In this document: positions 1 through 64,000 of the stretch, piece after piece | How the letters are laid out: each line of letters begins with the position of its first letter | Position numbering within the stretch: position 1 is the stretch's first letter | Assembly (NCBI GenBank): GCA_041653955.1 | Contig: JBAZEH010000004.1 | Span: forward strand, 5,191 to 69,190 | Length of the DNA: 64,000 bases | Reading direction: 5' to 3' | Source: Candidatus Omnitrophota bacterium | GTDB taxonomy: Bacteria; Omnitrophota; Gorgyraeia; Gygaellales; Profunditerraquicolaceae | The notes under the pieces: model-generated | Seen by the model: the letters and a program-made list of their open reading frames with translations, nothing else | The model's database searches: none | What the model was told of the DNA's origin: nothing | Translations under genes and position numbers: made by a program

Positions 1-191
1 CGAATGTGCGTGTGATCAGGACGTATGTCCCCCTGGCAGAAATATTTAATTACGCCACCGTATCAAGATCCTTGACACAAGGCCGCGCATCCTATACAAT
101 GGAGCCTTCGTTTTATTCCGAGGTGCCTTCACATATAGCGGAAAAGATCATTACAGGTTTTACGTCCAGCGGTTCAAGAAAAACATTGTAA
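1..191 (+). CDS. fusA: elongation factor G, C-terminal fragment (gene begins upstream of window)
   Basis: Translation ...[24 protein letters not shown]... matches the conserved EF-G C-terminus; it sits directly upstream of tuf as in the str operon. Confidence 0.85.
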
Positions 192-215
192 TAAGATATA
201 GGAGGAGGTGCGAGA

Positions 216-1418
216 ATGGCTAAAGAGAAATTTGTAAGGACAAAACCGCATGTCAATATCGGCACCATCGGCCATATTGACCACGGCAAGACTACACTCA
301 CGGCGGCTATCACCCGGGTGCTTTCTAAACTCGGTAAAGCTACCGCGAGAGATTACGCCGATATCGCCAAGGGCGGCACGGTAAGAGATGAGACAAAAGT
401 AGTCACTATTTCTGTTGCTCACGTAGAATACGAAACAGACACGCGCCACTACGCGCACATAGATTGCCCGGGACACGCCGATTATATCAAGAACATGATC
501 ACCGGCGCCGCGCAGATGGACGGCGCGATACTGGTAGTTTCGGCCGCCGACGGCCCGATGCCCCAGACCAGAGAACATATACTTCTGGCGAGGCAGGTCA
601 ATGTCCCTGCAATGGTAGTGTTCTTAAATAAAGTTGACCTGGTTACAGACGCTGAGTTGCTTGACCTGGTAGAGATGGAAGTAAGGGAACTCCTGACAAA
701 ATACGGCTATCCGGGAGACAAGACCCCTATTATCAGAGGCAGCTCATCCAAGGCGATGGCAACCGATGACCCCAACAGCGCCGATGCGAAGCCTATCCTG
801 GATCTTATGAAGGCTGTGGATGATTTCATACCTATGCCTACCAGAGACCTCGATAAGCCGCTGCTCATGGCGGTTGAGGATGTCTTCAGCATAGAAGGCA
901 GGGGAACAGTAGGCACAGGAAGGATAGAGCGCGGCAAGGTCAAGCTGAACGACGAAGTAGAGTTGGTCGGCTTAAGGCCCGAAGTAAAGAAGACAGTCGT
1001 CACCGGCATAGAAATGTTCAGGAAACTCCTGGATGAAGGCCAGGCAGGCGATAATGTCGGGCTATTGCTTCGCGGTGTGGATAAGGATACTATCGAGCGC
1101 GGTATGGTTATAGCGGCTCCTAAATCCATCACTCCACACACAAAGTTCAAGGCGCAGGTTTATATCCTCGCCAAAGAAGAGGGTGGAAGGCACACTCCGT
1201 TCTTCGCCGGTTATAGGCCGCAGTTCTATTTCCGCACCACCGATGTTACGGGAAGCACGAAACTTCCCGAGGGAGTAGAAATGGTCATGCCCGGGGATAA
1301 CGTTAACCTGGAAATAGAACTGATAACTCCTATCGCTATGGAAAAAGAGTCGCGTTTTGCTATCCGCGAAGGCGGACGCACCGTAGGGGCAGGGGTTGTA
1401 ACGGAGATCATCGCTTAA
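216..1418 (+). CDS. tuf: elongation factor Tu
   Basis: 400 aa; [18 protein letters not shown] and NKVD GTPase motifs; strong RBS aggaggaggtg. Confidence 0.97.
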
Positions 1419-1425
1419 AAAAAGT

Positions 1426-1731
1426 ATGAACACGCAAAAGATCCGCATAAAACTTAAAGCATACGATCATCGCCTTTTGGACCAGGCGGTAGAAGAGATA
1501 GTTGAGACCGTAAAGAGCACAGGCGCCAAGATATCGGGGCCTGTGCCCTTACCTACCAAAAGGGAGATATATACGGTATTGCGCTCTCCGGTGATCGATA
1601 AGAAATCGCGTGAACAGTTTGGTCTTTCCACGCATAAACGCCTTATCGATATATTTGAGCCGACGTCTAAAACTATAGACTCGCTCAGAAAATTGAATCT
1701 GCCCGCAGGCGTTGATGTTGAAATTAAGTAA
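1426..1731 (+). CDS. rpsJ: 30S ribosomal protein S10
   Basis: 101 aa, [19 protein letters not shown]... canonical S10. Confidence 0.95.
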
Positions 1732-1736
1732 GGCCA

Positions 1737-1827
1737 CGGTTTATGGAGCGTAAGCGACATAAACCGCAAGGCCAAGCTTACACCGGGCATTTTTAAGAAA
1801 CACAAAGTTGTTCAAAAATGCCCGGTG
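1737..1827 (+). promoter_or_regulatory. two stem-loops (9-bp stem at 1737-1766; 14-bp perfect stem caccgggcattttt/aaaaatgcccggtg at 1781-1827) in the 136-nt rpsJ-rplC spacer
   Basis: Perfect inverted repeats read directly in the sequence; there is no U-tract after them. Confidence 0.5.
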
Positions 1828-1867
1828 TTGAGGGATGAATAAACAAGATTAGAGGGTAATATATAAT

Positions 1868-2494
1868 ATGACCGGTATCTTAGGAAAAAAATTAGGAATG
1901 TCGCAGGTTTACACGGGAGACGGCAATACGCTGGTCGCGGTCACGGTCATTGAAGCTGGGCCATGCCCTGTTTTGGCTGTGAGGGATAAGAATATACAGC
2001 TTGGGTTTGATGCCGCGCGCGAGAAATCCCTGAAAAGGCCCACGGCAAAATATTTCGCCAAATTGAATATTTCTCCCCGTAAGTTCATCAGGGAAGTATC
2101 TAAGGAAACCGGTAAGGAGTATAAGGTCGGAGAGGAAGTAAAGGCCGATATCTTTAAGGCCGGCGATTTTGTGGATGTGACAGGGGTTTCCCTCGGTAAA
2201 GGGTTCCAGGGAGGCATGAAACGCTGGAATTGGAAGGGGGGGCCGCAAACGCACGGCTCTACTTCCCATCGCCGCATAGGTTCAATTGGCGCGAGCACCA
2301 CTCCGGGAAGGGTGTGGAAGGGGCAGCATCTCCCCGGCCATATGGGTGCCCGCAGGGTGACTGCTCAAAGCCTTAAAGTGGTAAAAGTAGACATGGAGAA
2401 TAATCTTCTCCTGGTAAGAGGGGCGGTACCGGGTTATAAAAACAGTTATCTGATTATTAAACAGGCAAAAAAGAAGAAACCACAGAGTAAATAA
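1868..2494 (+). CDS. rplC: 50S ribosomal protein L3
   Basis: 208 aa; MTGILGKKLGMSQVY... L3 signature. Confidence 0.95.
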   Translation: MTGILGKKLGMSQVYTGDGNTLVAVTVIEAGPCPVLAVRDKNIQLGFDAAREKSLKRPTAKYFAKLNISPRKFIREVSKETGKEYKVGEEVKADIFKAGDFVDVTGVSLGKGFQGGMKRWNWKGGPQTHGSTSHRRIGSIGASTTPGRVWKGQHLPGHMGARRVTAQSLKVVKVDMENNLLLVRGAVPGYKNSYLIIKQAKKKKPQSK

Positions 2495-3120
2495 TGGTAA
2501 CCTTACCTATATATAATACAGAAGGAAAAGAGATAGATACCCATAAACTTGACGGGATATTTGACGGCAAGGTGAATAAGGATATATTACACCAGGCGAT
2601 AACGGCTTACAGGGCTAATCAGAGAAGAGGGTTGGCTGCCGTAAAGACGATGGGTGAAGTCTCGGGAGGCGGACGCAAGCCATGGAAACAGAAAGGCACA
2701 GGGCGCGCCAGGGCAGGCTCCATACGTTCTCCTTTGTGGAGGCACGGAGGGGTTGTATTCGGCCCTATCCCCAGAGATTTCTCATATACGATACCCGAGA
2801 AAATAAAGAAGCTGGCGCTATTGTCGGCCCTGAACGCCAAGATAAATGAGAGTAACTTTATGCTCATTGACGCCTTGAAGTTAGAGCAGCCCAAGACAAA
2901 GGAAGCGGCCAAGGTTTTATCCAATCTTAAGATAAAGGGGGTCAAGGCCCTTTTATTGCTTGAAAAAGCGGAACAGAAAGTAAAGATAGCTTCGCGCAAT
3001 ATAGATACTTTAACTATTAACCAGGCGCAGGATACCAACGCATACGAGGTCTTATCGGTTAAGAAGATAGTCGTTACCAAAGAAGCGCTGCGCGCGTTAA
3101 CGAGCAGGTTAAAAAGATGA
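2494..3120 (+). CDS. rplD: 50S ribosomal protein L4
   Basis: 208 aa; L4 family; start overlaps the rplC stop. Confidence 0.93.
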   Translation: MVTLPIYNTEGKEIDTHKLDGIFDGKVNKDILHQAITAYRANQRRGLAAVKTMGEVSGGGRKPWKQKGTGRARAGSIRSPLWRHGGVVFGPIPRDFSYTIPEKIKKLALLSALNAKINESNFMLIDALKLEQPKTKEAAKVLSNLKIKGVKALLLLEKAEQKVKIASRNIDTLTINQAQDTNAYEVLSVKKIVVTKEALRALTSRLKR

Positions 3121-3398
3121 ATCGTTTGTCGCATGAAATAATAAAAGCATTATTAAGGACCGAAAAATCTACTTTATACGAGCCATACGGCCAGTATCTT
3201 TTTCTGGTGGATAAGGCGGCGAACAAGATACAGATAAAGAAAGCTGTGGAAGAGATATATAAGGTCAAGGTAAAGACGGTGAACACGCTTATATCGGCGG
3301 GTAAATTAAAGAAGGTCAGGTACCAGATAGGGAAAACCCCGGATACCAAACAAGCGATAGTCACCTTAAAAGAAGGGCAAAAGATAGCAACCGCGTAA
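3117..3398 (+). CDS. rplW: 50S ribosomal protein L23
   Basis: 93 aa; L23 family; 4-nt overlap with rplD. Confidence 0.92.
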   Translation: MNRLSHEIIKALLRTEKSTLYEPYGQYLFLVDKAANKIQIKKAVEEIYKVKVKTVNTLISAGKLKKVRYQIGKTPDTKQAIVTLKEGQKIATA

Positions 3399-3404
3399 AA
3401 TACT

Positions 3405-4238
3405 ATGGGAATAAAAAGATATAAACCTACTACGCCTTCAAGGCGCTGGATCACCGGTAATGATTTTGTGGAGATCACCAAGAGCAGGCCAGAGAAGTCA
3501 TTGACAGTCCCTGTTAAGAGGACCGGAGGCAGGAATGCCTACGGCCGCATAACGGTAAGGCATAAGGGCGGGGGGCACAAGAGGCTGCTGCGCATCATAG
3601 ATTTTAAGAGGGACCTTATGGAGGTACCGGGCAAGGTGATGTCAATAGAATATGACCCGAACCGTACAGCCAGGATCGCCTTGATAGAATATCCCGGTAA
3701 GGGGAAGAAATATATTGTCTGCCCGGATGGTTTAAAGGTAGGCAGCGAGATCATCTCTTCTAACGACAAGAGCGCTGAAATCAAGCCCGGCAATTGCCTT
3801 CTGCTTCGGCATATCCCTTCGGGGACCATGATACATAATCTAGAGATGGTAAAAGGTATGGGCGGACAGATCGTAAGGAGCGCCGGTTCATCCGCGCAAA
3901 TAATGGCAAAGGAAGATGAATTTGCCCATGTAAAGCTTCCCTCGGGCGAGGTAAGGCGCGTAAGCCTGGATTGTCACGCCACCGTAGGGCAGGTAAGCAA
4001 TATAGAGCATGAAGCGATATCGTGGGGTAAGGCGGGAAGGATGCGCTGGAGAGGTATCAGGCCGACCGTAAGAGGGCTTGCAATGAACCCGGTAGACCAT
4101 CCTCACGGAGGAGGCGAGGGTAAGTCCGGACAGGGTAACCCTCATCCTGTAACGCCCTGGGGTAAACCCACCAAAGGATATAAGACCAGAAAGAAAAGAA
4201 AGTATTCCGATAAGTTCATCGTCAAGAGGAGATCATAA
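3405..4238 (+). CDS. rplB: 50S ribosomal protein L2
   Basis: 277 aa; [14 protein letters not shown]..., GGGHKR motif. Confidence 0.96.
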
Positions 4239-4241
4239 AAT

Positions 4242-4529
4242 ATGCCACGCTCGCTTAAAAAAGGTCCTTTTGTAGAAGGAAGATTGGTAGAGAAGGCTGA
4301 AAGAGCAAGACGCTCCGGAGTGCGCCAGGCGATCAAGACCTGGTCAAGGCGTTCAACGATACTTCCGGATTTTGTCGGCTTGACCTTCGCGGTACATGAC
4401 GGGAAAAAACATGTCCCTGTTTTTATAACGGAAAATATGGTCGGGCATAAATTAGGGGAGATGGCCCCCAGCCGCATATTCAGGAAACACGGCGGCGTCA
4501 AAGCTAAGAAGGCCGCAGATAAAACCTAA
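4242..4529 (+). CDS. rpsS: 30S ribosomal protein S19
   Basis: 95 aa; [11 protein letters not shown]... canonical S19. Confidence 0.96.
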
Positions 4530-4535
4530 AATAAA

Positions 4536-4874
4536 ATGATAGCAAAAGCGCAGGTAAAATTCATAAGGATATCACCCGTAAAGGTAAGGCAGGTAATAGA
4601 GCTGATACGCCATAAGGATGTCGCAACCGCCATAGCCCTGCTTAATAATATCAATAAGGGCCCGCGCGCCCATTTATTGAAGATATTAAAACAGGCCTCC
4701 GCTAACGCGAAGGTCAAAGGTTTTGGCCCGGAGAAGCTTTATATATCCAAGCTGATCTGCGATGAGGGCCCAAGATGGAAAAGGTTCAAGGCGGCCGCAT
4801 TCGGAAGGGCGTCTTCTATCAGGAAAAGGACATCGCATATAAATATAGAGCTTGATATTAAGCCCGGGGCTTAA
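4536..4874 (+). CDS. rplV: 50S ribosomal protein L22
   Basis: 112 aa; L22 family. Confidence 0.93.
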   Translation: MIAKAQVKFIRISPVKVRQVIELIRHKDVATAIALLNNINKGPRAHLLKILKQASANAKVKGFGPEKLYISKLICDEGPRWKRFKAAAFGRASSIRKRTSHINIELDIKPGA

Positions 4875-4990
4875 ATACCCGAACTTAATTGAGAGTTCGG
4901 TATGCCCTTTCTGGGCTAATACCCGAATTTAATTGAGAGTTCGGTATGCCCTTTCTGGGCTAATACCCGAATTTAATTGAGAGTTCGGTA
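4872..4990 (+). repeat. direct tandem repeat, 2.7 copies of a 43-46-nt unit (copy starts 4872, 4918, 4961), each with an internal hairpin (ccgaa[c/t]t...agttcgg); fills the rplV-rpsC spacer
   Basis: Units taa(a)tacccgaa[c/t]ttaattgagagttcggtatgccctttctgggc read directly; the first copy begins at the rplV stop codon. Confidence 0.9.
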
Positions 4991-5015
4991 TACGCTACTG
5001 CGTAAGGAGTAATTA

Positions 5016-5705
5016 ATGGGACAAAAGGTACATCCGTTTTTACAAAGAATAGGTTTTATCAGGACATGGCACAGCAGGTGGTTTGCGACCCCCAGGGATT
5101 ACGCCAAGTTCATCAAAGAAGATTATGACATCAGGAAGTTCGTCAAGGCCAGGTTCAAGCAGGCGGCGGTCTCCAAGATAATAATAGAGAGGCTGGCTGA
5201 ACGGATAAAGATTAGAATATTCAGCGCGAGGCCCGGCATAATCATAGGCCGCCATGGTTCGGATATAGAGCGCCTGCGTGAAGACTTAAGTAACCTGATT
5301 AAAAGAGAGTTCTCCATAGATATAGAAGAGGTAAAAAACCCGGCGTTGGACGCGCAGCTGGTAGCTGAAAACGTGGCATTGCAGCTTGAAAAAAGAATAG
5401 CCTTCCGCAGGGCGATAAAGAGGGCGATAGAGCAGACGATGAATTCCGGCGCCGAAGGGATAAAGGTGGTTTGTTCCGGAAGGCTCGGAGGCGCGGAGAT
5501 GTCGCGCACGGAAACATACAAGCAGGGTAAGATACCGCTTGCTACCTTACGCGCGGATATAGATTACGGTTTCGCGGAGAGCCTTACCACATACGGCTTG
5601 ATCGGGATCAAATCCTGGATATATAAAGGCGAAATACTCGTAAAGAAATCCGTTGAAGACAAAGTAAAAGAAGATATTGAAGCCGGGACGCAAAATCCGG
5701 CTTAA
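5016..5705 (+). CDS. rpsC: 30S ribosomal protein S3
   Basis: 229 aa; MGQKVHPFLQRIG... KH domain; RBS aaggag. Confidence 0.96.
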   Translation: MGQKVHPFLQRIGFIRTWHSRWFATPRDYAKFIKEDYDIRKFVKARFKQAAVSKIIIERLAERIKIRIFSARPGIIIGRHGSDIERLREDLSNLIKREFSIDIEEVKNPALDAQLVAENVALQLEKRIAFRRAIKRAIEQTMNSGAEGIKVVCSGRLGGAEMSRTETYKQGKIPLATLRADIDYGFAESLTTYGLIGIKSWIYKGEILVKKSVEDKVKEDIEAGTQNPA

Positions 5706-5724
5706 GAAAGGGCGGGTATAAAAA

Positions 5725-6141
5725 GTGGTTTTAATGCCAAAAAGAGTAAAATACCGCAAGTTGCAGCGCGGCACAAAAAGGGGGGTAGCTACTTCCGGAG
5801 CCGAACTCTCTTTTGGTGAATTCGGGCTTAAAACTTTAGAGAACGGATGGTTAAAGAATACGCAGATAGAGGCTGTTCGCGTTATACTCGCCAGGCAGCT
5901 GCATAGAGGCGGAAAACTATGGATCAGGGTTTTTCCGGATAAGTCCATAACCAAAAAACCCGCCGAAGTCCGCATGGGCAAGGGCAAGGGAGACCTCGAT
6001 CATTGGGTGGCAGTCGTAAAAAGAGGGCGCATACTCTTTGAATTAGGAGGTGTGCCGGAGGAGTTCGCGCGCATGTGTTTCAGGCTTGCGGCTTACAAGA
6101 TACCCTTTAAAACAAAGTTCGTAACGCGCACGCACAGATAA
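5725..6141 (+). CDS. rplP: 50S ribosomal protein L16 (GTG start at 5725 or ATG at 5734)
   Basis: (V)[14 protein letters not shown]... L16 signature. Confidence 0.93.
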
Positions 6142-6146
6142 ATATT

Positions 6147-6332
6147 ATGAAAGCAAAAGAATTACGTAATCTTTCCAAGGAAGAATTGCTGCAGAAAGAA
6201 AGGTCGCTCAAAGAAGAGCTGTTTAAGCTGAATATGCAGCGTTACGCAGGAAGGGTCGATAAGCCGCATATGTTTTCCCTTCTTAAAAGAGATATAGCCA
6301 GGATAAAGACTTTATTAAGGGAAAAGAAATAA
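6147..6332 (+). CDS. rpmC: 50S ribosomal protein L29
   Basis: 61 aa; MKAKELRNLSKEEL... L29. Confidence 0.92.
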   Translation: MKAKELRNLSKEELLQKERSLKEELFKLNMQRYAGRVDKPHMFSLLKRDIARIKTLLREKK

Positions 6333-6355
6333 TAAACCGAAAGGTATAACGCGAA

Positions 6356-6637
6356 ATGAGCAAAAGAAGAAGTTTCACGGGAGAGGTTGTCTCGGATAAG
6401 ATGCAGAAAACGATCATCGTCAGGGTCATGCAGATGAGCAAGCACCCTAAGTACGGAAGGATCGTCAAGAAATATAATAAATTCAAGGCGCACGATGAGA
6501 AGAATACCGCCAGGACAGGCGATGTGGTAAAGATAGAAGAGACCAGGCCTCTGTCAAAAGATAAGCGTTTCAGGTTTATAGGGGTGGTCAGAAAAGCCGA
6601 GATACCTCATGTTAACATTAAGGAGCAGGCAGAATGA
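6356..6637 (+). CDS. rpsQ: 30S ribosomal protein S17
   Basis: 93 aa; S17 OB-fold family. Confidence 0.93.
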   Translation: MSKRRSFTGEVVSDKMQKTIIVRVMQMSKHPKYGRIVKKYNKFKAHDEKNTARTGDVVKIEETRPLSKDKRFRFIGVVRKAEIPHVNIKEQAE

Positions 6638-7002
6638 TACAGTTACGCAGTATTCTTGATATCGCGGACAATACCGGCGCAAAGCGCGCTTCCTTTATAG
6701 CGGTTACGGGTAAAAAGAACTGCGATTTCGCGCAGCTCGGAGACGTGATCACGGTCAACGTAAAAGAGACAGCCCCGGAGGCAACCGTAAAGAAGGGGGA
6801 GGTAGCCAAGGCCGTGATAGTAAGGACGAAAGAGGCCGTAAAGCGTTCGGATGGTTCCGTCTTGAGATTTGACCGTAACGCTATTGTATTCATAGACGCG
6901 CAGAGGAACCCGAGAGGGACCAGGGTCTTTGGGCCGGTAGCAAGAGAGCTAAGGGAGAAGAATTTTACCAAGATAATATCCCTGGCTCCGGAAGTAATAT
7001 AA
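6634..7002 (+). CDS. rplN: 50S ribosomal protein L14
   Basis: 122 aa; MIQLRSILDIADNTGAK... L14. Confidence 0.96.
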   Translation: MIQLRSILDIADNTGAKRASFIAVTGKKNCDFAQLGDVITVNVKETAPEATVKKGEVAKAVIVRTKEAVKRSDGSVLRFDRNAIVFIDAQRNPRGTRVFGPVARELREKNFTKIISLAPEVI

Positions 7003-7012
7003 GGGATAAAAA

Positions 7013-7324
7013 ATGCACAAGATAAAAAAAGGCGATACAGTAGAGGTAATAAAAGGCAAGGATAGAGGCAAAAAGGGCAAGGTCCTTAGGGTCCTGGCCG
7101 CTGATAGCCGCGCCATAGTTGAAGGTATTAATATGGTCAAGAAGCATATGCGGCGCAGGCGCGAGGATGAAAAGGGCGGTATCGTGCCCATTGAAATGCC
7201 GATCAATATGGCTAATCTTATGCTTTTCTGCAAAAGCTGTAACCGCGCAAAAAGGTCAGGATTTACGCTCTTGAAGGATGGCAGCAAGGCCAGGATATGC
7301 AGAACATGCAAAGAGGTGATATAA
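7013..7324 (+). CDS. rplX: 50S ribosomal protein L24
   Basis: 103 aa; KOW motif [22 protein letters not shown]. Confidence 0.93.
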
Positions 7325-7326
7325 CT

Positions 7327-7881
7327 ATGGTACCGCGTTTGTTGGAAAAATACAGGAATGAGATCATACCGGGAATGATGGAGGCTTTTTCCATCAAGAA
7401 CAAGATGGCTGTCCCGCATCTGGATAAGATAGTCATAAATATGGGTATAGGTGAAGCGTTGCAGGATATCAAGATCCTGGATAAGGCGATGGAAGAGCTT
7501 GCGACGATCACCGGACAAAGGCCCATAGTAAGGCGGGCAAAAAAGGCCATAGCAAACTTTAAGATCAGGAAAGGGCAGGCAATAGGCTGCAAAGTAACAT
7601 TAAGGCGCAAGATAATGTATGAATTTATGGATAGGCTTATAAGCATAGCCTTGCCGCGTATACGCGATTTCAGGGGCGTATCCGCCGATTCATTTGACCA
7701 GGCCGGCAATTACAGCCTGGGGCTTACCGAGCAAGGCATATTCCCGGAGATAGATTATGACAAATTGAGCCGGACGCAAGGTATGGATATAACCTTCGTG
7801 ATAAAAAATTCTAAAAGTAAAGAACAGTCAAAAGAGCTTTTAAGGCTGTTCGGGATGCCTTTCAGCACAGGAGAGGATTAA
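7327..7881 (+). CDS. rplE: 50S ribosomal protein L5 (start taken at ATG 7327, [13 protein letters not shown]; the ORF track's upstream 7297 is unlikely)
   Basis: L5 N-terminus conserved from 7327; that start sits 3 nt after the rplX stop. Confidence 0.93.
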
Positions 7882-7895
7882 ACGAGGATATAAGT

Positions 7896-8081
7896 ATGGC
7901 CAAGAATTCACAGATAGCAAGATGGAAGAGGCCGGCCAAATTTTCCAGCCGCAAGTATAACCGTTGCAGCATCTGCGGCAGGTCGGGAGGTTATTTAAGA
8001 AGGTTTCAGCTTTGCCGTATATGTTTCAGGGAATTGGCGTGGCAGGGGATGATCCCGGGGGTAAAGAAGGCAAGCTGGTAA
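7896..8081 (+). CDS. rpsN: 30S ribosomal protein S14, type Z (zinc-ribbon)
   Basis: 61 aa; CSICG...CRICFRE Cys4 motif. Confidence 0.93.
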
Positions 8082-8111
8082 TAAATAAAACAATAAGGAA
8101 TTGGGGGCAAA

Positions 8112-8507
8112 ATGTCTCGGACTGATCTGATCGCAGATACTTTTACTATGATCCGCAACGCCATTATGGCGAAAAAGGAAAACCTGGATGTACCCGCATC
8201 CAAACAGTTGACCTCTATCCTGGATATAATTAAAAAAGAGGGGTATATAGATAATTTTAAGCTTGTAGACGATAAGAAGCGCGGATACCTTAGGGTATAT
8301 TTAAAGTACGTTATGGGCAAATCCGCGATAAAGAGCATAAAACGGGTATCAAGGCCGGGGTTACGCGTATACGTGAATCACGGGAAGATCCCGCGCGTTT
8401 TAAGGGGTAAAGGGCTTGCGATTATCTCTACCTCTAAAGGCGTTATGACCGATGACGATGCCAGAAAATCAGGATTAGGCGGAGAAGTCATCGGGTATAT
8501 ATGGTAA
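8112..8507 (+). CDS. rpsH: 30S ribosomal protein S8
   Basis: 131 aa; S8 family. Confidence 0.94.
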   Translation: MSRTDLIADTFTMIRNAIMAKKENLDVPASKQLTSILDIIKKEGYIDNFKLVDDKKRGYLRVYLKYVMGKSAIKSIKRVSRPGLRVYVNHGKIPRVLRGKGLAIISTSKGVMTDDDARKSGLGGEVIGYIW

Positions 8508-8521
8508 GAATAGGATAAGAT

Positions 8522-9070
8522 ATGTCAAGGATAGGCAAGAAATCAATAGTTATTCCAAAAGAAGTAAAGGTTGAGGTCACTGACGGGGTAGTTTCAGTTA
8601 CCGGCCCTAAAGGGTCGCTGAAGCTGGCTCTTTCCGGGCGCATATCCGCGGAGGTAAGCGAAGGGCAGGTCATTTTGAAAAGGCCCTCTGATACCAAGCT
8701 GGATAAATCGCAGCATGGCCTTTGCCGCGCCCTGGTATCCAATATGGTCAAAGGCGTCACAGAAGGTTATGTTAAGGAGCTTGAGATAATCGGGGTAGGT
8801 TTCCGCGCGCAGGTGCAGGGAAACACCCTGAGCATGCAGCTGGGTTATTCGCATCCCGTAAATTTCCCCATACCGGAAGGCATAAAGATAGAGGCCCCTA
8901 AAAATACGCAGGTCATAATAAGGGGTATAGATAAAGAAAAGGTCGGAGAGATAGCTGCCGAGATAAGGGCCGCGTATCCTCCTGAACCATACAAAGGCAA
9001 AGGCGTGCGTTATGCCGGAGAATATGTCAAGAAGAAGGTCGGCAAGGCGCAGGCGACAACATCTAAATAA
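8522..9070 (+). CDS. rplF: 50S ribosomal protein L6
   Basis: 182 aa; MSRIGKKSIVIPKEVKV... L6. Confidence 0.95.
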   Translation: MSRIGKKSIVIPKEVKVEVTDGVVSVTGPKGSLKLALSGRISAEVSEGQVILKRPSDTKLDKSQHGLCRALVSNMVKGVTEGYVKELEIIGVGFRAQVQGNTLSMQLGYSHPVNFPIPEGIKIEAPKNTQVIIRGIDKEKVGEIAAEIRAAYPPEPYKGKGVRYAGEYVKKKVGKAQATTSK

Positions 9071-9072
9071 CC

Positions 9073-9435
9073 ATGAAAAAAAAGAAAGAGATAGTAAGGA
9101 ATAAAAGGCATCGGCGCATACGCATGCGTATGTTCGGCACGCAGGAACGCCCCCGCCTTATTGTGCACCGTTCCCTGAAGAATTTCTCCGCTCAGATCAT
9201 AGATGATACGGACAGCAGGACGATATTCTCATTATCCACGCAGGATAAGGAGATAAAAGACAAGTTTGCTTCTCCCGGAAATGTCAAGGCTTCGGAGTTT
9301 TTCGGGGAGGTTTTTGCGAGGAAGGCTAAAGAAAAAGGCGTAAGCAAGATCGTATTTGACCGCGCCGGTTACCTCTATATGGGGAGGGTCAGGGCTTTTG
9401 CCGACGCATTAAGAAAAGGCGGATTGGAGTTCTAA
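9073..9435 (+). CDS. rplR: 50S ribosomal protein L18
   Basis: 120 aa; L18 family. Confidence 0.93.
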
Positions 9436-9439
9436 AAAA

Positions 9440-9904
9440 ATGCAGGAAATTAATATTGAACAGCGTCAGGAATTTGTAGAGAAAGTTATTACCATTAACC
9501 GCGTAACTAAAGTTACTAAGGGCGGTAAAAAAATGTCTTTCAGCGCCCTGGTAGTCGTGGGCGACACCAAGGGGCGCATGGCATTTGCCTTAGGCAAGGC
9601 AAATGAAGTAGCGGATGCCATCCGCAAAGGCCTTTTAAAAGCGAAGAAAGAACTGTTCCGTGTCCCTATGGAGGGCTCGACTATACCTCATGAGATAATA
9701 GGAGAATACGGGGCTGCCAAAGTGCTGCTTAAACCCGCTTCTGAAGGGACGGGGGTTATAGCTGCCGGACCGGTGAGGGCGGTATGCGAAGCGGCCGGCA
9801 TAAAAGATATCTTAACCAAATGCCTTAGGTCAAATACCCCGCTGAACGTCATCAAGGCGACGGTAGAAGGCTTAAAGAACCTGAAAACAGAGAGAAATGG
9901 ATAA
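9440..9904 (+). CDS. rpsE: 30S ribosomal protein S5
   Basis: 154 aa; S5 dsRBD plus C-terminal domain. Confidence 0.95.
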
Positions 9905-10388
9905 AAAGAAGATAAAGAGCAAGAAGGCGGCGGTCATTTTAACAGGTATTAATAATATTAAGGCTCCGGCAGGCAGCCATAAGCGCAAAAAAATACTCGG
10001 CCGCGGCACAAGCTCCGGGCACGGGAAAACTTCCACGCGCGGCAGTAAGGGCCAAACCTCGCGCTCCGGAAAACATAAATACTTAGGGTTTGAGGGCGGA
10101 CAGACCCCTCTGATACGCAGGTTACCGAAACGCGGCTTTATAAGCAGGTTCAAGAAAGAGTACCAGCTTATACACTTGGAAGACTTAAACAGGATAAAGG
10201 AGCAGAATATAAGCCTCCAGATCCTTAAAGAAAAGGGTTTGATCAAAGACACAACAAAGCTGGTTAAGATATTAAGCGATGGTGAGTTGAAAAACCCTGT
10301 GACCGTCCAGGCGCACGCGGTATCAAAGAAAGCATTTGAGAAGATCAAGAGTGCCGGCGGTAACGTAGAATTGATAGCCAAGTGTTAG
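9897..10388 (+). CDS. rplO: 50S ribosomal protein L15, with a longer lysine-rich N-terminus (no rpmD/L30 between S5 and L15)
   Basis: 163 aa; [16 protein letters not shown]15 motif; overlaps the rpsE 3' end by 8 nt. Confidence 0.9.
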
Positions 10389-11728
10389 GCGCATTAGTTA
10401 ATTCATTCAAGATACCCGATCTAAAAAGGCGCATTCTCATAACAGCCGCGCTTATTACCGTATACCGCATAGGCTGTTATGTCCCTACTCCCGGGATAGA
10501 CGGAGGGGCCCTTGCTGAATTTTTCAGCCGTATAGCCAAGACCCAGGGGGGCGCGCTCTTTGGAATAATAAATATGTTTTCAGGCGGCGCAATGGAGAGG
10601 CTTACCATTTTCGCGCTGGGGATAATGCCGTATATCTCGGCATCTATCATCCTGCAGCTGTTGACCGCGGTCATACCGGCGCTTGAAAAGCTGGCAAAGG
10701 AAGGCAAGGCCGGATACGAAAAGATAAACCAGTATACGCGTTACGGAACCGTAGGCCTTGCGCTGGTCCAGTCTTTCTTTATAGCCCTGTGGCTTGAAGA
10801 CCCTGCCCGTTTTGAAGGCCTGAAGATAGTTTTATACCCCGGGTGGGGGTTTCGCGTGCTTACCGTCCTTACGCTTACTACCGGCACAATATTCATAATG
10901 TGGCTGGGAGAGCAGATACAGGAGAGAGGGATAGGCAACGGTATATCATTAGTCATCACGGCCGGCATTATTTCAAGGATATGGCCGGCGATGAACCAGC
11001 TCTTTATATTGATCTCCCCGTTTTCTCCGGCGCGCAGGCAGATACAGCCCGTTACCTTGCTGATTATGGCGGCCCTTCTGGTCGGAGTAGTTTTCGCGGT
11101 AATATTGATCACGCAGGGGCAAAGAAAGATACCTGTCCAGTACGCGCGCAGGATAGTGGGCAGGAAGATATTCGGCGGCCAGAGCACTTATATACCTTTA
11201 AAGGTTGATACTTCCGGGGTCATCGCAATCATCTTTGCGCAGTCTATAATACTTTTTCCCGCGACGATCGCGTCTTTCGTGCCTAACCCGGCGTTTCAGA
11301 GGTGGGCGCAGGGGTTGGTCAGGGGTCACCTGCTTTACACGGCAGTATATTCCTTGCTGATCATATTCTTTTGTTATTTTTATACCGCCATAGTGTTTAA
11401 CCCGGCAGACCTCTCCGACAATATGAAAAAGTACGGAGGTTTTATACCGGGTATCAGGCCGGGGGCGCCGACTACGGAGTTCCTGGATTACGTGATGACG
11501 AGGATAACGCTGGCGGGCGCGCTTTTTATAGCATTTATAGCCATATTCCCGGATTTTCTTATGGCGTGGCTGAAAGTCCCGTATCTTATAGCGTCATTCT
11601 TCGGCGGGACGGGTATACTGATCATAGTAGGCGTAATACTTGATACTTTAAAGCAGATAGAATCGCACCTTCTCATGCACCATTATGAAGGCTTTATTAA
11701 ATCAGGACGCATCAGGGGCAGAAGGTAA
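10382..11728 (+). CDS. secY: preprotein translocase subunit SecY (GTG start)
   Basis: 448 aa polytopic membrane protein; SecY family order and motifs. Confidence 0.95.
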   Translation: MLGALVNSFKIPDLKRRILITAALITVYRIGCYVPTPGIDGGALAEFFSRIAKTQGGALFGIINMFSGGAMERLTIFALGIMPYISASIILQLLTAVIPALEKLAKEGKAGYEKINQYTRYGTVGLALVQSFFIALWLEDPARFEGLKIVLYPGWGFRVLTVLTLTTGTIFIMWLGEQIQERGIGNGISLVITAGIISRIWPAMNQLFILISPFSPARRQIQPVTLLIMAALLVGVVFAVILITQGQRKIPVQYARRIVGRKIFGGQSTYIPLKVDTSGVIAIIFAQSIILFPATIASFVPNPAFQRWAQGLVRGHLLYTAVYSLLIIFFCYFYTAIVFNPADLSDNMKKYGGFIPGIRPGAPTTEFLDYVMTRITLAGALFIAFIAIFPDFLMAWLKVPYLIASFFGGTGILIIVGVILDTLKQIESHLLMHHYEGFIKSGRIRGRR

Positions 11729-11731
11729 ATT

Positions 11732-12376
11732 ATGAATATTATATTGTTAGGGCCTCCGGGGGCAGGAAAAGGGACTCAGGCAAAAACTCTGGCTTACAGG
11801 CTGGGGTTGCCGCACATATCTACCGGAGACCTTTTGAGGCAGAACGTTTCCGCCGGCACGCCTTTAGGCGCCCAGGCAAAGGATTATATGAACAAGGGGG
11901 CGCTCGTTCCGGATGAACTGGTTACCCAGATGGTCAAGGAGCGCGTCAGCAAGCCTGATATCAAGGGCGGTTTTATACTTGACGGTTACCCCCGCAATAA
12001 GAGCCAGGCGTCGGCATTGGATGAAATACTTAAACAGCTGGGTTCGGGGATAGACCTGGTGGTATATCTTGACAGCAGTGAACCCGTCATAGTCCAGCGC
12101 CTGTCCGGCAGGCTGGTGTGCAGTTCCTGCGGAGCAAATTTTCACGCGGTTAATATGCCGCCTAAAACAGCAATGACCTGCGATGGCTGCGGCGGAAAGC
12201 TTTATCAGAGAAGCGACGATAAACCGGAAACGATCAAGGAGCGGTTGAGGGTATATGCCGCGGAATCAGCCCCGCTGATCAGGTATTATGAAGAAGCAGG
12301 CAATCTCCACCGCCTTCCGGCGGACGGGGATAAAGACGGGGTCCTCGATCAGATCATTGATCTTACAAAAAAATAA
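11732..12376 (+). CDS. adk: adenylate kinase (zinc-binding lid)
   Basis: 214 aa; GPPGAGKGTQ P-loop; CSSCG...CDGCGG lid. Confidence 0.96.
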   Translation: MNIILLGPPGAGKGTQAKTLAYRLGLPHISTGDLLRQNVSAGTPLGAQAKDYMNKGALVPDELVTQMVKERVSKPDIKGGFILDGYPRNKSQASALDEILKQLGSGIDLVVYLDSSEPVIVQRLSGRLVCSSCGANFHAVNMPPKTAMTCDGCGGKLYQRSDDKPETIKERLRVYAAESAPLIRYYEEAGNLHRLPADGDKDGVLDQIIDLTKK

Positions 12377-13120
12377 ATGATCCCTATCAAATCCGACGAA
12401 GAACTGAAAATGTTTGAAAAGTCGGGAAGGATACTCGCCAGGGTAATGGGGGGATTAAGAAGGGCCGTGAAGAGCGGCATCTCTACGATAGAGATCGACC
12501 TGCTGGCGCAGGAGATGATGGAACGCGAAGGTTCCTCATCGGCCTTTAAGGGGTATAACGGATTTCCGGCGAACATATGCGTTTCCGTGAATGAAGAAGT
12601 TGTGCACGGGATACCCGGGGAGAGGGTCCTTAAAGACGGCGATATGGTAAGCCTGGATGTAGGTATAAATTACAAGGGTTATCTATCCGACTCCGCCATT
12701 ACTGTCGCGGTGGGGCGCATAGACCCGGCCAGAAAAAAGCTCATTGAGGTAACTAGAAGGTCTTTGATAGAAGGGATAAAGCAGGCGCGTATAGATAACT
12801 ATATGTCGGATATATCCCATGCCATACAGTCATACGTAGAGAGAAACGGTTTCTCGGTTGTAAGGCAGTTTGTCGGGCACGGCATAGGGTATGACCTGCA
12901 TGAAGAGCCCCAGATACCTAATTTCGGCAAGCCCAACCGCGGCGAGATACTGAAAAAAGGTATGTTATTGGCGATTGAGCCGATGGTTAATATGGGGGCA
13001 TGGGAGTGCGAACTGCTTGATAACGGCTGGACCGCCGTGACAAAGGACGGTTTACCGTCGGCGCATTTTGAGCATACGGTAGCGGTCACGGAACGCGGGC
13101 CCAGGATATTGACCGATTAA
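12377..13120 (+). CDS. map: methionine aminopeptidase type I
   Basis: 247 aa; M24A family metal-binding residues. Confidence 0.95.
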   Translation: MIPIKSDEELKMFEKSGRILARVMGGLRRAVKSGISTIEIDLLAQEMMEREGSSSAFKGYNGFPANICVSVNEEVVHGIPGERVLKDGDMVSLDVGINYKGYLSDSAITVAVGRIDPARKKLIEVTRRSLIEGIKQARIDNYMSDISHAIQSYVERNGFSVVRQFVGHGIGYDLHEEPQIPNFGKPNRGEILKKGMLLAIEPMVNMGAWECELLDNGWTAVTKDGLPSAHFEHTVAVTERGPRILTD

Positions 13121-13126
13121 ATAAAT

Positions 13127-13345
13127 ATGGCCAAAGAGGAACTGATAGAGACCGAGGGGATTGTAGCAGAGGCGCTGCCTAATGCCATGTTCAAGGTTAA
13201 CCTTGAGAACGGGCACCAGGTCCTGGCGCACGTATCGGGAAAAATGCGCATGAATTTTATCAGGATACTTCCCGGGGATAAGGTGAAATTGGAGCTTTCT
13301 CCGTATGACCTTAGCCGCGGAAGGATTACCTTCAGGTCCAAATAA
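13127..13345 (+). CDS. infA: translation initiation factor IF-1
   Basis: 72 aa; S1-like IF-1. Confidence 0.96.
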
Positions 13346-13362
13346 ACGAGAGGTATTAAGTC

Positions 13363-13476
13363 ATGAAAGTAAAAGCGTCGGTAAGGAAGATCTGCGACAG
13401 GTGCAAGATCGTTAAAAGACGGGGAGTCGTAAGGGTGATATGTATCAAGCCCAAGCATAAACAGAGGCAGGGCTAA
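13363..13476 (+). CDS. rpmJ: 50S ribosomal protein L36 (absent from the ORF track because it is under 60 aa)
   Basis: Manual translation: [37 protein letters not shown]; Cys3His zinc ribbon. Confidence 0.93.
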
Positions 13477-13495
13477 AAAACATAAGCGAGGAAAG

Positions 13496-13909
13496 ATGCC
13501 AAGAATTCTGGGCGTAGATTTACCAAAAGAAAAAAGGATAGATATATCGTTGACCTATTTATACGGGGTAGGCAGGCATATCGCGAAGATAATCGTGAAT
13601 GATTCCGGAATTGACCCTGCCAAGCGTGGGAAGGATCTGACAGAAGATGAGGTTTCGCGCCTGACTAACACTATCCAGAAGAGCGGATATAAAGTGGAAG
13701 GGGACTTGCGCCGCGATATATCGCAGAATATAAAGAGGCTGATGGATATAGGCTCCTGGCGTGGGATGCGCCATAAGAAGGGGCTTCCCGCGAGGGGCCA
13801 GCGCACGCGTACAAACGCCAGGACCAGGAAAGGCCCGCGTAAAGGAAGTTTGGCGGTAGTGAAGAAACCTGCCGCTACGGCAGCGCCTGCCGCTAAAAAA
13901 GGGGGTTAA
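13496..13909 (+). CDS. rpsM: 30S ribosomal protein S13
   Basis: 137 aa; [10 protein letters not shown]... S13. Confidence 0.95.
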
Positions 13910-13914
13910 TATAA

Positions 13915-14304
13915 ATGGCTGTAAAAGATAAGGCAAAGAAAAAGAAACTGGCCAAGGGGATAACAAGCGGTATAGCGCATATCCAGGCAAGTTTTAATAA
14001 TACCATAATAACCATAACCGATAAACAGGGCAACGCTCTCGTGTGGTCAGCCCCAGGGATCGTAGGTTACAGCGGTTCAAAGAAATCCACGCCTTTTGCC
14101 GCCCAGATAGCGGCTACCGATGCGGCAAGAAAAGCAAAAGAGATAGGCATCAAGGAAGTGGATGTGCAGGTAAAAGGCCCGGGTTCGGGCAGGGAATCGG
14201 CTATAAGGGCACTGCAGGCCGCGGGCCTTACGGTCACCTGCATAAGGGATGTAACGCCGATCCCGCATAACGGCTGCCGCGCAAAAAAGAGAAGGAGAGT
14301 ATAA
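13915..14304 (+). CDS. rpsK: 30S ribosomal protein S11
   Basis: 129 aa; S11 family. Confidence 0.95.
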
Positions 14305-14309
14305 GATAA

Positions 14310-14939
14310 ATGGCTCGATATACGGATCCAGTCTGCAGATTATGCAGGCGTAAAGGAGAAAAGTTATTTTTAAAAGGCTCCAGGTGCAATACTCCAAAAT
14401 GCGCCATAGCCAAGAGAGGCTATGCCCCGGGCCAGCATGGACAGAGGGGTAAACAGAAGCTCTCTAACTACGGCCTGCAGTTAAAAGAAAAGCAGAAGGC
14501 AAAATGGATATACGGGGTCCTGGAAAAGCAGTTCCGTAAATATTTCAAGATCGCCGCGAAATCCAAGGGCGTAACCGGCAAGGTATTGCTGCAGATGCTG
14601 GAGAGAAGGCTGGATAACGTCGTATTCAGGATGGGGCTTGGCACTTCGAGGTCGCAGAGCCGCCAGATCGTGCGCCATAACTGGATATACGTCAACTCCA
14701 AGCGCGTAAACATACCGTCATACTTGATAAAGCAGGGCGATATCATAGAGGCGAAGACCAAGGAAAAAGCGCAGAAGAAACTGAAAGAGAACCTTGAATT
14801 ATCCCGCGACAGGAGCGTTCCCGGATGGCTTGAATTTAACGTCCAGGAATTAAAGGCGAAAGTCCTGCGCTTGCCGGAAAAAGAAGATATCGGCCATCCG
14901 ATCCAGGAGCAGTTAATAGTAGAGTTGTATTCAAAATAA
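14310..14939 (+). CDS. rpsD: 30S ribosomal protein S4
   Basis: 209 aa; N-terminal Cys cluster plus S4 domain. Confidence 0.95.
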   Translation: MARYTDPVCRLCRRKGEKLFLKGSRCNTPKCAIAKRGYAPGQHGQRGKQKLSNYGLQLKEKQKAKWIYGVLEKQFRKYFKIAAKSKGVTGKVLLQMLERRLDNVVFRMGLGTSRSQSRQIVRHNWIYVNSKRVNIPSYLIKQGDIIEAKTKEKAQKKLKENLELSRDRSVPGWLEFNVQELKAKVLRLPEKEDIGHPIQEQLIVELYSK

Positions 14940-14984
14940 GCGAATACGTAATTTTAAAATATCCGCTCATTTTAAGGAGGAAGA

Positions 14985-15974
14985 ATGGGTATAAAATGGA
15001 GAGATTTTCAGTTACCAAAAAGGCTGGAGTGCGACGAGTCAACTTATACGCAGACGTACGGAAAATTCTTCGCTTCCCCTTTTGAGAGAGGTTACGGCGT
15101 TACTCTGGGTAATTCCCTTAGGCGCGTCCTGCTTTCTTCCATAGAAGGGAGCGCTGTGACTTCGGTTAAGATACAGGGGGTACAGCATGAATTTACTACT
15201 ATACCGGGGGTTCTGGAAGATATCCCGGAAATAATCCTGAATATAAAGAGCCTTGTGCTTAACTCGCGCTCAAAAATACCAAAGACCATATTCCTGAAAA
15301 AGAACACCAAGGGTGAGGTAAAGGCCAAGGACATAGATGCCGGGGAAGCCATAGAGGTGGTGAACCCGGAACTCCATATCGCTACGCTTACCAAAGATAC
15401 GAAGTTCAACGTAGAGATGGAAGTAGCCAGAGGCAGGGGTTATGTGACGTCGGAACTGAACAAGAAAGAAGGGCTGCCTATCGGCATGATCCCCATAGAT
15501 TCCGTATTTACTCCCGTAAAGAAGGTCAATTTTTATTCAGAGAACACGCGCGTAGGGCAAAGGACAGATTACGATAAACTTGTCCTTGAGGTATGGACTA
15601 ACGGAGCGATAAGCCCGAAGGACGCGCTTCTTTATGCCTCTAACATACTGCAAAGGCACCTGGATATCTTTGTCAATTTCGGGCAGCTTCCCGAAGATAT
15701 AGAAGAAGAGCCGGAGATGACGCAGGAAGAGTTCTCGTTATATGAAAAGCTAAGGCTGCCTATATCCGAACTGGAACTATCGGTAAGAAGCTCTAATTGT
15801 TTAAGAGAAGCCAATATCAAGGTGATCGCCGACCTCGTAAAGAGGTCTGAAGAAGAGATGTTAGGATTCAAGAATTTCGGTAAAAAATCCCTTATCGAGA
15901 TCAAAGAGCTTATCGCCGGTATGGGGTTGACCCTGGGTATGCAGATAGATCCCAAAAAACTCAAGAAATCATGA
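14985..15974 (+). CDS. rpoA: DNA-directed RNA polymerase subunit alpha
   Basis: 329 aa; N-terminal dimerisation domain and C-terminal domain. Confidence 0.96.
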   Translation: MGIKWRDFQLPKRLECDESTYTQTYGKFFASPFERGYGVTLGNSLRRVLLSSIEGSAVTSVKIQGVQHEFTTIPGVLEDIPEIILNIKSLVLNSRSKIPKTIFLKKNTKGEVKAKDIDAGEAIEVVNPELHIATLTKDTKFNVEMEVARGRGYVTSELNKKEGLPIGMIPIDSVFTPVKKVNFYSENTRVGQRTDYDKLVLEVWTNGAISPKDALLYASNILQRHLDIFVNFGQLPEDIEEEPEMTQEEFSLYEKLRLPISELELSVRSSNCLREANIKVIADLVKRSEEEMLGFKNFGKKSLIEIKELIAGMGLTLGMQIDPKKLKKS

Positions 15975-16549
15975 GACACTCTAAAGATAGGCTGCAATTA
16001 AACCGTTTCACAAGCTGGCGTAAGGCCACATTGGCAAGCCTGGCAAGGAGCCTGGTCACTTATCAGAGGATCAGGACCACAAAGGCCAAGGCCAAGGCCG
16101 TAAAGCCGCTGGCTGAAAAACTGATATCCCTCGGCAAGAGCAACACGCTTGCCGCTAAAAGACAGGCCTTCAGCATCCTGGGCGACCATAGGCTGGTAAA
16201 GGAGCTTTTTAACGATATAGCCCCGCGTTTCGCGAACAGGACCGGCGGTTATACCCGTATCGTTAATCTCGGCTCAAGGCGCGGGGATAACGCGCAATTA
16301 GTGGTCCTGGCTTTTACCGAGATCAAGGAGAAGATCCGCAAAAAGCCCGAATTAAAGGAGCATAAGGAAGCGCATAAACCGCTGCCCGAAGGGGAGCAAT
16401 CCGCGATAAAAGAGCAGCATACGCAAGAAGAGAAGCCTAAAACCGAGACAGCGGTCAAAGATAAGAAACCGCCTATCACTAAAAAGCCCACAAAGAAATT
16501 CTTAGGAGGTTTGCGAGGGATATTCAAAAAAGAGCGTGATTCTTTATAA
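15971..16549 (+). CDS. rplQ: 50S ribosomal protein L17 with a ~70-aa K/E-rich C-terminal extension
   Basis: 192 aa; L17 core followed by a ...KEHKEAHKPLPEGEQ...KKPTKK tail. Confidence 0.9.
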   Translation: MRHSKDRLQLNRFTSWRKATLASLARSLVTYQRIRTTKAKAKAVKPLAEKLISLGKSNTLAAKRQAFSILGDHRLVKELFNDIAPRFANRTGGYTRIVNLGSRRGDNAQLVVLAFTEIKEKIRKKPELKEHKEAHKPLPEGEQSAIKEQHTQEEKPKTETAVKDKKPPITKKPTKKFLGGLRGIFKKERDSL

Positions 16550-16569
16550 TAACTACATAAGATATCTCA

Positions 16570-17745
16570 ATGCGAATAGATATCAGGATAGCGAAACGTC
16601 TCGAAAAGATAAATCCTTCCTCGACCCTAGCAATAACCGCTAAAGCCAAGAAGTTAAAGTCAGAAGGCCGTGATATAGTTAATTTTGCTGCGGGTGAGCC
16701 TGACTTTGACACTCCCGATTTCATAAAGGAGGCCGCTATAGCGGCGATAAAGGGTGGATTTACCAAATATACGCCCTCTACCGGCACCCCGGAATTAAAA
16801 AAGGTAATCTCCGAGAAATTCCACAGAGATAATTCACTCGAATACGACCCGTCTCAAATAGTCGTATCCTGCGGCGCCAAACACAGCATATTCAACGCCT
16901 TATTAGTGCTTATAAACAAGGCTGATGAGGTCATAATACCTTCTCCTTACTGGGTGAGCTATCCGGAGATGGTTAATTTGTGTGAAGGTAAGGCGCGCTT
17001 CATAAAAACCATCCCTGAAAACGGATTTAAGATGACAGCCGGGGAGCTGGAAAAGAATATCACCCCCAAAACCAAAGTATTGATATTGAACAGCCCCTCT
17101 AACCCCACCGGATGCGTTTATACCCGCGACGAGCTTGAGCGGATCGCCGGCATATGCGCGGCAAAGAAGATATTCATCATAAGCGACGAGATATACGAAA
17201 AGCTCATATATGACGGCGGAAAACACGTTTCTATAGCTTCTTTGAGCAAGGATATTTATAATCTCACCGTTACCGTTAACGGCCTTTCTAAAAGCCATTC
17301 AATGACCGGATGGAGAATAGGTTATCTGGCGGCCCCCGCGGACGTTACTGCCGCGATATCCAAGGTCCAGGACCATTCTACCTCTAACCCGGTATCCATC
17401 AGCCAGAAGGCGGCCGTAGCCGCGTTAAGCTCAAGCGATGATTTTTGCAGAGAGATGGCTTCCGAATTCCAGAAGAGGAGGGATTACGCATTAGAAAGGC
17501 TCGGCAGGATCAAGAAAATTTCTTTTATCAAACCGCAGGGGGCATTTTATATTTTCTGCGATATCTCAAAGAGCGGGCTTGATTCTTCAACTTTCGCGGG
17601 CCGGCTCCTTGAGGAAACCTATGTAAGCATTATCCCGGGCGAAGGGTTTGGCGTTGACAATTATGTGCGCATAAGCTTTGCCACCGGCCTTGAACGCATA
17701 GAAAAAGGAATGGACAGGATAGAGGATTGGGTAAACAAACTATAA
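16570..17745 (+). CDS. PLP-dependent aminotransferase class I (aspartate / aminoadipate type)
   Basis: 391 aa; SKSHSMTGWRIGY PLP-lysine motif. Confidence 0.9.
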   Translation: MRIDIRIAKRLEKINPSSTLAITAKAKKLKSEGRDIVNFAAGEPDFDTPDFIKEAAIAAIKGGFTKYTPSTGTPELKKVISEKFHRDNSLEYDPSQIVVSCGAKHSIFNALLVLINKADEVIIPSPYWVSYPEMVNLCEGKARFIKTIPENGFKMTAGELEKNITPKTKVLILNSPSNPTGCVYTRDELERIAGICAAKKIFIISDEIYEKLIYDGGKHVSIASLSKDIYNLTVTVNGLSKSHSMTGWRIGYLAAPADVTAAISKVQDHSTSNPVSISQKAAVAALSSSDDFCREMASEFQKRRDYALERLGRIKKISFIKPQGAFYIFCDISKSGLDSSTFAGRLLEETYVSIIPGEGFGVDNYVRISFATGLERIEKGMDRIEDWVNKL

Positions 17746-17749
17746 TAAT

Positions 17750-19003
17750 ATGAACGGGACTATAGCGGAAAAAATATTGAGCGCTCATTCAGGCAGGAAA
17801 CTCAGCGCCGGGGATCTTGCCATATGCAAGGTAGATTTTTCCTTTGGGCAGGACGGGACTTCATCAATAATCATAGATAGGGTGAGGGATATGGGGCTCA
17901 AAGAGCTAAAAACTAAATTCTGCATGGTTATTGACCATAGCGCCCCATCCCCAAGTGAAGGCGTGTCCCGCGTCCATAAGAAGATGCGCTCATTCAGCTC
18001 TGAATATGACGCTCCCCTTTACGATATAGGCTGTGGAGTCTGCCATCAGGTAATACCTGAATCCGGAGAGGTCCTCCCCGGGAACCTGGTCTTGGGGGCT
18101 GACTCGCATACCTGCACTTACGGAGCCCTGGGTGCCTTTGCTACAGGCGTAGGTTCAACAGACCTGGCGATCAGCTTAGCTGCCGGGAAGAACTGGTTCA
18201 AGGTCCCCGAGACGATAAAGATAATAGTGAACGGCAGGATACCTAAAGGGGTATCAGCAAAGGATATCATCCTGCATATAATTACCGATGTGACCGCAAG
18301 CGGCGCCACTTACAAGGCGATAGAATTCAGCGGCAGCGCGATAGATAAGCTGGGTATGGACGGCCGTTTCACCATATGCAATATGGTAGTAGAGATGGGA
18401 GCGAAATGCGGTTTTATGCCGCAGGATAAGAAGACTACCTCCTGGCTTAAGTCAAGGGGCGTAAAGAATAGTAAGATAAAGCCGGTAAAGGCGGACAGCT
18501 CGGCGAAATACATAAAGACAATAGAATATAATATTTCAAAGCTTTGCCCGCAGGTATCAAGGCCCCATAGCGTGGATAGCGCAGTAGCGGCCGCGGAACT
18601 GGGTAATATAAAAATAAATGAAGCGTTTCTAGGCACCTGCACTAATGGCCGCCTTGAAGACCTTAGGGCGGCAGCAGCCATGCTTAAATCCAGAAAAGTC
18701 TCGCCCGCAGTAAGGTTTATCATTGCGCCGGCTTCGCGCGCCATATTCCGTGAGGCATTAAGATCAGGTATCGTGGATATTTTTATTAAGGCAGGGGCTG
18801 TAATGGTCTCTCCCGGTTGCGGGCCGTGCGTCGGTACCCACAACGGGGTTCCCGCAGACGGTGAAGCGGTCATATCCACCGCTAACAGGAACTTTAAAGG
18901 CAGGATGGGCAACCCTAATGCCTTCATTTATCTTGGGTCTCCTTTGACGGTCACCGCCTCGGCTATAAAAGGGCGTATTACCGACCCAAGAGAACTCTTA
19001 TAA
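17750..19003 (+). CDS. aconitase-family large subunit, LeuC/homoaconitase type (about 417 aa)
   Basis: Aconitase-family catalytic region (GVCHQ, ADSHTCTYGA); Fe-S cluster Cys ligands at TCTNGR and SPGCGPCVG. Confidence 0.85.
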   Translation: MNGTIAEKILSAHSGRKLSAGDLAICKVDFSFGQDGTSSIIIDRVRDMGLKELKTKFCMVIDHSAPSPSEGVSRVHKKMRSFSSEYDAPLYDIGCGVCHQVIPESGEVLPGNLVLGADSHTCTYGALGAFATGVGSTDLAISLAAGKNWFKVPETIKIIVNGRIPKGVSAKDIILHIITDVTASGATYKAIEFSGSAIDKLGMDGRFTICNMVVEMGAKCGFMPQDKKTTSWLKSRGVKNSKIKPVKADSSAKYIKTIEYNISKLCPQVSRPHSVDSAVAAAELGNIKINEAFLGTCTNGRLEDLRAAAAMLKSRKVSPAVRFIIAPASRAIFREALRSGIVDIFIKAGAVMVSPGCGPCVGTHNGVPADGEAVISTANRNFKGRMGNPNAFIYLGSPLTVTASAIKGRITDPRELL

Positions 19004-19017
19004 TCCAGGAGGTTGAT

Positions 19018-20064
19018 ATGGAAATACGCAGTCTGCTCGTGCTATGTATAGAGAAAAATGCTTCTGACCTGCATTTAACGGAAAATGAGCCGCCGATATT
19101 GCGCATTGACGGCAAGCTTGTCCGCACGCAATTACCTCCTTTAACCAGGGATGACTTAAAGATGCTGGCATACAGCGTTTTAAGTAATAGCCAGAAAGAA
19201 ATGCTGGAGAGGGACCTTGAGCTGGATTTCTCCGTGGCTCTCCCCGAATTAGACAGGTTCAGGGTCAATATCCATATTCAGAAGGGTTCGGTAGAGTCGG
19301 CTTTCAGGAGGGTCCCTTTGCAGATACCGAGCATAGAACAACTGGGGTTGCCTAATATAGTCCTGGAACTCGCCCGAAGGCCGAACGGCCTAGTGCTGGT
19401 GACCGGGCCTACGGGTATGGGTAAAACCACTACCCTGGCGGCGATGATAAACCTGATAAATAATGAGAAGGAATCCCTGATAATTTGTATTGAAGACCCG
19501 ATAGAATTCATACACGCAAACAAAAAAAGCATAGTTAAGCAAAGGGAAGTTTACGCTGACACCCACTCTTTTGCCCAGGCATTAAGGCATGCGTTAAGGC
19601 AGGACCCGAATGTGATAGTAGTAGGGGAAATGAGGGATTTAGAAACTATAACAACGGCTCTTACCGCCGCTGAAACAGGCCATCTTGTGCTGGCAACCCT
19701 TCATACTCCGGACGCCCCGCAGACCGTAGAAAGGATAATAGATGTATTCCCTCCCTATCAACAGCAACAGGTAAGGCTGCAGCTGGCGAACTGCCTGCAG
19801 GGGGTAATATCGCAGTTATTATTGCCTTCAGCCACAGGAAAAGGCAGGGTGCTGGCTACAGAGATAATGCTCGGCACATCTGGCATAAGAAATCTTATTC
19901 GCGAACAAGAGATAGAACAGATACCTACCCTTATGCAGACAGGGAGCCAATACGGCATGAAGACAATGGATAAATCCTTAAAGGAGCTTTATCAGAAAGG
20001 GCTTATCGGCCTTGACGTAGCGATGTCCAGGGTAAAAAGCAACGAGGAGTTCCATCAGCTATGA
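19018..20064 (+). CDS. pilT: type IV pilus retraction ATPase PilT
   Basis: 348 aa; Walker A GPTGMGKTTT; PilT-type Asp box and His box. Confidence 0.9.
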   Translation: MEIRSLLVLCIEKNASDLHLTENEPPILRIDGKLVRTQLPPLTRDDLKMLAYSVLSNSQKEMLERDLELDFSVALPELDRFRVNIHIQKGSVESAFRRVPLQIPSIEQLGLPNIVLELARRPNGLVLVTGPTGMGKTTTLAAMINLINNEKESLIICIEDPIEFIHANKKSIVKQREVYADTHSFAQALRHALRQDPNVIVVGEMRDLETITTALTAAETGHLVLATLHTPDAPQTVERIIDVFPPYQQQQVRLQLANCLQGVISQLLLPSATGKGRVLATEIMLGTSGIRNLIREQEIEQIPTLMQTGSQYGMKTMDKSLKELYQKGLIGLDVAMSRVKSNEEFHQL

Positions 20065-20561
20065 AGATAGAAGGCACCGGAGTAAGATTAGGGGATAATA
20101 TAAATACCGATTTTATCATTTCGGGCAGGTATAAGTTTTCCATAACAGATATGAAGGAGCTCTCCAAGCATATTATGGAGGATATAGACCCTGATTTCCC
20201 GAGCAAAATAGTATCCGGGGAATCCATAATTGTGGCGGGAGATAATTTTGGCATGGGCTCATCGCGGGAGCAGGCGCCGCTGGTGATCAAAGAGTGCGGG
20301 ATCCAGGCGGTATTAGCCAAGTCATTCGCCCGCATATTTTACCGTAACGGTTTTAATATAGGCCTGCTTCTAATAGAGACCGATACCGATAAGATAGGCG
20401 AAAATGACAAACTCTTTATAGATACCGATAAAGGCATGGTCAGGAATATTACCAGGAATATAGAGATGAAAATAAACCCCCTGCCCGGTTTTATGCAGGA
20501 GATATTGAAAGAGGGCGGGATAGTCAACTATTTTAAAAAACACGGGGAGTTAAAAATATAA
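20061..20561 (+). CDS. aconitase-family small subunit (LeuD-like swivel domain)
   Basis: 166 aa; [14 protein letters not shown] motif; ATGA overlap with pilT. Confidence 0.85.
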
Positions 20562-20562
20562 C

Positions 20563-21648
20563 ATGCCTATTCACAAAATAACTTTAATACCGGGGGATGG
20601 GATAGGGCCGGAGGTTGCGGAAGCCGCGAGGAGATGTGTTGAGGCAACCGGTGTCAAGGTAGATTGGGATACTGTTGTCGCGGGGCAGGAGGCCATAGAT
20701 AAATACGGGAATATACTTCCCGAAGGCGTCCTTGAGTCAGTCAGGAAGAATAAGGTCGCGCTGAAAGGGCCGATAGTCACACCTATCGGAGAGGGTTTCC
20801 GTTCGGTTAATGTTGCTATAAGGCACGCCCTTGACCTGTACGCCTGCGTGAGGCCGGCAAAATCTTATCCCGGGGTAAGAAGCCCGTATAAAGATATAGA
20901 CCTTTTGATCGTGCGCGAGAACAGCGAGGACCTTTACGCCGGCATAGAATTTGAAGAAGGCAAGCCGGAAACGAAAAAACTAATATCCGAGATAGAGGCC
21001 GGGACAAAAAAGAAGATACGCCCTGATTCCGGTATTTCCATAAAACCTATATCCAGGTACGCTTCCGAGAGGATAGTGCGTTTTGCCTTTGAGTATGCCG
21101 TCAAATACGGGCGCAAGAAGGTCACGGCCGTGCATAAGGCGAATATCATGAAATTCACCGACGGGCTGTTCCTTAAGGCGGCGCGCGAGGTCGCAAAAGA
21201 ATATGCCGGCAGGATAAATTTTGAAGAAGCGATAGTGGACAATATGTGCATGCAGCTGGTGCAAAAACCGAGGAACTACGATATACTCGTGCTGCCCAAC
21301 CTTTACGGCGATATAATATCAGACCTTTGCGCGGGCCTTGTAGGAGGACTTGGCGTGGCCCCGGGAGCGAATATAGGCGATGATATGGCGGTATTTGAGG
21401 CGGTGCACGGTTCAGCCCCCAAATATAAAGGGATGAACAAAGTAAACCCGGTAGCGATGATATTATCAGGGGTGCTGATGTTAAGGCATATAAAAGAAGA
21501 TGCCGCGGCCGATAAGCTGGAAGGCGCGGTAAAGAAAATCCTCGCTGAAGGTAAATACGTAACATATGACTTGAAGGCCGACCGCGATGACCCTTCCAGC
21601 GCAGGGACGCGCGAGATGGCTGACGCTATTATAAAAGAGATAAGATGA
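20563..21648 (+). CDS. NAD-dependent isocitrate/homoisocitrate dehydrogenase (beta-decarboxylating dehydrogenase family)
   Basis: 361 aa; ALKGPIVTP...[19 protein letters not shown] resembles NAD-IDH more than LeuB. Confidence 0.8.
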
Positions 21649-22580
21649 AAATATCCGTGATAGGCGCGGGAAATGTAGGCGGTTTAACCGCTATGCGGCT
21701 GGCTGAAACAGGTATCGGCGAGATACTCCTGGTGGATATAGCCAAAGGCCTTGCTCATGGCAAGGCGCTGGATATGGAGGATAGCGCTTCGGTCATGCGG
21801 TTTAACTATAGCATTCTGGGCACGGATGATATGGAGCAGGTAAAAGGCTCGGACATAACCGTCATCACCGCCGGATTAGCCCGCAAGCCCGGGATGACCA
21901 GAGAAGAGCTGCTTGTCAAGAACGCCGGTATATTAAAAGATGTGTGCCTGAAAGTCAGGGGACTCTCCCCGGATTCAATAGTGATAATAGTGACTAATCC
22001 CCTGGATATAATGACATACCTGGCTTTAAAAGTAACGGGGTTTCCTTCAAGCAGGGTTATCGGGATGGGTGTAAGCCTGGACGCGGGGAGGTTCGCTAAT
22101 CTTATCAGCCGCGAATTAAGAATGCCTTATACTGATATTGAGGCGTGCGTTATAGGCAGCCACGGAGAAGGGATGTTGCCTTTGCCGCGGCTTACTACCG
22201 TAAAAGGCGTTGAATTAAATGAGCTCCTTACCGAAGAGGCGGTAAACACCTTAACCAGGAGGACGCGGGAACGCGGCATTGAGATAGTCTCCGCGCTTGG
22301 AAGCGGAAGCGCGTATTTCGCCCCTTCACAGGCAATAGCCGCGCTCGTTAAGGCGATAGCAAAAGATACCAAATCCACTATCGGGGTATCCGCTTGCCTT
22401 AACGGAGAGTACGCCGAAAAAGATATATGTATCGGCGTGCCATGCCGCCTGGGCAGGAACGGCATAGAAAAAATAATAGAACTTGAATTGAACGAAGAAG
22501 AGAAGGCGCTTTTCGCGCAGGCAGCCGGCTCTATCCGCAAGAACTTAGAATTAATCAAACAGTTTTATCATGGATTATGA
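21645..22580 (+). CDS. mdh: malate dehydrogenase (LDH/MDH family)
   Basis: 311 aa; [13 protein letters not shown] Rossmann fold; overlaps the upstream gene by 4 nt. Confidence 0.88.
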
Positions 22581-23880
22581 CCTGGCGGTAATAGGCGCTG
22601 GCTGGGCAGGCTTTAATTCCGCGCTAAAGGCAAAGGCGCTTGGCTTAAAAGTCGCGCTGATAGAAAAGGAACAAATAGGCGGAACATGCCTTAATCGAGG
22701 ATGCATCCCCGCCAAGGCGCTTATCCAATCCTCCAGGGTTTACAATCTCGCCAAAAGATCCGGCATATTCGGCGTAAAGGCCGCTGAGCCGGAAATAGAC
22801 CTCGCGCAGATACACTCAAGAAAAAACAAAATAATAGAGCAATTACGGCAGGGTATGTCTTTTTCCCTTCGGGGGATAGACCTGTTGAGCGGGGAGGCCC
22901 GCATAACCGGCAGCAATACCTTAAGGGTCGGCGCAAAAGATATCAGCTCCAGGTTTATGCTTATAGCAACCGGCTCAAAGCCCGCGCAGCTTAAAGGGAT
23001 AAGATTTGACGCAGATAAGATCGTATCCAGCGACGATATGCTGGCATCAGAGAGCGTCCCGGGCTCCCTTTTGATCATAGGCGCGGGAGCGATCGGCTGT
23101 GAGTTCGCTAACCTGTTTGCGTCGTTCGGTTCTAAGGTCACTATTGTTGAGATGATGCCGCAGCTGCTTCCCGGCATAGATAAGGAAGCCGCCAGGAAGG
23201 CAGAGGCCGCTTTTAAAAAGAAGGGTATTGAAGTAGTAACATCTGCCGACGCTAACAGGTTTGACCTGTCACGTTACGATAAGGTGCTGCTTTCTGTGGG
23301 CCGCTCTGCTGTTACCGAGGGGCTGGGCCTGGAGCAACTCGGCATAAAAACTGAAAAAGGGATGGTTATCGTTGACGATTCGCTTAAGACCAGTATACCG
23401 AATATATACGCGGCAGGCGACTGCGCGAGCAGGATAATGCTCGCGCATTTTGCCGCTTATCAGGGTTGTATCGCCGCCGAAAATATGGCAGCAGGGCCCT
23501 CGGGAAACCTCAAAAGATCGGATGAGCGCTGCGTGCCGGCCTGTATATTTACGGAACCCGAGATAGGGGCAGTTGGGCTGACTGAGGATGAAGCAAAGGA
23601 AAGAAAAATAGATATAAATGTGAATAAATTTGATCTCCTGGGTTCCGGCATGGCCCGCATAATGGATGAGGCAAACGGCTTTATAAAAATAATATCGTTT
23701 AAAGGCACCGAAGAGGTGGCCGGCGCTTCCATAGTAGGGCCGCGGGCAGCGGAATTAATAGGGATACTTGCCGTAGCCGTGCAATCCCGCCTTAAAACCT
23801 CTCAGATAAGGGATACTATATTCGCGCATCCCACACTCTCCGAAGGGATAATTAGCGCATTAAAAGGGTATGGAGTTTGA
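22570..23880 (+). CDS. lpdA: dihydrolipoyl dehydrogenase (E3)
   Basis: 436 aa; GGTCLNRGCIPAK redox-active disulfide; FAD and NAD folds. Confidence 0.92.
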   Translation: MDYDLAVIGAGWAGFNSALKAKALGLKVALIEKEQIGGTCLNRGCIPAKALIQSSRVYNLAKRSGIFGVKAAEPEIDLAQIHSRKNKIIEQLRQGMSFSLRGIDLLSGEARITGSNTLRVGAKDISSRFMLIATGSKPAQLKGIRFDADKIVSSDDMLASESVPGSLLIIGAGAIGCEFANLFASFGSKVTIVEMMPQLLPGIDKEAARKAEAAFKKKGIEVVTSADANRFDLSRYDKVLLSVGRSAVTEGLGLEQLGIKTEKGMVIVDDSLKTSIPNIYAAGDCASRIMLAHFAAYQGCIAAENMAAGPSGNLKRSDERCVPACIFTEPEIGAVGLTEDEAKERKIDINVNKFDLLGSGMARIMDEANGFIKIISFKGTEEVAGASIVGPRAAELIGILAVAVQSRLKTSQIRDTIFAHPTLSEGIISALKGYGV

Positions 23881-24508
23881 GGTATTTGATTTAGGATTAA
23901 CGGGTTTTGAGGAAGCGCTGCGTTTCCAGAAGGAATTATTCAGCAGGGTAAAAGCGGGCGCGCTTAACGGTGCCCTGGTGCTTTGCAGCCATCATCCTGT
24001 AATCACAACAGGAAGGCGCGCGAAAGCAGGAGCTATCCTGGTTTCTGATATTGAACTGGAACGCCGCGGTATACCCGTATATCAAACTGAAAGGGGAGGG
24101 GAAGTTACTTATCATGGCCCGGGCCAGCTTACTTTATATCCGGTCATCAACCTTGGCCGGTTAAAGAAAGATATACGCTATTTTTTAAGGGAGCTGGAAG
24201 GCTCGGCGATAGATATGCTCTCTGAACTTGGCATCAAAGGGTCAAGGCGCGGCCGCCTTACCGGGGTATGGGTAGAAGGGCGCAAGGTGGCTTCAATAGG
24301 GATAGCCGTGAGGAATTGGATCACCTTTCATGGCATGAGTATAAATATAAAGAAGGACGATTTAAGCAATTTCCGGCTTATCAGGCCATGCGGTATGGAT
24401 ATACGGATGACTTCAGTTGAAACGGTTTCAGGCAGGAGCATAGATATGGCGCAGGTAGGCGCTATGCTCACGGATGGGCTCAAGAAAAGATTCTCAACGG
24501 TTAACTAA
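23870..24508 (+). CDS. lipB: octanoyltransferase LipB
   Basis: 212 aa; LipB family with the conserved Cys and RRG region. Confidence 0.85.
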   Translation: MEFEVFDLGLTGFEEALRFQKELFSRVKAGALNGALVLCSHHPVITTGRRAKAGAILVSDIELERRGIPVYQTERGGEVTYHGPGQLTLYPVINLGRLKKDIRYFLRELEGSAIDMLSELGIKGSRRGRLTGVWVEGRKVASIGIAVRNWITFHGMSINIKKDDLSNFRLIRPCGMDIRMTSVETVSGRSIDMAQVGAMLTDGLKKRFSTVN

Positions 24509-24522
24509 AGGAGGCCGCCAAT

Positions 24523-24753
24523 ATGACTAACGTAATCTTACCTGAATTGGGAGAAGGTATCATAAAAGCGACTATTTCCTACTGGTATTTCAAGGAAGGG
24601 GATAAGGTCAATGAAAAGGATGATCTAGTCGAGCTCGCTACGGATAAGGCCACATTTAACCTGCCCAGCCCCTGCGCGGGGGTCCTTTCGCAGATAGCAT
24701 TTAAAGAAGGGGATGAGGTAAATGTTGGTGAGGTGCTTGCCGCTATAGAATGA
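24523..24753 (+). CDS. standalone lipoyl-attachment domain protein (76 aa)
   Basis: ELATDKATFNLPSPCAGVL matches the E2 lipoyl-lysine (DKA) motif; no E2 catalytic domain follows. Confidence 0.75.
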   Translation: MTNVILPELGEGIIKATISYWYFKEGDKVNEKDDLVELATDKATFNLPSPCAGVLSQIAFKEGDEVNVGEVLAAIE

Positions 24754-24887
24754 CTTAGCGCAAATAAATGCTTGACAATTTTGGCAATATCGAGTTTTAT
24801 ATATTAGGGACGGATAAAATAAAAATTTGCCTGTGATATCCAGGGCGGAGAAAGGAAGCAGCTATTAAACCTAAACGTATAATCCTT

Positions 24888-25994
24888 ATGTATATCTCGG
24901 AGGTTTCGGGGCATCACAGCGCCACAATAGCGATAGAAAAGGCGCTGAAGGCGATACGCCCGGATACCGAGGTCATGAACCTTAATGCCTTCAGCTACAC
25001 CAACCCTGTATCAGAAAAGATCGTAAACCGCCTTTATATGGCGGTGATCAAGCGGACGCCTAAGGTGTGGGATTACCTTTATGATAACCCCACAGTAGCC
25101 AGAAAGCTTGAGAATATAAAAAACACCATACATAAGTTCAACTCCCCTAAATTAAAGGCCCTTTTTGACAGGTTTAAACCCGACGCGGTCATATGCACGC
25201 AGGCGTTTCCCTGCGGGATGGTCGCTGATTATAAAAAGACTTACGGGTCTAACCTTAACCTTGTGGCCGTGCTTACCGATTATATACCCCACTCTTACTG
25301 GGTTTATGATACAATCAATTATTATATTACTCCTTCCGTAGAAGTCTCGCAGCGCCTTGCAGTAAAGGGGGTCCCCGCGGATAAGATAAGAGACCTGGGA
25401 ATACCTTTTGACCCGAGGTTCAATGAACCGGTATCAAAGAAAGATACCATTGATAAGCTCGGGCTTGATGCCGGGAAGCCCGTGTTATTACTTATGGGGG
25501 GAGGGCAGGGGTTAGGCCCTATAAAGACCCTTGTAAGTTCTCTTGAAAAAACAAAGGAAGATTGCCAGGAGATCATTGTAACCGGGACAAACATTAAGCT
25601 ATACAAGTCTTTGAGCAAGAAGATAAAGAAGTGCAGGAAAAAAGTGATTCTTTATCGCTATGTCCCTAATATCAATGAGCTGATGAGTATATGCGACATA
25701 ATCATCACAAAGCCCGGAGGGGTGACTACTTCAGAGGCCCTGGCAAAAAAGATACCAATGATCATAGTAAAGCCCATACCTGGCCAGGAAGAAAGTAATA
25801 CCGCTTATCTCACCAAGGAGGGGGCTGCGATCAAGCTGGATGAGCCGGCAAATATCAATTTTATCGTAGATGACCTGCTGAAAAACAGAGATAAACTGGC
25901 GCAATTAAGGGATGCCAGCGGACGTATCGGAAAGCCCCGCGCGAGCATGGATATAGCAGAATTCCTGCTTAACTTACCCGATAATAGTGTTTAA
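24888..25994 (+). CDS. GT28-family glycosyltransferase (MGDG synthase / diacylglycerol glycosyltransferase-like); true start possibly upstream at a non-canonical codon (~24864)
   Basis: 368 aa; conserved family N-terminus (KRIIL...SGHHSA) extends upstream of the first ATG in frame. Confidence 0.8.
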   Translation: MYISEVSGHHSATIAIEKALKAIRPDTEVMNLNAFSYTNPVSEKIVNRLYMAVIKRTPKVWDYLYDNPTVARKLENIKNTIHKFNSPKLKALFDRFKPDAVICTQAFPCGMVADYKKTYGSNLNLVAVLTDYIPHSYWVYDTINYYITPSVEVSQRLAVKGVPADKIRDLGIPFDPRFNEPVSKKDTIDKLGLDAGKPVLLLMGGGQGLGPIKTLVSSLEKTKEDCQEIIVTGTNIKLYKSLSKKIKKCRKKVILYRYVPNINELMSICDIIITKPGGVTTSEALAKKIPMIIVKPIPGQEESNTAYLTKEGAAIKLDEPANINFIVDDLLKNRDKLAQLRDASGRIGKPRASMDIAEFLLNLPDNSV

Positions 25995-26847
25995 CTATAT
26001 CATTTACAGGATAGGGCAATTCCTGGCCTTATCCCTGCCATTAAAGGCGGCTTATAAAATAGCGGTTTTTGTTTCTGACGCGCGTTATCTTTTTACCCCC
26101 AGGGACCGGCGGATAGCAGCGGATAATTTACGCGCGATATTCCCCGGGAAATCCGACAGAGAGATCCGCAGGATAAGGGTAAGGGTATTCAGGAACTTCG
26201 CTAAATACCTGGTAGATTTTTTCCGCTTTTCAAAGATAGACGCAGAGTATGTAAAAAAGAATATAAAGATAGAGAATATAGGTTATATAGACGAAGCCCT
26301 CTCCCGCGGCAAAGGGGTTATTGCCGTTACGGCGCACCTCGGTAATTGGGAACTGGGAGGGGTCGTGACAGCGTTATCAGGTTATCCTTTATGGGCTGTT
26401 GCCCAGCCGCATAAAAGCAGGAAGGTAGACGCCTTCTTTAACTCCCAGAGAGAGGGCAAGGGTGTAAGGGTAATACCTCTGGGGAATGCCGTCAGGCAGT
26501 CTATCGCCGTCTTAAGGGAGAATAAAGTCCTCGCGCTTGTGGGGGACAGGGATTTTAGCGGAAAAGGAGTGCTCCTTGATTTTTTCGGCAAACCTACATT
26601 ATTCCCCCAGGGACCGGCGGCGCTGGCGATAAAGACCAAAGCGGCAATCATCCCGGGATTCATGCTTAGGAATGAAGACGATAGTTTTACGTTGAGGTTT
26701 GAAAAACCTGTTTATTTTGAGCCTTCGGGGAATAAGGATAATGATATAGCCGAACTTACATCGCGTTTTAAGGATAAGTTTGAGGAATATATCAGGAAAT
26801 ACCCCCAGCAATGGTACGTTTTCAGGAGGTTTTGGAAAGACAAATGA
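25987..26847 (+). CDS. lysophospholipid/lipid A-type acyltransferase (LpxL/HtrB-like)
   Basis: 286 aa; HLGNWE catalytic motif. Confidence 0.8.
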   Translation: MFNYIIYRIGQFLALSLPLKAAYKIAVFVSDARYLFTPRDRRIAADNLRAIFPGKSDREIRRIRVRVFRNFAKYLVDFFRFSKIDAEYVKKNIKIENIGYIDEALSRGKGVIAVTAHLGNWELGGVVTALSGYPLWAVAQPHKSRKVDAFFNSQREGKGVRVIPLGNAVRQSIAVLRENKVLALVGDRDFSGKGVLLDFFGKPTLFPQGPAALAIKTKAAIIPGFMLRNEDDSFTLRFEKPVYFEPSGNKDNDIAELTSRFKDKFEEYIRKYPQQWYVFRRFWKDK

Positions 26848-27518
26848 AGATCTGCGTGATCATACCAACTTATAATGAAGCCGGGGCAATCGCCGGCATA
26901 ATCAACAAGGTCAGGCAGCAGGAGCTGGACGCGGTCGTAATAGACGACGGTTCCCGCGATATGACCTCGCAGATCGCCCGCGATAATGGCGCGATAGTGC
27001 TGCGTAATAATAAAAATGAGGGGAAAGGCGCTTCCCTGATAAAGGGCTTTAATTACGCCTTGAATAGCGCGGACTGCGATGCCGTTATCACAATGGACGG
27101 GGACGGCCAGCACCTGCCCGAAGAGATACCGTATTTTACCAGGGTAGCCAAATATTCCAATAGCGGTATTATCATAGGCAACAGGATGTTAAAGAAGAGC
27201 AATATGCCTTCAGTGCGCGTTATCACAAATAAATTCATGTCCTGGCTGATATCCCTGATAGCAAAACAGAATATTCCGGATACCCAATGCGGATTTCGCC
27301 TCATCAAAAAAGAGGTGCTTGAAAAGATAACCCTTAATACCTCCAAATACGAAAGCGAATCGGAGATATTGATAAAGGCATCGCGCATGGGGTATAAGAT
27401 AGAATCAGTCCCCATTAAAACTATCTATAACGGGGAGAAAAGCCAGATCAACCCTTTCATAGACACCTTGAGGTTCGTAAGGTTTATAAGCAAAGAATTG
27501 TGGAGTACGCGAAGCTAA
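26844..27518 (+). CDS. family 2 glycosyltransferase (polyprenol-phosphate sugar transferase-like); start at MKICVIIPTYNE
   Basis: IIPTYNE and DDGSRD GT2 motifs; ATGA overlap with the upstream gene. Confidence 0.82.
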   Translation: MKICVIIPTYNEAGAIAGIINKVRQQELDAVVIDDGSRDMTSQIARDNGAIVLRNNKNEGKGASLIKGFNYALNSADCDAVITMDGDGQHLPEEIPYFTRVAKYSNSGIIIGNRMLKKSNMPSVRVITNKFMSWLISLIAKQNIPDTQCGFRLIKKEVLEKITLNTSKYESESEILIKASRMGYKIESVPIKTIYNGEKSQINPFIDTLRFVRFISKELWSTRS

Positions 27519-27526
27519 AGAAGCGT

Positions 27527-28174
27527 ATGGTAGAAGAGCAGCTGTTGCCGCGCGGGATAAGCGACCCCGGGGTAATAGATGCTTTCTATAAAATAGAGCG
27601 CCACCTGTTCGTACCGGAGAAGGGGAGGGTGAGCGCTTACGCTGATTTTCCTGTTCCTATCGGGGAAGGGCAGACAATATCACAGCCCTATATCGCAGCT
27701 TTAATGACCGAATCTCTGGGATTAACAGGCAAGGAGAAGGTCCTTGAAGTAGGCACAGGCTCCGGATACCAGACGGCTATATTAGCGGAGCTGGCAGGAG
27801 AGATATACAGTATAGAGAGGATCAGGCAGTTAGCTGAAAAAGCAGGCAAGACCCTTGCCGGGCTTGGGTATAAGAATATAAAAATAAAAAATGATGACGG
27901 GGCGCTGGGCTGGAAAGAGGCCGCGCCATTTGACAGGATAATTATAACCGCGGCAACCCCCAGGATACCCGCGCCGCTTATTGAACAGTTGGCTGATAAC
28001 GGAAAGCTGATATTGCCTCTGGGGGAGAGTTTCAGCCAGGTTTTGACATTAGTAGAGAAGAAGGAAGGAAAGCTGGAGCATAAAAATATCTGCGGCTGCG
28101 TCTTCGTCCCCCTAATATCTAATAGGGACACCCCTTCTGCCAAAGCTAAGGGTGTCCCCAGAGATGAGAAATGA
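27527..28174 (+). CDS. pcm: protein-L-isoaspartate O-methyltransferase (alternative GTG start at 27500)
   Basis: VLEVGTGSGYQTA SAM-binding motif. Confidence 0.88.
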   Translation: MVEEQLLPRGISDPGVIDAFYKIERHLFVPEKGRVSAYADFPVPIGEGQTISQPYIAALMTESLGLTGKEKVLEVGTGSGYQTAILAELAGEIYSIERIRQLAEKAGKTLAGLGYKNIKIKNDDGALGWKEAAPFDRIIITAATPRIPAPLIEQLADNGKLILPLGESFSQVLTLVEKKEGKLEHKNICGCVFVPLISNRDTPSAKAKGVPRDEK

Positions 28175-28668
28175 GCGATTTAATAATAAACTGGTTAAAT
28201 GGTGTTCCTAAAGAATATGTAGTCTTGCTTTTAGGGGCGCTGCCTATATCGGAATTAAGAGGCGCCATACCACTCGCCCTTTCATTCGGGTTTCCGCTGT
28301 ATAAGGCTTACTGGTTATCTGTCGCCGGTAATCTTATCCCGGTTATCCCGTTGCTTTTTTTGCTTGAGCCCGTATCCAGCAGGTTAAGAAAATTCAAGGT
28401 ATGGTCGCGTTTCTTTGACTGGCTCTTTGAGCGGACAAAGCGCAAGGCAGAAACAGTGCAAAAATATGAAGCATTAGGCCTGGCTTTATTTGTTGCTATA
28501 CCCCTTCCGGTAACAGGGGCATGGACCGGCATAGTAGCGGCATCTTTATTCAAGATAAGGTTCAGGTACGCGTTTATCGCCATAGTATGCGGGGTTTTGA
28601 CAGCAGGGTTGATAGTCTCTGCGCTATGCGCGCTGGGGATGATAAGCTGGAGGGCTATATCCCAATGA
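28171..28668 (+). CDS. small polytopic membrane protein (COG2426-like, putative small export protein)
   Basis: 165 aa with four hydrophobic segments; call from family resemblance only. Confidence 0.5.
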   Translation: MSDLIINWLNGVPKEYVVLLLGALPISELRGAIPLALSFGFPLYKAYWLSVAGNLIPVIPLLFLLEPVSSRLRKFKVWSRFFDWLFERTKRKAETVQKYEALGLALFVAIPLPVTGAWTGIVAASLFKIRFRYAFIAIVCGVLTAGLIVSALCALGMISWRAISQ

Positions 28669-29168
28669 TACACGTATATACCGGTAACGGCAAAGGAAAG
28701 ACTACCGCGGCGCTTGGAATGGCATTAAGAGCCGCGGGGGCGGGGCTTAAGGTATATATCTGTCAGTTCGCTAAAGGGAGGAGCTACAGCGAGCTACGCT
28801 CATTAAAAAAACTCAAGAATATAAAGATAGAGCAGTTTGGAACCACCTGTTTTATCAGGAGAAAAGCAGGCAGGAAAGATATAAAATTAGCGCAAGATGG
28901 ATTAAGGCATGCAGAAAAAGCGATACGCGGCGGGAAATATGATATGATAGTATTGGATGAGATCAATATCGCCCTGCATCTTGGCCTCTTGGTAAAAAAA
29001 GATATCCTGGGGGCCATGAAAGCGGCCCCGGCAAGAATAGAATTGGTGCTTACCGGGCGCTACGCGCATCCTGAAGTCATCAAAGCCGCTGACCTGGCGA
29101 GTGAAATAAAAGAACTGAAGCATTATTATAAAAAAGGCGTAAAAGCGAGAAGAGGGATAGAGTTTTAA
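28665..29168 (+). CDS. cobO: cob(I)yrinic acid a,c-diamide (corrinoid) adenosyltransferase CobO/BtuR type; start at MIHVYTGNGKGKTTAA
   Basis: P-loop GNGKGKTTAA with CobO-family conservation; ATGA overlap with the upstream gene. Confidence 0.85.
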   Translation: MIHVYTGNGKGKTTAALGMALRAAGAGLKVYICQFAKGRSYSELRSLKKLKNIKIEQFGTTCFIRRKAGRKDIKLAQDGLRHAEKAIRGGKYDMIVLDEINIALHLGLLVKKDILGAMKAAPARIELVLTGRYAHPEVIKAADLASEIKELKHYYKKGVKARRGIEF

Positions 29169-29176
29169 AATTTCAC

Positions 29177-29211
29177 TTGACATAAAAACCGCTTTGAATT
29201 ATTATACAAGC
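29177..29211 (+). promoter_or_regulatory. sigma70-like promoter (TTGACA, 17 nt, TATTAT) for the downstream membrane-protein gene
   Basis: ttgacataaaaaccgctttgaattattat read directly. Confidence 0.6.
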
Positions 29212-29223
29212 AAACGGAGGTAG

Positions 29224-29733
29224 TTGATGCTCGCGATATTTTTGATCATAGCAGGAATACTATTAAGAGTTGCGCCGCATTCCCCTAATTTTACTCCCGT
29301 CGCTGCAATAGCGCTTTTTGGCGGCTGCTACCTTAGAAAAAAATACGCCCTTATCGTGCCTCTGGCGTTAATGATCGTCAGCGACCTGGCGATAGGCCTG
29401 CATGACGTATTTATCTTTACCTGGGGCGGTTTTCTCCTGGTCAGCATGATCGGCCTTTGGTTAAAAAACCATAAAGGCGTATCCACAACTGTATCCGCAT
29501 CATTAGTTTCTTCCGTCATATTTTATATAGTATCTAATTTCGGAGTATGGCTCATGGGTTATTATCCGCGTAACCCCGCGGGGCTCATCAGCTGTTATGC
29601 AATGGCCCTGCCGTTTTTACGCGCCTTTACATTTTCAACATTGTTTTACACAGCGGTATTTTTCGGCATATACGAATTGACCGCTTATTTTGTCAAAGAT
29701 ACAAAGTTATCCAAAGTTCTTTTAACGAATTAA
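29224..29733 (+). CDS. small five-TM membrane protein of unknown function (possibly an ECF-S/DUF6580-like substrate-binding component) inside the B12 locus
   Basis: 169 aa, highly hydrophobic; own promoter; location between cobO and the riboswitch/btuB. Confidence 0.4.
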   Translation: MMLAIFLIIAGILLRVAPHSPNFTPVAAIALFGGCYLRKKYALIVPLALMIVSDLAIGLHDVFIFTWGGFLLVSMIGLWLKNHKGVSTTVSASLVSSVIFYIVSNFGVWLMGYYPRNPAGLISCYAMALPFLRAFTFSTLFYTAVFFGIYELTAYFVKDTKLSKVLLTN

Positions 29734-29742
29734 CAGTTATAT

Positions 29743-29885
29743 AGGATAGGGAAGGCCGTAAAAGCGGCCGCAGTCCCGCTGCTGTATAAGGGTACGAAAG
29801 CCCCAAGGGCCACTGGCAAAGATGCTGGGAAGGTCGGGCGAGTAGGATGATCCTTGAGCCAGAAGACCTGCCTATATAGAGGTAC
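29743..29885 (+). promoter_or_regulatory. cobalamin (AdoCbl) riboswitch aptamer
   Basis: GGGAAGGCCGTAAAAGCGGCCGCAGTCCCGCTGCTGT core, B12 box GCCACTG at 29809-29815, 3' GAGCCAGAAGACCTGCC, upstream of a TonB-dependent receptor gene. Confidence 0.85.
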
Positions 29886-29923
29886 GTGCCTCGCGGACAA
29901 GGGCGAAGATGAAATCAGGGTGC

Positions 29924-29970
29924 AGCCCCGAAAAAACAAAAATTATTTTTGTTTTTTTCGGGGTTTTTTA
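29924..29970 (+). terminator. intrinsic terminator serving as the riboswitch expression platform
   Basis: ccccgaaaaaacaaaa...ttttgtttttttcgggg stem followed by TTTTTT, 24 nt before the btuB-like ATG. Confidence 0.8.
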
Positions 29971-29993
29971 TTGTCCGGGAAAGGAAAGAAGCA

Positions 29994-32066
29994 ATGCGCG
30001 GCAAAGTAGCAGGAGGTATCTGTATCACAGTATTGCTGGTATCAAGCTTATGGGCAGCAGAGGAAACGCCGGTAGCAGCGTTGGATAAAATAGTAGTTAC
30101 TCCGTATCGTTATGCGGAATCATTAGGAAAAACAGTATCAAGTATTACCGTAATAACTTCGGATGAAATAAAGAATTCTAATGCTGAAAAAGTTATCGAT
30201 ATCCTTAGGCCAGTTCCTGGATTGGTAGTAAGAGATTGGTATGGTAATGGCACAAAAGCATCTGTTGATATGGCGGGGTTTGGCGAACAAGGGGGCTTAA
30301 ATGTCTTAGTCTTGATAGACGGGAGGCGCGCGAATGACGTTGATTTAAGCGGAGTCGACTGGAACCAAATCCCATTAGAACAGGTAGAACGGATTGAAAT
30401 CATACGTGGCGGCTCTGCAGCAGTATTATATGGGGACAACGCTTCGTCAGGAGTAATTAATATAATAACTAAAAAAGGTTCGGGAAAACCTACAGTCAAT
30501 ATCAAGACTCAATACGGCAGCTATGATACGCATAAAGAGAGCCTTTCCTTGGGCGGAGAGATTAATGATAAATTCTCGTATATGTTTAATGCTGGGCAGG
30601 GAGCAACCCATGGTTACCGCGATAACAGCTATGAGAAAACTACTGACTTTTCATCAAAACTTGAGCATAAGTTTACCGACGCTTTATCTGTACATTTCAA
30701 TTCTGGTTTTCATACCTCATCCTATGGTATGCCTGCTTCCTTATGGCAGGAGTATATAGACGCGCATAATAGGAGATACTCGAAACATGCCGATGATCAT
30801 GCTAACAACAAAGACTATTATTTTATCGTAGGAGGTAAGGCTGATTTTTCATCTTTGGGCGGGATAGATATCGATTTTAGCTACCGTGAAAAGACTACTA
30901 ATTCGTTTTTTCTGACCTCTGGCCTGAATACACAGAAAAACAGGATAAGAACCTTTGGCGTAACCCCAAAATATACATTGGGTAATAGCATCTTAGGCCG
31001 TGATAACAAGCTAATAGCAGGCATTGATTATTATCAGGCTAATTATCGTTCGGATAGGTTCAGTCTTACAAAAGATGATGATCCCAAAAGTTATAGTCGC
31101 GTCAATAAGACTTCTGTAGGCACTTATCTGCAAGACGAGTTTTCTATTTTTGACAAGCTGACTCTGACAGGCGGTTATCGGAGGGAAGCAGTACGCTACG
31201 CTTTAGGCTATCACGATTTTAGCTTTTATAACCCCGATATCGACACAAGCGTCAAGCCCAAGAAAGAGATATTCAATACAGGGCTCGTGTATAATTACGC
31301 AAAGGGATCCAGCGCATTTTTTAATGCCGGAAAGAGTTTCCGTTTTCCTGAAGTCGATGAGTTTACATACAATGATGCTTCGTGGCAGCAGAGACTAAAT
31401 ACTGACCTTAAGCCACAGACTTCTATGAACTACCAGATAGGGGCAAGGCATAAGTTTTCAGACATCTTGAAGTGCGACTTATCTATATATAGGATGTATG
31501 TAAAGGACGAGATCTATTATGATCCTAAGTCTTTCACGGATTTTTGGGGTTCATGGATGGGTAAGAACACAAATTATGACAAAACTATTCATGAAGGCGT
31601 CGAGGCTTCTTTTAATGCGAAGATTAGTGAAAAAATAGATCTTATGGGTAATTACGCGTTGACCAAGGCGTATTTTGACGGAGGCCAATATGATAATAAC
31701 GATATACCTATGGTTCCTAGGCATAAGGGGAGCGTAGGGATGACATTCTCGCTATCTAAGGATATTTCTCTTAATGTAATAGGAAACTATGTAGGCAAAA
31801 GGTATTTCCTGAATGATCAGGCCAATGATTATTCTCGTCTTAATGGCTATATGACGGCCGATACTAACCTTATCTGGCGCTATAAAGACCTGGTAATAGC
31901 TTTTGGAATAAACAATATCTTTGATAGGAAATATTCTGAATATGCAGGAGTAATTATTGATAATACCTGGGAGCCTTGTAGCGGCTTAACGTGGCCTGCG
32001 GGCACAAAGTTTTATTATCCTTCAGCAGGCAGGAATTTCTCAATCAGAATGGATTATAAATTCTAA
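29994..32066 (+). CDS. TonB-dependent outer-membrane receptor, BtuB-like (start at MRGKVAGG with signal peptide)
   Basis: Plug domain plus 22-strand barrel; ends in a C-terminal aromatic residue (F); sits downstream of the B12 riboswitch. Confidence 0.88.
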   Translation: MRGKVAGGICITVLLVSSLWAAEETPVAALDKIVVTPYRYAESLGKTVSSITVITSDEIKNSNAEKVIDILRPVPGLVVRDWYGNGTKASVDMAGFGEQGGLNVLVLIDGRRANDVDLSGVDWNQIPLEQVERIEIIRGGSAAVLYGDNASSGVINIITKKGSGKPTVNIKTQYGSYDTHKESLSLGGEINDKFSYMFNAGQGATHGYRDNSYEKTTDFSSKLEHKFTDALSVHFNSGFHTSSYGMPASLWQEYIDAHNRRYSKHADDHANNKDYYFIVGGKADFSSLGGIDIDFSYREKTTNSFFLTSGLNTQKNRIRTFGVTPKYTLGNSILGRDNKLIAGIDYYQANYRSDRFSLTKDDDPKSYSRVNKTSVGTYLQDEFSIFDKLTLTGGYRREAVRYALGYHDFSFYNPDIDTSVKPKKEIFNTGLVYNYAKGSSAFFNAGKSFRFPEVDEFTYNDASWQQRLNTDLKPQTSMNYQIGARHKFSDILKCDLSIYRMYVKDEIYYDPKSFTDFWGSWMGKNTNYDKTIHEGVEASFNAKISEKIDLMGNYALTKAYFDGGQYDNNDIPMVPRHKGSVGMTFSLSKDISLNVIGNYVGKRYFLNDQANDYSRLNGYMTADTNLIWRYKDLVIAFGINNIFDRKYSEYAGVIIDNTWEPCSGLTWPAGTKFYYPSAGRNFSIRMDYKF

Positions 32067-32072
32067 CTTTTC

Positions 32073-32115
32073 TGGGACAGCCGTTACTTTTTATAAAAAA
32101 GTAGTGGCTGTCCCC
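32073..32115 (+). terminator. imperfect stem-loop after the receptor gene
   Basis: gggacagccgttacttttt..aaaaagtagtggctgtccc with two mismatches. Confidence 0.45.
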
Positions 32116-32162
32116 ACTTAATTATTTACAGGGAAAAATATTTGTGCTAATCTGATTCCGAT

Positions 32163-32858
32163 ATGTTTTCCGATAAAGCGTTCACTATAGCCTTTACCTT
32201 GTCCGTGATCACTCACGGGGTCATGCTTTTCCAGAGCAATAAGCTTGACCTGAATATCTTCCCTAAAAAAGATAAGGAACCGGTCCTTGAGTTAAGCTAT
32301 GTAAAGGCCCCCGAAAAGGTGATTGAGTTCAAAGATCCCCCGAAAAAAAGCCTGGACAGGAGTGAGCCTTTCTTGAAACTTTCTTCAAAGGTCACTGCCG
32401 CCAAGATGACGCCCCCTCCGGCAATAGACAGGGAGGGGCTCTTCAAAAAGAGCTCCGAAAGCACCCCGCTTAAGGAATTCTTTAATAAACCGGCTTTCAT
32501 CAAGCCTGATATCATCTCGGTCAAGAAAAAGATCAGCCTGCCTCCGATAGACCTGGATAAGATAGATAACCCCTCATATATAAGCTATTACCAGATTGTC
32601 AGGGAGAAGATCAGGCGCGCAGCGTATCAAAATTACACCCGCACCGAAACAGGGGAGATCTATCTCACATTCCTGATATCGCAGGAGGGCTACCTTAAGG
32701 CTGTGCAGGCCATAGATGAAAAGTCTTCATACAGCTCTTACCTCAAAGAGACCGCGCTAAGGAGCATACAAGACGCTTCTCCATTCCCCGTCTTCCCTAA
32801 AGAGCTGGATTATCCGCAGCTTTCCTTCAACGTAGTCATATCCTTTGAAGTGGAATAA
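32163..32858 (+). CDS. tonB: TonB-family energy transducer (C-terminal TonB domain)
   Basis: 231 aa; N-terminal TM segment, Pro/Lys-rich spacer, C-terminal TonB fold. Confidence 0.65.
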   Translation: MFSDKAFTIAFTLSVITHGVMLFQSNKLDLNIFPKKDKEPVLELSYVKAPEKVIEFKDPPKKSLDRSEPFLKLSSKVTAAKMTPPPAIDREGLFKKSSESTPLKEFFNKPAFIKPDIISVKKKISLPPIDLDKIDNPSYISYYQIVREKIRRAAYQNYTRTETGEIYLTFLISQEGYLKAVQAIDEKSSYSSYLKETALRSIQDASPFPVFPKELDYPQLSFNVVISFEVE

Positions 32859-32883
32859 GCCAAAAGCGGGCCTATTAATTCGC

Positions 32884-32912
32884 ATTGACATCCTGCCCAA
32901 TCAGTGGTAATA
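32884..32912 (+). promoter_or_regulatory. sigma70 consensus promoter (TTGACA, 17 nt, TAATAT) for rpsU
   Basis: ttgacatcctgcccaatcagtggtaatat read directly. Confidence 0.7.
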
Positions 32913-32940
32913 TATCAAACTTACAAAGGAGATGATGAAA

Positions 32941-33102
32941 ATGCCGGAAATTGAGGTTAAAAAAGACGAATCTTTTGAGTCGGCGCTGCGCCGTTTCAAG
33001 AGAAAGATCGAGCAGGAAGGTATCCTGAGAGAGCTCAGGGACCGCAAGCACTACGAAAAGCCGAGTGAGCGTAAAAGGAGAAAAACCAGAGGTAGAAGGT
33101 AA
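32941..33102 (+). CDS. rpsU: 30S ribosomal protein S21 (53 aa; missing from the ORF track)
   Basis: Manual translation [48 protein letters not shown]...; RBS aaaggag. Confidence 0.92.
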
Positions 33103-33105
33103 GAT

Positions 33106-34032
33106 ATGTCTTTGGCGCTTTCTACCTCCTGGAACGCGTTTCGTTACACCGAGGGTAACGGCCTGGTATCAGAGATAAAAGAGCTCGGCTTCAAAGAAAT
33201 AGAGTTAAGCTTCAATCTCACCGAAAATCATATAAAAGATATTGAGAAGGATACCGGGGATAACCGGATGCGGGTCACCAGCGTCCATAATTACTGCCCC
33301 ATCCCGGAAGGCCTGAAACGCGAAGAGGCCCTTCCTGACTGTTTCTCTATGTCTTCCATCAAAGAGGAGGAGCGCAAGGAGGCCGTCAAATATACAAAGA
33401 ACAGTATAGACACGGCCAGGCGCCTTAACGCCAGGGCAGTTGTATTGCACTGCGGGAGGGTGGAAGTCAAGGACAGGACAAGGGACCTGATCAATCTTTA
33501 CGAAAGGGGCCTTAAAGACTCCGAGAGGTTCAAGAAAATAAAGGAAGATATGACAAATACCAGGTCTATCTTCCGCGCCCCCTTCCTGGATAAGGCGCTA
33601 AAAAGCCTTGAAGAGCTGGATCGCTACGCCAGGGAACAGGATATTTTGCTGGGAGTTGAGACGCGTTTTTATTACCGCGAGATCCCATCTAAAGAAGAGA
33701 TAGGCGTGATCCTGGATGAATTTAAAGGATCCAACATATTCTATTGGCATGATACAGGGCATGCCCGGGTGATGGAAAACCTGGGTTTTGCTTCCCGCGA
33801 TGAATATTTGCAGTTATACGGCGGCAGGATGATAGGCGTGCACCTGCATAATGTAAAGGGATGCGATGACCACCAGGCACCTTCTGACGGAGAATTGTCT
33901 TTTGATACCCTGAAACCTTACCTGAAAGAAGATACCCTGAAGGTAATAGAGGCGCATCACCCCGCTACGGCAGAACAACTGAAAGAAAGCAAGAGGTCCC
34001 TGGAAACACTTTTAAATGGCAACCCCAGATAA
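33106..34032 (+). CDS. xylose-isomerase-like TIM-barrel protein (sugar-phosphate isomerase/epimerase family)
   Basis: 308 aa; family resemblance only; substrate unknown. Confidence 0.65.
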
Positions 34033-34840
34033 GATAAGGCGCCCCGCGGTAGCAGGACAATTTTACCCTTCATTAAGAGGGGAGTTAATAAAGCAGATAA
34101 GTTCTTTTATAGACAATAAGGCCCGCAAGCAGGATATTATCGCCTGCGTATTGCCTCACGCCGGATATATATATTCCGGGGCAGTAGCAGTCGAAACCCT
34201 ATCAAGGGCCGAGGTCAAAAGCAGGGCTATACTTTTAGGCCCCAACCATACCGGCTATGGGGCAAGATACAGTATAATGACAGAGGGTTCCTGGCAGACC
34301 CCGTTAGGGACAGCCAGGATAGATACCTATCTGGCAGGCAGAATAGCAGAAAGCTCTGAATATCTTGAGGCGGATGAAGGCGCGCATGAACATGAGCACT
34401 CCCTTGAGGTAGAGCTTCCGCTTTTGCAGTATTTTAAAGAAGATATCCGGATAGTCCCCATCATCTTGATGCCGGGTGAACTTACCGCTCTTAAAGATAT
34501 AGGCAGGGGCATAGCCGAAGCTATCATTAAAGATAAGGCAAGAGAAGAAATATTGATAGTGGCCAGCTCCGATATGACCCACTACGAGCCGCAGGAAGAA
34601 GCAGAGAAGAAAGATAGGGAAGCCATAAAAGCTATACTTGAATTAGATGAGGAGGGGCTGATGGAGAGTGTCGCGCGGCTTAATATATCAATGTGCGGAT
34701 ACGCTCCTGTAATAACTATGATCTCAGCGGCTAAAGCGTTGGGGGCTAAAAAGGCCGAACTCATCAGATACCGGACCAGCGCGGATATCACCAAAGACAA
34801 AAGCAGCGTCGTAGGTTACGCGGGAATGATCATATACTGA
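34016..34840 (+). CDS. Memo-family protein (AmmeMemoRadiSam system protein B)
   Basis: 274 aa; N-terminal VAGQFYP motif with the conserved His/Asp pattern; 17-nt overlap with the upstream gene. Confidence 0.85.
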
Positions 34841-34844
34841 TACA

Positions 34845-35195
34845 ATGGAAGAACCCAAAAAGAATATAGACGAAAGCTGGAAGGAAGCGGCAGCCAAAGA
34901 AAAGGCCAACAAAGAAAAGGAAGGCAAGGCCGTCCCGGCGGAGCCGGATTTCAGCTTCTTTATCACGACATTATCATTGCAGGCCTCTATTGACCTGGGA
35001 GCCATACCTAATCCGGCGACCAACAAGCAAGAAGAGAACCTCACGCAGGCGAAGTTCCTTATTGATACCCTGGGGATGCTGAAAGAGAAAACAAAAGGCA
35101 ACCTCACCACTGAAGAAGCTAATTTCATAGAGAACGTGCTTTATGAACTAAGGATGCAATATATAGCAAAAACCCAAAAGGAGGGCGCGAAATGA
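34845..35195 (+). CDS. DUF1844-family protein
   Basis: 116 aa; KE-rich N-terminus followed by PDFSFFITTLSLQASIDLG. Confidence 0.6.
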   Translation: MEEPKKNIDESWKEAAAKEKANKEKEGKAVPAEPDFSFFITTLSLQASIDLGAIPNPATNKQEENLTQAKFLIDTLGMLKEKTKGNLTTEEANFIENVLYELRMQYIAKTQKEGAK

Positions 35196-35347
35196 TAGAT
35201 AAAGAGCTTTTGGATATTCTGGCGTGCCCCGCGTGCAAAGGGGACGTAGAGCTTAAAGATAACAAGATAGTCTGCAAGAAGTGCGCGAAGAAGTACCCCA
35301 TAAAAGACGGCATCCCTGTAATGCTTATAGATGAGGCCGAGGATTAA
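35192..35347 (+). CDS. Trm112-like small zinc-ribbon protein (51 aa; missing from the ORF track)
   Basis: MIDKELLDILACPACKGDVEL...CKKCAKKYPIKDGIPVML; ATGA overlap with the upstream gene. Confidence 0.8.
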   Translation: MIDKELLDILACPACKGDVELKDNKIVCKKCAKKYPIKDGIPVMLIDEAED

Positions 35348-35779
35348 ATGAAAAAGATACTGGTCATACATGGCCCTAACCTTAATCTTCTGGGCGTAAG
35401 AGAGCCTGAAGTATACGGGAAGGTGACCCTTAAGCAGGTCAATGAGGCGCTAAAAAAAATCGCCAAAAAGAAAAAGGTTACTATAACCATAAAACAGTCT
35501 AACCACGAAGGGGAGATAGTAGACCTCATAGGCAGGATGAAATATAAATATGACGGCCTCCTGATAAATCCGGCTGCCTATACGCATACCAGCGTAGCTA
35601 TAAGGGACGCTATTTCGGCGAACAGGGTGTTGGCGGTAGAAGTGCACCTTTCTAATATCTATTCCAGGGAAGAGTTCAGGCACAAATCCCTCATCAGCCC
35701 CGTGGCAAAAGGGACTATAATGGGTTTCGGGTTAAACAGCTACCTTCTGGGGCTCGAGGCGTTAATAGACCTCCTTTAA
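35348..35779 (+). CDS. aroQ: 3-dehydroquinate dehydratase type II
   Basis: 143 aa; HGPNLNLLG and NPAAYTHTS motifs. Confidence 0.93.
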
Positions 35780-35794
35780 AAGTACGGTGTAAAT

Positions 35795-36850
35795 TTGCGC
35801 ATCCAAAGGATATGTGCCGGGTTATCCCGGAAAAATCTGGACGCACTGCTTGTCAGTTCCGCGGAGAATATCTCATATCTTACCGATTATCCCAGCCGGG
35901 ATTCATACCTGCTTGTATCAAAAAAATCAAATATCTATTTCACTGACTCAAGGTATATGGAGGAGGCAGAGAAAGCGCTCAAGGGAAAAGCTGTTGTAAG
36001 GCAGTTAAAGGGCCCCCTGTTTCAAGCGGTAGCAGATGCCTGCTCTAAGCTCGGGCTTAGGCGCGTAGGATTTGAAGAAGGAAATATCTCATACGCCTGG
36101 CACGCGAAGATAGAGCGCGAACTGGCAGATAAGGCGCGCCTTTTCCCCTCCGGCGGTATAATAGAAGCCTTAAGAGAGATAAAAACAGCCGGGGAAATCA
36201 AGAAGATACGGAAAGCGGCCAGCATAGCGGTTGAAGGCTTTAGGTTCATTAAGAAACTGCTCTCACCCGGGATGAAGGAGATAGAAGCAGCGGCAGAGTT
36301 GGAGCGCTTTATAAGATATAACGGGGCGTGCGCCTCGGCATTTGATATCATCGTGGCTTCGGGCCCGAACTCCAGCCTTCCTCACCACCTGACATCCCAC
36401 AGGAAGATCGGCAAAAATGAACCTATACTTATAGATATGGGCGTTAATTACCTGGGATATAAATCTGACTTGACAAGGGTATACTTTTTGGGTAAAATAA
36501 CCCCTGCTGTAGCAAAGATATACGATATAGTTCGCGCGGCAAACCATTACGCGATAAGCAGAATAAAGCCATCTGTTCATAAAAATATTATTGACGCAGC
36601 TGCCCGCCAATATATAACCCGAAAAGGATACGGCGGGTTTTTTGGTCATAGTTTAGGGCACGGCATAGGGCTGGAAACACACGAAGGGCCCCGCATATCG
36701 CAGTTTGCGAAAGGCCCCTTAAAGCCGGGGATGGTATTTACGGTAGAGCCGGGCATATACCTGCCAGGCAGGTTTGGCATAAGATTAGAGGATATGGTTC
36801 TCGTAACCAGGAAAGGGTGTGAGGTACTAAGTGGCGTTCTCGATAAATGA
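35795..36850 (+). CDS. Xaa-Pro aminopeptidase (M24B)
   Basis: 351 aa; HSLGHGIGL and pita-bread metal ligands. Confidence 0.88.
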   Translation: MRIQRICAGLSRKNLDALLVSSAENISYLTDYPSRDSYLLVSKKSNIYFTDSRYMEEAEKALKGKAVVRQLKGPLFQAVADACSKLGLRRVGFEEGNISYAWHAKIERELADKARLFPSGGIIEALREIKTAGEIKKIRKAASIAVEGFRFIKKLLSPGMKEIEAAAELERFIRYNGACASAFDIIVASGPNSSLPHHLTSHRKIGKNEPILIDMGVNYLGYKSDLTRVYFLGKITPAVAKIYDIVRAANHYAISRIKPSVHKNIIDAAARQYITRKGYGGFFGHSLGHGIGLETHEGPRISQFAKGPLKPGMVFTVEPGIYLPGRFGIRLEDMVLVTRKGCEVLSGVLDK

Positions 36851-37397
36851 GATAAAAGCAGGCGTAACCGTCCTTGTGGACGGCGATGTGTATGTGGTCG
36901 TAGAAACGCAGCACGTAAAACCCGGGAAGGGTTCGGCTTTTGTGCGCGCTAAGATGAGGAACCTTAAGACCGGCAACATACAGGACAAGACGTTCAGGGG
37001 GGATGAGAAGATAGAATCGGCTTTCGTGGAAGAGAGAAAGCTTCAATACCAGTATTCTTCAGGGGGCTTGAGCCATTTTATGGACCAGGATAACTTTGAA
37101 GAGATAGCCATATCCGAGGATATTCTCTCGGATAAAAAGAAATTCCTGAAGGACAACCTTGAAGTAAGCGGCTATTTCTATAAAAATGAGACTCTGAACA
37201 TAAGCCTTCCGAATTTCATAGTCTTTGAGATCATTCATACCGAACCGGGCATAAAAGGAGATACCGCCAAGAGCGGCACTAAACCCGCGGAAATAGAGAC
37301 CGGGGCCACTATCCAGGTCCCGCTTTTTATAGATACCGGAGATAAGGTCAAGGTAGATACCCGGACAGGAGAATATATAGAAAGGTCGTATTCATAA
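36831..37397 (+). CDS. efp: elongation factor P (GTG start)
   Basis: 188 aa; VKPGKGSAFVRAKMRNLKTG. Confidence 0.93.
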   Translation: MAFSINEIKAGVTVLVDGDVYVVVETQHVKPGKGSAFVRAKMRNLKTGNIQDKTFRGDEKIESAFVEERKLQYQYSSGGLSHFMDQDNFEEIAISEDILSDKKKFLKDNLEVSGYFYKNETLNISLPNFIVFEIIHTEPGIKGDTAKSGTKPAEIETGATIQVPLFIDTGDKVKVDTRTGEYIERSYS

Positions 37398-37411
37398 CGA
37401 CGGAGTTATAA

Positions 37412-37873
37412 ATGAATATAAAAGAGATAAAAGAACTGATAAACATCATGAACGAAAACGGGCTGATGGAGCTGGAAATAGAAAAGGACGGTATGCGCGT
37501 CAGGCTGAAAAAAGCGGGCCAGGAACAGGAGGCTTCCGCGGGCCAGACCATAGTCATAGAAAAGTCCGGCATTCCGTCGGTTAATACAGCGGCGGAAGCA
37601 CAAAGAGGCGCGGAAAAAGCGCCTCTGGCCAATGCAGCAGAGATAAAGTCCCCCATGGTAGGGACATTTTATCGCGCCCCTTCTCCGGAATCTCCTCCAT
37701 ACGTAGAGGTAGGCCAGGTAATAGAGCCGGGCCAGGTTATTTGTATCTTAGAAGCAATGAAATTAATGAATGAGATAAAATCCGAGATAAAAGGGAAGAT
37801 ATTGGAGGTCCTTGTAGACAATACCGAGCCCGTAGAGTTCGGGCAGCCGATCTTCCTGGTAGAGCCTCTTTAA
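37412..37873 (+). CDS. accB: biotin carboxyl carrier protein
   Basis: 153 aa; EAMKLMNEI biotinylation motif. Confidence 0.93.
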
Positions 37874-37899
37874 ACCCGGATAAATAATTTACTGGAATA

Positions 37900-39246
37900 A
37901 TGTTCTCAAAAGTCCTTATTGCCAACCGGGGCGAAATAGCCCTGAGAATCATACGAGCCTGCAGGGAACTGGGTATCGGTACGGTAGCCATATATTCCGA
38001 GGCAGACAAGAGCTCTCTTCACACCCGCTTTGCCGATGAAGCGATCTGCATAGGCAAGGCCCCCAGCAGCAACAGCTATCTTAATATACCCGCTATTATA
38101 AGCGCCGCAGAAATAACCGACGTGGACGCGATACACCCCGGATACGGTTTTCTCGCGGAAAACCCGCACTTCGCCGATATATGTGAATCATGCCAGATAA
38201 CTTTCATCGGGCCCACTCCGGATAATATCAGGCTTATGGGCGATAAGATGGCAGCCCGCGTTAATATGCAAAAAACAGGGCTCCCGGTAGTCCCCGGCAG
38301 CATATCAGCGATCAAGAATAAAGAAGAGGCCCTCAAGACTTCCAGGAAGATAGGGTATCCCGTGATAATAAAAGCGGCGGCGGGAGGCGGAGGCAAAGGG
38401 ATGAGGATAGCCCATAACGATATAAGCCTTATCAGCAACCTGATGACCGCGCAGGCTGAAGCCGAGGCTAACTTCGGCAACTCAAGCGTTTATATAGAAA
38501 AATACGTTGAGAAACCGCGCCATATAGAGATACAGATACTGGCGGATAAATACGGCCACGTAATACACCTTGGAGAGAGGGATTGCAGTATCCAAAGGAG
38601 GCACCAGAAGCTGTTAGAGGAATCTCCTTCCCCCGCGGTAGATCCAAAGATGCGCAAGCGCCTCGGAGAACTCGCGGTAAAAGGCGCTAAGGCAATAAAT
38701 TATGTAGGTGCCGGCACCATAGAGTTCCTGCTGGATTCAAAAGATAATTTTTATTTCATGGAGATGAACACCAGGATACAGGTAGAACATCCGGTCACAG
38801 AGATGGTAACGGGGATAGACCTGATAAAGGAGCAGATCAGGGTAGCGGCAGGCGAAAAGCTGCGCTATCACCAGGAAGATATAAAGTTCAGGGGCGCCGC
38901 GATAGAGTGCCGCATCAACGCCGAAGATTACGAAAATAATTTCATGCCTTCGCCGGGAAAAATAGAGAACCTTAATCTTCCGGGAGGCGCGGGAGTGCGC
39001 GTGGATACCCATATATACGCCGGTTACGAGGTCCCGACATTTTATGATTCCCTGCTGGCTAAACTGATAACTTACGGCAACACAAGGGCTGAAGCGCTGG
39101 CGACAATGCACAGGGCCCTGCTTGAATTCCACATATCCCCGATAAAGACAACAGTGCCTTTTCACATTAAACTCCTTGAGAACCCCCTGTTCATAAAGGG
39201 CGAGATATCAACCCATTTTGTCCAGGAAATGCTATCGGAGGAATAA
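37900..39246 (+). CDS. accC: biotin carboxylase
   Basis: 448 aa; ATP-grasp; canonical AccC. Confidence 0.95.
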
Positions 39247-39599
39247 TGCGTAACGAAGAAAACCAGACAGACCTGGGGAATATCAAGATACACAAGAACG
39301 TAATTGCCTCCATAGCGTCAATAGCGGCAACGGAAATAGAAGGGGTAAAACGCATAGGCGGCGGGTTAAAGAGCGGGCTCCTTGAGCTTATCGGCAAAAA
39401 GGCGCTGATGGCTATCAAGGTAGAAATAGACAAGAATGACGAGATAAAGCTTGAAGTGCCGCTGGTAATAAAATACGGCTTCAATATCCCTGATATATCA
39501 AACAGGGTCCAGGAAAATATCCGTAACGCCCTGGAGAAGATGACAAACCTGTCCATAAAATATATAAATATAAACGTCCAGAGCATAGAGAGGGGGTAA
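39246..39599 (+). CDS. Asp23/Gls24-family alkaline shock protein
   Basis: 117 aa; Asp23 family. Confidence 0.8.
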   Translation: MRNEENQTDLGNIKIHKNVIASIASIAATEIEGVKRIGGGLKSGLLELIGKKALMAIKVEIDKNDEIKLEVPLVIKYGFNIPDISNRVQENIRNALEKMTNLSIKYININVQSIERG

Positions 39600-39602
39600 T
39601 AG

Positions 39603-40208
39603 ATGCGCATATTCACGGTCTTGGGTATATTCTTTTACGCTGCGGTCCTCACCATTATAGGGATGGCATTAATAGTGTTTTCCTTTAATATACTGCAACC
39701 GCAGGATATAAGCAGCATCCTGGTATATGCGCAATACAGCCTCAATTCAAGGATCATTATCGGGCTTTCCGGATTCCTGCTGATAGTGATAAGTTTTTCT
39801 TTCGCGCAGCTGATATTGGGGCGTTTTCAGCGCGAGAGGACTATCGCTTTCACGACAGCTTCCGGAGAAGTTACCATAGCCTTATCCGCGGTTGAAGACC
39901 TTATAAAACGTATCGCCGTCCTTATCCCCGAAATAAAAGAATTAAGGCCGGATGTGATCGCCTCTAAAAAAGGTATCATCGTGGATATCAGGGTAGTATT
40001 AAGGTCAGAGGCGAATATCCCTGAACTTACGGCGAGGCTGCAGGATATAACCAGGTCCAAAATACAGGAGATACTTGGGCTTGAGGAACAAATAGTGATC
40101 AAGATACACGTAGTAAAGATAATCTCAACGCATGAAGCTGACAGAAGGAAGAAGGACCAGGCGAAGGAAGAACCGGCCATACCTTTTGGAGGGTACGGCA
40201 GGGCGTAA
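39603..40208 (+). CDS. membrane protein, AmaP-like putative Asp23 anchor
   Basis: 201 aa; two N-terminal TM segments; gene pairing with Asp23. Confidence 0.55.
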   Translation: MRIFTVLGIFFYAAVLTIIGMALIVFSFNILQPQDISSILVYAQYSLNSRIIIGLSGFLLIVISFSFAQLILGRFQRERTIAFTTASGEVTIALSAVEDLIKRIAVLIPEIKELRPDVIASKKGIIVDIRVVLRSEANIPELTARLQDITRSKIQEILGLEEQIVIKIHVVKIISTHEADRRKKDQAKEEPAIPFGGYGRA

Positions 40209-40238
40209 TTTACATAATAATAAGATCAGGAGGATTTT

Positions 40239-41270
40239 ATGGCAAAGATCGGCATTTTAACCGGAGGAGGGGATTGCCCGGGTTTAAATCCGGTAATAAG
40301 GGCGGTTGTCAGGAAGAGCTGTAATGAGGGTTTTGAAGTTGTCGGGATCAGGAACGGCTGGAAAGGGCTCATAGAAAACAACATTATCCCGCTGGGCCTT
40401 GAGAATATATCCGGGATACTCCCCAAAGGAGGGACTATCCTGGGCACGAGCCGCACAAATCCCTACAAAAAAGAGGGTGACCTGCAAAAACTAAAAGACA
40501 ACTATAAGAAACTGGGATTGACAGCCCTTATAGCGGTAGGAGGAGAAGATACTTTAGGGGTAGCCTCCAAGCTTATTAAAGATAATATAGCTAAGGTTGT
40601 CGGGGTCCCCAAGACCATAGACAATGACCTTTCAGCTACCGATTATACATTCGGTTTTGACACGGCGCTTAATACGGCAATGGAGTGCATTGACAGGCTT
40701 CATACTACAGCCGAAAGCCATCATAGGGTCATAGTTGTGGAAGTCATGGGCAGGCACGCGGGCTGGATAGCGATAGAATCGGGTATCGCCGGAGGGGCGG
40801 ATGTGATCCTCATACCGGAGCTTCCCATAGATATAGAAGAGACCTGTGAACTCCTTAAAAAAAGGCATGGGCGCGGGAAGCTTTTTAGCATAGTAGTTGT
40901 AGCTGAAGGCGCTAAGTTCAAAGAGGGCGGGATGGTCCTGCAGGAAGAGAAACTGGATGCCTTCGGCCATGTGCGCCTGGGAGGCATAGGGGATGCCCTC
41001 GCGCAGGAAATAGAGAAGAGGACGGGTTTTGAGACAAGGGTCAGCGTACTCGGGCATATTCAAAGAGGAGGCAGCCCGACCGCGTTTGACAGGATACTGG
41101 GCACCAGGTTCGGCGTAAAAGCAGTTGAACTGGTGAAGGCCGAAAAATTCGGCAGGATGGTGGCGCTCGCAGGCAACAAGATAATAGATGTGCCTCTTGA
41201 AGAAGCGGTCAACGTATTGAAGACCGTGGATATGGAGCTTTACGAGATCGCCAAAGTATTCTTTGGATAA
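40239..41270 (+). CDS. pfkA: ATP-dependent 6-phosphofructokinase
   Basis: 343 aa; GGDCPGLN and GGDGT-type motifs. Confidence 0.9.
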   Translation: MAKIGILTGGGDCPGLNPVIRAVVRKSCNEGFEVVGIRNGWKGLIENNIIPLGLENISGILPKGGTILGTSRTNPYKKEGDLQKLKDNYKKLGLTALIAVGGEDTLGVASKLIKDNIAKVVGVPKTIDNDLSATDYTFGFDTALNTAMECIDRLHTTAESHHRVIVVEVMGRHAGWIAIESGIAGGADVILIPELPIDIEETCELLKKRHGRGKLFSIVVVAEGAKFKEGGMVLQEEKLDAFGHVRLGGIGDALAQEIEKRTGFETRVSVLGHIQRGGSPTAFDRILGTRFGVKAVELVKAEKFGRMVALAGNKIIDVPLEEAVNVLKTVDMELYEIAKVFFG

Positions 41271-41282
41271 GAGAGGAATACG

Positions 41283-41852
41283 ATGAGAGACAAAATAAAA
41301 GACGTGTTACTTGAAAGCATCCAGGTCAAAGAAGAGTTATTACACACGAGCGTAGGGAAGATCAAGGAGATATCCGATCTCCTGATAGAGGCCCTTAAGA
41401 AGGGCGGCAAAGTGATATTGTTCGGCAACGGCGGCTCTGCCAGCGACAGCCAGCATATAGCCGCGGAATTGGTAGGCAGGTTTAAGAAGGACAGGAACGG
41501 GCTTCCGGCTATAGCCCTTACCACGAACACCTCTATCCTGACGGCTATCGCCAATGATTACGGGTATGAGATAGTATTTTCAAAACAGGTGGAGGCCCTC
41601 GGAGGAAAAAACGATATCGCTATAGGCATATCTACCAGCGGTAAGGCGAAGAACGTGGCCAATGGGATCAGGCAAGCGAAAAAAATGGGCATGAAGACCG
41701 TGGCTTTGACCGGAGCTGACGGAGGAGAGCTGGTAAAATTAGCCGACGTTTCACTGATCGTTCCTTCATCGGTAACAGCGCGCATACAGGAATCGCATAT
41801 CACCATAGGGCATATTATATGCGAATTGGCGGAAGAAGCCCTCTGCGAATAA
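41283..41852 (+). CDS. gmhA: SIS-domain phosphoheptose isomerase
   Basis: 189 aa; GNGGSASDSQH. Confidence 0.85.
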   Translation: MRDKIKDVLLESIQVKEELLHTSVGKIKEISDLLIEALKKGGKVILFGNGGSASDSQHIAAELVGRFKKDRNGLPAIALTTNTSILTAIANDYGYEIVFSKQVEALGGKNDIAIGISTSGKAKNVANGIRQAKKMGMKTVALTGADGGELVKLADVSLIVPSSVTARIQESHITIGHIICELAEEALCE

Positions 41853-41867
41853 AACCCCGGCGTAAAA

Positions 41868-42362
41868 ATGCAGACTTCGCGTTTATTTGAAAATAAGGTC
41901 CGCTCATTAAGCGGGCTTAAGAATACTATTGCGCGCTTGAAAGCGGGCGGCAAAAGAATAGTATTTACCAACGGCTGCTTTGATATCCTTCATTACGGCC
42001 ACATACAATACCTTCAGGAGGCCGCTAAAAAAGGGGATATCCTTATAGTGGCAGTAAACAGCGATTCCTCCGTAAGGAGGATCAAAGGCAAAAAAAGGCC
42101 CATAATAAAAGAGGCGGAGAGGTTAAGGACGGTAGCGGCGCTTGAAAGCGTGGATTACGCAGTCCTTTTTAAAGAAGATACGCCGCTTAAACTTATAAAA
42201 TCACTGAAGCCGGACGTGCTTGTCAAAGGCGCTGACTGGAAGAAGGGCGATATCGTCGGAGGAGATATAGTCACGGCCTGCGGCGGGCGCGTATCTACCA
42301 TAAAGGTCACTAAAGGGCGCTCTACGTCTAACCTTATCAAAAAAATTGCCAAACGCTTCTGA
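41868..42362 (+). CDS. D-glycero-beta-D-manno-heptose-1-phosphate adenylyltransferase (RfaE/HldE domain II only)
   Basis: 164 aa; cytidylyltransferase-fold motif NGCFDILHYGH. Confidence 0.85.
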   Translation: MQTSRLFENKVRSLSGLKNTIARLKAGGKRIVFTNGCFDILHYGHIQYLQEAAKKGDILIVAVNSDSSVRRIKGKKRPIIKEAERLRTVAALESVDYAVLFKEDTPLKLIKSLKPDVLVKGADWKKGDIVGGDIVTACGGRVSTIKVTKGRSTSNLIKKIAKRF

Positions 42363-42795
42363 TATCAGGGCAGTATACAGGATCATTGACGCCAATATAA
42401 ACCGCGCTAAAGAGGGGCTTCGCGTATGCGAAGAGATAGCGAGGTTCATCCTGGAAAACCGCAAGCTTACTGCCGGTTTTAAAAGTATGCGGCACGCGGT
42501 GACCGCCATATTAAAACGCCTTCCCGCGGGCGTAAGGGGTTTTGTGGATAGGGATAGTGCCGGAGACATAGGCAGGAAAATATACGCCGATGAGCTGCGA
42601 AGAAAGGATTGGCAGGATATATTCTACGCCAATATGCAGCGCGCCAAAGAATCTATCAGGGTGCTTGAGGAATTCGTTAAACTCAGCGATAAAACCGCAG
42701 CCCTCAAATTCAAAAAAATAAGATATGATCTTTATGGACTGGAAAAGGATTCCGTAAAGCTGGTTTCATCATGCCGCGGGCCCAAAAGAAAATGA
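42346..42795 (+). CDS. helical protein resembling the N-terminal regulatory domain of 'ThiE-related' long thiamine-phosphate synthases (tentative)
   Basis: 149 aa; YRIIDANINRAKEGLRVCEEIARF; directly precedes and overlaps thiC. Confidence 0.35.
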   Translation: MPNASDIRAVYRIIDANINRAKEGLRVCEEIARFILENRKLTAGFKSMRHAVTAILKRLPAGVRGFVDRDSAGDIGRKIYADELRRKDWQDIFYANMQRAKESIRVLEEFVKLSDKTAALKFKKIRYDLYGLEKDSVKLVSSCRGPKRK

Positions 42796-44060
42796 CCCAA
42801 TTAGAATATGCCTCAAAGAATATCATAACACCCCTGATGAAAAGGGCCGCCCTTATTGAAGGCAAAGACCCGCGCGCGATATTAAGGCTGATAAAAGAAG
42901 GCAGGGCGGTGATCCTCAATAACCTTAAACGCAGGATAGCTAAGCCATGCGCCGTAGGTTATGGGCTCCGCACCAAGATAAACGCCAACATAGGGACCTC
43001 AACCGATAAATCTTCCATTGATTACGAGTTAAAGAAAGCCGCTGTCGCCGTAAAATACGGGGCGGACACTATAATGGATTTAAGCGTAGGAGGCGGCCTG
43101 AGGAAGGTGAGGAGGGCGATATTAAAGGCATCCCCCGTGCCTGTAGGGACAGTCCCGATATATGAAATAGCCGTAAACGCGAAAAAAAATAACCGGGACC
43201 TGCTGGATTTCACTTTTGAGGATATTCTCGGCACCCTGCAATCCCAGGCTGAAGACGGCGTTGATTTCTTTACCATTCACGCGGGAGTCACAATAAATAC
43301 CCTGCGGGCCCTGAAAGAAAGAAAACGCCTGATGGGGATAGTTTCCAGGGGAGGGGCGATGCTCTCCGCCTGGATAAAGCGCCATAAAAAAGAAAACCCC
43401 TTTTACGAACATTTTGACAGGATACTTGATATAGCGGCTGCTTATGATGTGACGCTTAGCCTGGGGGATGGATTAAGGCCCGGCTCAATAGTTGACGCGA
43501 CTGATAAGGCGCAAATAGCGGAACTCAAGGCCCTCGGCAGCCTGGCAAGGCGCGCCCGCCAGAGAGGCGTGCAGGTAATGATAGAAGGCCCGGGGCATGT
43601 GCCGTTGGACCAGATAAAAAGGAATATGGAGCTTGAAAAGGATATTTGCGGCGGCGCCCCATTTTATGTCCTGGGCCCCCTGGTTACCGATATAGCCGCC
43701 GGATACGACCATATAAGCAGCGCTATCGGAGGCGCTATAGCCGCGGCAGCGGGAGCCGACTTCTTATGCTATGTAACGCCTTCGGAACACCTTCGCCACC
43801 CTTCTATAGAAGACGTGCGCGAAGGGGTCATAGCCCACAGGATAGCGGCGCACGCGGCCGATATCGCGAAAGGGTCAAAACAGGCGATAGGATGGGACAG
43901 GGAGATGTCAGCCGCCCGCAAGAAACGCGACTGGAAAAAACAGATCTCGCTTTCCATAGACCCGCAGAAAGCAGAAATTTACAGAAGTTCGTCAAAACCG
44001 CACATATCAAACGTATGCACCATGTGCGGAGATTACTGCTCTATTAAATTAACGGAATGA
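42792..44060 (+). CDS. thiC: phosphomethylpyrimidine synthase ThiC (start at MTQLEYA; ATGA overlap with the upstream gene)
   Basis: Radical-SAM-like CMCGDYCS cluster at the C-terminus; family conserved throughout. Confidence 0.93.
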   Translation: MTQLEYASKNIITPLMKRAALIEGKDPRAILRLIKEGRAVILNNLKRRIAKPCAVGYGLRTKINANIGTSTDKSSIDYELKKAAVAVKYGADTIMDLSVGGGLRKVRRAILKASPVPVGTVPIYEIAVNAKKNNRDLLDFTFEDILGTLQSQAEDGVDFFTIHAGVTINTLRALKERKRLMGIVSRGGAMLSAWIKRHKKENPFYEHFDRILDIAAAYDVTLSLGDGLRPGSIVDATDKAQIAELKALGSLARRARQRGVQVMIEGPGHVPLDQIKRNMELEKDICGGAPFYVLGPLVTDIAAGYDHISSAIGGAIAAAAGADFLCYVTPSEHLRHPSIEDVREGVIAHRIAAHAADIAKGSKQAIGWDREMSAARKKRDWKKQISLSIDPQKAEIYRSSSKPHISNVCTMCGDYCSIKLTE

Positions 44061-44065
44061 CATAT

Positions 44066-44136
44066 GCGGGTGTAATTCAGTGGTAGAATGACAGCTTCCC
44101 AAGCTGTATATGGCGGTTCGATTCCGCTCACCCGCT
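44066..44136 (+). tRNA. tRNA-Gly (anticodon CCC)
   Basis: gcgggtg acceptor stem, D-arm tcagtggtagaa, anticodon loop ttCCCaa, T-arm ggttcgattcc, 3' cacccgc; no encoded CCA. Confidence 0.88.
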
Positions 44137-44175
44137 TAAAATTGATTATAAGGTAAGCGCGGTATCATATATCTT

Positions 44176-44841
44176 ATGTTTAATCTAAAACCCTCATCAT
44201 ATCTTATCGCTATCGCCTCGCTGTTATTGCTCTCTGGCTGCGCCACATCCCCAGGCGCCGTATCGTCCCGTCCGCAGTTCAATATTCCGGGTATTTACCA
44301 TACCGTAGAAAAAGGGCAGACCCTATGGAGAATATCCAAGACCTATAACGTAGACTTAGACGAGGTGGTGCGCATCAACCGCATACCCGATGCCGCGAAC
44401 ATAGAGCAGGGGCAGCTTATATTCATACCTTACGCTAAAAAGAAAACAGAAACTTTTAAATATTCCGCGGGAGAAGAATTTGAGTGGCCGCTAAGAGGCA
44501 GGGTAATAGCCGGCTTCGGACAGACCCATGACGATATGATCAATAAGGGGATAAATATAGAGCGCACGAGAAGCGAAGATGTGCTTGCTTCGCGCGGCGG
44601 CAAGGTAGTATTTTATGACCCCGCATTTGAGAGGTTCGGAAAAACACTGATCATTGACCACGGTGATGGCTTTTCTACCGTCTACGCGGGGGTCTTTGAC
44701 CTGTTCGTAAAAACCGGGGATTACGTAAAGAAGGGGGCGCTAATAGCGAAACTCGGGCCATCCCACAGGAAGGAACCATACCTGCACTTTGAGGTAAGGA
44801 AATCTCATATACCCCAGAACCCTAATTTTTATTTACCGTGA
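44176..44841 (+). CDS. lipoprotein with LysM and a degenerate M23 (dLytM, NlpD/EnvC-like) domain
   Basis: LSGC lipobox; LysM domain; M23 fold lacking the HxxxD motif and the second His (YAG instead of YAH). Confidence 0.8.
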   Translation: MFNLKPSSYLIAIASLLLLSGCATSPGAVSSRPQFNIPGIYHTVEKGQTLWRISKTYNVDLDEVVRINRIPDAANIEQGQLIFIPYAKKKTETFKYSAGEEFEWPLRGRVIAGFGQTHDDMINKGINIERTRSEDVLASRGGKVVFYDPAFERFGKTLIIDHGDGFSTVYAGVFDLFVKTGDYVKKGALIAKLGPSHRKEPYLHFEVRKSHIPQNPNFYLP

Positions 44842-46439
44842 AAAGAGAAATATTATTCGGACGCAAAGATTACCTGGATATCCTGGATAAGCGCATAAGC
44901 GACTTAAGGGAGGGGTACCGCCAGAACCTCGCCATCATAGGGGATGAGTTCATAGGCAAAACCTCCATACTGTTCAATTTCCTGGACAATTTTTACGATA
45001 ACCGCCTGGTAATAACCTATATTGAGATAAGGCCGGAATCGCTTTCATCTTTTTCAAAGAGGTTTATCGGGGTCCTGCTCTATAACTTCCTCCTGAACAG
45101 CGGCGTCCCCCTGCAGGAAAATATTGATTACCTTATAGCCAAGTCCGAAAAATATATACCTAAGACAGTAGAAAAAATAAAATATATCCTTTCGGCCCTG
45201 GAAAGAAGGAAGAAAAACAATATTTTCTCCGAACTCCTTTCCCTGTTTGAGGCGATCAACCAGGAAACGGGAAAATCCTGCGTGGCGATATTTGACGAGT
45301 TCCACAACTTTGAGAATATGGGGGTAAAAGACCTTTATCCGGAATGGTCAAAACTTCTTATTACGCAGAAGAATACGATGTATATAATCGCCAGCTCCAG
45401 GAAGATAAAGGCGAAGTCCATACTTTCAAAGAACCTTTCCCTGCTTTTCGGGAACTTTGAGATAATAATGGTTGAACCCTTTGATATAAATACGAGCGAA
45501 GAGTATCTCAACAGCCGGCTCGCGGGCACCGGACTTAGCGCGGAATTTAAGAAGTTCATCATAAATTTTTCCGGCGGGGTGCCGTTCTATCTGGATATGT
45601 TCTCCAAGGAACTGCTTAAGGTAAACCCGTCAGGGCTGGTGGATATGCTTGAAGAGCTCCTCTTTATGCCCACGGGCATATTGAACCAGAAGTTCTCCGC
45701 GTACCTGAAACGCTTCCTTGATATACCTTACAGCCAGGATTATATCTCCATACTTTACCTGATATCTGAAGGGCATAACCGGCTTAAGGATATCGGGCAT
45801 ATCCTGCGCAAGCAGCGCAAGGAGCTGCTGGCGAGGGCAAACTATCTGGCGGAGATGGACGCGATAAGCCGTAACGGAGATTTCCTGAACATAAATGACC
45901 GCGTATTCTCTTTTTGGATAAGGTTTGTATACCAAGAGAAACTGCAATCCCTTACCTTTGATTCAAGGAATCAGAAGGTCGCCTTCAGGGATAAAATAGA
46001 AAATATGATACAGGAGTTCCTCTCAAGCGACAGCAAGAGCCCCGTAGAGAGGACCGTAGAGTTAATGCACCTGTTTGGGGATGACACGATACATATGGAA
46101 AAGAAACGCGTCAGGCTGACGCATTTCAGGGAAATAAAGGCAATGGAATTCCATAACCGCTGCTTAAGGGACGGGGTGATCGGGCGCTCGCATGATGACC
46201 TTTGGATAATCGCCTTTAAGCGCGGGGCCCTGACCGAAGAAGATATCATAGAGTTTTCAAGGGAATGCAAGAAGTACCGCCAGAAAACGCAGAAGAAGAT
46301 AATAGTCACCCTTGAAGATATAGACAGCAATACCCGCCTAAGGGCGCTTGAAGAGAAGATATTGGCCTGGGACATGAATAAACTGAACCAGCTTTTTGAC
46401 CTTTTCTCCAAACCCAGGATAATAACCTGTAAACAATGA
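44838..46439 (+). CDS. PF01637-type (archaeal-type, DUF234-like) AAA ATPase, 533 aa
   Basis: Walker A GDEFIGKTS, Walker B VAIFDEFH; 4-nt overlap with the dLytM gene. Confidence 0.65.
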   Translation: MKREILFGRKDYLDILDKRISDLREGYRQNLAIIGDEFIGKTSILFNFLDNFYDNRLVITYIEIRPESLSSFSKRFIGVLLYNFLLNSGVPLQENIDYLIAKSEKYIPKTVEKIKYILSALERRKKNNIFSELLSLFEAINQETGKSCVAIFDEFHNFENMGVKDLYPEWSKLLITQKNTMYIIASSRKIKAKSILSKNLSLLFGNFEIIMVEPFDINTSEEYLNSRLAGTGLSAEFKKFIINFSGGVPFYLDMFSKELLKVNPSGLVDMLEELLFMPTGILNQKFSAYLKRFLDIPYSQDYISILYLISEGHNRLKDIGHILRKQRKELLARANYLAEMDAISRNGDFLNINDRVFSFWIRFVYQEKLQSLTFDSRNQKVAFRDKIENMIQEFLSSDSKSPVERTVELMHLFGDDTIHMEKKRVRLTHFREIKAMEFHNRCLRDGVIGRSHDDLWIIAFKRGALTEEDIIEFSRECKKYRQKTQKKIIVTLEDIDSNTRLRALEEKILAWDMNKLNQLFDLFSKPRIITCKQ

Positions 46440-46924
46440 AAATAGGGGTTATTTCGGATACGCATATACCTGACCGCACGGAGGATATCCCCGCCGAGAT
46501 ACTTGAAGCATTTAAGGGGGTTGATATGGTCATCCATGCCGGCGACCTCGTGGAGTACGGGGTAATAGATAAGTTAAAAAGCGTATGCAAAGACGTAAGG
46601 GCGGTGTGGGGGAATATGGACCCTTACGACGTCAGGAAGCGCCTCCCCGATAAAGAGATCATAAAGATAGGGAAGTACCGCGTAGGGGTCACGCACGGCT
46701 ACGGCCACCCTTCAAAGCTCGTAGATATGATGGAAGATATATTCAGAAACGACGGCGTGGACCTGGTAATATTCGGCCATTCCCATTCTGCCATCAGCGA
46801 AAAAAGGGGGAACACGATATATTTCAACCCCGGCAGCGCTACAGATAAGGTATACGCTAAATATAACTCATACGGCATAATCGAAATAAACGACAAAATA
46901 GACACAAAGATAGTGAGGATATAA
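46436..46924 (+). CDS. YfcE-like metallophosphoesterase
   Basis: 162 aa; GDTH...GHSH calcineurin-like motifs. Confidence 0.8.
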   Translation: MKIGVISDTHIPDRTEDIPAEILEAFKGVDMVIHAGDLVEYGVIDKLKSVCKDVRAVWGNMDPYDVRKRLPDKEIIKIGKYRVGVTHGYGHPSKLVDMMEDIFRNDGVDLVIFGHSHSAISEKRGNTIYFNPGSATDKVYAKYNSYGIIEINDKIDTKIVRI

Positions 46925-47389
46925 ATGGATAGGCTTTGGGCGCCCTGGAGGATCGGGTATATAAAAAAGAAGAAAAAGAAGAAGGGCTGCGTATTCTGCT
47001 CGGCCCTGAAGGGGAATGATTACGTCGTGCTGAAGAGCAAATATTCTTTTGCCCTGCTTAATATTTTCCCGTATAATAACGGCCATACGATGGTATCTCC
47101 CATAAGGCATATAAAAGAGCTGTCTAAGCTGAACGAAAAAGAAGCGCTTGATATATTTCACACGGTAAACAAGGTAAAAAAAATACTGGATAAGGTCCTC
47201 AAGCCACACGGTTACAATATCGGGATGAATACGTCGGAAAGCGCCGGGGCGGGAGAGGCGGGGCATATGCATATACATATAGTCCCGCGCTGGAAAGGCG
47301 ATACCAATTTTATTACTTCTTTATCCGGCACAAAGGTTATCTCGCAATCCCTGGATGAACTGCACAAACAGATGAAAAAGGCATGCTGA
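46925..47389 (+). CDS. HIT-family nucleotide hydrolase/transferase
   Basis: HMHIHIV histidine triad; N-terminal K7 tract. Confidence 0.82.
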   Translation: MDRLWAPWRIGYIKKKKKKKGCVFCSALKGNDYVVLKSKYSFALLNIFPYNNGHTMVSPIRHIKELSKLNEKEALDIFHTVNKVKKILDKVLKPHGYNIGMNTSESAGAGEAGHMHIHIVPRWKGDTNFITSLSGTKVISQSLDELHKQMKKAC

Positions 47390-48537
47390 ACCAGAAACGC
47401 ATAAAAGAGCTTGAGGATTACCTGCTGGCCCCTTACGCTATGAAAAGTTATGATACGCGGGGGCGCGTCCATAAGGAGAAAGAGCATCCATACAGATCGG
47501 CATACCAGAGGGACCGCGACAGGATAATCCACTCCGCCGCGTTCAGGCGCCTGGAATACAAAACCCAGGTATTCGTGAACCATGAGGGTGATTACTACCG
47601 CACGAGGCTCACGCATACGATGGAAGTCGCGCAGATCGCAAGGACAATAGCTTCTACCTTGAGGCTTAACGTTGACCTGACGGAAGCAATAGCGCTGGCG
47701 CATGACCTTGGCCATACGCCTTTCGGCCACTCGGGGGAAGACGCCCTTAACGAACTGATGAAGATGCACGGAGGGTTTAACCATAACCTGCACGGGTTAA
47801 GGGTAGTGGACCTCCTGGAAGAAAGGTATATAGATTTCCCCGGGCTTAACTTAAGCTGGGAGGTAAGGGAAGGGATAATAAAACATTCTACCGATTTTGA
47901 CAAGTCCGTAAAGATAAAAGGGCTGGCGCCCAAAGAGATGCCTACCCTGGAAACGCAGGTCGTTGATATAGCAGACGAGATAGCTTACGATAACCATGAC
48001 CTTGATGACGGGATAACCTCCGGGCTCCTTAAGGAGGGGGACCTTAAAAAACTCTCCCTCTGGGATAAAATAAGTAAGGAAACCGACAAAAATTATGATA
48101 GAATATCAGATGAGAAGAGAAAATACCTTCTTATACGCTCTTTAATAGACCTGCAGGTTACCGACCTTATAAGGGAAACAGAGCAGATAATCAGGAAACT
48201 GGGGCTGAAAACCTGCGCCAATGTCAAAAAGCTTGATAGAAAGATCGTAGCTTTCAGCAGGCCGATGCAGGAACTAAGGAAACCGCTGCGCTCATTCCTG
48301 AAAGAGAACCTTTACCAGCATTACCGCGTAATAAGGATGAGCCATAAGGCGAAGCGTTTTATCCAGGAGATGTTCAATATATATTTAAAGAACCCCCGGC
48401 AGCTGCCTTCGCACATACAGAAGAATATGCCCGAGGCAGGGGTAAGGCGGGTAATATGCGATTATATCGCCGGGATGACAGACAGGTACGCGTTAGATGA
48501 ATACAAGAAGCTATTTGACCCCTACGAAAAAGTATAA
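47383..48537 (+). CDS. dgt: dGTP triphosphohydrolase-like HD protein
   Basis: 384 aa; HD motif HDLGHTPFGH. Confidence 0.85.
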   Translation: MLNQKRIKELEDYLLAPYAMKSYDTRGRVHKEKEHPYRSAYQRDRDRIIHSAAFRRLEYKTQVFVNHEGDYYRTRLTHTMEVAQIARTIASTLRLNVDLTEAIALAHDLGHTPFGHSGEDALNELMKMHGGFNHNLHGLRVVDLLEERYIDFPGLNLSWEVREGIIKHSTDFDKSVKIKGLAPKEMPTLETQVVDIADEIAYDNHDLDDGITSGLLKEGDLKKLSLWDKISKETDKNYDRISDEKRKYLLIRSLIDLQVTDLIRETEQIIRKLGLKTCANVKKLDRKIVAFSRPMQELRKPLRSFLKENLYQHYRVIRMSHKAKRFIQEMFNIYLKNPRQLPSHIQKNMPEAGVRRVICDYIAGMTDRYALDEYKKLFDPYEKV

Positions 48538-49570
48538 AACACTTATTTCCGCTATCCACGCTATTTACCGCCTGGTAAATTCAACCTTTGAATTGAAGGA
48601 CCTGGTAATAAGGCTGGACAGGCTTGTCTGCCAGATATTCAATTCGCAATATTGCCTGATAGCGCTCTTAGACCCTGCCAAGCACCATTGCATGTTAAGA
48701 TGCCTGGCGACCGGAAAAAAAAGGTATGTAATGGATAAGAAGGCTGTCTTATCCAACAGGATAGAGAAAAGGATAATAAAAAAGCTTACCGTAGTCAGGC
48801 AGGAGAGGATGCTGGGGATACCCCTCATCTCCGAGGATATCAGCGGCTTAATAATCATCAAGAGGGATAAGAAAAACCCTCCATTTGACAAATTTGACGA
48901 AGAGATGCTGATGACCATAGGCGAACAGGCAATAATAGGCCTAAGGACACTTCAACTGTATGATGAACAGCAAAAGTTAGCCCTGGGGAGCATAAAATCA
49001 CTGGTTACCCTGCTGGATACAAGAGTCCCGCAGGAGTACACGCACTCCCCTTACTTCAGCCATCTGGTCGGGATAATAGCCAACCAGATGCACCTTGACA
49101 CTAAACAGGTAGAGAGCCTTAAATATGCCAGCATGCTGCATGACGCAGGAAAAGCGGATATACCTATGCAAATACTCACTAAAACCTCTAAACTTACCCC
49201 TTATGAGTATAAGATAATCAAGAGGCACCCGCTTGCCGGAGCGCATATATTAAGGCACCTGCAGATATTAAGGCCGGCTATACCGATAATAATGCACCAC
49301 CATGAAAAGTATAACGGGACAGGCTATCCTTCAAGGCTCAAGAAAGGCCAGATACCGCTGGGAGCCCGCATTATGGCAGTAGCCGACGCCTTTGAGGCTA
49401 TGGTATACGGAAGGCCTTACAGGGAGAGGATAGATATACACTCCGCGGTAAAAGAGATAAAAAAGAAGAGCGGCTCGCAGTTTGACCCTAAGGTAGTAGA
49501 GGCATTCCTTAAGGTGGTCAAAAAGATAAAAACAAAAAAATATTTGCAAACCGGCAGCAAAAAGTTATAA
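48497..49570 (+). CDS. GAF plus HD-GYP domain c-di-GMP phosphodiesterase
   Basis: HDAGK...GYP motifs; overlaps the dgt 3' end. Confidence 0.78.
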   Translation: MNTRSYLTPTKKYKTLISAIHAIYRLVNSTFELKDLVIRLDRLVCQIFNSQYCLIALLDPAKHHCMLRCLATGKKRYVMDKKAVLSNRIEKRIIKKLTVVRQERMLGIPLISEDISGLIIIKRDKKNPPFDKFDEEMLMTIGEQAIIGLRTLQLYDEQQKLALGSIKSLVTLLDTRVPQEYTHSPYFSHLVGIIANQMHLDTKQVESLKYASMLHDAGKADIPMQILTKTSKLTPYEYKIIKRHPLAGAHILRHLQILRPAIPIIMHHHEKYNGTGYPSRLKKGQIPLGARIMAVADAFEAMVYGRPYRERIDIHSAVKEIKKKSGSQFDPKVVEAFLKVVKKIKTKKYLQTGSKKL

Positions 49571-49579
49571 TAAATTATT

Positions 49580-50104
49580 ATGGAAGACCGCGGCCAGTTA
49601 GAGTTATTTTCGCAGGCAAAGGGGGATATCCAGGTAAAGACGCGCGTCCCGGGCACCTTCAGGCTGCGGATATCCAAATATGAAAAAACTATCCTTTTTG
49701 TCATAGTTTTCGCGTTAATAAGCATCATATCTTTTTCTCTTGGGGTAGAAAAAGGCAGGAAATCAGCGCTCTTGAAAGTATCCGCCCCAAAGTTTGACCT
49801 GGCTGTAAAACAGCAGGCCCAGCCGGCACTCCCCGCTCCCGAAAAAAAACAGCAGGCAGAAGAGAAAAGCGGGCTTCAGGAATATATAGACAGCTATACG
49901 ATACAGGTAGCGTCTTTTTCAAAGAGGGTGAACGCGCAGAAGGAAGCCGATAACCTGAAAAAGAAAGGCTTGTCTGCGCTTGTATTAGTAAAGGGTAAGT
50001 TCAGCATCGTATGCGTTGGGAACTTCTCAAACAAGGAAGAAGCGGAATCGTTTCTGCCAAAACTAAGAAAGCAATATCAGGATTGCCGTATAAGGAGGTT
50101 ATGA
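49580..50104 (+). CDS. SPOR-domain (septal peptidoglycan-binding) membrane protein
   Basis: N-terminal TM segment; C-terminal SPOR fold (YTIQVASFSKRVNAQKEADNLKKKG). Confidence 0.7.
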   Translation: MEDRGQLELFSQAKGDIQVKTRVPGTFRLRISKYEKTILFVIVFALISIISFSLGVEKGRKSALLKVSAPKFDLAVKQQAQPALPAPEKKQQAEEKSGLQEYIDSYTIQVASFSKRVNAQKEADNLKKKGLSALVLVKGKFSIVCVGNFSNKEEAESFLPKLRKQYQDCRIRRL

Positions 50105-50108
50105 GTTT

Positions 50109-50381
50109 ATGTCCATACATCCATCATTAAAATCATCAGCCAAAGACAAAAAACAACAGTCTGTAATGAAGCGCTCCGAGCGCTTAAGGATCATGCAGGA
50201 AAAGGAAGAGTGGAAGCCCGGGGATAAAGTATTCGGCCTCCCCAAGATAAAGACCATAAAGATAAAGGTCAAGAAAGAAAAGACAGCGGAGAAACCCGCG
50301 GAGGGAGCAGCTGAAGGTGCAGCCCCTGCCGCAGGCGCGGCAAAAGAGCAGGCCCCTGCTAAAGGCGCCGCCAAGAAATAA
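50109..50381 (+). CDS. small basic protein with an Ala/Lys-rich histone-H1-like tail, unknown function
   Basis: 90 aa; pI clearly basic; AAPAAGAAKEQAPAKGAAKK. Confidence 0.45.
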   Translation: MSIHPSLKSSAKDKKQQSVMKRSERLRIMQEKEEWKPGDKVFGLPKIKTIKIKVKKEKTAEKPAEGAAEGAAPAAGAAKEQAPAKGAAKK

Positions 50382-51196
50382 TGCCCTTACTGAATAAGAT
50401 ACTTATATGCGCTGCGGGTATACTGTTCATCCCGCTCGCCTCATTCGCGGCAAAAGAACAGGCGCCTATAGAACAGCCGGAGGCGGCTATGCCTGCCCCC
50501 ATACAAAAGCCCATCTTATTCCAGGGAGAGGTAACCTCTGATAATATAAACGTCCGCGCCGATTCAACTGTCAGCTCTGATATGATCTGCGAGATCAATG
50601 AAGGGGATACGGTTGAGGTAATAAAAGAAGTTTACGAGTGGTATAAGATACGCCTGCCCAAGAGCGCTCCCGCTTATATCAGCAGGAACCTGGTTGAGCC
50701 GATCGACGGAAAAACCGCGAAGGTTAAGAAGAATAATGTAAATATACGCCTCAAGCCTGACCTTGCGGCGCCCATACTCGGGCGGGTGAATAAAAATGAG
50801 GTGATCAAGCTGGCCGAAGAGCTGGTCGGCTGGTATAAGATAGAACCTCCCAGCGGGGCCTCCGGCTGGGTGCATAAGAATTTCATCGTCAAGGCTGACC
50901 CTGCCAAGGGAAAGAAAAAAGAAGAGGCGAATTTAGCCGGTAAAACCGATGAGGAGTCCGCCGAAACAATGGGTATCTCCGTTGAAGGTGTTATCAAACC
51001 GTACGGGAGGGTATTCAGGCGGGTAGCCACGCATAAGCTCATTACCGAGGATAAAAAAATATTTTTATTAAAGGGGAGCAGGTCAAGCCTTGACAGCCTT
51101 AATAACAACAGGGTAAAAGTAACCGGCAAACTGGACCGCGAAGAACATCACAAGTACCCTGTCATTGAAATACAAAAGATAGAGGCCCTGGATTGA
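50381..51196 (+). CDS. secreted protein with tandem bacterial SH3 (SH3b) domains
   Basis: Signal peptide; repeated GW..WYKI SH3b-like modules. Confidence 0.65.
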   Translation: MPLLNKILICAAGILFIPLASFAAKEQAPIEQPEAAMPAPIQKPILFQGEVTSDNINVRADSTVSSDMICEINEGDTVEVIKEVYEWYKIRLPKSAPAYISRNLVEPIDGKTAKVKKNNVNIRLKPDLAAPILGRVNKNEVIKLAEELVGWYKIEPPSGASGWVHKNFIVKADPAKGKKKEEANLAGKTDEESAETMGISVEGVIKPYGRVFRRVATHKLITEDKKIFLLKGSRSSLDSLNNNRVKVTGKLDREEHHKYPVIEIQKIEALD

Positions 51197-51822
51197 ATTT
51201 AGCAGGCCTGTTAATATCCTTCCTGGCGTCTTTCATCCTCCTTATGATAGCTATGACAGTCCATGAATTCTCTCATGGCTGGGTAGCGAACAAACTCGGG
51301 GACCCTACCGCGAAATATTCCGGCAGGCTCACCCTTAACCCTCTTGCCCATATAGACCCGATGTGGACCTTTCTCCTGCCTCTTTTCCTTTTTATCAGCA
51401 CGGGCGGCAGGTTTATATTCGGGGCGGCAAAACCTGTCCCCGTCAATTACCACGCCTTAAAGAACCCCAAAAGAGATATGATCCTTATAGGCGCAAGCGG
51501 TCCGTTGGCTAATTTTATCCTGGCATTCTTGCTAAGTTTACCGCTAAGGGCAGTTCACCTCGCGCCTGTGGCAGCAATCATGATAGCAAACCTGATAGTC
51601 ATAAATGTCGTGCTGGGGGTATTCAACCTTATACCTTTGCCTCCCCTTGACGGCTCCAGGATACTGATGGGCATATTGCCCGAGGGGCTGGCGCGCCAGT
51701 ATGCCGCTATTGAACCTTACGGATTTATTATCCTTATCGCGTTCCTGTGGCTCGGTATTTTTGGCCGCCTGATCTGGCCCATAGTCAACCTTATAATCAG
51801 ATTGATGGGGATATCATTCTAA
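51193..51822 (+). CDS. site-2 protease-family (M50) membrane metalloprotease
   Basis: HEFSHGW zincin motif within a TM segment. Confidence 0.8.
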   Translation: MNLAGLLISFLASFILLMIAMTVHEFSHGWVANKLGDPTAKYSGRLTLNPLAHIDPMWTFLLPLFLFISTGGRFIFGAAKPVPVNYHALKNPKRDMILIGASGPLANFILAFLLSLPLRAVHLAPVAAIMIANLIVINVVLGVFNLIPLPPLDGSRILMGILPEGLARQYAAIEPYGFIILIAFLWLGIFGRLIWPIVNLIIRLMGISF

Positions 51823-51826
51823 AAAT

Positions 51827-52912
51827 ATGCGCAGATTAAGAGTCAACCTGAAAAAACGCTCATACGATATCGTAATCGGCCCTGATATATTAAAGCGCCT
51901 GGGGAAAGAGGCGCGCGCGCTGAATCTGGGGCGCGACGCCTACGTGGTCACCAACGCTTTTATAAAGAATAAATACGGCGCTGCGCTGGATAAAGCCCTG
52001 AAGGGCGCCGGTTTTACCGTAAGATTCAGGAGCGTGCCTGACAGCGAGAAAAGCAAATCCATACAGGTCGCTTACACCCTGATAAATGATATAACATCAT
52101 ACGACAGTAAGAAGAGTATCTTTATCATTGCTTTAGGAGGGGGCGTGATCGGAGACCTGGCAGGATTTATCGCCTCCATTTACAAACGCGGGATCCCTTA
52201 TATACAGGTCCCCACAACTCTCCTGGCGCAGGTAGATTCCGCGATAGGGGGTAAGACCGCGGTAGATTTAAACCGGGGGAAAAACCTCGTAGGGGCATTC
52301 TATCAGCCGCGCCTGGTATTAAGCGACGTAAAGACGCTTAAGACGCTGGATAAAAGACAGGTGAAAAGCGGCCTGGCAGAAATAATAAAATACGGGCTGA
52401 TAAAAGACCCGGTTTTATTTACTTACCTTGAGAAACATTACCGCGATATCCTCGCGCTGAAACAGAAGGCATTGGAGTTTGTGATAACGCGCTCAAGCGG
52501 GATAAAGGCTGCAGTCGTAGAGCGGGATGAGCGCGAAACAAAGGGATTGCGCACTATCCTTAACTTCGGTCACACCATAGGCCACGCCATAGAGGCAGCC
52601 GGAAGATTCAAAAGATATAATCATGGGGAAGCAGTTGCGCTGGGGATACTTGTAGCTGCCCAGATAAGCAAAGAGCTTAAACTCACAGGCGAACCGGTGC
52701 TAAAAAGGATAAGAAAACTGACCGGCCTGGCCGGGTTACCCGTTAAAATAAAAAATATACCTGCTGCCGGGATTATAAAGGCGCACTACCGCGATAAAAA
52801 ATTCATAGGCCCAGAAAACAGGTTTGTCCTCATTAAAGGTATCGGCAGGGTAAAGGTAGTTAAGAATATCCCGCTTGATATTATCAGGAAGGCGTTAAAG
52901 AAGCTCTATTAA
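51827..52912 (+). CDS. aroB: 3-dehydroquinate synthase
   Basis: 361 aa; GGGVIGDLAGF NAD motif and metal ligands. Confidence 0.9.
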   Translation: MRRLRVNLKKRSYDIVIGPDILKRLGKEARALNLGRDAYVVTNAFIKNKYGAALDKALKGAGFTVRFRSVPDSEKSKSIQVAYTLINDITSYDSKKSIFIIALGGGVIGDLAGFIASIYKRGIPYIQVPTTLLAQVDSAIGGKTAVDLNRGKNLVGAFYQPRLVLSDVKTLKTLDKRQVKSGLAEIIKYGLIKDPVLFTYLEKHYRDILALKQKALEFVITRSSGIKAAVVERDERETKGLRTILNFGHTIGHAIEAAGRFKRYNHGEAVALGILVAAQISKELKLTGEPVLKRIRKLTGLAGLPVKIKNIPAAGIIKAHYRDKKFIGPENRFVLIKGIGRVKVVKNIPLDIIRKALKKLY

Positions 52913-52934
52913 ATAGCGCCTACCTTGCGCTATT
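52912..52934. terminator. short GC-rich hairpin between the convergent aroB and gspB genes
   Basis: atagcgc-ctacctt-gcgctat inverted repeat. Confidence 0.35.
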
Positions 52935-53390
52935 CAGAAGTTTTATACCCGCCCCGTCAAATTCCAGGTCCACTTCGTCTGCGGTTATCTTTAATACTGT
53001 CGCCCCGTCTATATTGTCTCCGGGCTCTACCACGCGGTTATTTATCAGGGCGTAGCTTCCGTCGTCGGCATAAAATATCCCGTTCAGCACAAAAGACGGG
53101 GTAGGCTGCGGAGCTTCAGGGGGAGCGGGCACTGCCTCAACAGCAGGCGCGGGAGGAGGCGGGAGGGGCTGGGCAGGAGGAACAGCCTCAACAACAGGAG
53201 GCGCCTGCACCGGAGGTTTTGGCGCCAGCTGCCGATAAGAAAGATTCACTATAAAAAACACCGTTACCAAAACTAATATTAAAAGCAAATAGCTCCTGCG
53301 TTTGTTCCCGGGGCGCCTTTCTGTTTTTGCGGCCGTGTTCGCGCCTTGGGATAATTCCACTTTTTTTAACGCGTCATATATTATGCTCAT
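52920..53390 (-). CDS. GspB/ExeB-like protein
   Basis: MSIIYDALKK N-terminus, one TM segment, Pro-rich linker, C-terminal domain; overlaps exeA. Confidence 0.65.
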   Translation of the reverse strand: MSIIYDALKKVELSQGANTAAKTERRPGNKRRSYLLLILVLVTVFFIVNLSYRQLAPKPPVQAPPVVEAVPPAQPLPPPPAPAVEAVPAPPEAPQPTPSFVLNGIFYADDGSYALINNRVVEPGDNIDGATVLKITADEVDLEFDGAGIKLLNSAR

Positions 53391-54211
53391 TGGGCATGAT
53401 CCGCAGAATAAGTTCCCAGCTCTTTAAGGCACATATCTATGATGCTCCGGCCTATGGCTTTTTTCTCCGCCACAAACCCGGCAAGGAGCGCGCGGTCACA
53501 GATTATATTGACAAGGCGGGGGACCCCCGATGAAAAATCAGATATCATCCTGACCGCGTCCTCATCAAAACTTACGCTGCTGCCGGCCCCTGCCACACGC
53601 AAGCGATGATTTATATATTCGCCGACCTCTTCGCGCATAAGGGGGGCAATATGGTACCTGACCATTATCCTTTGGCGTACCTGGCGCAGCTCATACAGGT
53701 TGAGCTTACTGTTTAATTCCGGCTGGCCCATTAATACTATCTGCATAAGCTTATCTTTTTCGGTCTCAAGGTTTGACAATAGGCGCACCTGCTCCAATGC
53801 CGCGGGCTTAAGGTTTTGCGCCTCATCTATTATCAGAACGACATTCCCTCCGGCCTTGGATTCACTTAAAAGAAAATTATTAAGCTCGCGGACGATAGAT
53901 AACCTTGACTTGTTTTTTACCTTAAGGCCGAAGTCATTGGCTATCGCCTCCAGCAGTTCTATTTCGGAAAAATAAGGGTTAAGTATAAAGGCGGTCTTGA
54001 TATCCCGCGGGAGTTGTTTCAGCAAGAAGCGGCATAAGGTGGTTTTTCCGGTGCCTATCTCTCCGGTAACGGCCACTATCCCTTTTCTCTGTGTTACGCC
54101 GTAAAAGAGGTGAGAGAGGGCTTCTTTGTGTTTTTTACTTAAGAAAAAGAAGGCGGGATCGGAAGTTACGTTGAATGGCCTTTCTTTGAGACCATAAAAT
54201 TGGCAATACAT
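53387..54211 (-). CDS. ExeA/GspA-like AAA ATPase (short form without a peptidoglycan-binding domain)
   Basis: 274 aa; MYCQFYGLKERPF N-terminus; Walker A GEIGTGKTT. Confidence 0.8.
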   Translation of the reverse strand: MYCQFYGLKERPFNVTSDPAFFFLSKKHKEALSHLFYGVTQRKGIVAVTGEIGTGKTTLCRFLLKQLPRDIKTAFILNPYFSEIELLEAIANDFGLKVKNKSRLSIVRELNNFLLSESKAGGNVVLIIDEAQNLKPAALEQVRLLSNLETEKDKLMQIVLMGQPELNSKLNLYELRQVRQRIMVRYHIAPLMREEVGEYINHRLRVAGAGSSVSFDEDAVRMISDFSSGVPRLVNIICDRALLAGFVAEKKAIGRSIIDMCLKELGTYSADHAQ

Positions 54212-54252
54212 GATATCTGATTATAGCAAAAATATCCCTTTTGTAAAGTATT

Positions 54253-54287
54253 TGACATAGGTGTAAATATATGCTATATTTTCAGAT
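54253..54287 (+). promoter_or_regulatory. sigma70-like promoter (TTGACA, 17 nt, TATATT) in the divergent exeA/micro-ORF intergenic region
   Basis: ttgacataggtgtaaatatatgctatatt read directly. Confidence 0.55.
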
Positions 54288-54338
54288 TAGAATCAGCGAT
54301 AAACCGATAAAAAACATAATATAAAGGGAGAAGGATCA

Positions 54339-54506
54339 ATGGCAGACGAAGCGGCAAAACCGGCAGAAGAGAAGCAGACTAATTGCCTGGCTTGCAATAA
54401 ACCTATCAGAAAACTGCAAAGGTATTACCGTAACGGTAAATTCTATTGCAATAAAAGATGCTGGCGCAAGGCAACCCAGAAACCAAAGGAAGAAGAAAAG
54501 GCATGA
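54339..54506 (+). CDS. 55-aa zinc-ribbon micro-protein (CxxC...CxxxC); missing from the ORF track
   Basis: MADEAAKPAEEKQTNCLACNKPIRKLQRYYRNGKFYCNKRCWRK...; RBS aagggagaagg; its stop overlaps the PilZ ATG. Confidence 0.5.
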   Translation: MADEAAKPAEEKQTNCLACNKPIRKLQRYYRNGKFYCNKRCWRKATQKPKEEEKA

Positions 54507-54865
54507 AAGGCAAAGGCTCGGAAAGAAGGCAATATCCCAGGATAGAGCAAAACCTCCCTATAAAAATAGCGGCTGACGGATATGATTTTATTACAAGCAC
54601 CCGTAACGTAAGCTGCGTGGGGGCGTATTGCCACCTGGATAAATATATACCGCCCTTCACCAAGATATCCGTTAAATTAAACCTTCCAGTAATGGCAGAA
54701 GGTAAAATGCAAAATATAGAAGTGGATTGTAACGGCGTTGTTGTCCGCAGCGAAGACCAGAAGGACGGGGGCTTCAATATCGCCGTTTTCTTCAACCATA
54801 TAACCGACAACCAGCGCAAGAAGATATCCCAATACGTCAGTCAATTCTTACCTAAAAGCTCCTAA
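54503..54865 (+). CDS. PilZ-domain c-di-GMP receptor (start at MKGKGSERRQYPR)
   Basis: RxxxR (RRQYPR) motif with the DG-containing beta-barrel. Confidence 0.72.
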   Translation: MKGKGSERRQYPRIEQNLPIKIAADGYDFITSTRNVSCVGAYCHLDKYIPPFTKISVKLNLPVMAEGKMQNIEVDCNGVVVRSEDQKDGGFNIAVFFNHITDNQRKKISQYVSQFLPKSS

Positions 54866-54880
54866 ACCCCCTGCAAGGCT

Positions 54881-55408
54881 GTGGGAAAGATAAGAGACTC
54901 TCATCCCGCTAAACTTATCATCGGTTTAATCTTCCGTAACGAACAGGTATTCAATAAGGCAAAAACCCTTCTGGAGAAACAGTTCGGCAAGGCGGACTTC
55001 ATAAGCCCGGCGTTCCCGTTTACCCATACCGACTACTACAAGGCTGAATTCGGAAGCGATCTTAAGAGAAGGTTCCTTAGCTTTAAAAAACTGATAGGCC
55101 CCCACCAGCTTCCCCGTATAAAATTAAAGGCGAATTCCATAGAAAAGAAACTCTCAAAAGGAGGGAGGCGCCTTATCAATATTGACCCGGGATACCTTGA
55201 TATGGCAAAACTCATACTTGCCTCTACCAAAGACTACTGCCACCGTATATACCTGGATAAAGGCATATACGCCGAGACAACACTTATTTATCGCGATAAA
55301 AGTTTTATTCCCTGCGAGTGGACATACCTTGATTACAGTTCCCCCGGCTATATTGGGATATTCAACAGTATAAGGGAGATATATGCCTGCCAGACCGGTA
55401 TTAAGTAA
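54881..55408 (+). CDS. DUF4416-family protein (GTG start)
   Basis: 175 aa; family resemblance. Confidence 0.55.
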   Translation: MGKIRDSHPAKLIIGLIFRNEQVFNKAKTLLEKQFGKADFISPAFPFTHTDYYKAEFGSDLKRRFLSFKKLIGPHQLPRIKLKANSIEKKLSKGGRRLINIDPGYLDMAKLILASTKDYCHRIYLDKGIYAETTLIYRDKSFIPCEWTYLDYSSPGYIGIFNSIREIYACQTGIK

Positions 55409-56138
55409 GATTATTTTATCGTTATCCCTGGTTTTTCTCTTGAGCGGATGCGTCACTATCTATAACCCCGCGACCCAGAAAACAGAGACCCTGCTGATAA
55501 ATACCGAAAGCGAGGTTGCCTTGGGCCGCGATATGGATAAGGAGATATCCCGCAAGCTGAAGATAATGAGCGACCCCCAAAGGCAGGCGAGGCTGGATAA
55601 TATCTCTGCCAGGATAGCTGCTGCTTCCGACAGGCAGGACCTCACCTACCATTTTAAAGTGATTGATGATAAGGAGTTTAACGCCTTCGCGGCTCCGGGA
55701 GGGTTCATCTACGTGAATAAAGGGCTTATGGATTCCGCTACCGACGATGAACTCGCCTGCGTCCTCGCCCACGAAGTAGGGCATGTAGCGGCGCGCCACA
55801 GCGTAAAACAGATGCAGGCAGGCCTGGGATATCAACTTATTATGGCTATTGTCCTTGGGGTAAGCGGGCAGGAAACGATCGTCCGGGCAACGAATATCAT
55901 TTACAACCTCGGAAGCCTGGGTTACAGCCGCGAGGATGAGTTGTTCGCGGATAAACTGGCGGTAAGGTACGCCAAAAGGGCGGGCTTTAACCCTTACGGG
56001 ATGGTCACTTTCTTCAAGAAGATGCAGGTGGAAGCGAAGAAAAAGGGAGGGGTATTAAATATTGAGATATTCAGCTCCCATCCCGATATGGCCAAAAGGA
56101 TAGAATATACAAAAAAAGAGATCGCCTCTAACCATTAA
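55383..56138 (+). CDS. M48-family zinc metalloprotease lipoprotein
   Basis: LSGC lipobox; HEVGH motif. Confidence 0.82.
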   Translation: MPARPVLSKIILSLSLVFLLSGCVTIYNPATQKTETLLINTESEVALGRDMDKEISRKLKIMSDPQRQARLDNISARIAAASDRQDLTYHFKVIDDKEFNAFAAPGGFIYVNKGLMDSATDDELACVLAHEVGHVAARHSVKQMQAGLGYQLIMAIVLGVSGQETIVRATNIIYNLGSLGYSREDELFADKLAVRYAKRAGFNPYGMVTFFKKMQVEAKKKGGVLNIEIFSSHPDMAKRIEYTKKEIASNH

Positions 56139-56141
56139 TAT

Positions 56142-57095
56142 ATGTATCCTGCGTATTTAGAATCATATAATAACGGCAAACTCGCCCGCCTCGTAGAAGA
56201 GGCATACGGGCTCCTTGAGTCCTGCCGTATATGCCCGCGCCTTTGTAAAGTGAACCGCCTGAAAGACGAAAAAGGTTTCTGTAAAACAGGCCAAAGGATA
56301 AGGGTGTGCAGTTTTATGGCCCACCATGGAGAAGAGCCCCCGATATCGGGAGAGCGCGGTTCAGGGGCTGTATTTTTCTCGGGGTGCAATATGGCATGCT
56401 CCTATTGCCAGAATTTTGAATTCAGCCAGTCAGGGGAAGGAAAGGAAGTTGAGCCCAAGGTACTGGCAGGTTTTATGCTGCAACTGCAGAATAATGGGTG
56501 CCACAATATAAACCTGGTCACCCCTACCCATATTATGCCGCAAATATTAAAAGCCCTTGCTATTGCTATACCCGGGGGCCTTAATATACCGCTCGTCTAT
56601 AATACCGGAGGATATGAGCTCCCCGAGATGATCAGGCTGCTGGAGGGTATAGTGGATATATACCTTCCTGATATGCGCTACGCGGGCAATCAGGAGGCGC
56701 TTAAATATTCTTGCGCTCCCGATTACCCTAAATACAACCAGGAAGCGTTAAAGGAGATGCACAGGCAGGTAGGAACAGCCAGAATCGGCGCTAACGGGAT
56801 CATAAAAAGAGGCCTGGTCATAAGGCATCTGGTCCTGCCGGAAAATATATCCGGCACCACTAAAATAATGAAATTCATAGCAGAGGAGCTCTCAAAAGAT
56901 ACATATATAAGCCTTATGAGCCAATATTCCCCGTATTATAAGGCAAAGGCGCTTGAGGGGCTCGCCCGCCGCGTTACAGCCAAGGAATATGAGAGCGCGA
57001 AGAATGCAATGGAGAAATACGGGCTGCACAATGGGTGGACGCAGGAAGACGGAGGGTTAGAGCGGTTCGCGGGCACCAATATAAAACCGATATGA
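56142..57095 (+). CDS. AmmeMemoRadiSam-system radical SAM enzyme (PFL-activase-like)
   Basis: CNMACSYCQN CxxxCxxC motif; family N-terminus. Confidence 0.82.
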   Translation: MYPAYLESYNNGKLARLVEEAYGLLESCRICPRLCKVNRLKDEKGFCKTGQRIRVCSFMAHHGEEPPISGERGSGAVFFSGCNMACSYCQNFEFSQSGEGKEVEPKVLAGFMLQLQNNGCHNINLVTPTHIMPQILKALAIAIPGGLNIPLVYNTGGYELPEMIRLLEGIVDIYLPDMRYAGNQEALKYSCAPDYPKYNQEALKEMHRQVGTARIGANGIIKRGLVIRHLVLPENISGTTKIMKFIAEELSKDTYISLMSQYSPYYKAKALEGLARRVTAKEYESAKNAMEKYGLHNGWTQEDGGLERFAGTNIKPI

Positions 57096-57538
57096 TAAAA
57101 CGGTTCCTAAAGATCATCTACGAGAAACTCTTTAAGATAAATGATACCCCGCAAAGGATAGCGCTCGGATTAGGCGTAGGGGTTTTTATGGGGCTTATCC
57201 CGGGGACAGGCCCGATAGCCTCGGTATTTGTGGCCGCTGCCTTGCGCGTAAACCGCGCTGCCGCGCTCTTAGGAAGCCTCCTTACCAATACCTGGGTAAG
57301 TGTCCTTACATTCTTCTTGTCAATCAAGATAGGTTCGGCTATAATGAAAGTAGACTGGCAGCAGGCGCAAGAGGCCTGGTTTGAGTTCCTTAAGGGTTTC
57401 CGTTTTGCGGCGCTCTTTAAAACAACTACCCTGAATGTGCTCCTGCCGGTGATAGCAGGTTACGCGGTAGTCGGCTTTTTTCTCGCGGCAATAACATATT
57501 TGGCCGCCCTGGCCGCGATAAAACTATTTAAAAAATGA
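57092..57538 (+). CDS. DUF2062-family membrane protein (start at MIKRFLK; ATGA overlap with the upstream gene)
   Basis: Family resemblance; three TM segments. Confidence 0.6.
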   Translation: MIKRFLKIIYEKLFKINDTPQRIALGLGVGVFMGLIPGTGPIASVFVAAALRVNRAAALLGSLLTNTWVSVLTFFLSIKIGSAIMKVDWQQAQEAWFEFLKGFRFAALFKTTTLNVLLPVIAGYAVVGFFLAAITYLAALAAIKLFKK

Positions 57539-57765
57539 AAATAAGGGCTGAATTGACATTTCCCGCGGGGCTGAAAGATAAGCCTATAATCTGCGATATC
57601 TGCAAGAAGTTTGATATCGTAATGAATATAGTGGAGGCTTCATTTTCCACTGAAACAGGATGGTCGATACTGGTTCTGGGGGGCGCCGAACAGGAAATAG
57701 AGAAGGTGCTCAAATATCTCAAAGATACCGGAGTTATAATCGGCGAAACCCTGAATATCGCCTGA
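57535..57765 (+). CDS. standalone NIL-domain protein (76 aa)
   Basis: Resembles the MetN C-terminal NIL domain; overlaps the upstream gene. Confidence 0.55.
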   Translation: MKIRAELTFPAGLKDKPIICDICKKFDIVMNIVEASFSTETGWSILVLGGAEQEIEKVLKYLKDTGVIIGETLNIA

Positions 57766-57781
57766 AATAATCACTTTATTT

Positions 57782-58537
57782 ATGCCTAAAAACAAGACAT
57801 TGCAGTTGACGCTCTTTTTGCCTTTACTCATAGCAATATTCGCTTCTTTGTTCTTTTTGAGGGCGTGTATAAACTCCTACTTGGACACTAATAAAAGCAA
57901 GGCAAAGAAAGATTCCTCTCCTTATGCCGGAGAGAAAATAAGATACGACGTAAAGATGGGGATGTTATCCCTGGGAAGGGCGGAATCCATCAACCTGCCG
58001 GGTGAAAAACTGGACGGAAAGCAGGTAAACGTTATGACTATGGATACCAAACTGACTAACTTTACGGACAACGAGAAGATATACAGCGACCCCCAAACCC
58101 TCCTCCCCATAAGGGTAGAGCGGGATATCCTCAATTTCATGAACCGCGAGAGGATAATCGAGGATTACGACCAGGAGAATTTTACCGTCACCATCATTAA
58201 GCATAAAGGCGCCAAAGAGCAAAAATTTGTCATAAAAAAAGACAGCACTATCCATAACGCCGTGCTCCTGCCTTACTATGTGCGGCGCATACCCAAGCTG
58301 GATGTGGGCAGGGTGATCGTGGCTAATCTGCCTACCCGCCGGATAGAGGTGAGGTTAGATTCCATAGAAGATATAACGGTCCCTGCCGGGACCTTTAAGG
58401 CTTATCATTTTACCAGTTCCCCGAGGCAGATAGAGATATGGATAAGCGCCGATGAACGCAGGATACCCCTTAAGATACAGGGAGGAGGGCCGTTCAGGTA
58501 TTATCTTGTAATGAACTCTTACACACCCCCCTCTTAA
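57782..58537 (+). CDS. DUF3108-family secreted/periplasmic protein
   Basis: 251 aa; signal/TM segment; family resemblance. Confidence 0.55.
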
Positions 58538-58547
58538 GCATATAAAA

Positions 58548-58973
58548 ATGTTATCCGGTATAAGTAAATTAAAAGAGGCGCAGTTAGCGGTAAAAATGAA
58601 GCGCCTCGGCATCCGCGAAAATGACATAGAAGAGAAATTCATCCGTTCAGGCGGCAAAGGGGGCCAGAACGTTAATAAGGTAGCGACCTGCGTTTATCTA
58701 AGGCATATCCCTACCGGTATAGAAGTCAAGTGCCAGAGGGAGCGCTACCAGGGGATGAACAGGTTCCTTGCCAGGAGGATACTCGCCGGTAAAGTAGAAA
58801 CGCTGTTACTGGGCAAATTATCGGAAGAGAAAAAAAGAATAGCAAAGATAAGAAAACAAAAACAAAGGCGCTCTAAGCGGGCAAAGGAAAAGATCCTGCG
58901 CTTTAAAAGAGAGCGTTCCGAAAAGAAAAAATTACGCTCATCAATAAACAGGGACAGCGCCTACTTATTATAA
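58548..58973 (+). CDS. arfB: alternative ribosome-rescue factor ArfB (peptidyl-tRNA hydrolase, GGQ domain)
   Basis: 141 aa; [16 protein letters not shown] motif plus a basic C-terminal tail. Confidence 0.85.
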
Positions 58974-59009
58974 ATAAACCGGGACCAGGGGTACAAAAAG
59001 GAGGAATGG

Positions 59010-59363
59010 ATGAGGAAGTTGTCGGCAGCACTGTTGGTAGCGGTCTTCTTATTTTCAGCAGTTTCTTTATTATGCGCGCAGGAGAAGACGCCGGATGAGA
59101 TAGTCGCTATAGCGGTTGAAGCGGTAAAAGGGCAGGGAGTAGAAGTTGAAGACGCCAAGATAATCTATGATGAGGGCGGCCAGCTCTGGAGCAGGGAAGT
59201 AGGGTATATGATAGAAGAGGATGCCTCCCCTAACCACGGGATCCTAAAGAGGGGTTTCCTGAAGAATTACAGGATAGTAATGTTTGATCTTGAAGAGCCG
59301 GCTACTGATATATGGGTATTCATTGATAAGGATACCGGAGACGTGCTTGAGATCTCCAGGTAA
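59010..59363 (+). CDS. secreted PepSY-like small protein
   Basis: Signal peptide; PepSY-like fold, guessed from size and pattern. Confidence 0.45.
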   Translation: MRKLSAALLVAVFLFSAVSLLCAQEKTPDEIVAIAVEAVKGQGVEVEDAKIIYDEGGQLWSREVGYMIEEDASPNHGILKRGFLKNYRIVMFDLEEPATDIWVFIDKDTGDVLEISR

Positions 59364-59375
59364 GCGAGAAAGAGT

Positions 59376-59412
59376 TAAAAGGGCCGGGTTCATTTATCCG
59401 GCCCTTTTAAAA
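59376..59412 (+). terminator. Rho-independent terminator
   Basis: aaagggccgg-gttcatttat-ccggcccttt followed by an A/T run. Confidence 0.7.
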
Positions 59413-59427
59413 TAAAAAAGGTTACTT

Positions 59428-59745
59428 ATGAAATTATTACCCGTCATCATATTTATCATAGTAATAGTCGTAGTATGGCTGGCCCGCAGCGTAAAGGCGG
59501 GGAAGGCGCAGATCCTCTCGGATGAAAGAAGGCAAAAAGAGCGCCTTGAGGCAGAAAAGAGGAAGAACCGCCTGGCAGAAAAAGATATGCTTGAGCAGAA
59601 GGAGTTAAGCAAACACCGCTCAGAGGTCTTTGAGGCAGAACGTAAGGCTTCGGAAGAGAGGAAAATCAGAGAAGACGAATTAAGGCGCAAGATAGCGGAA
59701 AGAAAGAAACACGCGCAGGAAGAGCAGAAGCAAAATGGACTATAA
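59428..59745 (+). CDS. single-TM protein with a highly charged (K/E/R) coiled-coil tail
   Basis: 105 aa; hydrophobic N-terminus then ERRQKERLEAEKRK... Confidence 0.5.
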   Translation: MKLLPVIIFIIVIVVVWLARSVKAGKAQILSDERRQKERLEAEKRKNRLAEKDMLEQKELSKHRSEVFEAERKASEERKIREDELRRKIAERKKHAQEEQKQNGL

Positions 59746-60112
59746 TATGGTTATACTGGTAAGGCTGCTGGGGGCAGCTATAGCGGCTTGTTCTATCATA
59801 TATCTGATAAACCCGGAGGCTATGAAAAAATATATGCTTTTCTGGATAACGGGGAGAATGATCTTCGCCGGGGCTATCCTGGCTATTTCAATAGGCATTA
59901 TCCTCCTGATTGCCGCCCCGCGATGCCGGCTTGCCTGGTTTGTGAACCTGATGGGTTTTCTGTCAATTATCAAGGGGCTCTATATTTTTACCTTCGGGCA
60001 AAAAAGCCTGACATCTATGCTGAACTGGTGGATATCAAAACCGGCGGCGGCACTGCGTATAGTCGCCATCCTGGAATTGGCGCTGGGCATACTGTTCATA
60101 TACTCCGCGTAA
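59735..60112 (+). CDS. small polytopic membrane protein, unknown
   Basis: 125 aa; three to four TM segments; overlaps the upstream gene. Confidence 0.5.
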   Translation: MDYNMVILVRLLGAAIAACSIIYLINPEAMKKYMLFWITGRMIFAGAILAISIGIILLIAAPRCRLAWFVNLMGFLSIIKGLYIFTFGQKSLTSMLNWWISKPAAALRIVAILELALGILFIYSA

Positions 60113-60131
60113 AAAATATGAGGGAGGGTTT

Positions 60132-60584
60132 ATGCTGATAAAAGATATAATGGCAAAGAATGTTATCACGGTTAACCCCGAAATGGATATCCACGAATTG
60201 GCAAAATTATTTATGTCTAAGAATATAAGCGGCGCTCCCGTAGTAGATAAAGGCGGAAAATTACTGGGGGTCGTGAAGGAAGAAGGGGTTATCTTCCAGG
60301 ATAAGAAAGTCCATCTTCCGACCTTTATCAATCTTTCTTTCGGTTTCCTCGCCTTGGGGACCAAAAGATATGATGAAGAGATCAAAAAGATCACGGCAAG
60401 CAAAGTATCAAGCATTATGGAAAAAGACACGCTTACCATTACCCCCGAAATGGATATAGAAGATGCCGCTACTTTAATGATAGAAAAAGATGTTTATTAC
60501 CTGCCCGTGCTGGATAACGATAAAGTAGCAGGCGTTATCACAAAAAAAGATATTGTCCGCGCCATCGCCAAAGGAAAAACCTGA
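60132..60584 (+). CDS. CBS-pair domain protein
   Basis: 150 aa; two CBS motifs. Confidence 0.8.
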   Translation: MLIKDIMAKNVITVNPEMDIHELAKLFMSKNISGAPVVDKGGKLLGVVKEEGVIFQDKKVHLPTFINLSFGFLALGTKRYDEEIKKITASKVSSIMEKDTLTITPEMDIEDAATLMIEKDVYYLPVLDNDKVAGVITKKDIVRAIAKGKT

Positions 60585-60626
60585 CCGCTTAGGGGTCTGT
60601 CCCTAAACAAACCTGCGGCATAAAAT

Positions 60627-62036
60627 ATGATTATTATATTTATTCTGATAAGTTTTGCGCTTGGTTACGCGATAGCGGCATGGTATCAGCCGAAAAAATC
60701 CCTATCTCCCAAAGTAGCGCCGCCGCAAGAAACCCCGGCCCCGCCCCCCGCCCCATCTTGTTTAGAGGATAAGATATGGTATGAATCAGAGCTGGATTTC
60801 CTGTTCAAATTCAATGAAAAACTTTCTTTAAATCTTACCTTTCAGGGCGTAGTGCAATGTATTACAGAAGCCGCGCACAATTTCCTGCCGATCGAGCGCG
60901 CCGCGCTCCTTGTATGGGATAAAAATTCACAAAATCTTACGCTTGCCTGCTCTGCCGGGTGGGACCGCGGCCGCGGCCAGGGGCCCCTGGTAGTGGGCCT
61001 GGACAGCATCTCCGGGCTTGTGATACGCAACAGGGATGTGCTGCTTGTGCCGGACCTGGCCCAGGAAGAATACCTGAATAAACTGAAAAAAGAAGATTTT
61101 TTACAGAAATCATTTATCAGCGCGCCGATTATATATAACGAAGAGGTTTTAGGCGTATTGCATGTCTGCGATAAGAAGACGCCGGGGCCTTTCACGCAAC
61201 GGGAGGTTTCGGTAGTGTTGAATATCGTCCGTATGGGCGCTATCGCTATGCAGAATGTGCGGCTCTACGAACAGGTCCGCAAAGAAGCGGAAGAATTAAA
61301 GATCGCTTACGATGAATTAAAAGAGATGCAGGATAAGCTGATCCAATCAGAGAAACTCAAAGCGATCGGCCATTTGGCAAGCGGGGTAGCCCACGATATG
61401 AGAAATCCCCTGGGGATCATAATGCAGGGGGTTGTTTATCTGGAGCAGATAATACCTCCGGGGGCAAAAGAGCCGCGCGAGACCTTATCCATGCTCAAGG
61501 ATAGCGTGGAAAGGGCGGACAAGATAGTTATCTCGCTTCTGGATTTCTCAAGGGCTACTAAGCTGGAATTACAACCGGAACAGATCGGCCCCATACTGGA
61601 GAACTCCTTGAATCTGGTAAAAAAAGAACTGAAGGATATAGAAGTAACCAGCGAGATCCAGGAACGCCTGCCGATGGTTTCGGCAGATAAAAATAAACTG
61701 ACCCAGGTATTCATTAACCTGTTCATAAACGCCTCCCACGCGATGCCCGCAGGAGGCAGGCTCTTTGTCCGCGGTTTCCTTAAAGAAGGCTGTTTTGAAG
61801 GTAAAGAGAAGGCCGTTGTTATTGAGATTGAGGACACGGGAACAGGGATCCCCGAAGAAAACCTCAAAGATATCTTCAACCCTTTTTTTACTACAAAGGG
61901 GCAGGGCAAAGGGACCGGCCTGGGATTATCTATAACCCAGACTATTATCAGTATGCACAAAGGGCTGATAGAGGTGAAAAGCCGGGTGAATAAAGGCGCT
62001 AAGTTTATAATTACTTTAAGGGCTCTTAACGATTAA
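60627..62036 (+). CDS. sensor histidine kinase (TM, GAF, HisKA, HATPase_c)
   Basis: H-box HLASGVAHDMRNPL; N, G1 and G2 boxes. Confidence 0.88.
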   Translation: MIIIFILISFALGYAIAAWYQPKKSLSPKVAPPQETPAPPPAPSCLEDKIWYESELDFLFKFNEKLSLNLTFQGVVQCITEAAHNFLPIERAALLVWDKNSQNLTLACSAGWDRGRGQGPLVVGLDSISGLVIRNRDVLLVPDLAQEEYLNKLKKEDFLQKSFISAPIIYNEEVLGVLHVCDKKTPGPFTQREVSVVLNIVRMGAIAMQNVRLYEQVRKEAEELKIAYDELKEMQDKLIQSEKLKAIGHLASGVAHDMRNPLGIIMQGVVYLEQIIPPGAKEPRETLSMLKDSVERADKIVISLLDFSRATKLELQPEQIGPILENSLNLVKKELKDIEVTSEIQERLPMVSADKNKLTQVFINLFINASHAMPAGGRLFVRGFLKEGCFEGKEKAVVIEIEDTGTGIPEENLKDIFNPFFTTKGQGKGTGLGLSITQTIISMHKGLIEVKSRVNKGAKFIITLRALND

Positions 62037-62079
62037 CGGCCGATTGGATCGGCGCGCGCTGTTGCGCTGGAGGGAGAGT

Positions 62080-62457
62080 ATGGAGAAAAAGAAAATACTG
62101 ATCATTGACGATGAGGAAAATTTTGCCAAGCTGGTTAAAAAGAACATAGAGCGGACAGGAGAATTTGAGGCATACACGGCAACAAACGGGGAGGATGGCC
62201 TGAAATTAGTCAGAGAGCTGAAGCCTGACCTGGTATTGCTTGATATGATAATGCCGGATATGGATGGCGCTGACGTTGCTACCCAAATAAGGGATGATGA
62301 AAGCATAAAGGATACCTCCATTGTATTCCTGACCGCGATGGTAAGGCCGGATGAGACCGACCCCCGGATGGGCTTTACCAAAGGGTATTCTCTTGTATCA
62401 AAGACTGTAACCGTAAAAGAACTTTTAGCGTGTATTAAAGAAAATATAAAATATTGA
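62080..62457 (+). CDS. single-domain response regulator (receiver only)
   Basis: ILIIDDE...LDMIMPDMDG with the phospho-acceptor Asp. Confidence 0.85.
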   Translation: MEKKKILIIDDEENFAKLVKKNIERTGEFEAYTATNGEDGLKLVRELKPDLVLLDMIMPDMDGADVATQIRDDESIKDTSIVFLTAMVRPDETDPRMGFTKGYSLVSKTVTVKELLACIKENIKY

Positions 62458-62465
62458 GGTGAACT

Positions 62466-62954
62466 ATGAAAAAACTTATCTTATTAGCGCTGTTCGTATG
62501 CCTTCTACCCGTATCTTCCTATGCTATATCAAACAGCGATTTTGCCGCGGCTAAAAGCCAATTATCCTCTGCCTCCGCCACACTAACAAGTAGCCTGCTC
62601 CAGATATCAGGGATGCAGCAAGACGAGCAGGAAGCCCTCCAGGAGATAATAAATGAACTGGAGAACGGGGTACTTGCAATTCAAAGGTTCCTTGAATTGT
62701 CCGCTCTGCACGGAGCAGGCGTATTATCCGCTTCATCGGAAGCAGTCGGGATACTTACAGAGGCATCGCTGGATGGTATTGACCTTCTAACCGGTATCCA
62801 GGAAGGGCTGCAGGCCCAATTAGGGATGCTCGTTGACGGAAAAGTAATAAATATCGTAGAAGAAAGTATAGCTGCTATTGAAAAAGCAATAAACGCACTT
62901 AAAACGTTTCAAAGCAGGCTTAGCGAATCAGAGGCAAAAAAATCCGGCGGATGA
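62466..62954 (+). CDS. secreted all-helical protein, unknown
   Basis: 162 aa; signal peptide; Ala/Leu/Glu/Gln-rich. Confidence 0.5.
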   Translation: MKKLILLALFVCLLPVSSYAISNSDFAAAKSQLSSASATLTSSLLQISGMQQDEQEALQEIINELENGVLAIQRFLELSALHGAGVLSASSEAVGILTEASLDGIDLLTGIQEGLQAQLGMLVDGKVINIVEESIAAIEKAINALKTFQSRLSESEAKKSGG

Positions 62955-63150
62955 TCTTGGCAGATCACCCGATGCAAGATAAGGAGGGTAAATTGATTGA
63001 ACGAATGATAAAACATAAATACTTTTTTCATATTGTAACGCTTTTAGCCATTTTAAGCTCAACTCTCTTATTCATCGTTTTCAGCGGCTCCTCAAATTAG
63101 CAAAAGGCATAATCCAACCGCCAAAATCCCTGCCAGGCCTGTTTTTTATT

Positions 63151-63202
63151 GACATCTTACGCGGCTATGTTATACTTGTTATGAACATCTGTTCATAACT
63201 AA
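63151..63202 (+). promoter_or_regulatory. sigma70 promoter (TTGACA, 16 nt, TATACT) followed by a perfect 10-2-10 palindrome GTTATGAACA-TC-TGTTCATAAC (putative operator)
   Basis: Read directly; the palindrome lies between the -10 element and the RBS of the DUF134 gene. Confidence 0.6.
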
Positions 63203-63215
63203 AGGAGATAGACCC

Positions 63216-63521
63216 TTGAGGCCTAAGAAGACAAGGTGGGTAAAGTGCGTGCCGGGGGAGCGGTGTTTCAAGCCCTTATGCAAGCCACTAAACAAATGCG
63301 AAGGGGTATACCTTACCCTTGATGAATTTGAGGCGGTGCGCCTTGCCTCCATAGAAGGCCTGAAACAGCATGATGCCGCGAAGCTGATGAAGATATCAAG
63401 GCCGACATTCTCGCGCATACTCACTTCCGCCCGGAAAAAGATAGCAGACGGCCTGGTAAATATCAAGGCGATACGCATTGAAGGCGGATGCTGCAAAATA
63501 GGGGGGAAGAGAAAAATATGA
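63216..63521 (+). CDS. DUF134 (UPF0251) predicted DNA-binding protein (TTG start)
   Basis: 101 aa; CxxxxC...C pattern plus HTH-like LSQREAAELMGISRPTFSR-type region. Confidence 0.7.
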   Translation: MRPKKTRWVKCVPGERCFKPLCKPLNKCEGVYLTLDEFEAVRLASIEGLKQHDAAKLMKISRPTFSRILTSARKKIADGLVNIKAIRIEGGCCKIGGKRKI

Positions 63522-64000
63522 AAGAATGGAAAAAGTTTCTTTTTGTGCTAACCGCCTTCCTGGCCTGCTTTTACCTGCCGATAGAAAAGCTCTCCTTTAG
63601 CGGCCCGGTATTTGAGGCGCTCGCGCTTGTCAAATGGTATGCCAGGGAGCATGTCATCTTATGCCTTGTCCCGGCGTTCTTTATCGCAGGCGCCATCTGC
63701 GTATTCGTAAGCCAGGCATCCGTAATGAAATACTTCGGCGCCAAGGCGAATAAATTCCTTTCATACAGCGTGGCTTCCGTCTCGGGTGCGATCCTTGCGG
63801 TCTGCTCCTGCACGGTCTTGCCGCTATTTTCCGGCATATATAAAAGAGGTGCCGGCTTGGGCCCTGCGACAGCCTTCCTTTATTCCGGGCCTGCCATAAA
63901 TATCCTGGCTATAATCCTTACCGCCCGCATACTCGGCTGGCAGCTTGGCGTAGCAAGGGTAGTGGGCGCGGTGCTTTTCAGCATAATCATCGGCCTGCTG
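63518..64000 (+). CDS. ArsP/DUF318-family permease, N-terminal part (runs off the window end)
   Basis: Polytopic membrane protein; AVCSCTVLPLF CxC motif; ATGA overlap with DUF134. Confidence 0.6.
   Translation, partial: MKEWKKFLFVLTAFLACFYLPIEKLSFSGPVFEALALVKWYAREHVILCLVPAFFIAGAICVFVSQASVMKYFGAKANKFLSYSVASVSGAILAVCSCTVLPLFSGIYKRGAGLGPATAFLYSGPAINILAIILTARILGWQLGVARVVGAVLFSIIIGLL

Follow-up and report, generated by a model that had tools for sequence, protein, structure and literature searches.

The regulator ArsR has a general role in ars operons (PMC6205960). Repressors of the ArsR/SmtB family, such as R773 ArsR, are small proteins encoded by an autoregulated first ars gene with a palindromic operator at its promoter, and are released by trivalent arsenic bound at three or so cysteines. 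A repressor outside this family is MarR_ars (AdMarR_ars of Achromobacter), which responds to As(III) and Sb(III) through Cys36-Cys37 and Cys157 and represses its own gene and a neighbouring one (bioRxiv 10.1101/2021.08.12.456183). DeoR of Bacillus subtilis (SorC family; PDB 7bhy and 8r7y) makes base-specific contacts in 5'-TTGAACA-3' via R34 and R39, and its dimer is formed by an antiparallel beta-sheet after the helix-turn-helix (HTH) (PMC11229326). Among the transporters, ArsP belongs to PF03773 and is located in ars operons (PMC6205960). For the DUF134 family, a literature search under the names DUF134, UPF0251, COG1342 and PF02001 found no functional study.

A DUF134 gene lies near the end of the window (the whole 64-kb stretch of Omnitrophota DNA that was analysed). 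We propose, with a probability of about 0.65, that its product is a local, autoregulated, dimeric repressor of the DeoR type, which controls an arsenic-resistance and methylation operon in the place of ArsR and senses As(III) or methylarsenite through its cysteines. This reading builds on the computed conservation and position of a box at the promoter, the exclusive link of the box to DUF134, the ars gene content of related loci, the homology of the HTH and the pattern of cysteines. As in ArsR/SmtB systems, a small autoregulated first ars gene with a palindromic operator at its promoter is predicted, and derepression by trivalent arsenic is presumed to proceed likewise. However, DUF134 is unrelated to ArsR in fold and family, and its cysteines are placed in an N-terminal arm and a C-terminal CC pair. 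That a family other than ArsR can take over arsenic genes has a precedent in MarR_ars, with its subfamily-specific vicinal cysteine pair and third cysteine, although it has a winged-helix MarR fold, comes from Proteobacteria and was shown experimentally, whereas the DUF134 case is predicted from sequence.

The promoter and its palindromic box

A first-pass annotation of this DNA had described a near-consensus sigma-70 promoter, a perfect 22-bp inverted repeat, a TTG-initiated DUF134 gene and its ATGA overlap with a CSC-motif permease of the ArsP/DUF318 type. Each of these features was recovered on re-examination (Table 1). The promoter (63149-63176) agrees with the consensus at 11 of 12 positions and is the top promoter-like site between 62300 and 64000 in a consensus scan, with a spacer of 16 nt that has TGT at its end.

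Table 1. Features of the DUF134 locus, in window coordinates
Feature	Position	Strand	Basis or remark
-35 hexamer TTGACA	63149-63154	+	consensus scan; 1-1.4 bits in 80 orthologous promoters
Extended -10, TGT + TATACT	63168-63176 (-10 hexamer 63171-63176)	+	pattern TGnTAAAnT kept in orthologous promoters
Predicted operator, perfect palindrome GTTATGAACA-TC-TGTTCATAAC	63178-63199	none	conserved core 63179-63198
Shine-Dalgarno AAGGAG	63202-63207	+	seen in sequence; purine-rich block conserved between box and start codon
TTG start codon of DUF134 gene	63216	+	
DUF134/UPF0251 predicted regulator, 101 aa, TTG start	63216-63521	+	PF02001
Conserved Cys11	63246-63248	+	
Conserved Cys17	63264-63266	+	
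Conserved Cys22	63279-63281	+	
Conserved Cys92-Cys93	63489-63494	+	
ArsP_1-family permease, 5' part, 161 codons, cut by window end	63518-64000	+	PF03773

The palindrome is a 10+2+10 inverted repeat, of which no second copy was found anywhere in the window with up to three mismatches allowed. It is unusual: the window contains three distinct perfect palindromes whose arms are 10 bp or longer and whose loop does not exceed 4 nt, against about 0.27 expected from first-order Markov simulations. This rarity is not decisive by itself, and it is the comparative sequence evidence that decides for more than chance. In 81 of 81 promoters, from 80 species-level Omnitrophota genomes and the window, a 20-bp core (TTATGAACA-N2-TGTTCATAA) stands 2 nt after the extended -10 box, which is consistent with the earlier view of the repeat as an operator-type element. 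The box carries about 2 bits per position, while the promoter hexamers have 1-1.4 bits and the flanks 0-0.3 bits. Mean pairwise identity reaches 0.935 in the box; fourfold-degenerate codon positions have 0.35, the sequence before the -35 hexamer 0.29, and the first two codon positions 0.85. Neutral sites are saturated across the 80 species; the box sequence is nevertheless kept, with the TTAT/ATAA flanks of its core invariant in Omnitrophota and the rare changes symmetric on both arms. The closest related locus shares 77% DNA identity with the window and none comes from the same species, and DNA similarity to these relatives starts at the promoter (63141-63179), with nothing aligned upstream. 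The operator should cover the predicted transcription start, placed at about 63183.

A search for further copies, as suggested in the first-pass annotation, was extended to the window and the related loci (826 kb in all). The box occurs 81 times, each time at a DUF134 promoter; the other matches are only three, each with four mismatches, and no second box was found inside the operon, over about 6 kb downstream, in any locus. Since all 81 sites are at DUF134 promoters, the idea of a generic repeat is rejected for Omnitrophota. Among 121 metagenome sites with exact arms, 82 precede a DUF134-family gene, at a distance of no more than 120 nt in 79 cases, while 12 fall at contig ends and are uninformative. 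Approximately 22% have no DUF134 gene in the available stretch; among them are a palindrome family of 34 bp that recurs, Gastranaerophilales LexA boxes and sites in TetR gene promoters.

The ars operon and the cysteines of DUF134

The permease ATG overlaps the DUF134 stop codon as ATGA (63518-63521), and a 4-nt start/stop overlap of DUF134 with the next gene is found in 50 of the 80 relatives. The 161-aa fragment scores 139.5 bits against PF03773 (cutoff 32.3; full-length relatives, 255 bits), which upholds the family assignment made earlier, and is 86-89% identical to permeases of 390-400 aa in relatives. This type measures 390 aa, contains an insertion that the Pfam model does not have and shows the motif AVCSCT; a second type, of about 320 aa and with PFCSCS, shares only some 30% identity with it. 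The CSC motif, at permease residues 96-98 (63803-63811), is present in 72/72 such permeases of related loci. We take a C-x-C pair in a transmembrane helix to be a defining feature of ArsP, one which the CSC here displays, and the motif is said to have been found by Chen et al. in 2015 to be required in ArsP. The methylarsenite efflux permease ArsP of Campylobacter jejuni shares the Pfam family and the ars-operon location with the window permease, a likeness of family and motif rather than of directly compared sequences. The best NCBIfam matches of the ArsP_1 permease are SaoE and the SO_0444 Cu/Zn exporter, both far below their cutoffs, and no ArsP-specific model matched. Plasmid homologues are annotated merely as 'permease'. 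The ArsP_1 family is heterogeneous in function.

The window ends inside the permease and contains no other ars genes. In the relatives, DUF134 is followed by an ArsP_1 permease, ArsM, ArsE/F/G, ACR3 and sometimes ArsC, with the cassette order ArsM-ArsE-ArsF-ArsG-ACR3(-ArsC). Ars-type genes lie downstream in 79 of 80 loci, and the remaining locus consists of just 387 nt of sequence. Representatives exceed the model cutoffs for ArsM (NF008823, 358 bits; cutoff 263), ACR3 (TIGR00832, 381; 283), ArsG (NF040495, 282; 200), ArsF (NF040494, 111; 60) and ArsE (TIGR00412, 107; 62). No ArsP_1 gene was called downstream in 9/80 loci, and in several loci ACR3, ArsM or ArsF comes directly after DUF134. The regulator is constantly accompanied by the ars operon taken as a unit, and not by the permease. 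The regulator-permease cassette suggested by the first-pass annotation therefore stands as a gene pair, but not with the permease as a fixed partner. No ArsR homologue was found among the recurrent gene clusters of the 80 loci, where DUF134 is the sole regulator-like cluster. The ligand had been left as a metal, metalloid or thiol; going by gene content, this can be narrowed to arsenic as the probable class, because the cassette continues as ars genes in relatives.

Within the orthologues, Cys17, Cys92 and Cys93 are present in 81/81 proteins and Cys11 and Cys22 in 79/81. The wider family differs: among 142 representatives, position 22 is Gly in 120 and position 17 is Tyr or Phe in 85, with Cys92 in 7 and Cys93 in 9, and at least three of the five cysteines occur in only 5 of 141 other representatives. 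Where a metagenome locus extends 600 nt or more downstream, ars genes follow 36/36 DUF134 genes that are positive for the cysteine signature compared with 6/17 of those that are negative (p = 1.6e-7). The five cysteines could alternatively be ligands of Zn, of another soft metalloid or of an Fe-S cluster, or could respond to the thiol redox state.

A competing explanation accepts autoregulation through the box but has the cysteines sensing a non-arsenic signal (thiol or disulfide stress, Sb, Zn, Cu, Cd or an Fe-S cluster), making the locus a thiol or metal homeostasis module with a permease and thioredoxin- or CcdA-like genes. Points in its favour are the below-cutoff permease matches, the thioredoxin-like or DsbD-like nature of ArsE, ArsF and ArsG, and a CDF transporter inserted in four loci. 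Moreover, other DUF134 branches accompany NifX-like cofactor-binding proteins, and Cys11 and Cys17 are also present in a NifX-linked plasmid branch. However, ArsM, ACR3, ArsG and ArsF score above curated NCBIfam cutoffs, ACR3 or ArsM comes straight after DUF134 in loci without the permease, and the signature tracks ars genes in the metagenome comparison, so that sensing of another signal appears unlikely. Arsenic remains the favoured ligand of the proposed repressor.

DNA recognition and the direction of regulation

The DUF134 protein matches the PF02001 profile with 81 bits (cutoff 27), residues 2-93 corresponding to profile positions 6-95 of 98, and is 100% identical to the protein of an NCBI Omnitrophota MAG. 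It has all of the residues conserved throughout the family (R2, P3, R7, P13, F18, P20, E39, R42, L43, S61, T64, R67, A72, K75 and G91), as judged from alignments of 66 sequences and of 142 representatives. An antisense ORF of 105 aa (63179-63496) is considered an artefact of the strongly conserved sense frame. Pfam models give weak matches of the HTH_23 and Sigma70_r4_2 type in addition to PF02001, and no ArsR-type winged-helix HTH. No solved DUF134 structure was found; an AF2 model of the monomer has a pLDDT of 84.6.

The HTH spans residues 35-81, with the recognition helix S61-R62-P63-T64-F65-S66-R67, and its closest folds are DeoR and sigma region 4. Profile comparison with the PDB gave E = 2.8e-7 to the DNA-binding domain of B. 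subtilis DeoR (7bhy), which is also the best Foldseek match (rmsd 0.7 over 40 columns, 40% identity), with SRPTFSR aligned to SRPTVSR. The half-site TGAACA lies at positions -7 to -2 from the dyad in both the DUF134 box and the DeoR operator, and a beta-strand follows the HTH in DUF134 as it does in DeoR, where this strand forms the dimer. The two proteins differ in what is attached to the HTH. DeoR carries a sugar-phosphate effector domain of about 260 aa, senses deoxyribose-5-phosphate and acts as a tetramer on a bipartite operator of 39 bp that precedes the promoter core, whereas DUF134 has an N-terminal arm instead and a single 20-bp box downstream of the -10. No SorC/DeoR C-terminal sugar-phosphate effector domain (double Rossmann fold) is present in the 101-aa protein, which ends eight residues past the CC pair.

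Variation in the helix goes together with variation in the box. The box variant TTATGCACA is paired with P63S in 4 of 5 cases, and P63S is associated with any variant at box positions 5/6 (Fisher p = 2.7e-4, shared ancestry ignored). Diverse non-ars DUF134 proteins behind the exact box have Pro63 in 27/29 and Arg67 in 29/29, compared with Pro63 in 78/142 family-wide (p = 5e-5 for Pro63, again with shared ancestry ignored), and where the helix is SRQT..N the boxes are of the GGCATATGCC type instead.

In the proposed mechanism, a DUF134 dimer would occupy the 20-bp palindrome over the transcription start and block RNA polymerase. Each HTH would read one TGAACA half-site with the SRPTFSR helix, using Arg62 and Arg67, as the homologous DeoR domain does, and the dimer is probably held together by the beta-strand, residues 85-88, that follows the HTH. 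As(III), methylarsenite or both would then bind to Cys92-Cys93, just after the strand, together with Cys17, Cys22 and perhaps Cys11 in the N-terminal arm, distorting the dimer so that the DNA is released. This would allow expression of the regulator and the co-transcribed genes, first the translationally coupled ArsP-like permease and next, as in relatives and probably also here beyond the window end, ArsM, ArsE/F/G, ACR3 and sometimes ArsC.

The direction of regulation is predicted from sequence, and DUF134 on the box might be no steric repressor but an activator, or a regulator of dual action, working for instance through promoter remodelling. The resemblance of its HTH to sigma-70 region 4 would fit such a role. 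However, the promoter is near consensus with an extended -10 and therefore needs no activator, the box lies between the -10 and the Shine-Dalgarno sequence, where it should cover +1, the typical position for a repressor, and the analogous DeoR, ArsR and MarR_ars are all repressors. Activation is consequently regarded as improbable, and repression is retained as the preferred mode.

A further question is whether the palindrome belongs to DUF134 at all, or instead serves LexA, as an SOS box, or some other global regulator, with only an indirect link to the gene. The core GAAC-N4-GTTC (GAACATCTGTTC at 63183-63194) is what we take to be a Gram-positive-type (Cheo-type) LexA box: the core GAACATATGTTC of that SOS box is identical to the core of the Omnitrophota box, and the identical 20-mer lies 48 nt upstream of lexA-dinB in the Gastranaerophilales contigs L125 and L161. 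However, none of the 81 sites in Omnitrophota has an SOS gene next to it, and the 826 kb covered (the window and loci L001-L080) yielded no LexA homologue. The Omnitrophota box is tied to DUF134 and ars genes, and together with its TTAT/ATAA flanks it tracks DUF134 across distant branches with unrelated cargo. The covariation of the recognition helix with box type, and the reading of the same half-site by the homologous DeoR HTH, also argue for DUF134 as the protein that binds, and a LexA-type site is very improbable here.

Least credible is a 5' leader RNA hairpin acting on mRNA stability or translation in place of a DNA operator: the repeat is perfect over 10 bp, lies a few nucleotides upstream of the Shine-Dalgarno sequence and has symmetric arm changes, but its sequence is invariant beyond what pairing demands over 80 species with saturated neutral sites, the box starts 2 nt after the -10 and the expected transcript therefore lacks most of the left arm, and an RNA element is rejected for the lack of an Rfam match and of excess folding, RNA from the predicted start being no more structured than shuffled sequence (z = 0.2).

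Other branches of the DUF134 family

The DUF134-box pair extends beyond ars operons. DUF134-NifB/NifX modules of archaea, anaerobes and enterobacterial plasmids belong to the same family and have a CATATG-centred palindrome between promoter and Shine-Dalgarno sequence, which in many is the identical 20-bp box, and in some is a GGCATATGCC-type box matched to an SRQT..N helix. These modules lack Cys22 and Cys92-93, and their cargo consists not of ars genes but of NifX-like (in most cases), DUF5320, DGC or radical-SAM genes.

A wider proposal, to which we give roughly even odds, is that ArsR has been functionally replaced throughout Omnitrophota by a DUF134 branch with a newly evolved cysteine site for trivalent arsenic, combining the C-terminal vicinal pair at the dimerising beta-strand with the cysteines of the N-terminal arm. 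The family as a whole would then be made up of minimal autoregulated DeoR-type repressors that share a CATATG-centred palindrome and whose arms sense different ligands, the NifX-paired members sensing metal cofactors or metal status.

This work predicts a function and an operator for the DUF134 family for the first time, and supplies a DNA motif and a structural model of how the protein would recognise DNA. If the reading is true, DUF134 would be another independently invented arsenic-responsive repressor after several ArsR site types and MarR_ars, and would reveal the mode of ars operon control in a phylum that is still uncultured. In metagenomes, ars operons could be annotated by means of the cysteine signature together with the box. 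Moreover, the 101-aa repressor, its 20-bp operator and the near-consensus sigma-70 promoter could be made into a compact biosensor part for arsenite or methylarsenite, which should be transferable to E. coli.

The family comprises 3,469 representative clusters at 50% identity (E <= 0.001), with thousands of clusters in anaerobes. Its members are also found on 195 plasmids, many of which are conjugative and enterobacterial, including conjugative plasmids of Klebsiella, Citrobacter and E. coli.

Genes under the DUF134 promoter

The DUF134/UPF0251 product of the window (101 aa; PF02001, 81 bits, cutoff 27) is, by this profile match, a bona fide family member, and the permease that follows is likewise a genuine PF03773 (ArsP_1) member by its score (139.5 bits), with a C-x-C motif (CSC, residues 96-98), although its gene is cut by the window end. 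The first-pass annotation had described a TTG-started DUF134 gene overlapping an ArsP-like CSC permease, and each of these details is borne out (features collected in the table below). No further ars genes were found in the window besides the permease. Directly upstream lie a histidine kinase, a receiver protein and a 162-aa protein whose hydrophobic N-terminus resembles a signal peptide; these genes are not kept beside the cassette in relatives and so are probably unrelated to it.

A Candidatus Omnitrophota MAG in NCBI encodes a 100% identical DUF134 protein, over 100 protein clusters share 80-92% identity with it, and a scan of species-representative genomes yielded 80 loci, nearly all from Omnitrophota, at 77-94% protein identity. 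The loci, genes and contigs compared come from MAGs and metagenome contigs, and the analysis is wholly computational. At the DNA level the relatives resemble the window from the promoter (63141-63179) onward, with nothing aligned upstream, and the preceding genes vary from locus to locus; the promoter marks the start of the conserved cassette. In some Omnitrophota MAGs there are two or three distinct DUF134-ars cassettes with a box apiece (loci L011, L047 and L050 in one MAG; L013 and L032; L037 and L049), pointing to duplication of the entire cassette or to its horizontal spread.

Gene clustering across the 80 loci gives the order DUF134, ArsP_1 permease, (CDF transporter), ArsM, ArsE, ArsF, ArsG, (269-aa Fe-S-domain protein), ACR3, (ArsC), where brackets mark genes present only sometimes; from these relatives, at about 76% DNA identity, we infer the window's genes beyond the permease. 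Representative proteins score above curated cutoffs for ArsM (NF008823, 358 bits, cutoff 263), ArsE (TIGR00412, 107 bits, cutoff 62), ArsF (NF040494, 111 bits, cutoff 60), ArsG (NF040495, 282 bits, cutoff 200) and ACR3 (TIGR00832, 381 bits, cutoff 283), while ArsC is of the LMW-phosphatase type and scores under the equivalog cutoff. The PF04060 'putative Fe-S cluster' domain of the 269-aa protein, encoded between ArsG and ACR3, resembles the N-terminus of the corrinoid Fe-S protein/ACDS gamma subunit. The common ArsP_1 type (390-400 aa, AVCSCT) shares 86-89% identity with the window fragment; a second type (~320 aa, PFCSCS) is preceded by a Cys-rich peptide of ~55 aa. This peptide (50-64 aa, ...CCCRPSDKRNDPCCK) lies between DUF134 and the short permease in 8/80 loci and could be a small arsenic-binding chaperone.

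At least one ars-type gene follows DUF134 in 79/80 loci, the remaining locus having only 387 nt of sequence, and a 4-nt start/stop overlap joins DUF134 to the next gene in 50/80. The proposal of a repressor-permease cassette stands in so far as the permease is present in 71/80 loci; however, in several loci DUF134 is directly followed by ACR3, ArsM-ACR3 or ArsF-ArsG-ACR3, so the constant partner is the ars operon rather than the permease. No ArsR-like recurrent gene cluster was found in the 80 loci.

Features of the cassette and related loci (window coordinates unless L-prefixed; L001-L080, related loci; higher L numbers, metagenome contigs; L201 and L202, plasmids)
Feature	Coordinates	Strand	Remarks
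GAF-HisKA-HATPase histidine kinase	60627-62036		upstream of cassette
Stand-alone receiver protein	62044-62457		upstream of cassette
162-aa protein	62466-62954		upstream of cassette
-35 TTGACA, 16-nt spacer ending TGT, -10 TATACT	63149-63176	+	11/12, extended -10 TG
Palindrome GTTATGAACA-TC-TGTTCATAAC	63178-63199		perfect 10+2+10, one base past -10
Shine-Dalgarno AAGGAG	63202-63207	+	
TTG start of DUF134 gene	63216	+	
DUF134 TGA/next-gene ATG overlap	63518-63521		ATGA
Palindrome CATTTGCCTT-AGGC-AAGGCAAATG	9582-9605		
Palindrome AAAACAAAAAT-T-ATTTTTGTTTT	29933-29955		AT-rich
Cys-rich peptide	L029:6303-6476		also L031, L032, L036, L054, L058, L072, L080
269-aa PF04060 protein	L018:10122-10931		and 6 other loci
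Second DUF134 gene	L032:9279-9626		
TTATGAACA(tt/aa)TGTTCATAA	L125:11648-11667; L161:6007-6026		48 nt upstream of lexA, beside dinB-like gene
Plasmid DUF134 genes	L201:3230-3615; L202:3440-3815		Citrobacter plasmid pKPC-933d; Proteus plasmid
Adjacent palindromes TTATGGGCATATGCCCATTA and TTATGAACATATGTTCATAA	L101:10440-10489		
34-bp palindrome ggtcagtTTATGAACATATGTTCATAAactgacc	L084, L086, L097, L155 (1218 and 10929), L166, L191		intergenic

Signature cysteines and the proposed sensor

Among the 81 ars-linked orthologues (80 relatives and the window), Cys17, Cys92 and Cys93 are invariant and Cys11 and Cys22 occur in 79; Cys45 (58/81) is Ser in the window protein, whose Cys28 is not conserved. 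Across 142 family representatives (mutual identity <=50%), Gly occupies position 22 in 120, Tyr/Phe position 17 in 85 and Asp position 45 in 133, Cys92 and Cys93 occur in 7 and 9 respectively, and three or more of the five signature cysteines are confined to the five nearest clusters. Among metagenome loci extending 600 nt or more downstream, ars genes follow 36/36 signature-positive DUF134 genes compared with 6/17 signature-negative ones (p = 1.6e-7), several of these six being near-signature or frameshifted.

In the AF2 model (pLDDT 84.6; strand 30-33, helices 35-46, 51-58 and 62-81, strand 85-88) the Cys92-Cys93 pair lies four residues past strand 85-88, which by analogy with DeoR would form the dimer interface. 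Arsenic bound at this pair and at the N-terminal-arm cysteines could plausibly alter HTH geometry. The use of a vicinal pair with a distant cysteine is the same solution as in MarR_ars. It is rather unlikely that the cysteines, which mark the DUF134 genes preceding ars operons, sense a ligand other than arsenic.

The best reading is that DUF134 is an autoregulated arsenic-responsive repressor replacing ArsR. The predicted roles parallel those in ArsR systems (autoregulated first gene, promoter operator, cysteine sensor), but the family is unrelated and uncharacterised, with an HTH of the DeoR type; domain searches detected no ArsR-type domain in the window protein, and it lacks the effector domain that would place it in SorC. 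A literature search returned no functional study of DUF134/UPF0251 and none tying it to arsenic. The transcription start is predicted, as are dimerisation, repression and the ligand, and there is a small chance that DUF134, from an operator just past the -10, acts as an activator or dual regulator instead.

The promoter palindrome and its conservation

The promoter is the top-ranking promoter-like site of its region in a consensus scan; the near-consensus promoter and perfect inverted repeat noted earlier are both confirmed. The palindrome is single-copy in the 64-kb window with up to 3 mismatches tolerated. Perfect palindromes (arms >=10 bp, loop <=4) occur at 3 places in the window against ~0.27 expected from first-order Markov simulations.

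Its interpretation as an operator is strengthened by the relatives, since TTATGAACA-N2-TGTTCATAA is found 2 nt past a TGnTAAAnT extended -10 in 80/80 loci, mostly 10-18 nt from the start codon. Nearly all arm positions carry ~2 bits, compared with 1-1.4 for the promoter hexamers and 0-0.3 for the flanks. Pairwise identity averages 0.935 over the 20-mer, against 0.85 at codon positions 1 and 2 of the adjacent gene, 0.35 (saturated) at its fourfold-degenerate third positions and 0.29 (random) upstream of the -35. At the centre of its palindrome the window has TC, which is rare; the most frequent centre, TA, gives a perfect 20-bp palindrome. In 826 kb of window and related loci, the motif (<=4/18 mismatches) has 81 copies, all in DUF134 promoters, and three further matches with 4 mismatches each, so the box is not a generic repeat; the same scan revealed no second operator near the cassette. 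The palindrome is thus a predicted conserved operator.

DUF134 as the predicted box-binding protein

Co-location, metagenome sites, structural homology and helix-box covariation together point to DUF134 itself as the protein that would bind the box. A metagenome scan for exact arms returned at least 121 sites. Among the 121 matches listed, a DUF134-family gene lies downstream of 82 (within 120 nt for 79). Contig ends account for 12, the available stretch shows no DUF134 gene for 26, and for one more the only DUF134 candidate is a marginal match 1.9 kb off. About 30 diverse DUF134 members at these sites lack the ars cysteines and precede NifX-like (PF02579), DUF5320, DGC, ARMT1-like or radical-SAM genes, showing that the box tracks the protein family and not its cargo.

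The AF2 model matches the operator-bound DNA-binding domain of B. subtilis DeoR and sigma-70 region 4, and the family profile aligns with DeoR at E = 2.8e-7 (SRPTFSRIL against SRPTVSRLL). In DeoR complexes, base-specific contacts within 5'-TTGAACA-3' involve R34 and R39, and the domains dimerise via an antiparallel beta-sheet from the strand after the HTH (PMC11229326). R34 and R39 would correspond to Arg62 and Arg67 of DUF134 by profile alignment. When DeoR OL18 (ATTGAACAA|AATTTCAAT) and the DUF134 box (TTATGAACAT|ATGTTCATAA) are aligned on their dyads, TGAACA occupies -7 to -2 in both. The box variant TTATGCACA is accompanied by P63S in 4/5 loci (Fisher p = 2.7e-4 for P63S versus any deviation at box positions 5/6, without correction for phylogeny). 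Arg67 is present in all 29 diverse non-ars members that follow an exact box and Pro63 in 27 of them, compared with Pro63 in 78/142 family-wide (p = 5e-5, shared ancestry uncorrected). At the equivalent place, members with an SRQT..N helix have GGCATATGCC-like palindromes; these members include the second DUF134 gene of L032 and the DUF134 genes paired with NifX on plasmids of Citrobacter and Proteus. DUF134 would thereby gain an operator common to the family and a predicted mode of DNA recognition.

The box could instead be a LexA (SOS) site: its core is that of the Gram-positive-type SOS box, and in contigs with a LexA cluster named Candidatus Gastranaerophilales an identical 20-mer stands before lexA-dinB. 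This shared 20-mer means that DUF134 and LexA boxes can coincide in different phyla. However, no SOS genes were found near the Omnitrophota sites and no LexA homologue in those loci, and the metagenome linkage, DeoR-type homology and helix-box covariation favour DUF134, making LexA very improbable here. Least credible is an RNA hairpin in the leader, as the box begins 2 nt past the -10, conservation is of primary sequence rather than pairing, RNA folded from the predicted start shows no unusual structure (z = 0.2) and an Rfam search gave no match.

Some related elements were also observed. The 34-bp palindrome recurs in contigs of ~49% GC with no DUF134 gene nearby, and L155 holds two copies 9.7 kb apart. 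The adjacent palindromes of L101 precede a DUF5320 gene and a signature-free DUF134 gene. In L032, the second DUF134 gene (helix SRQTFGN, without the Cys signature) comes directly after the ArsC gene of the ars operon and has a TTGACA promoter of its own together with a TTATTGGCATATGCTAAAA element; genes for a 118-aa protein and for a membrane protein of 784 aa come next. DUF134 paired with NifB/NifX genes is found on 195 plasmids, including many conjugative ones from Klebsiella, Citrobacter and E. coli; the two plasmid proteins in the table have an SRQTLAN helix and upstream palindromes of the TATGGCATATGC(C/T)ATA type, and such pairs would offer an experimentally easy way into the family.
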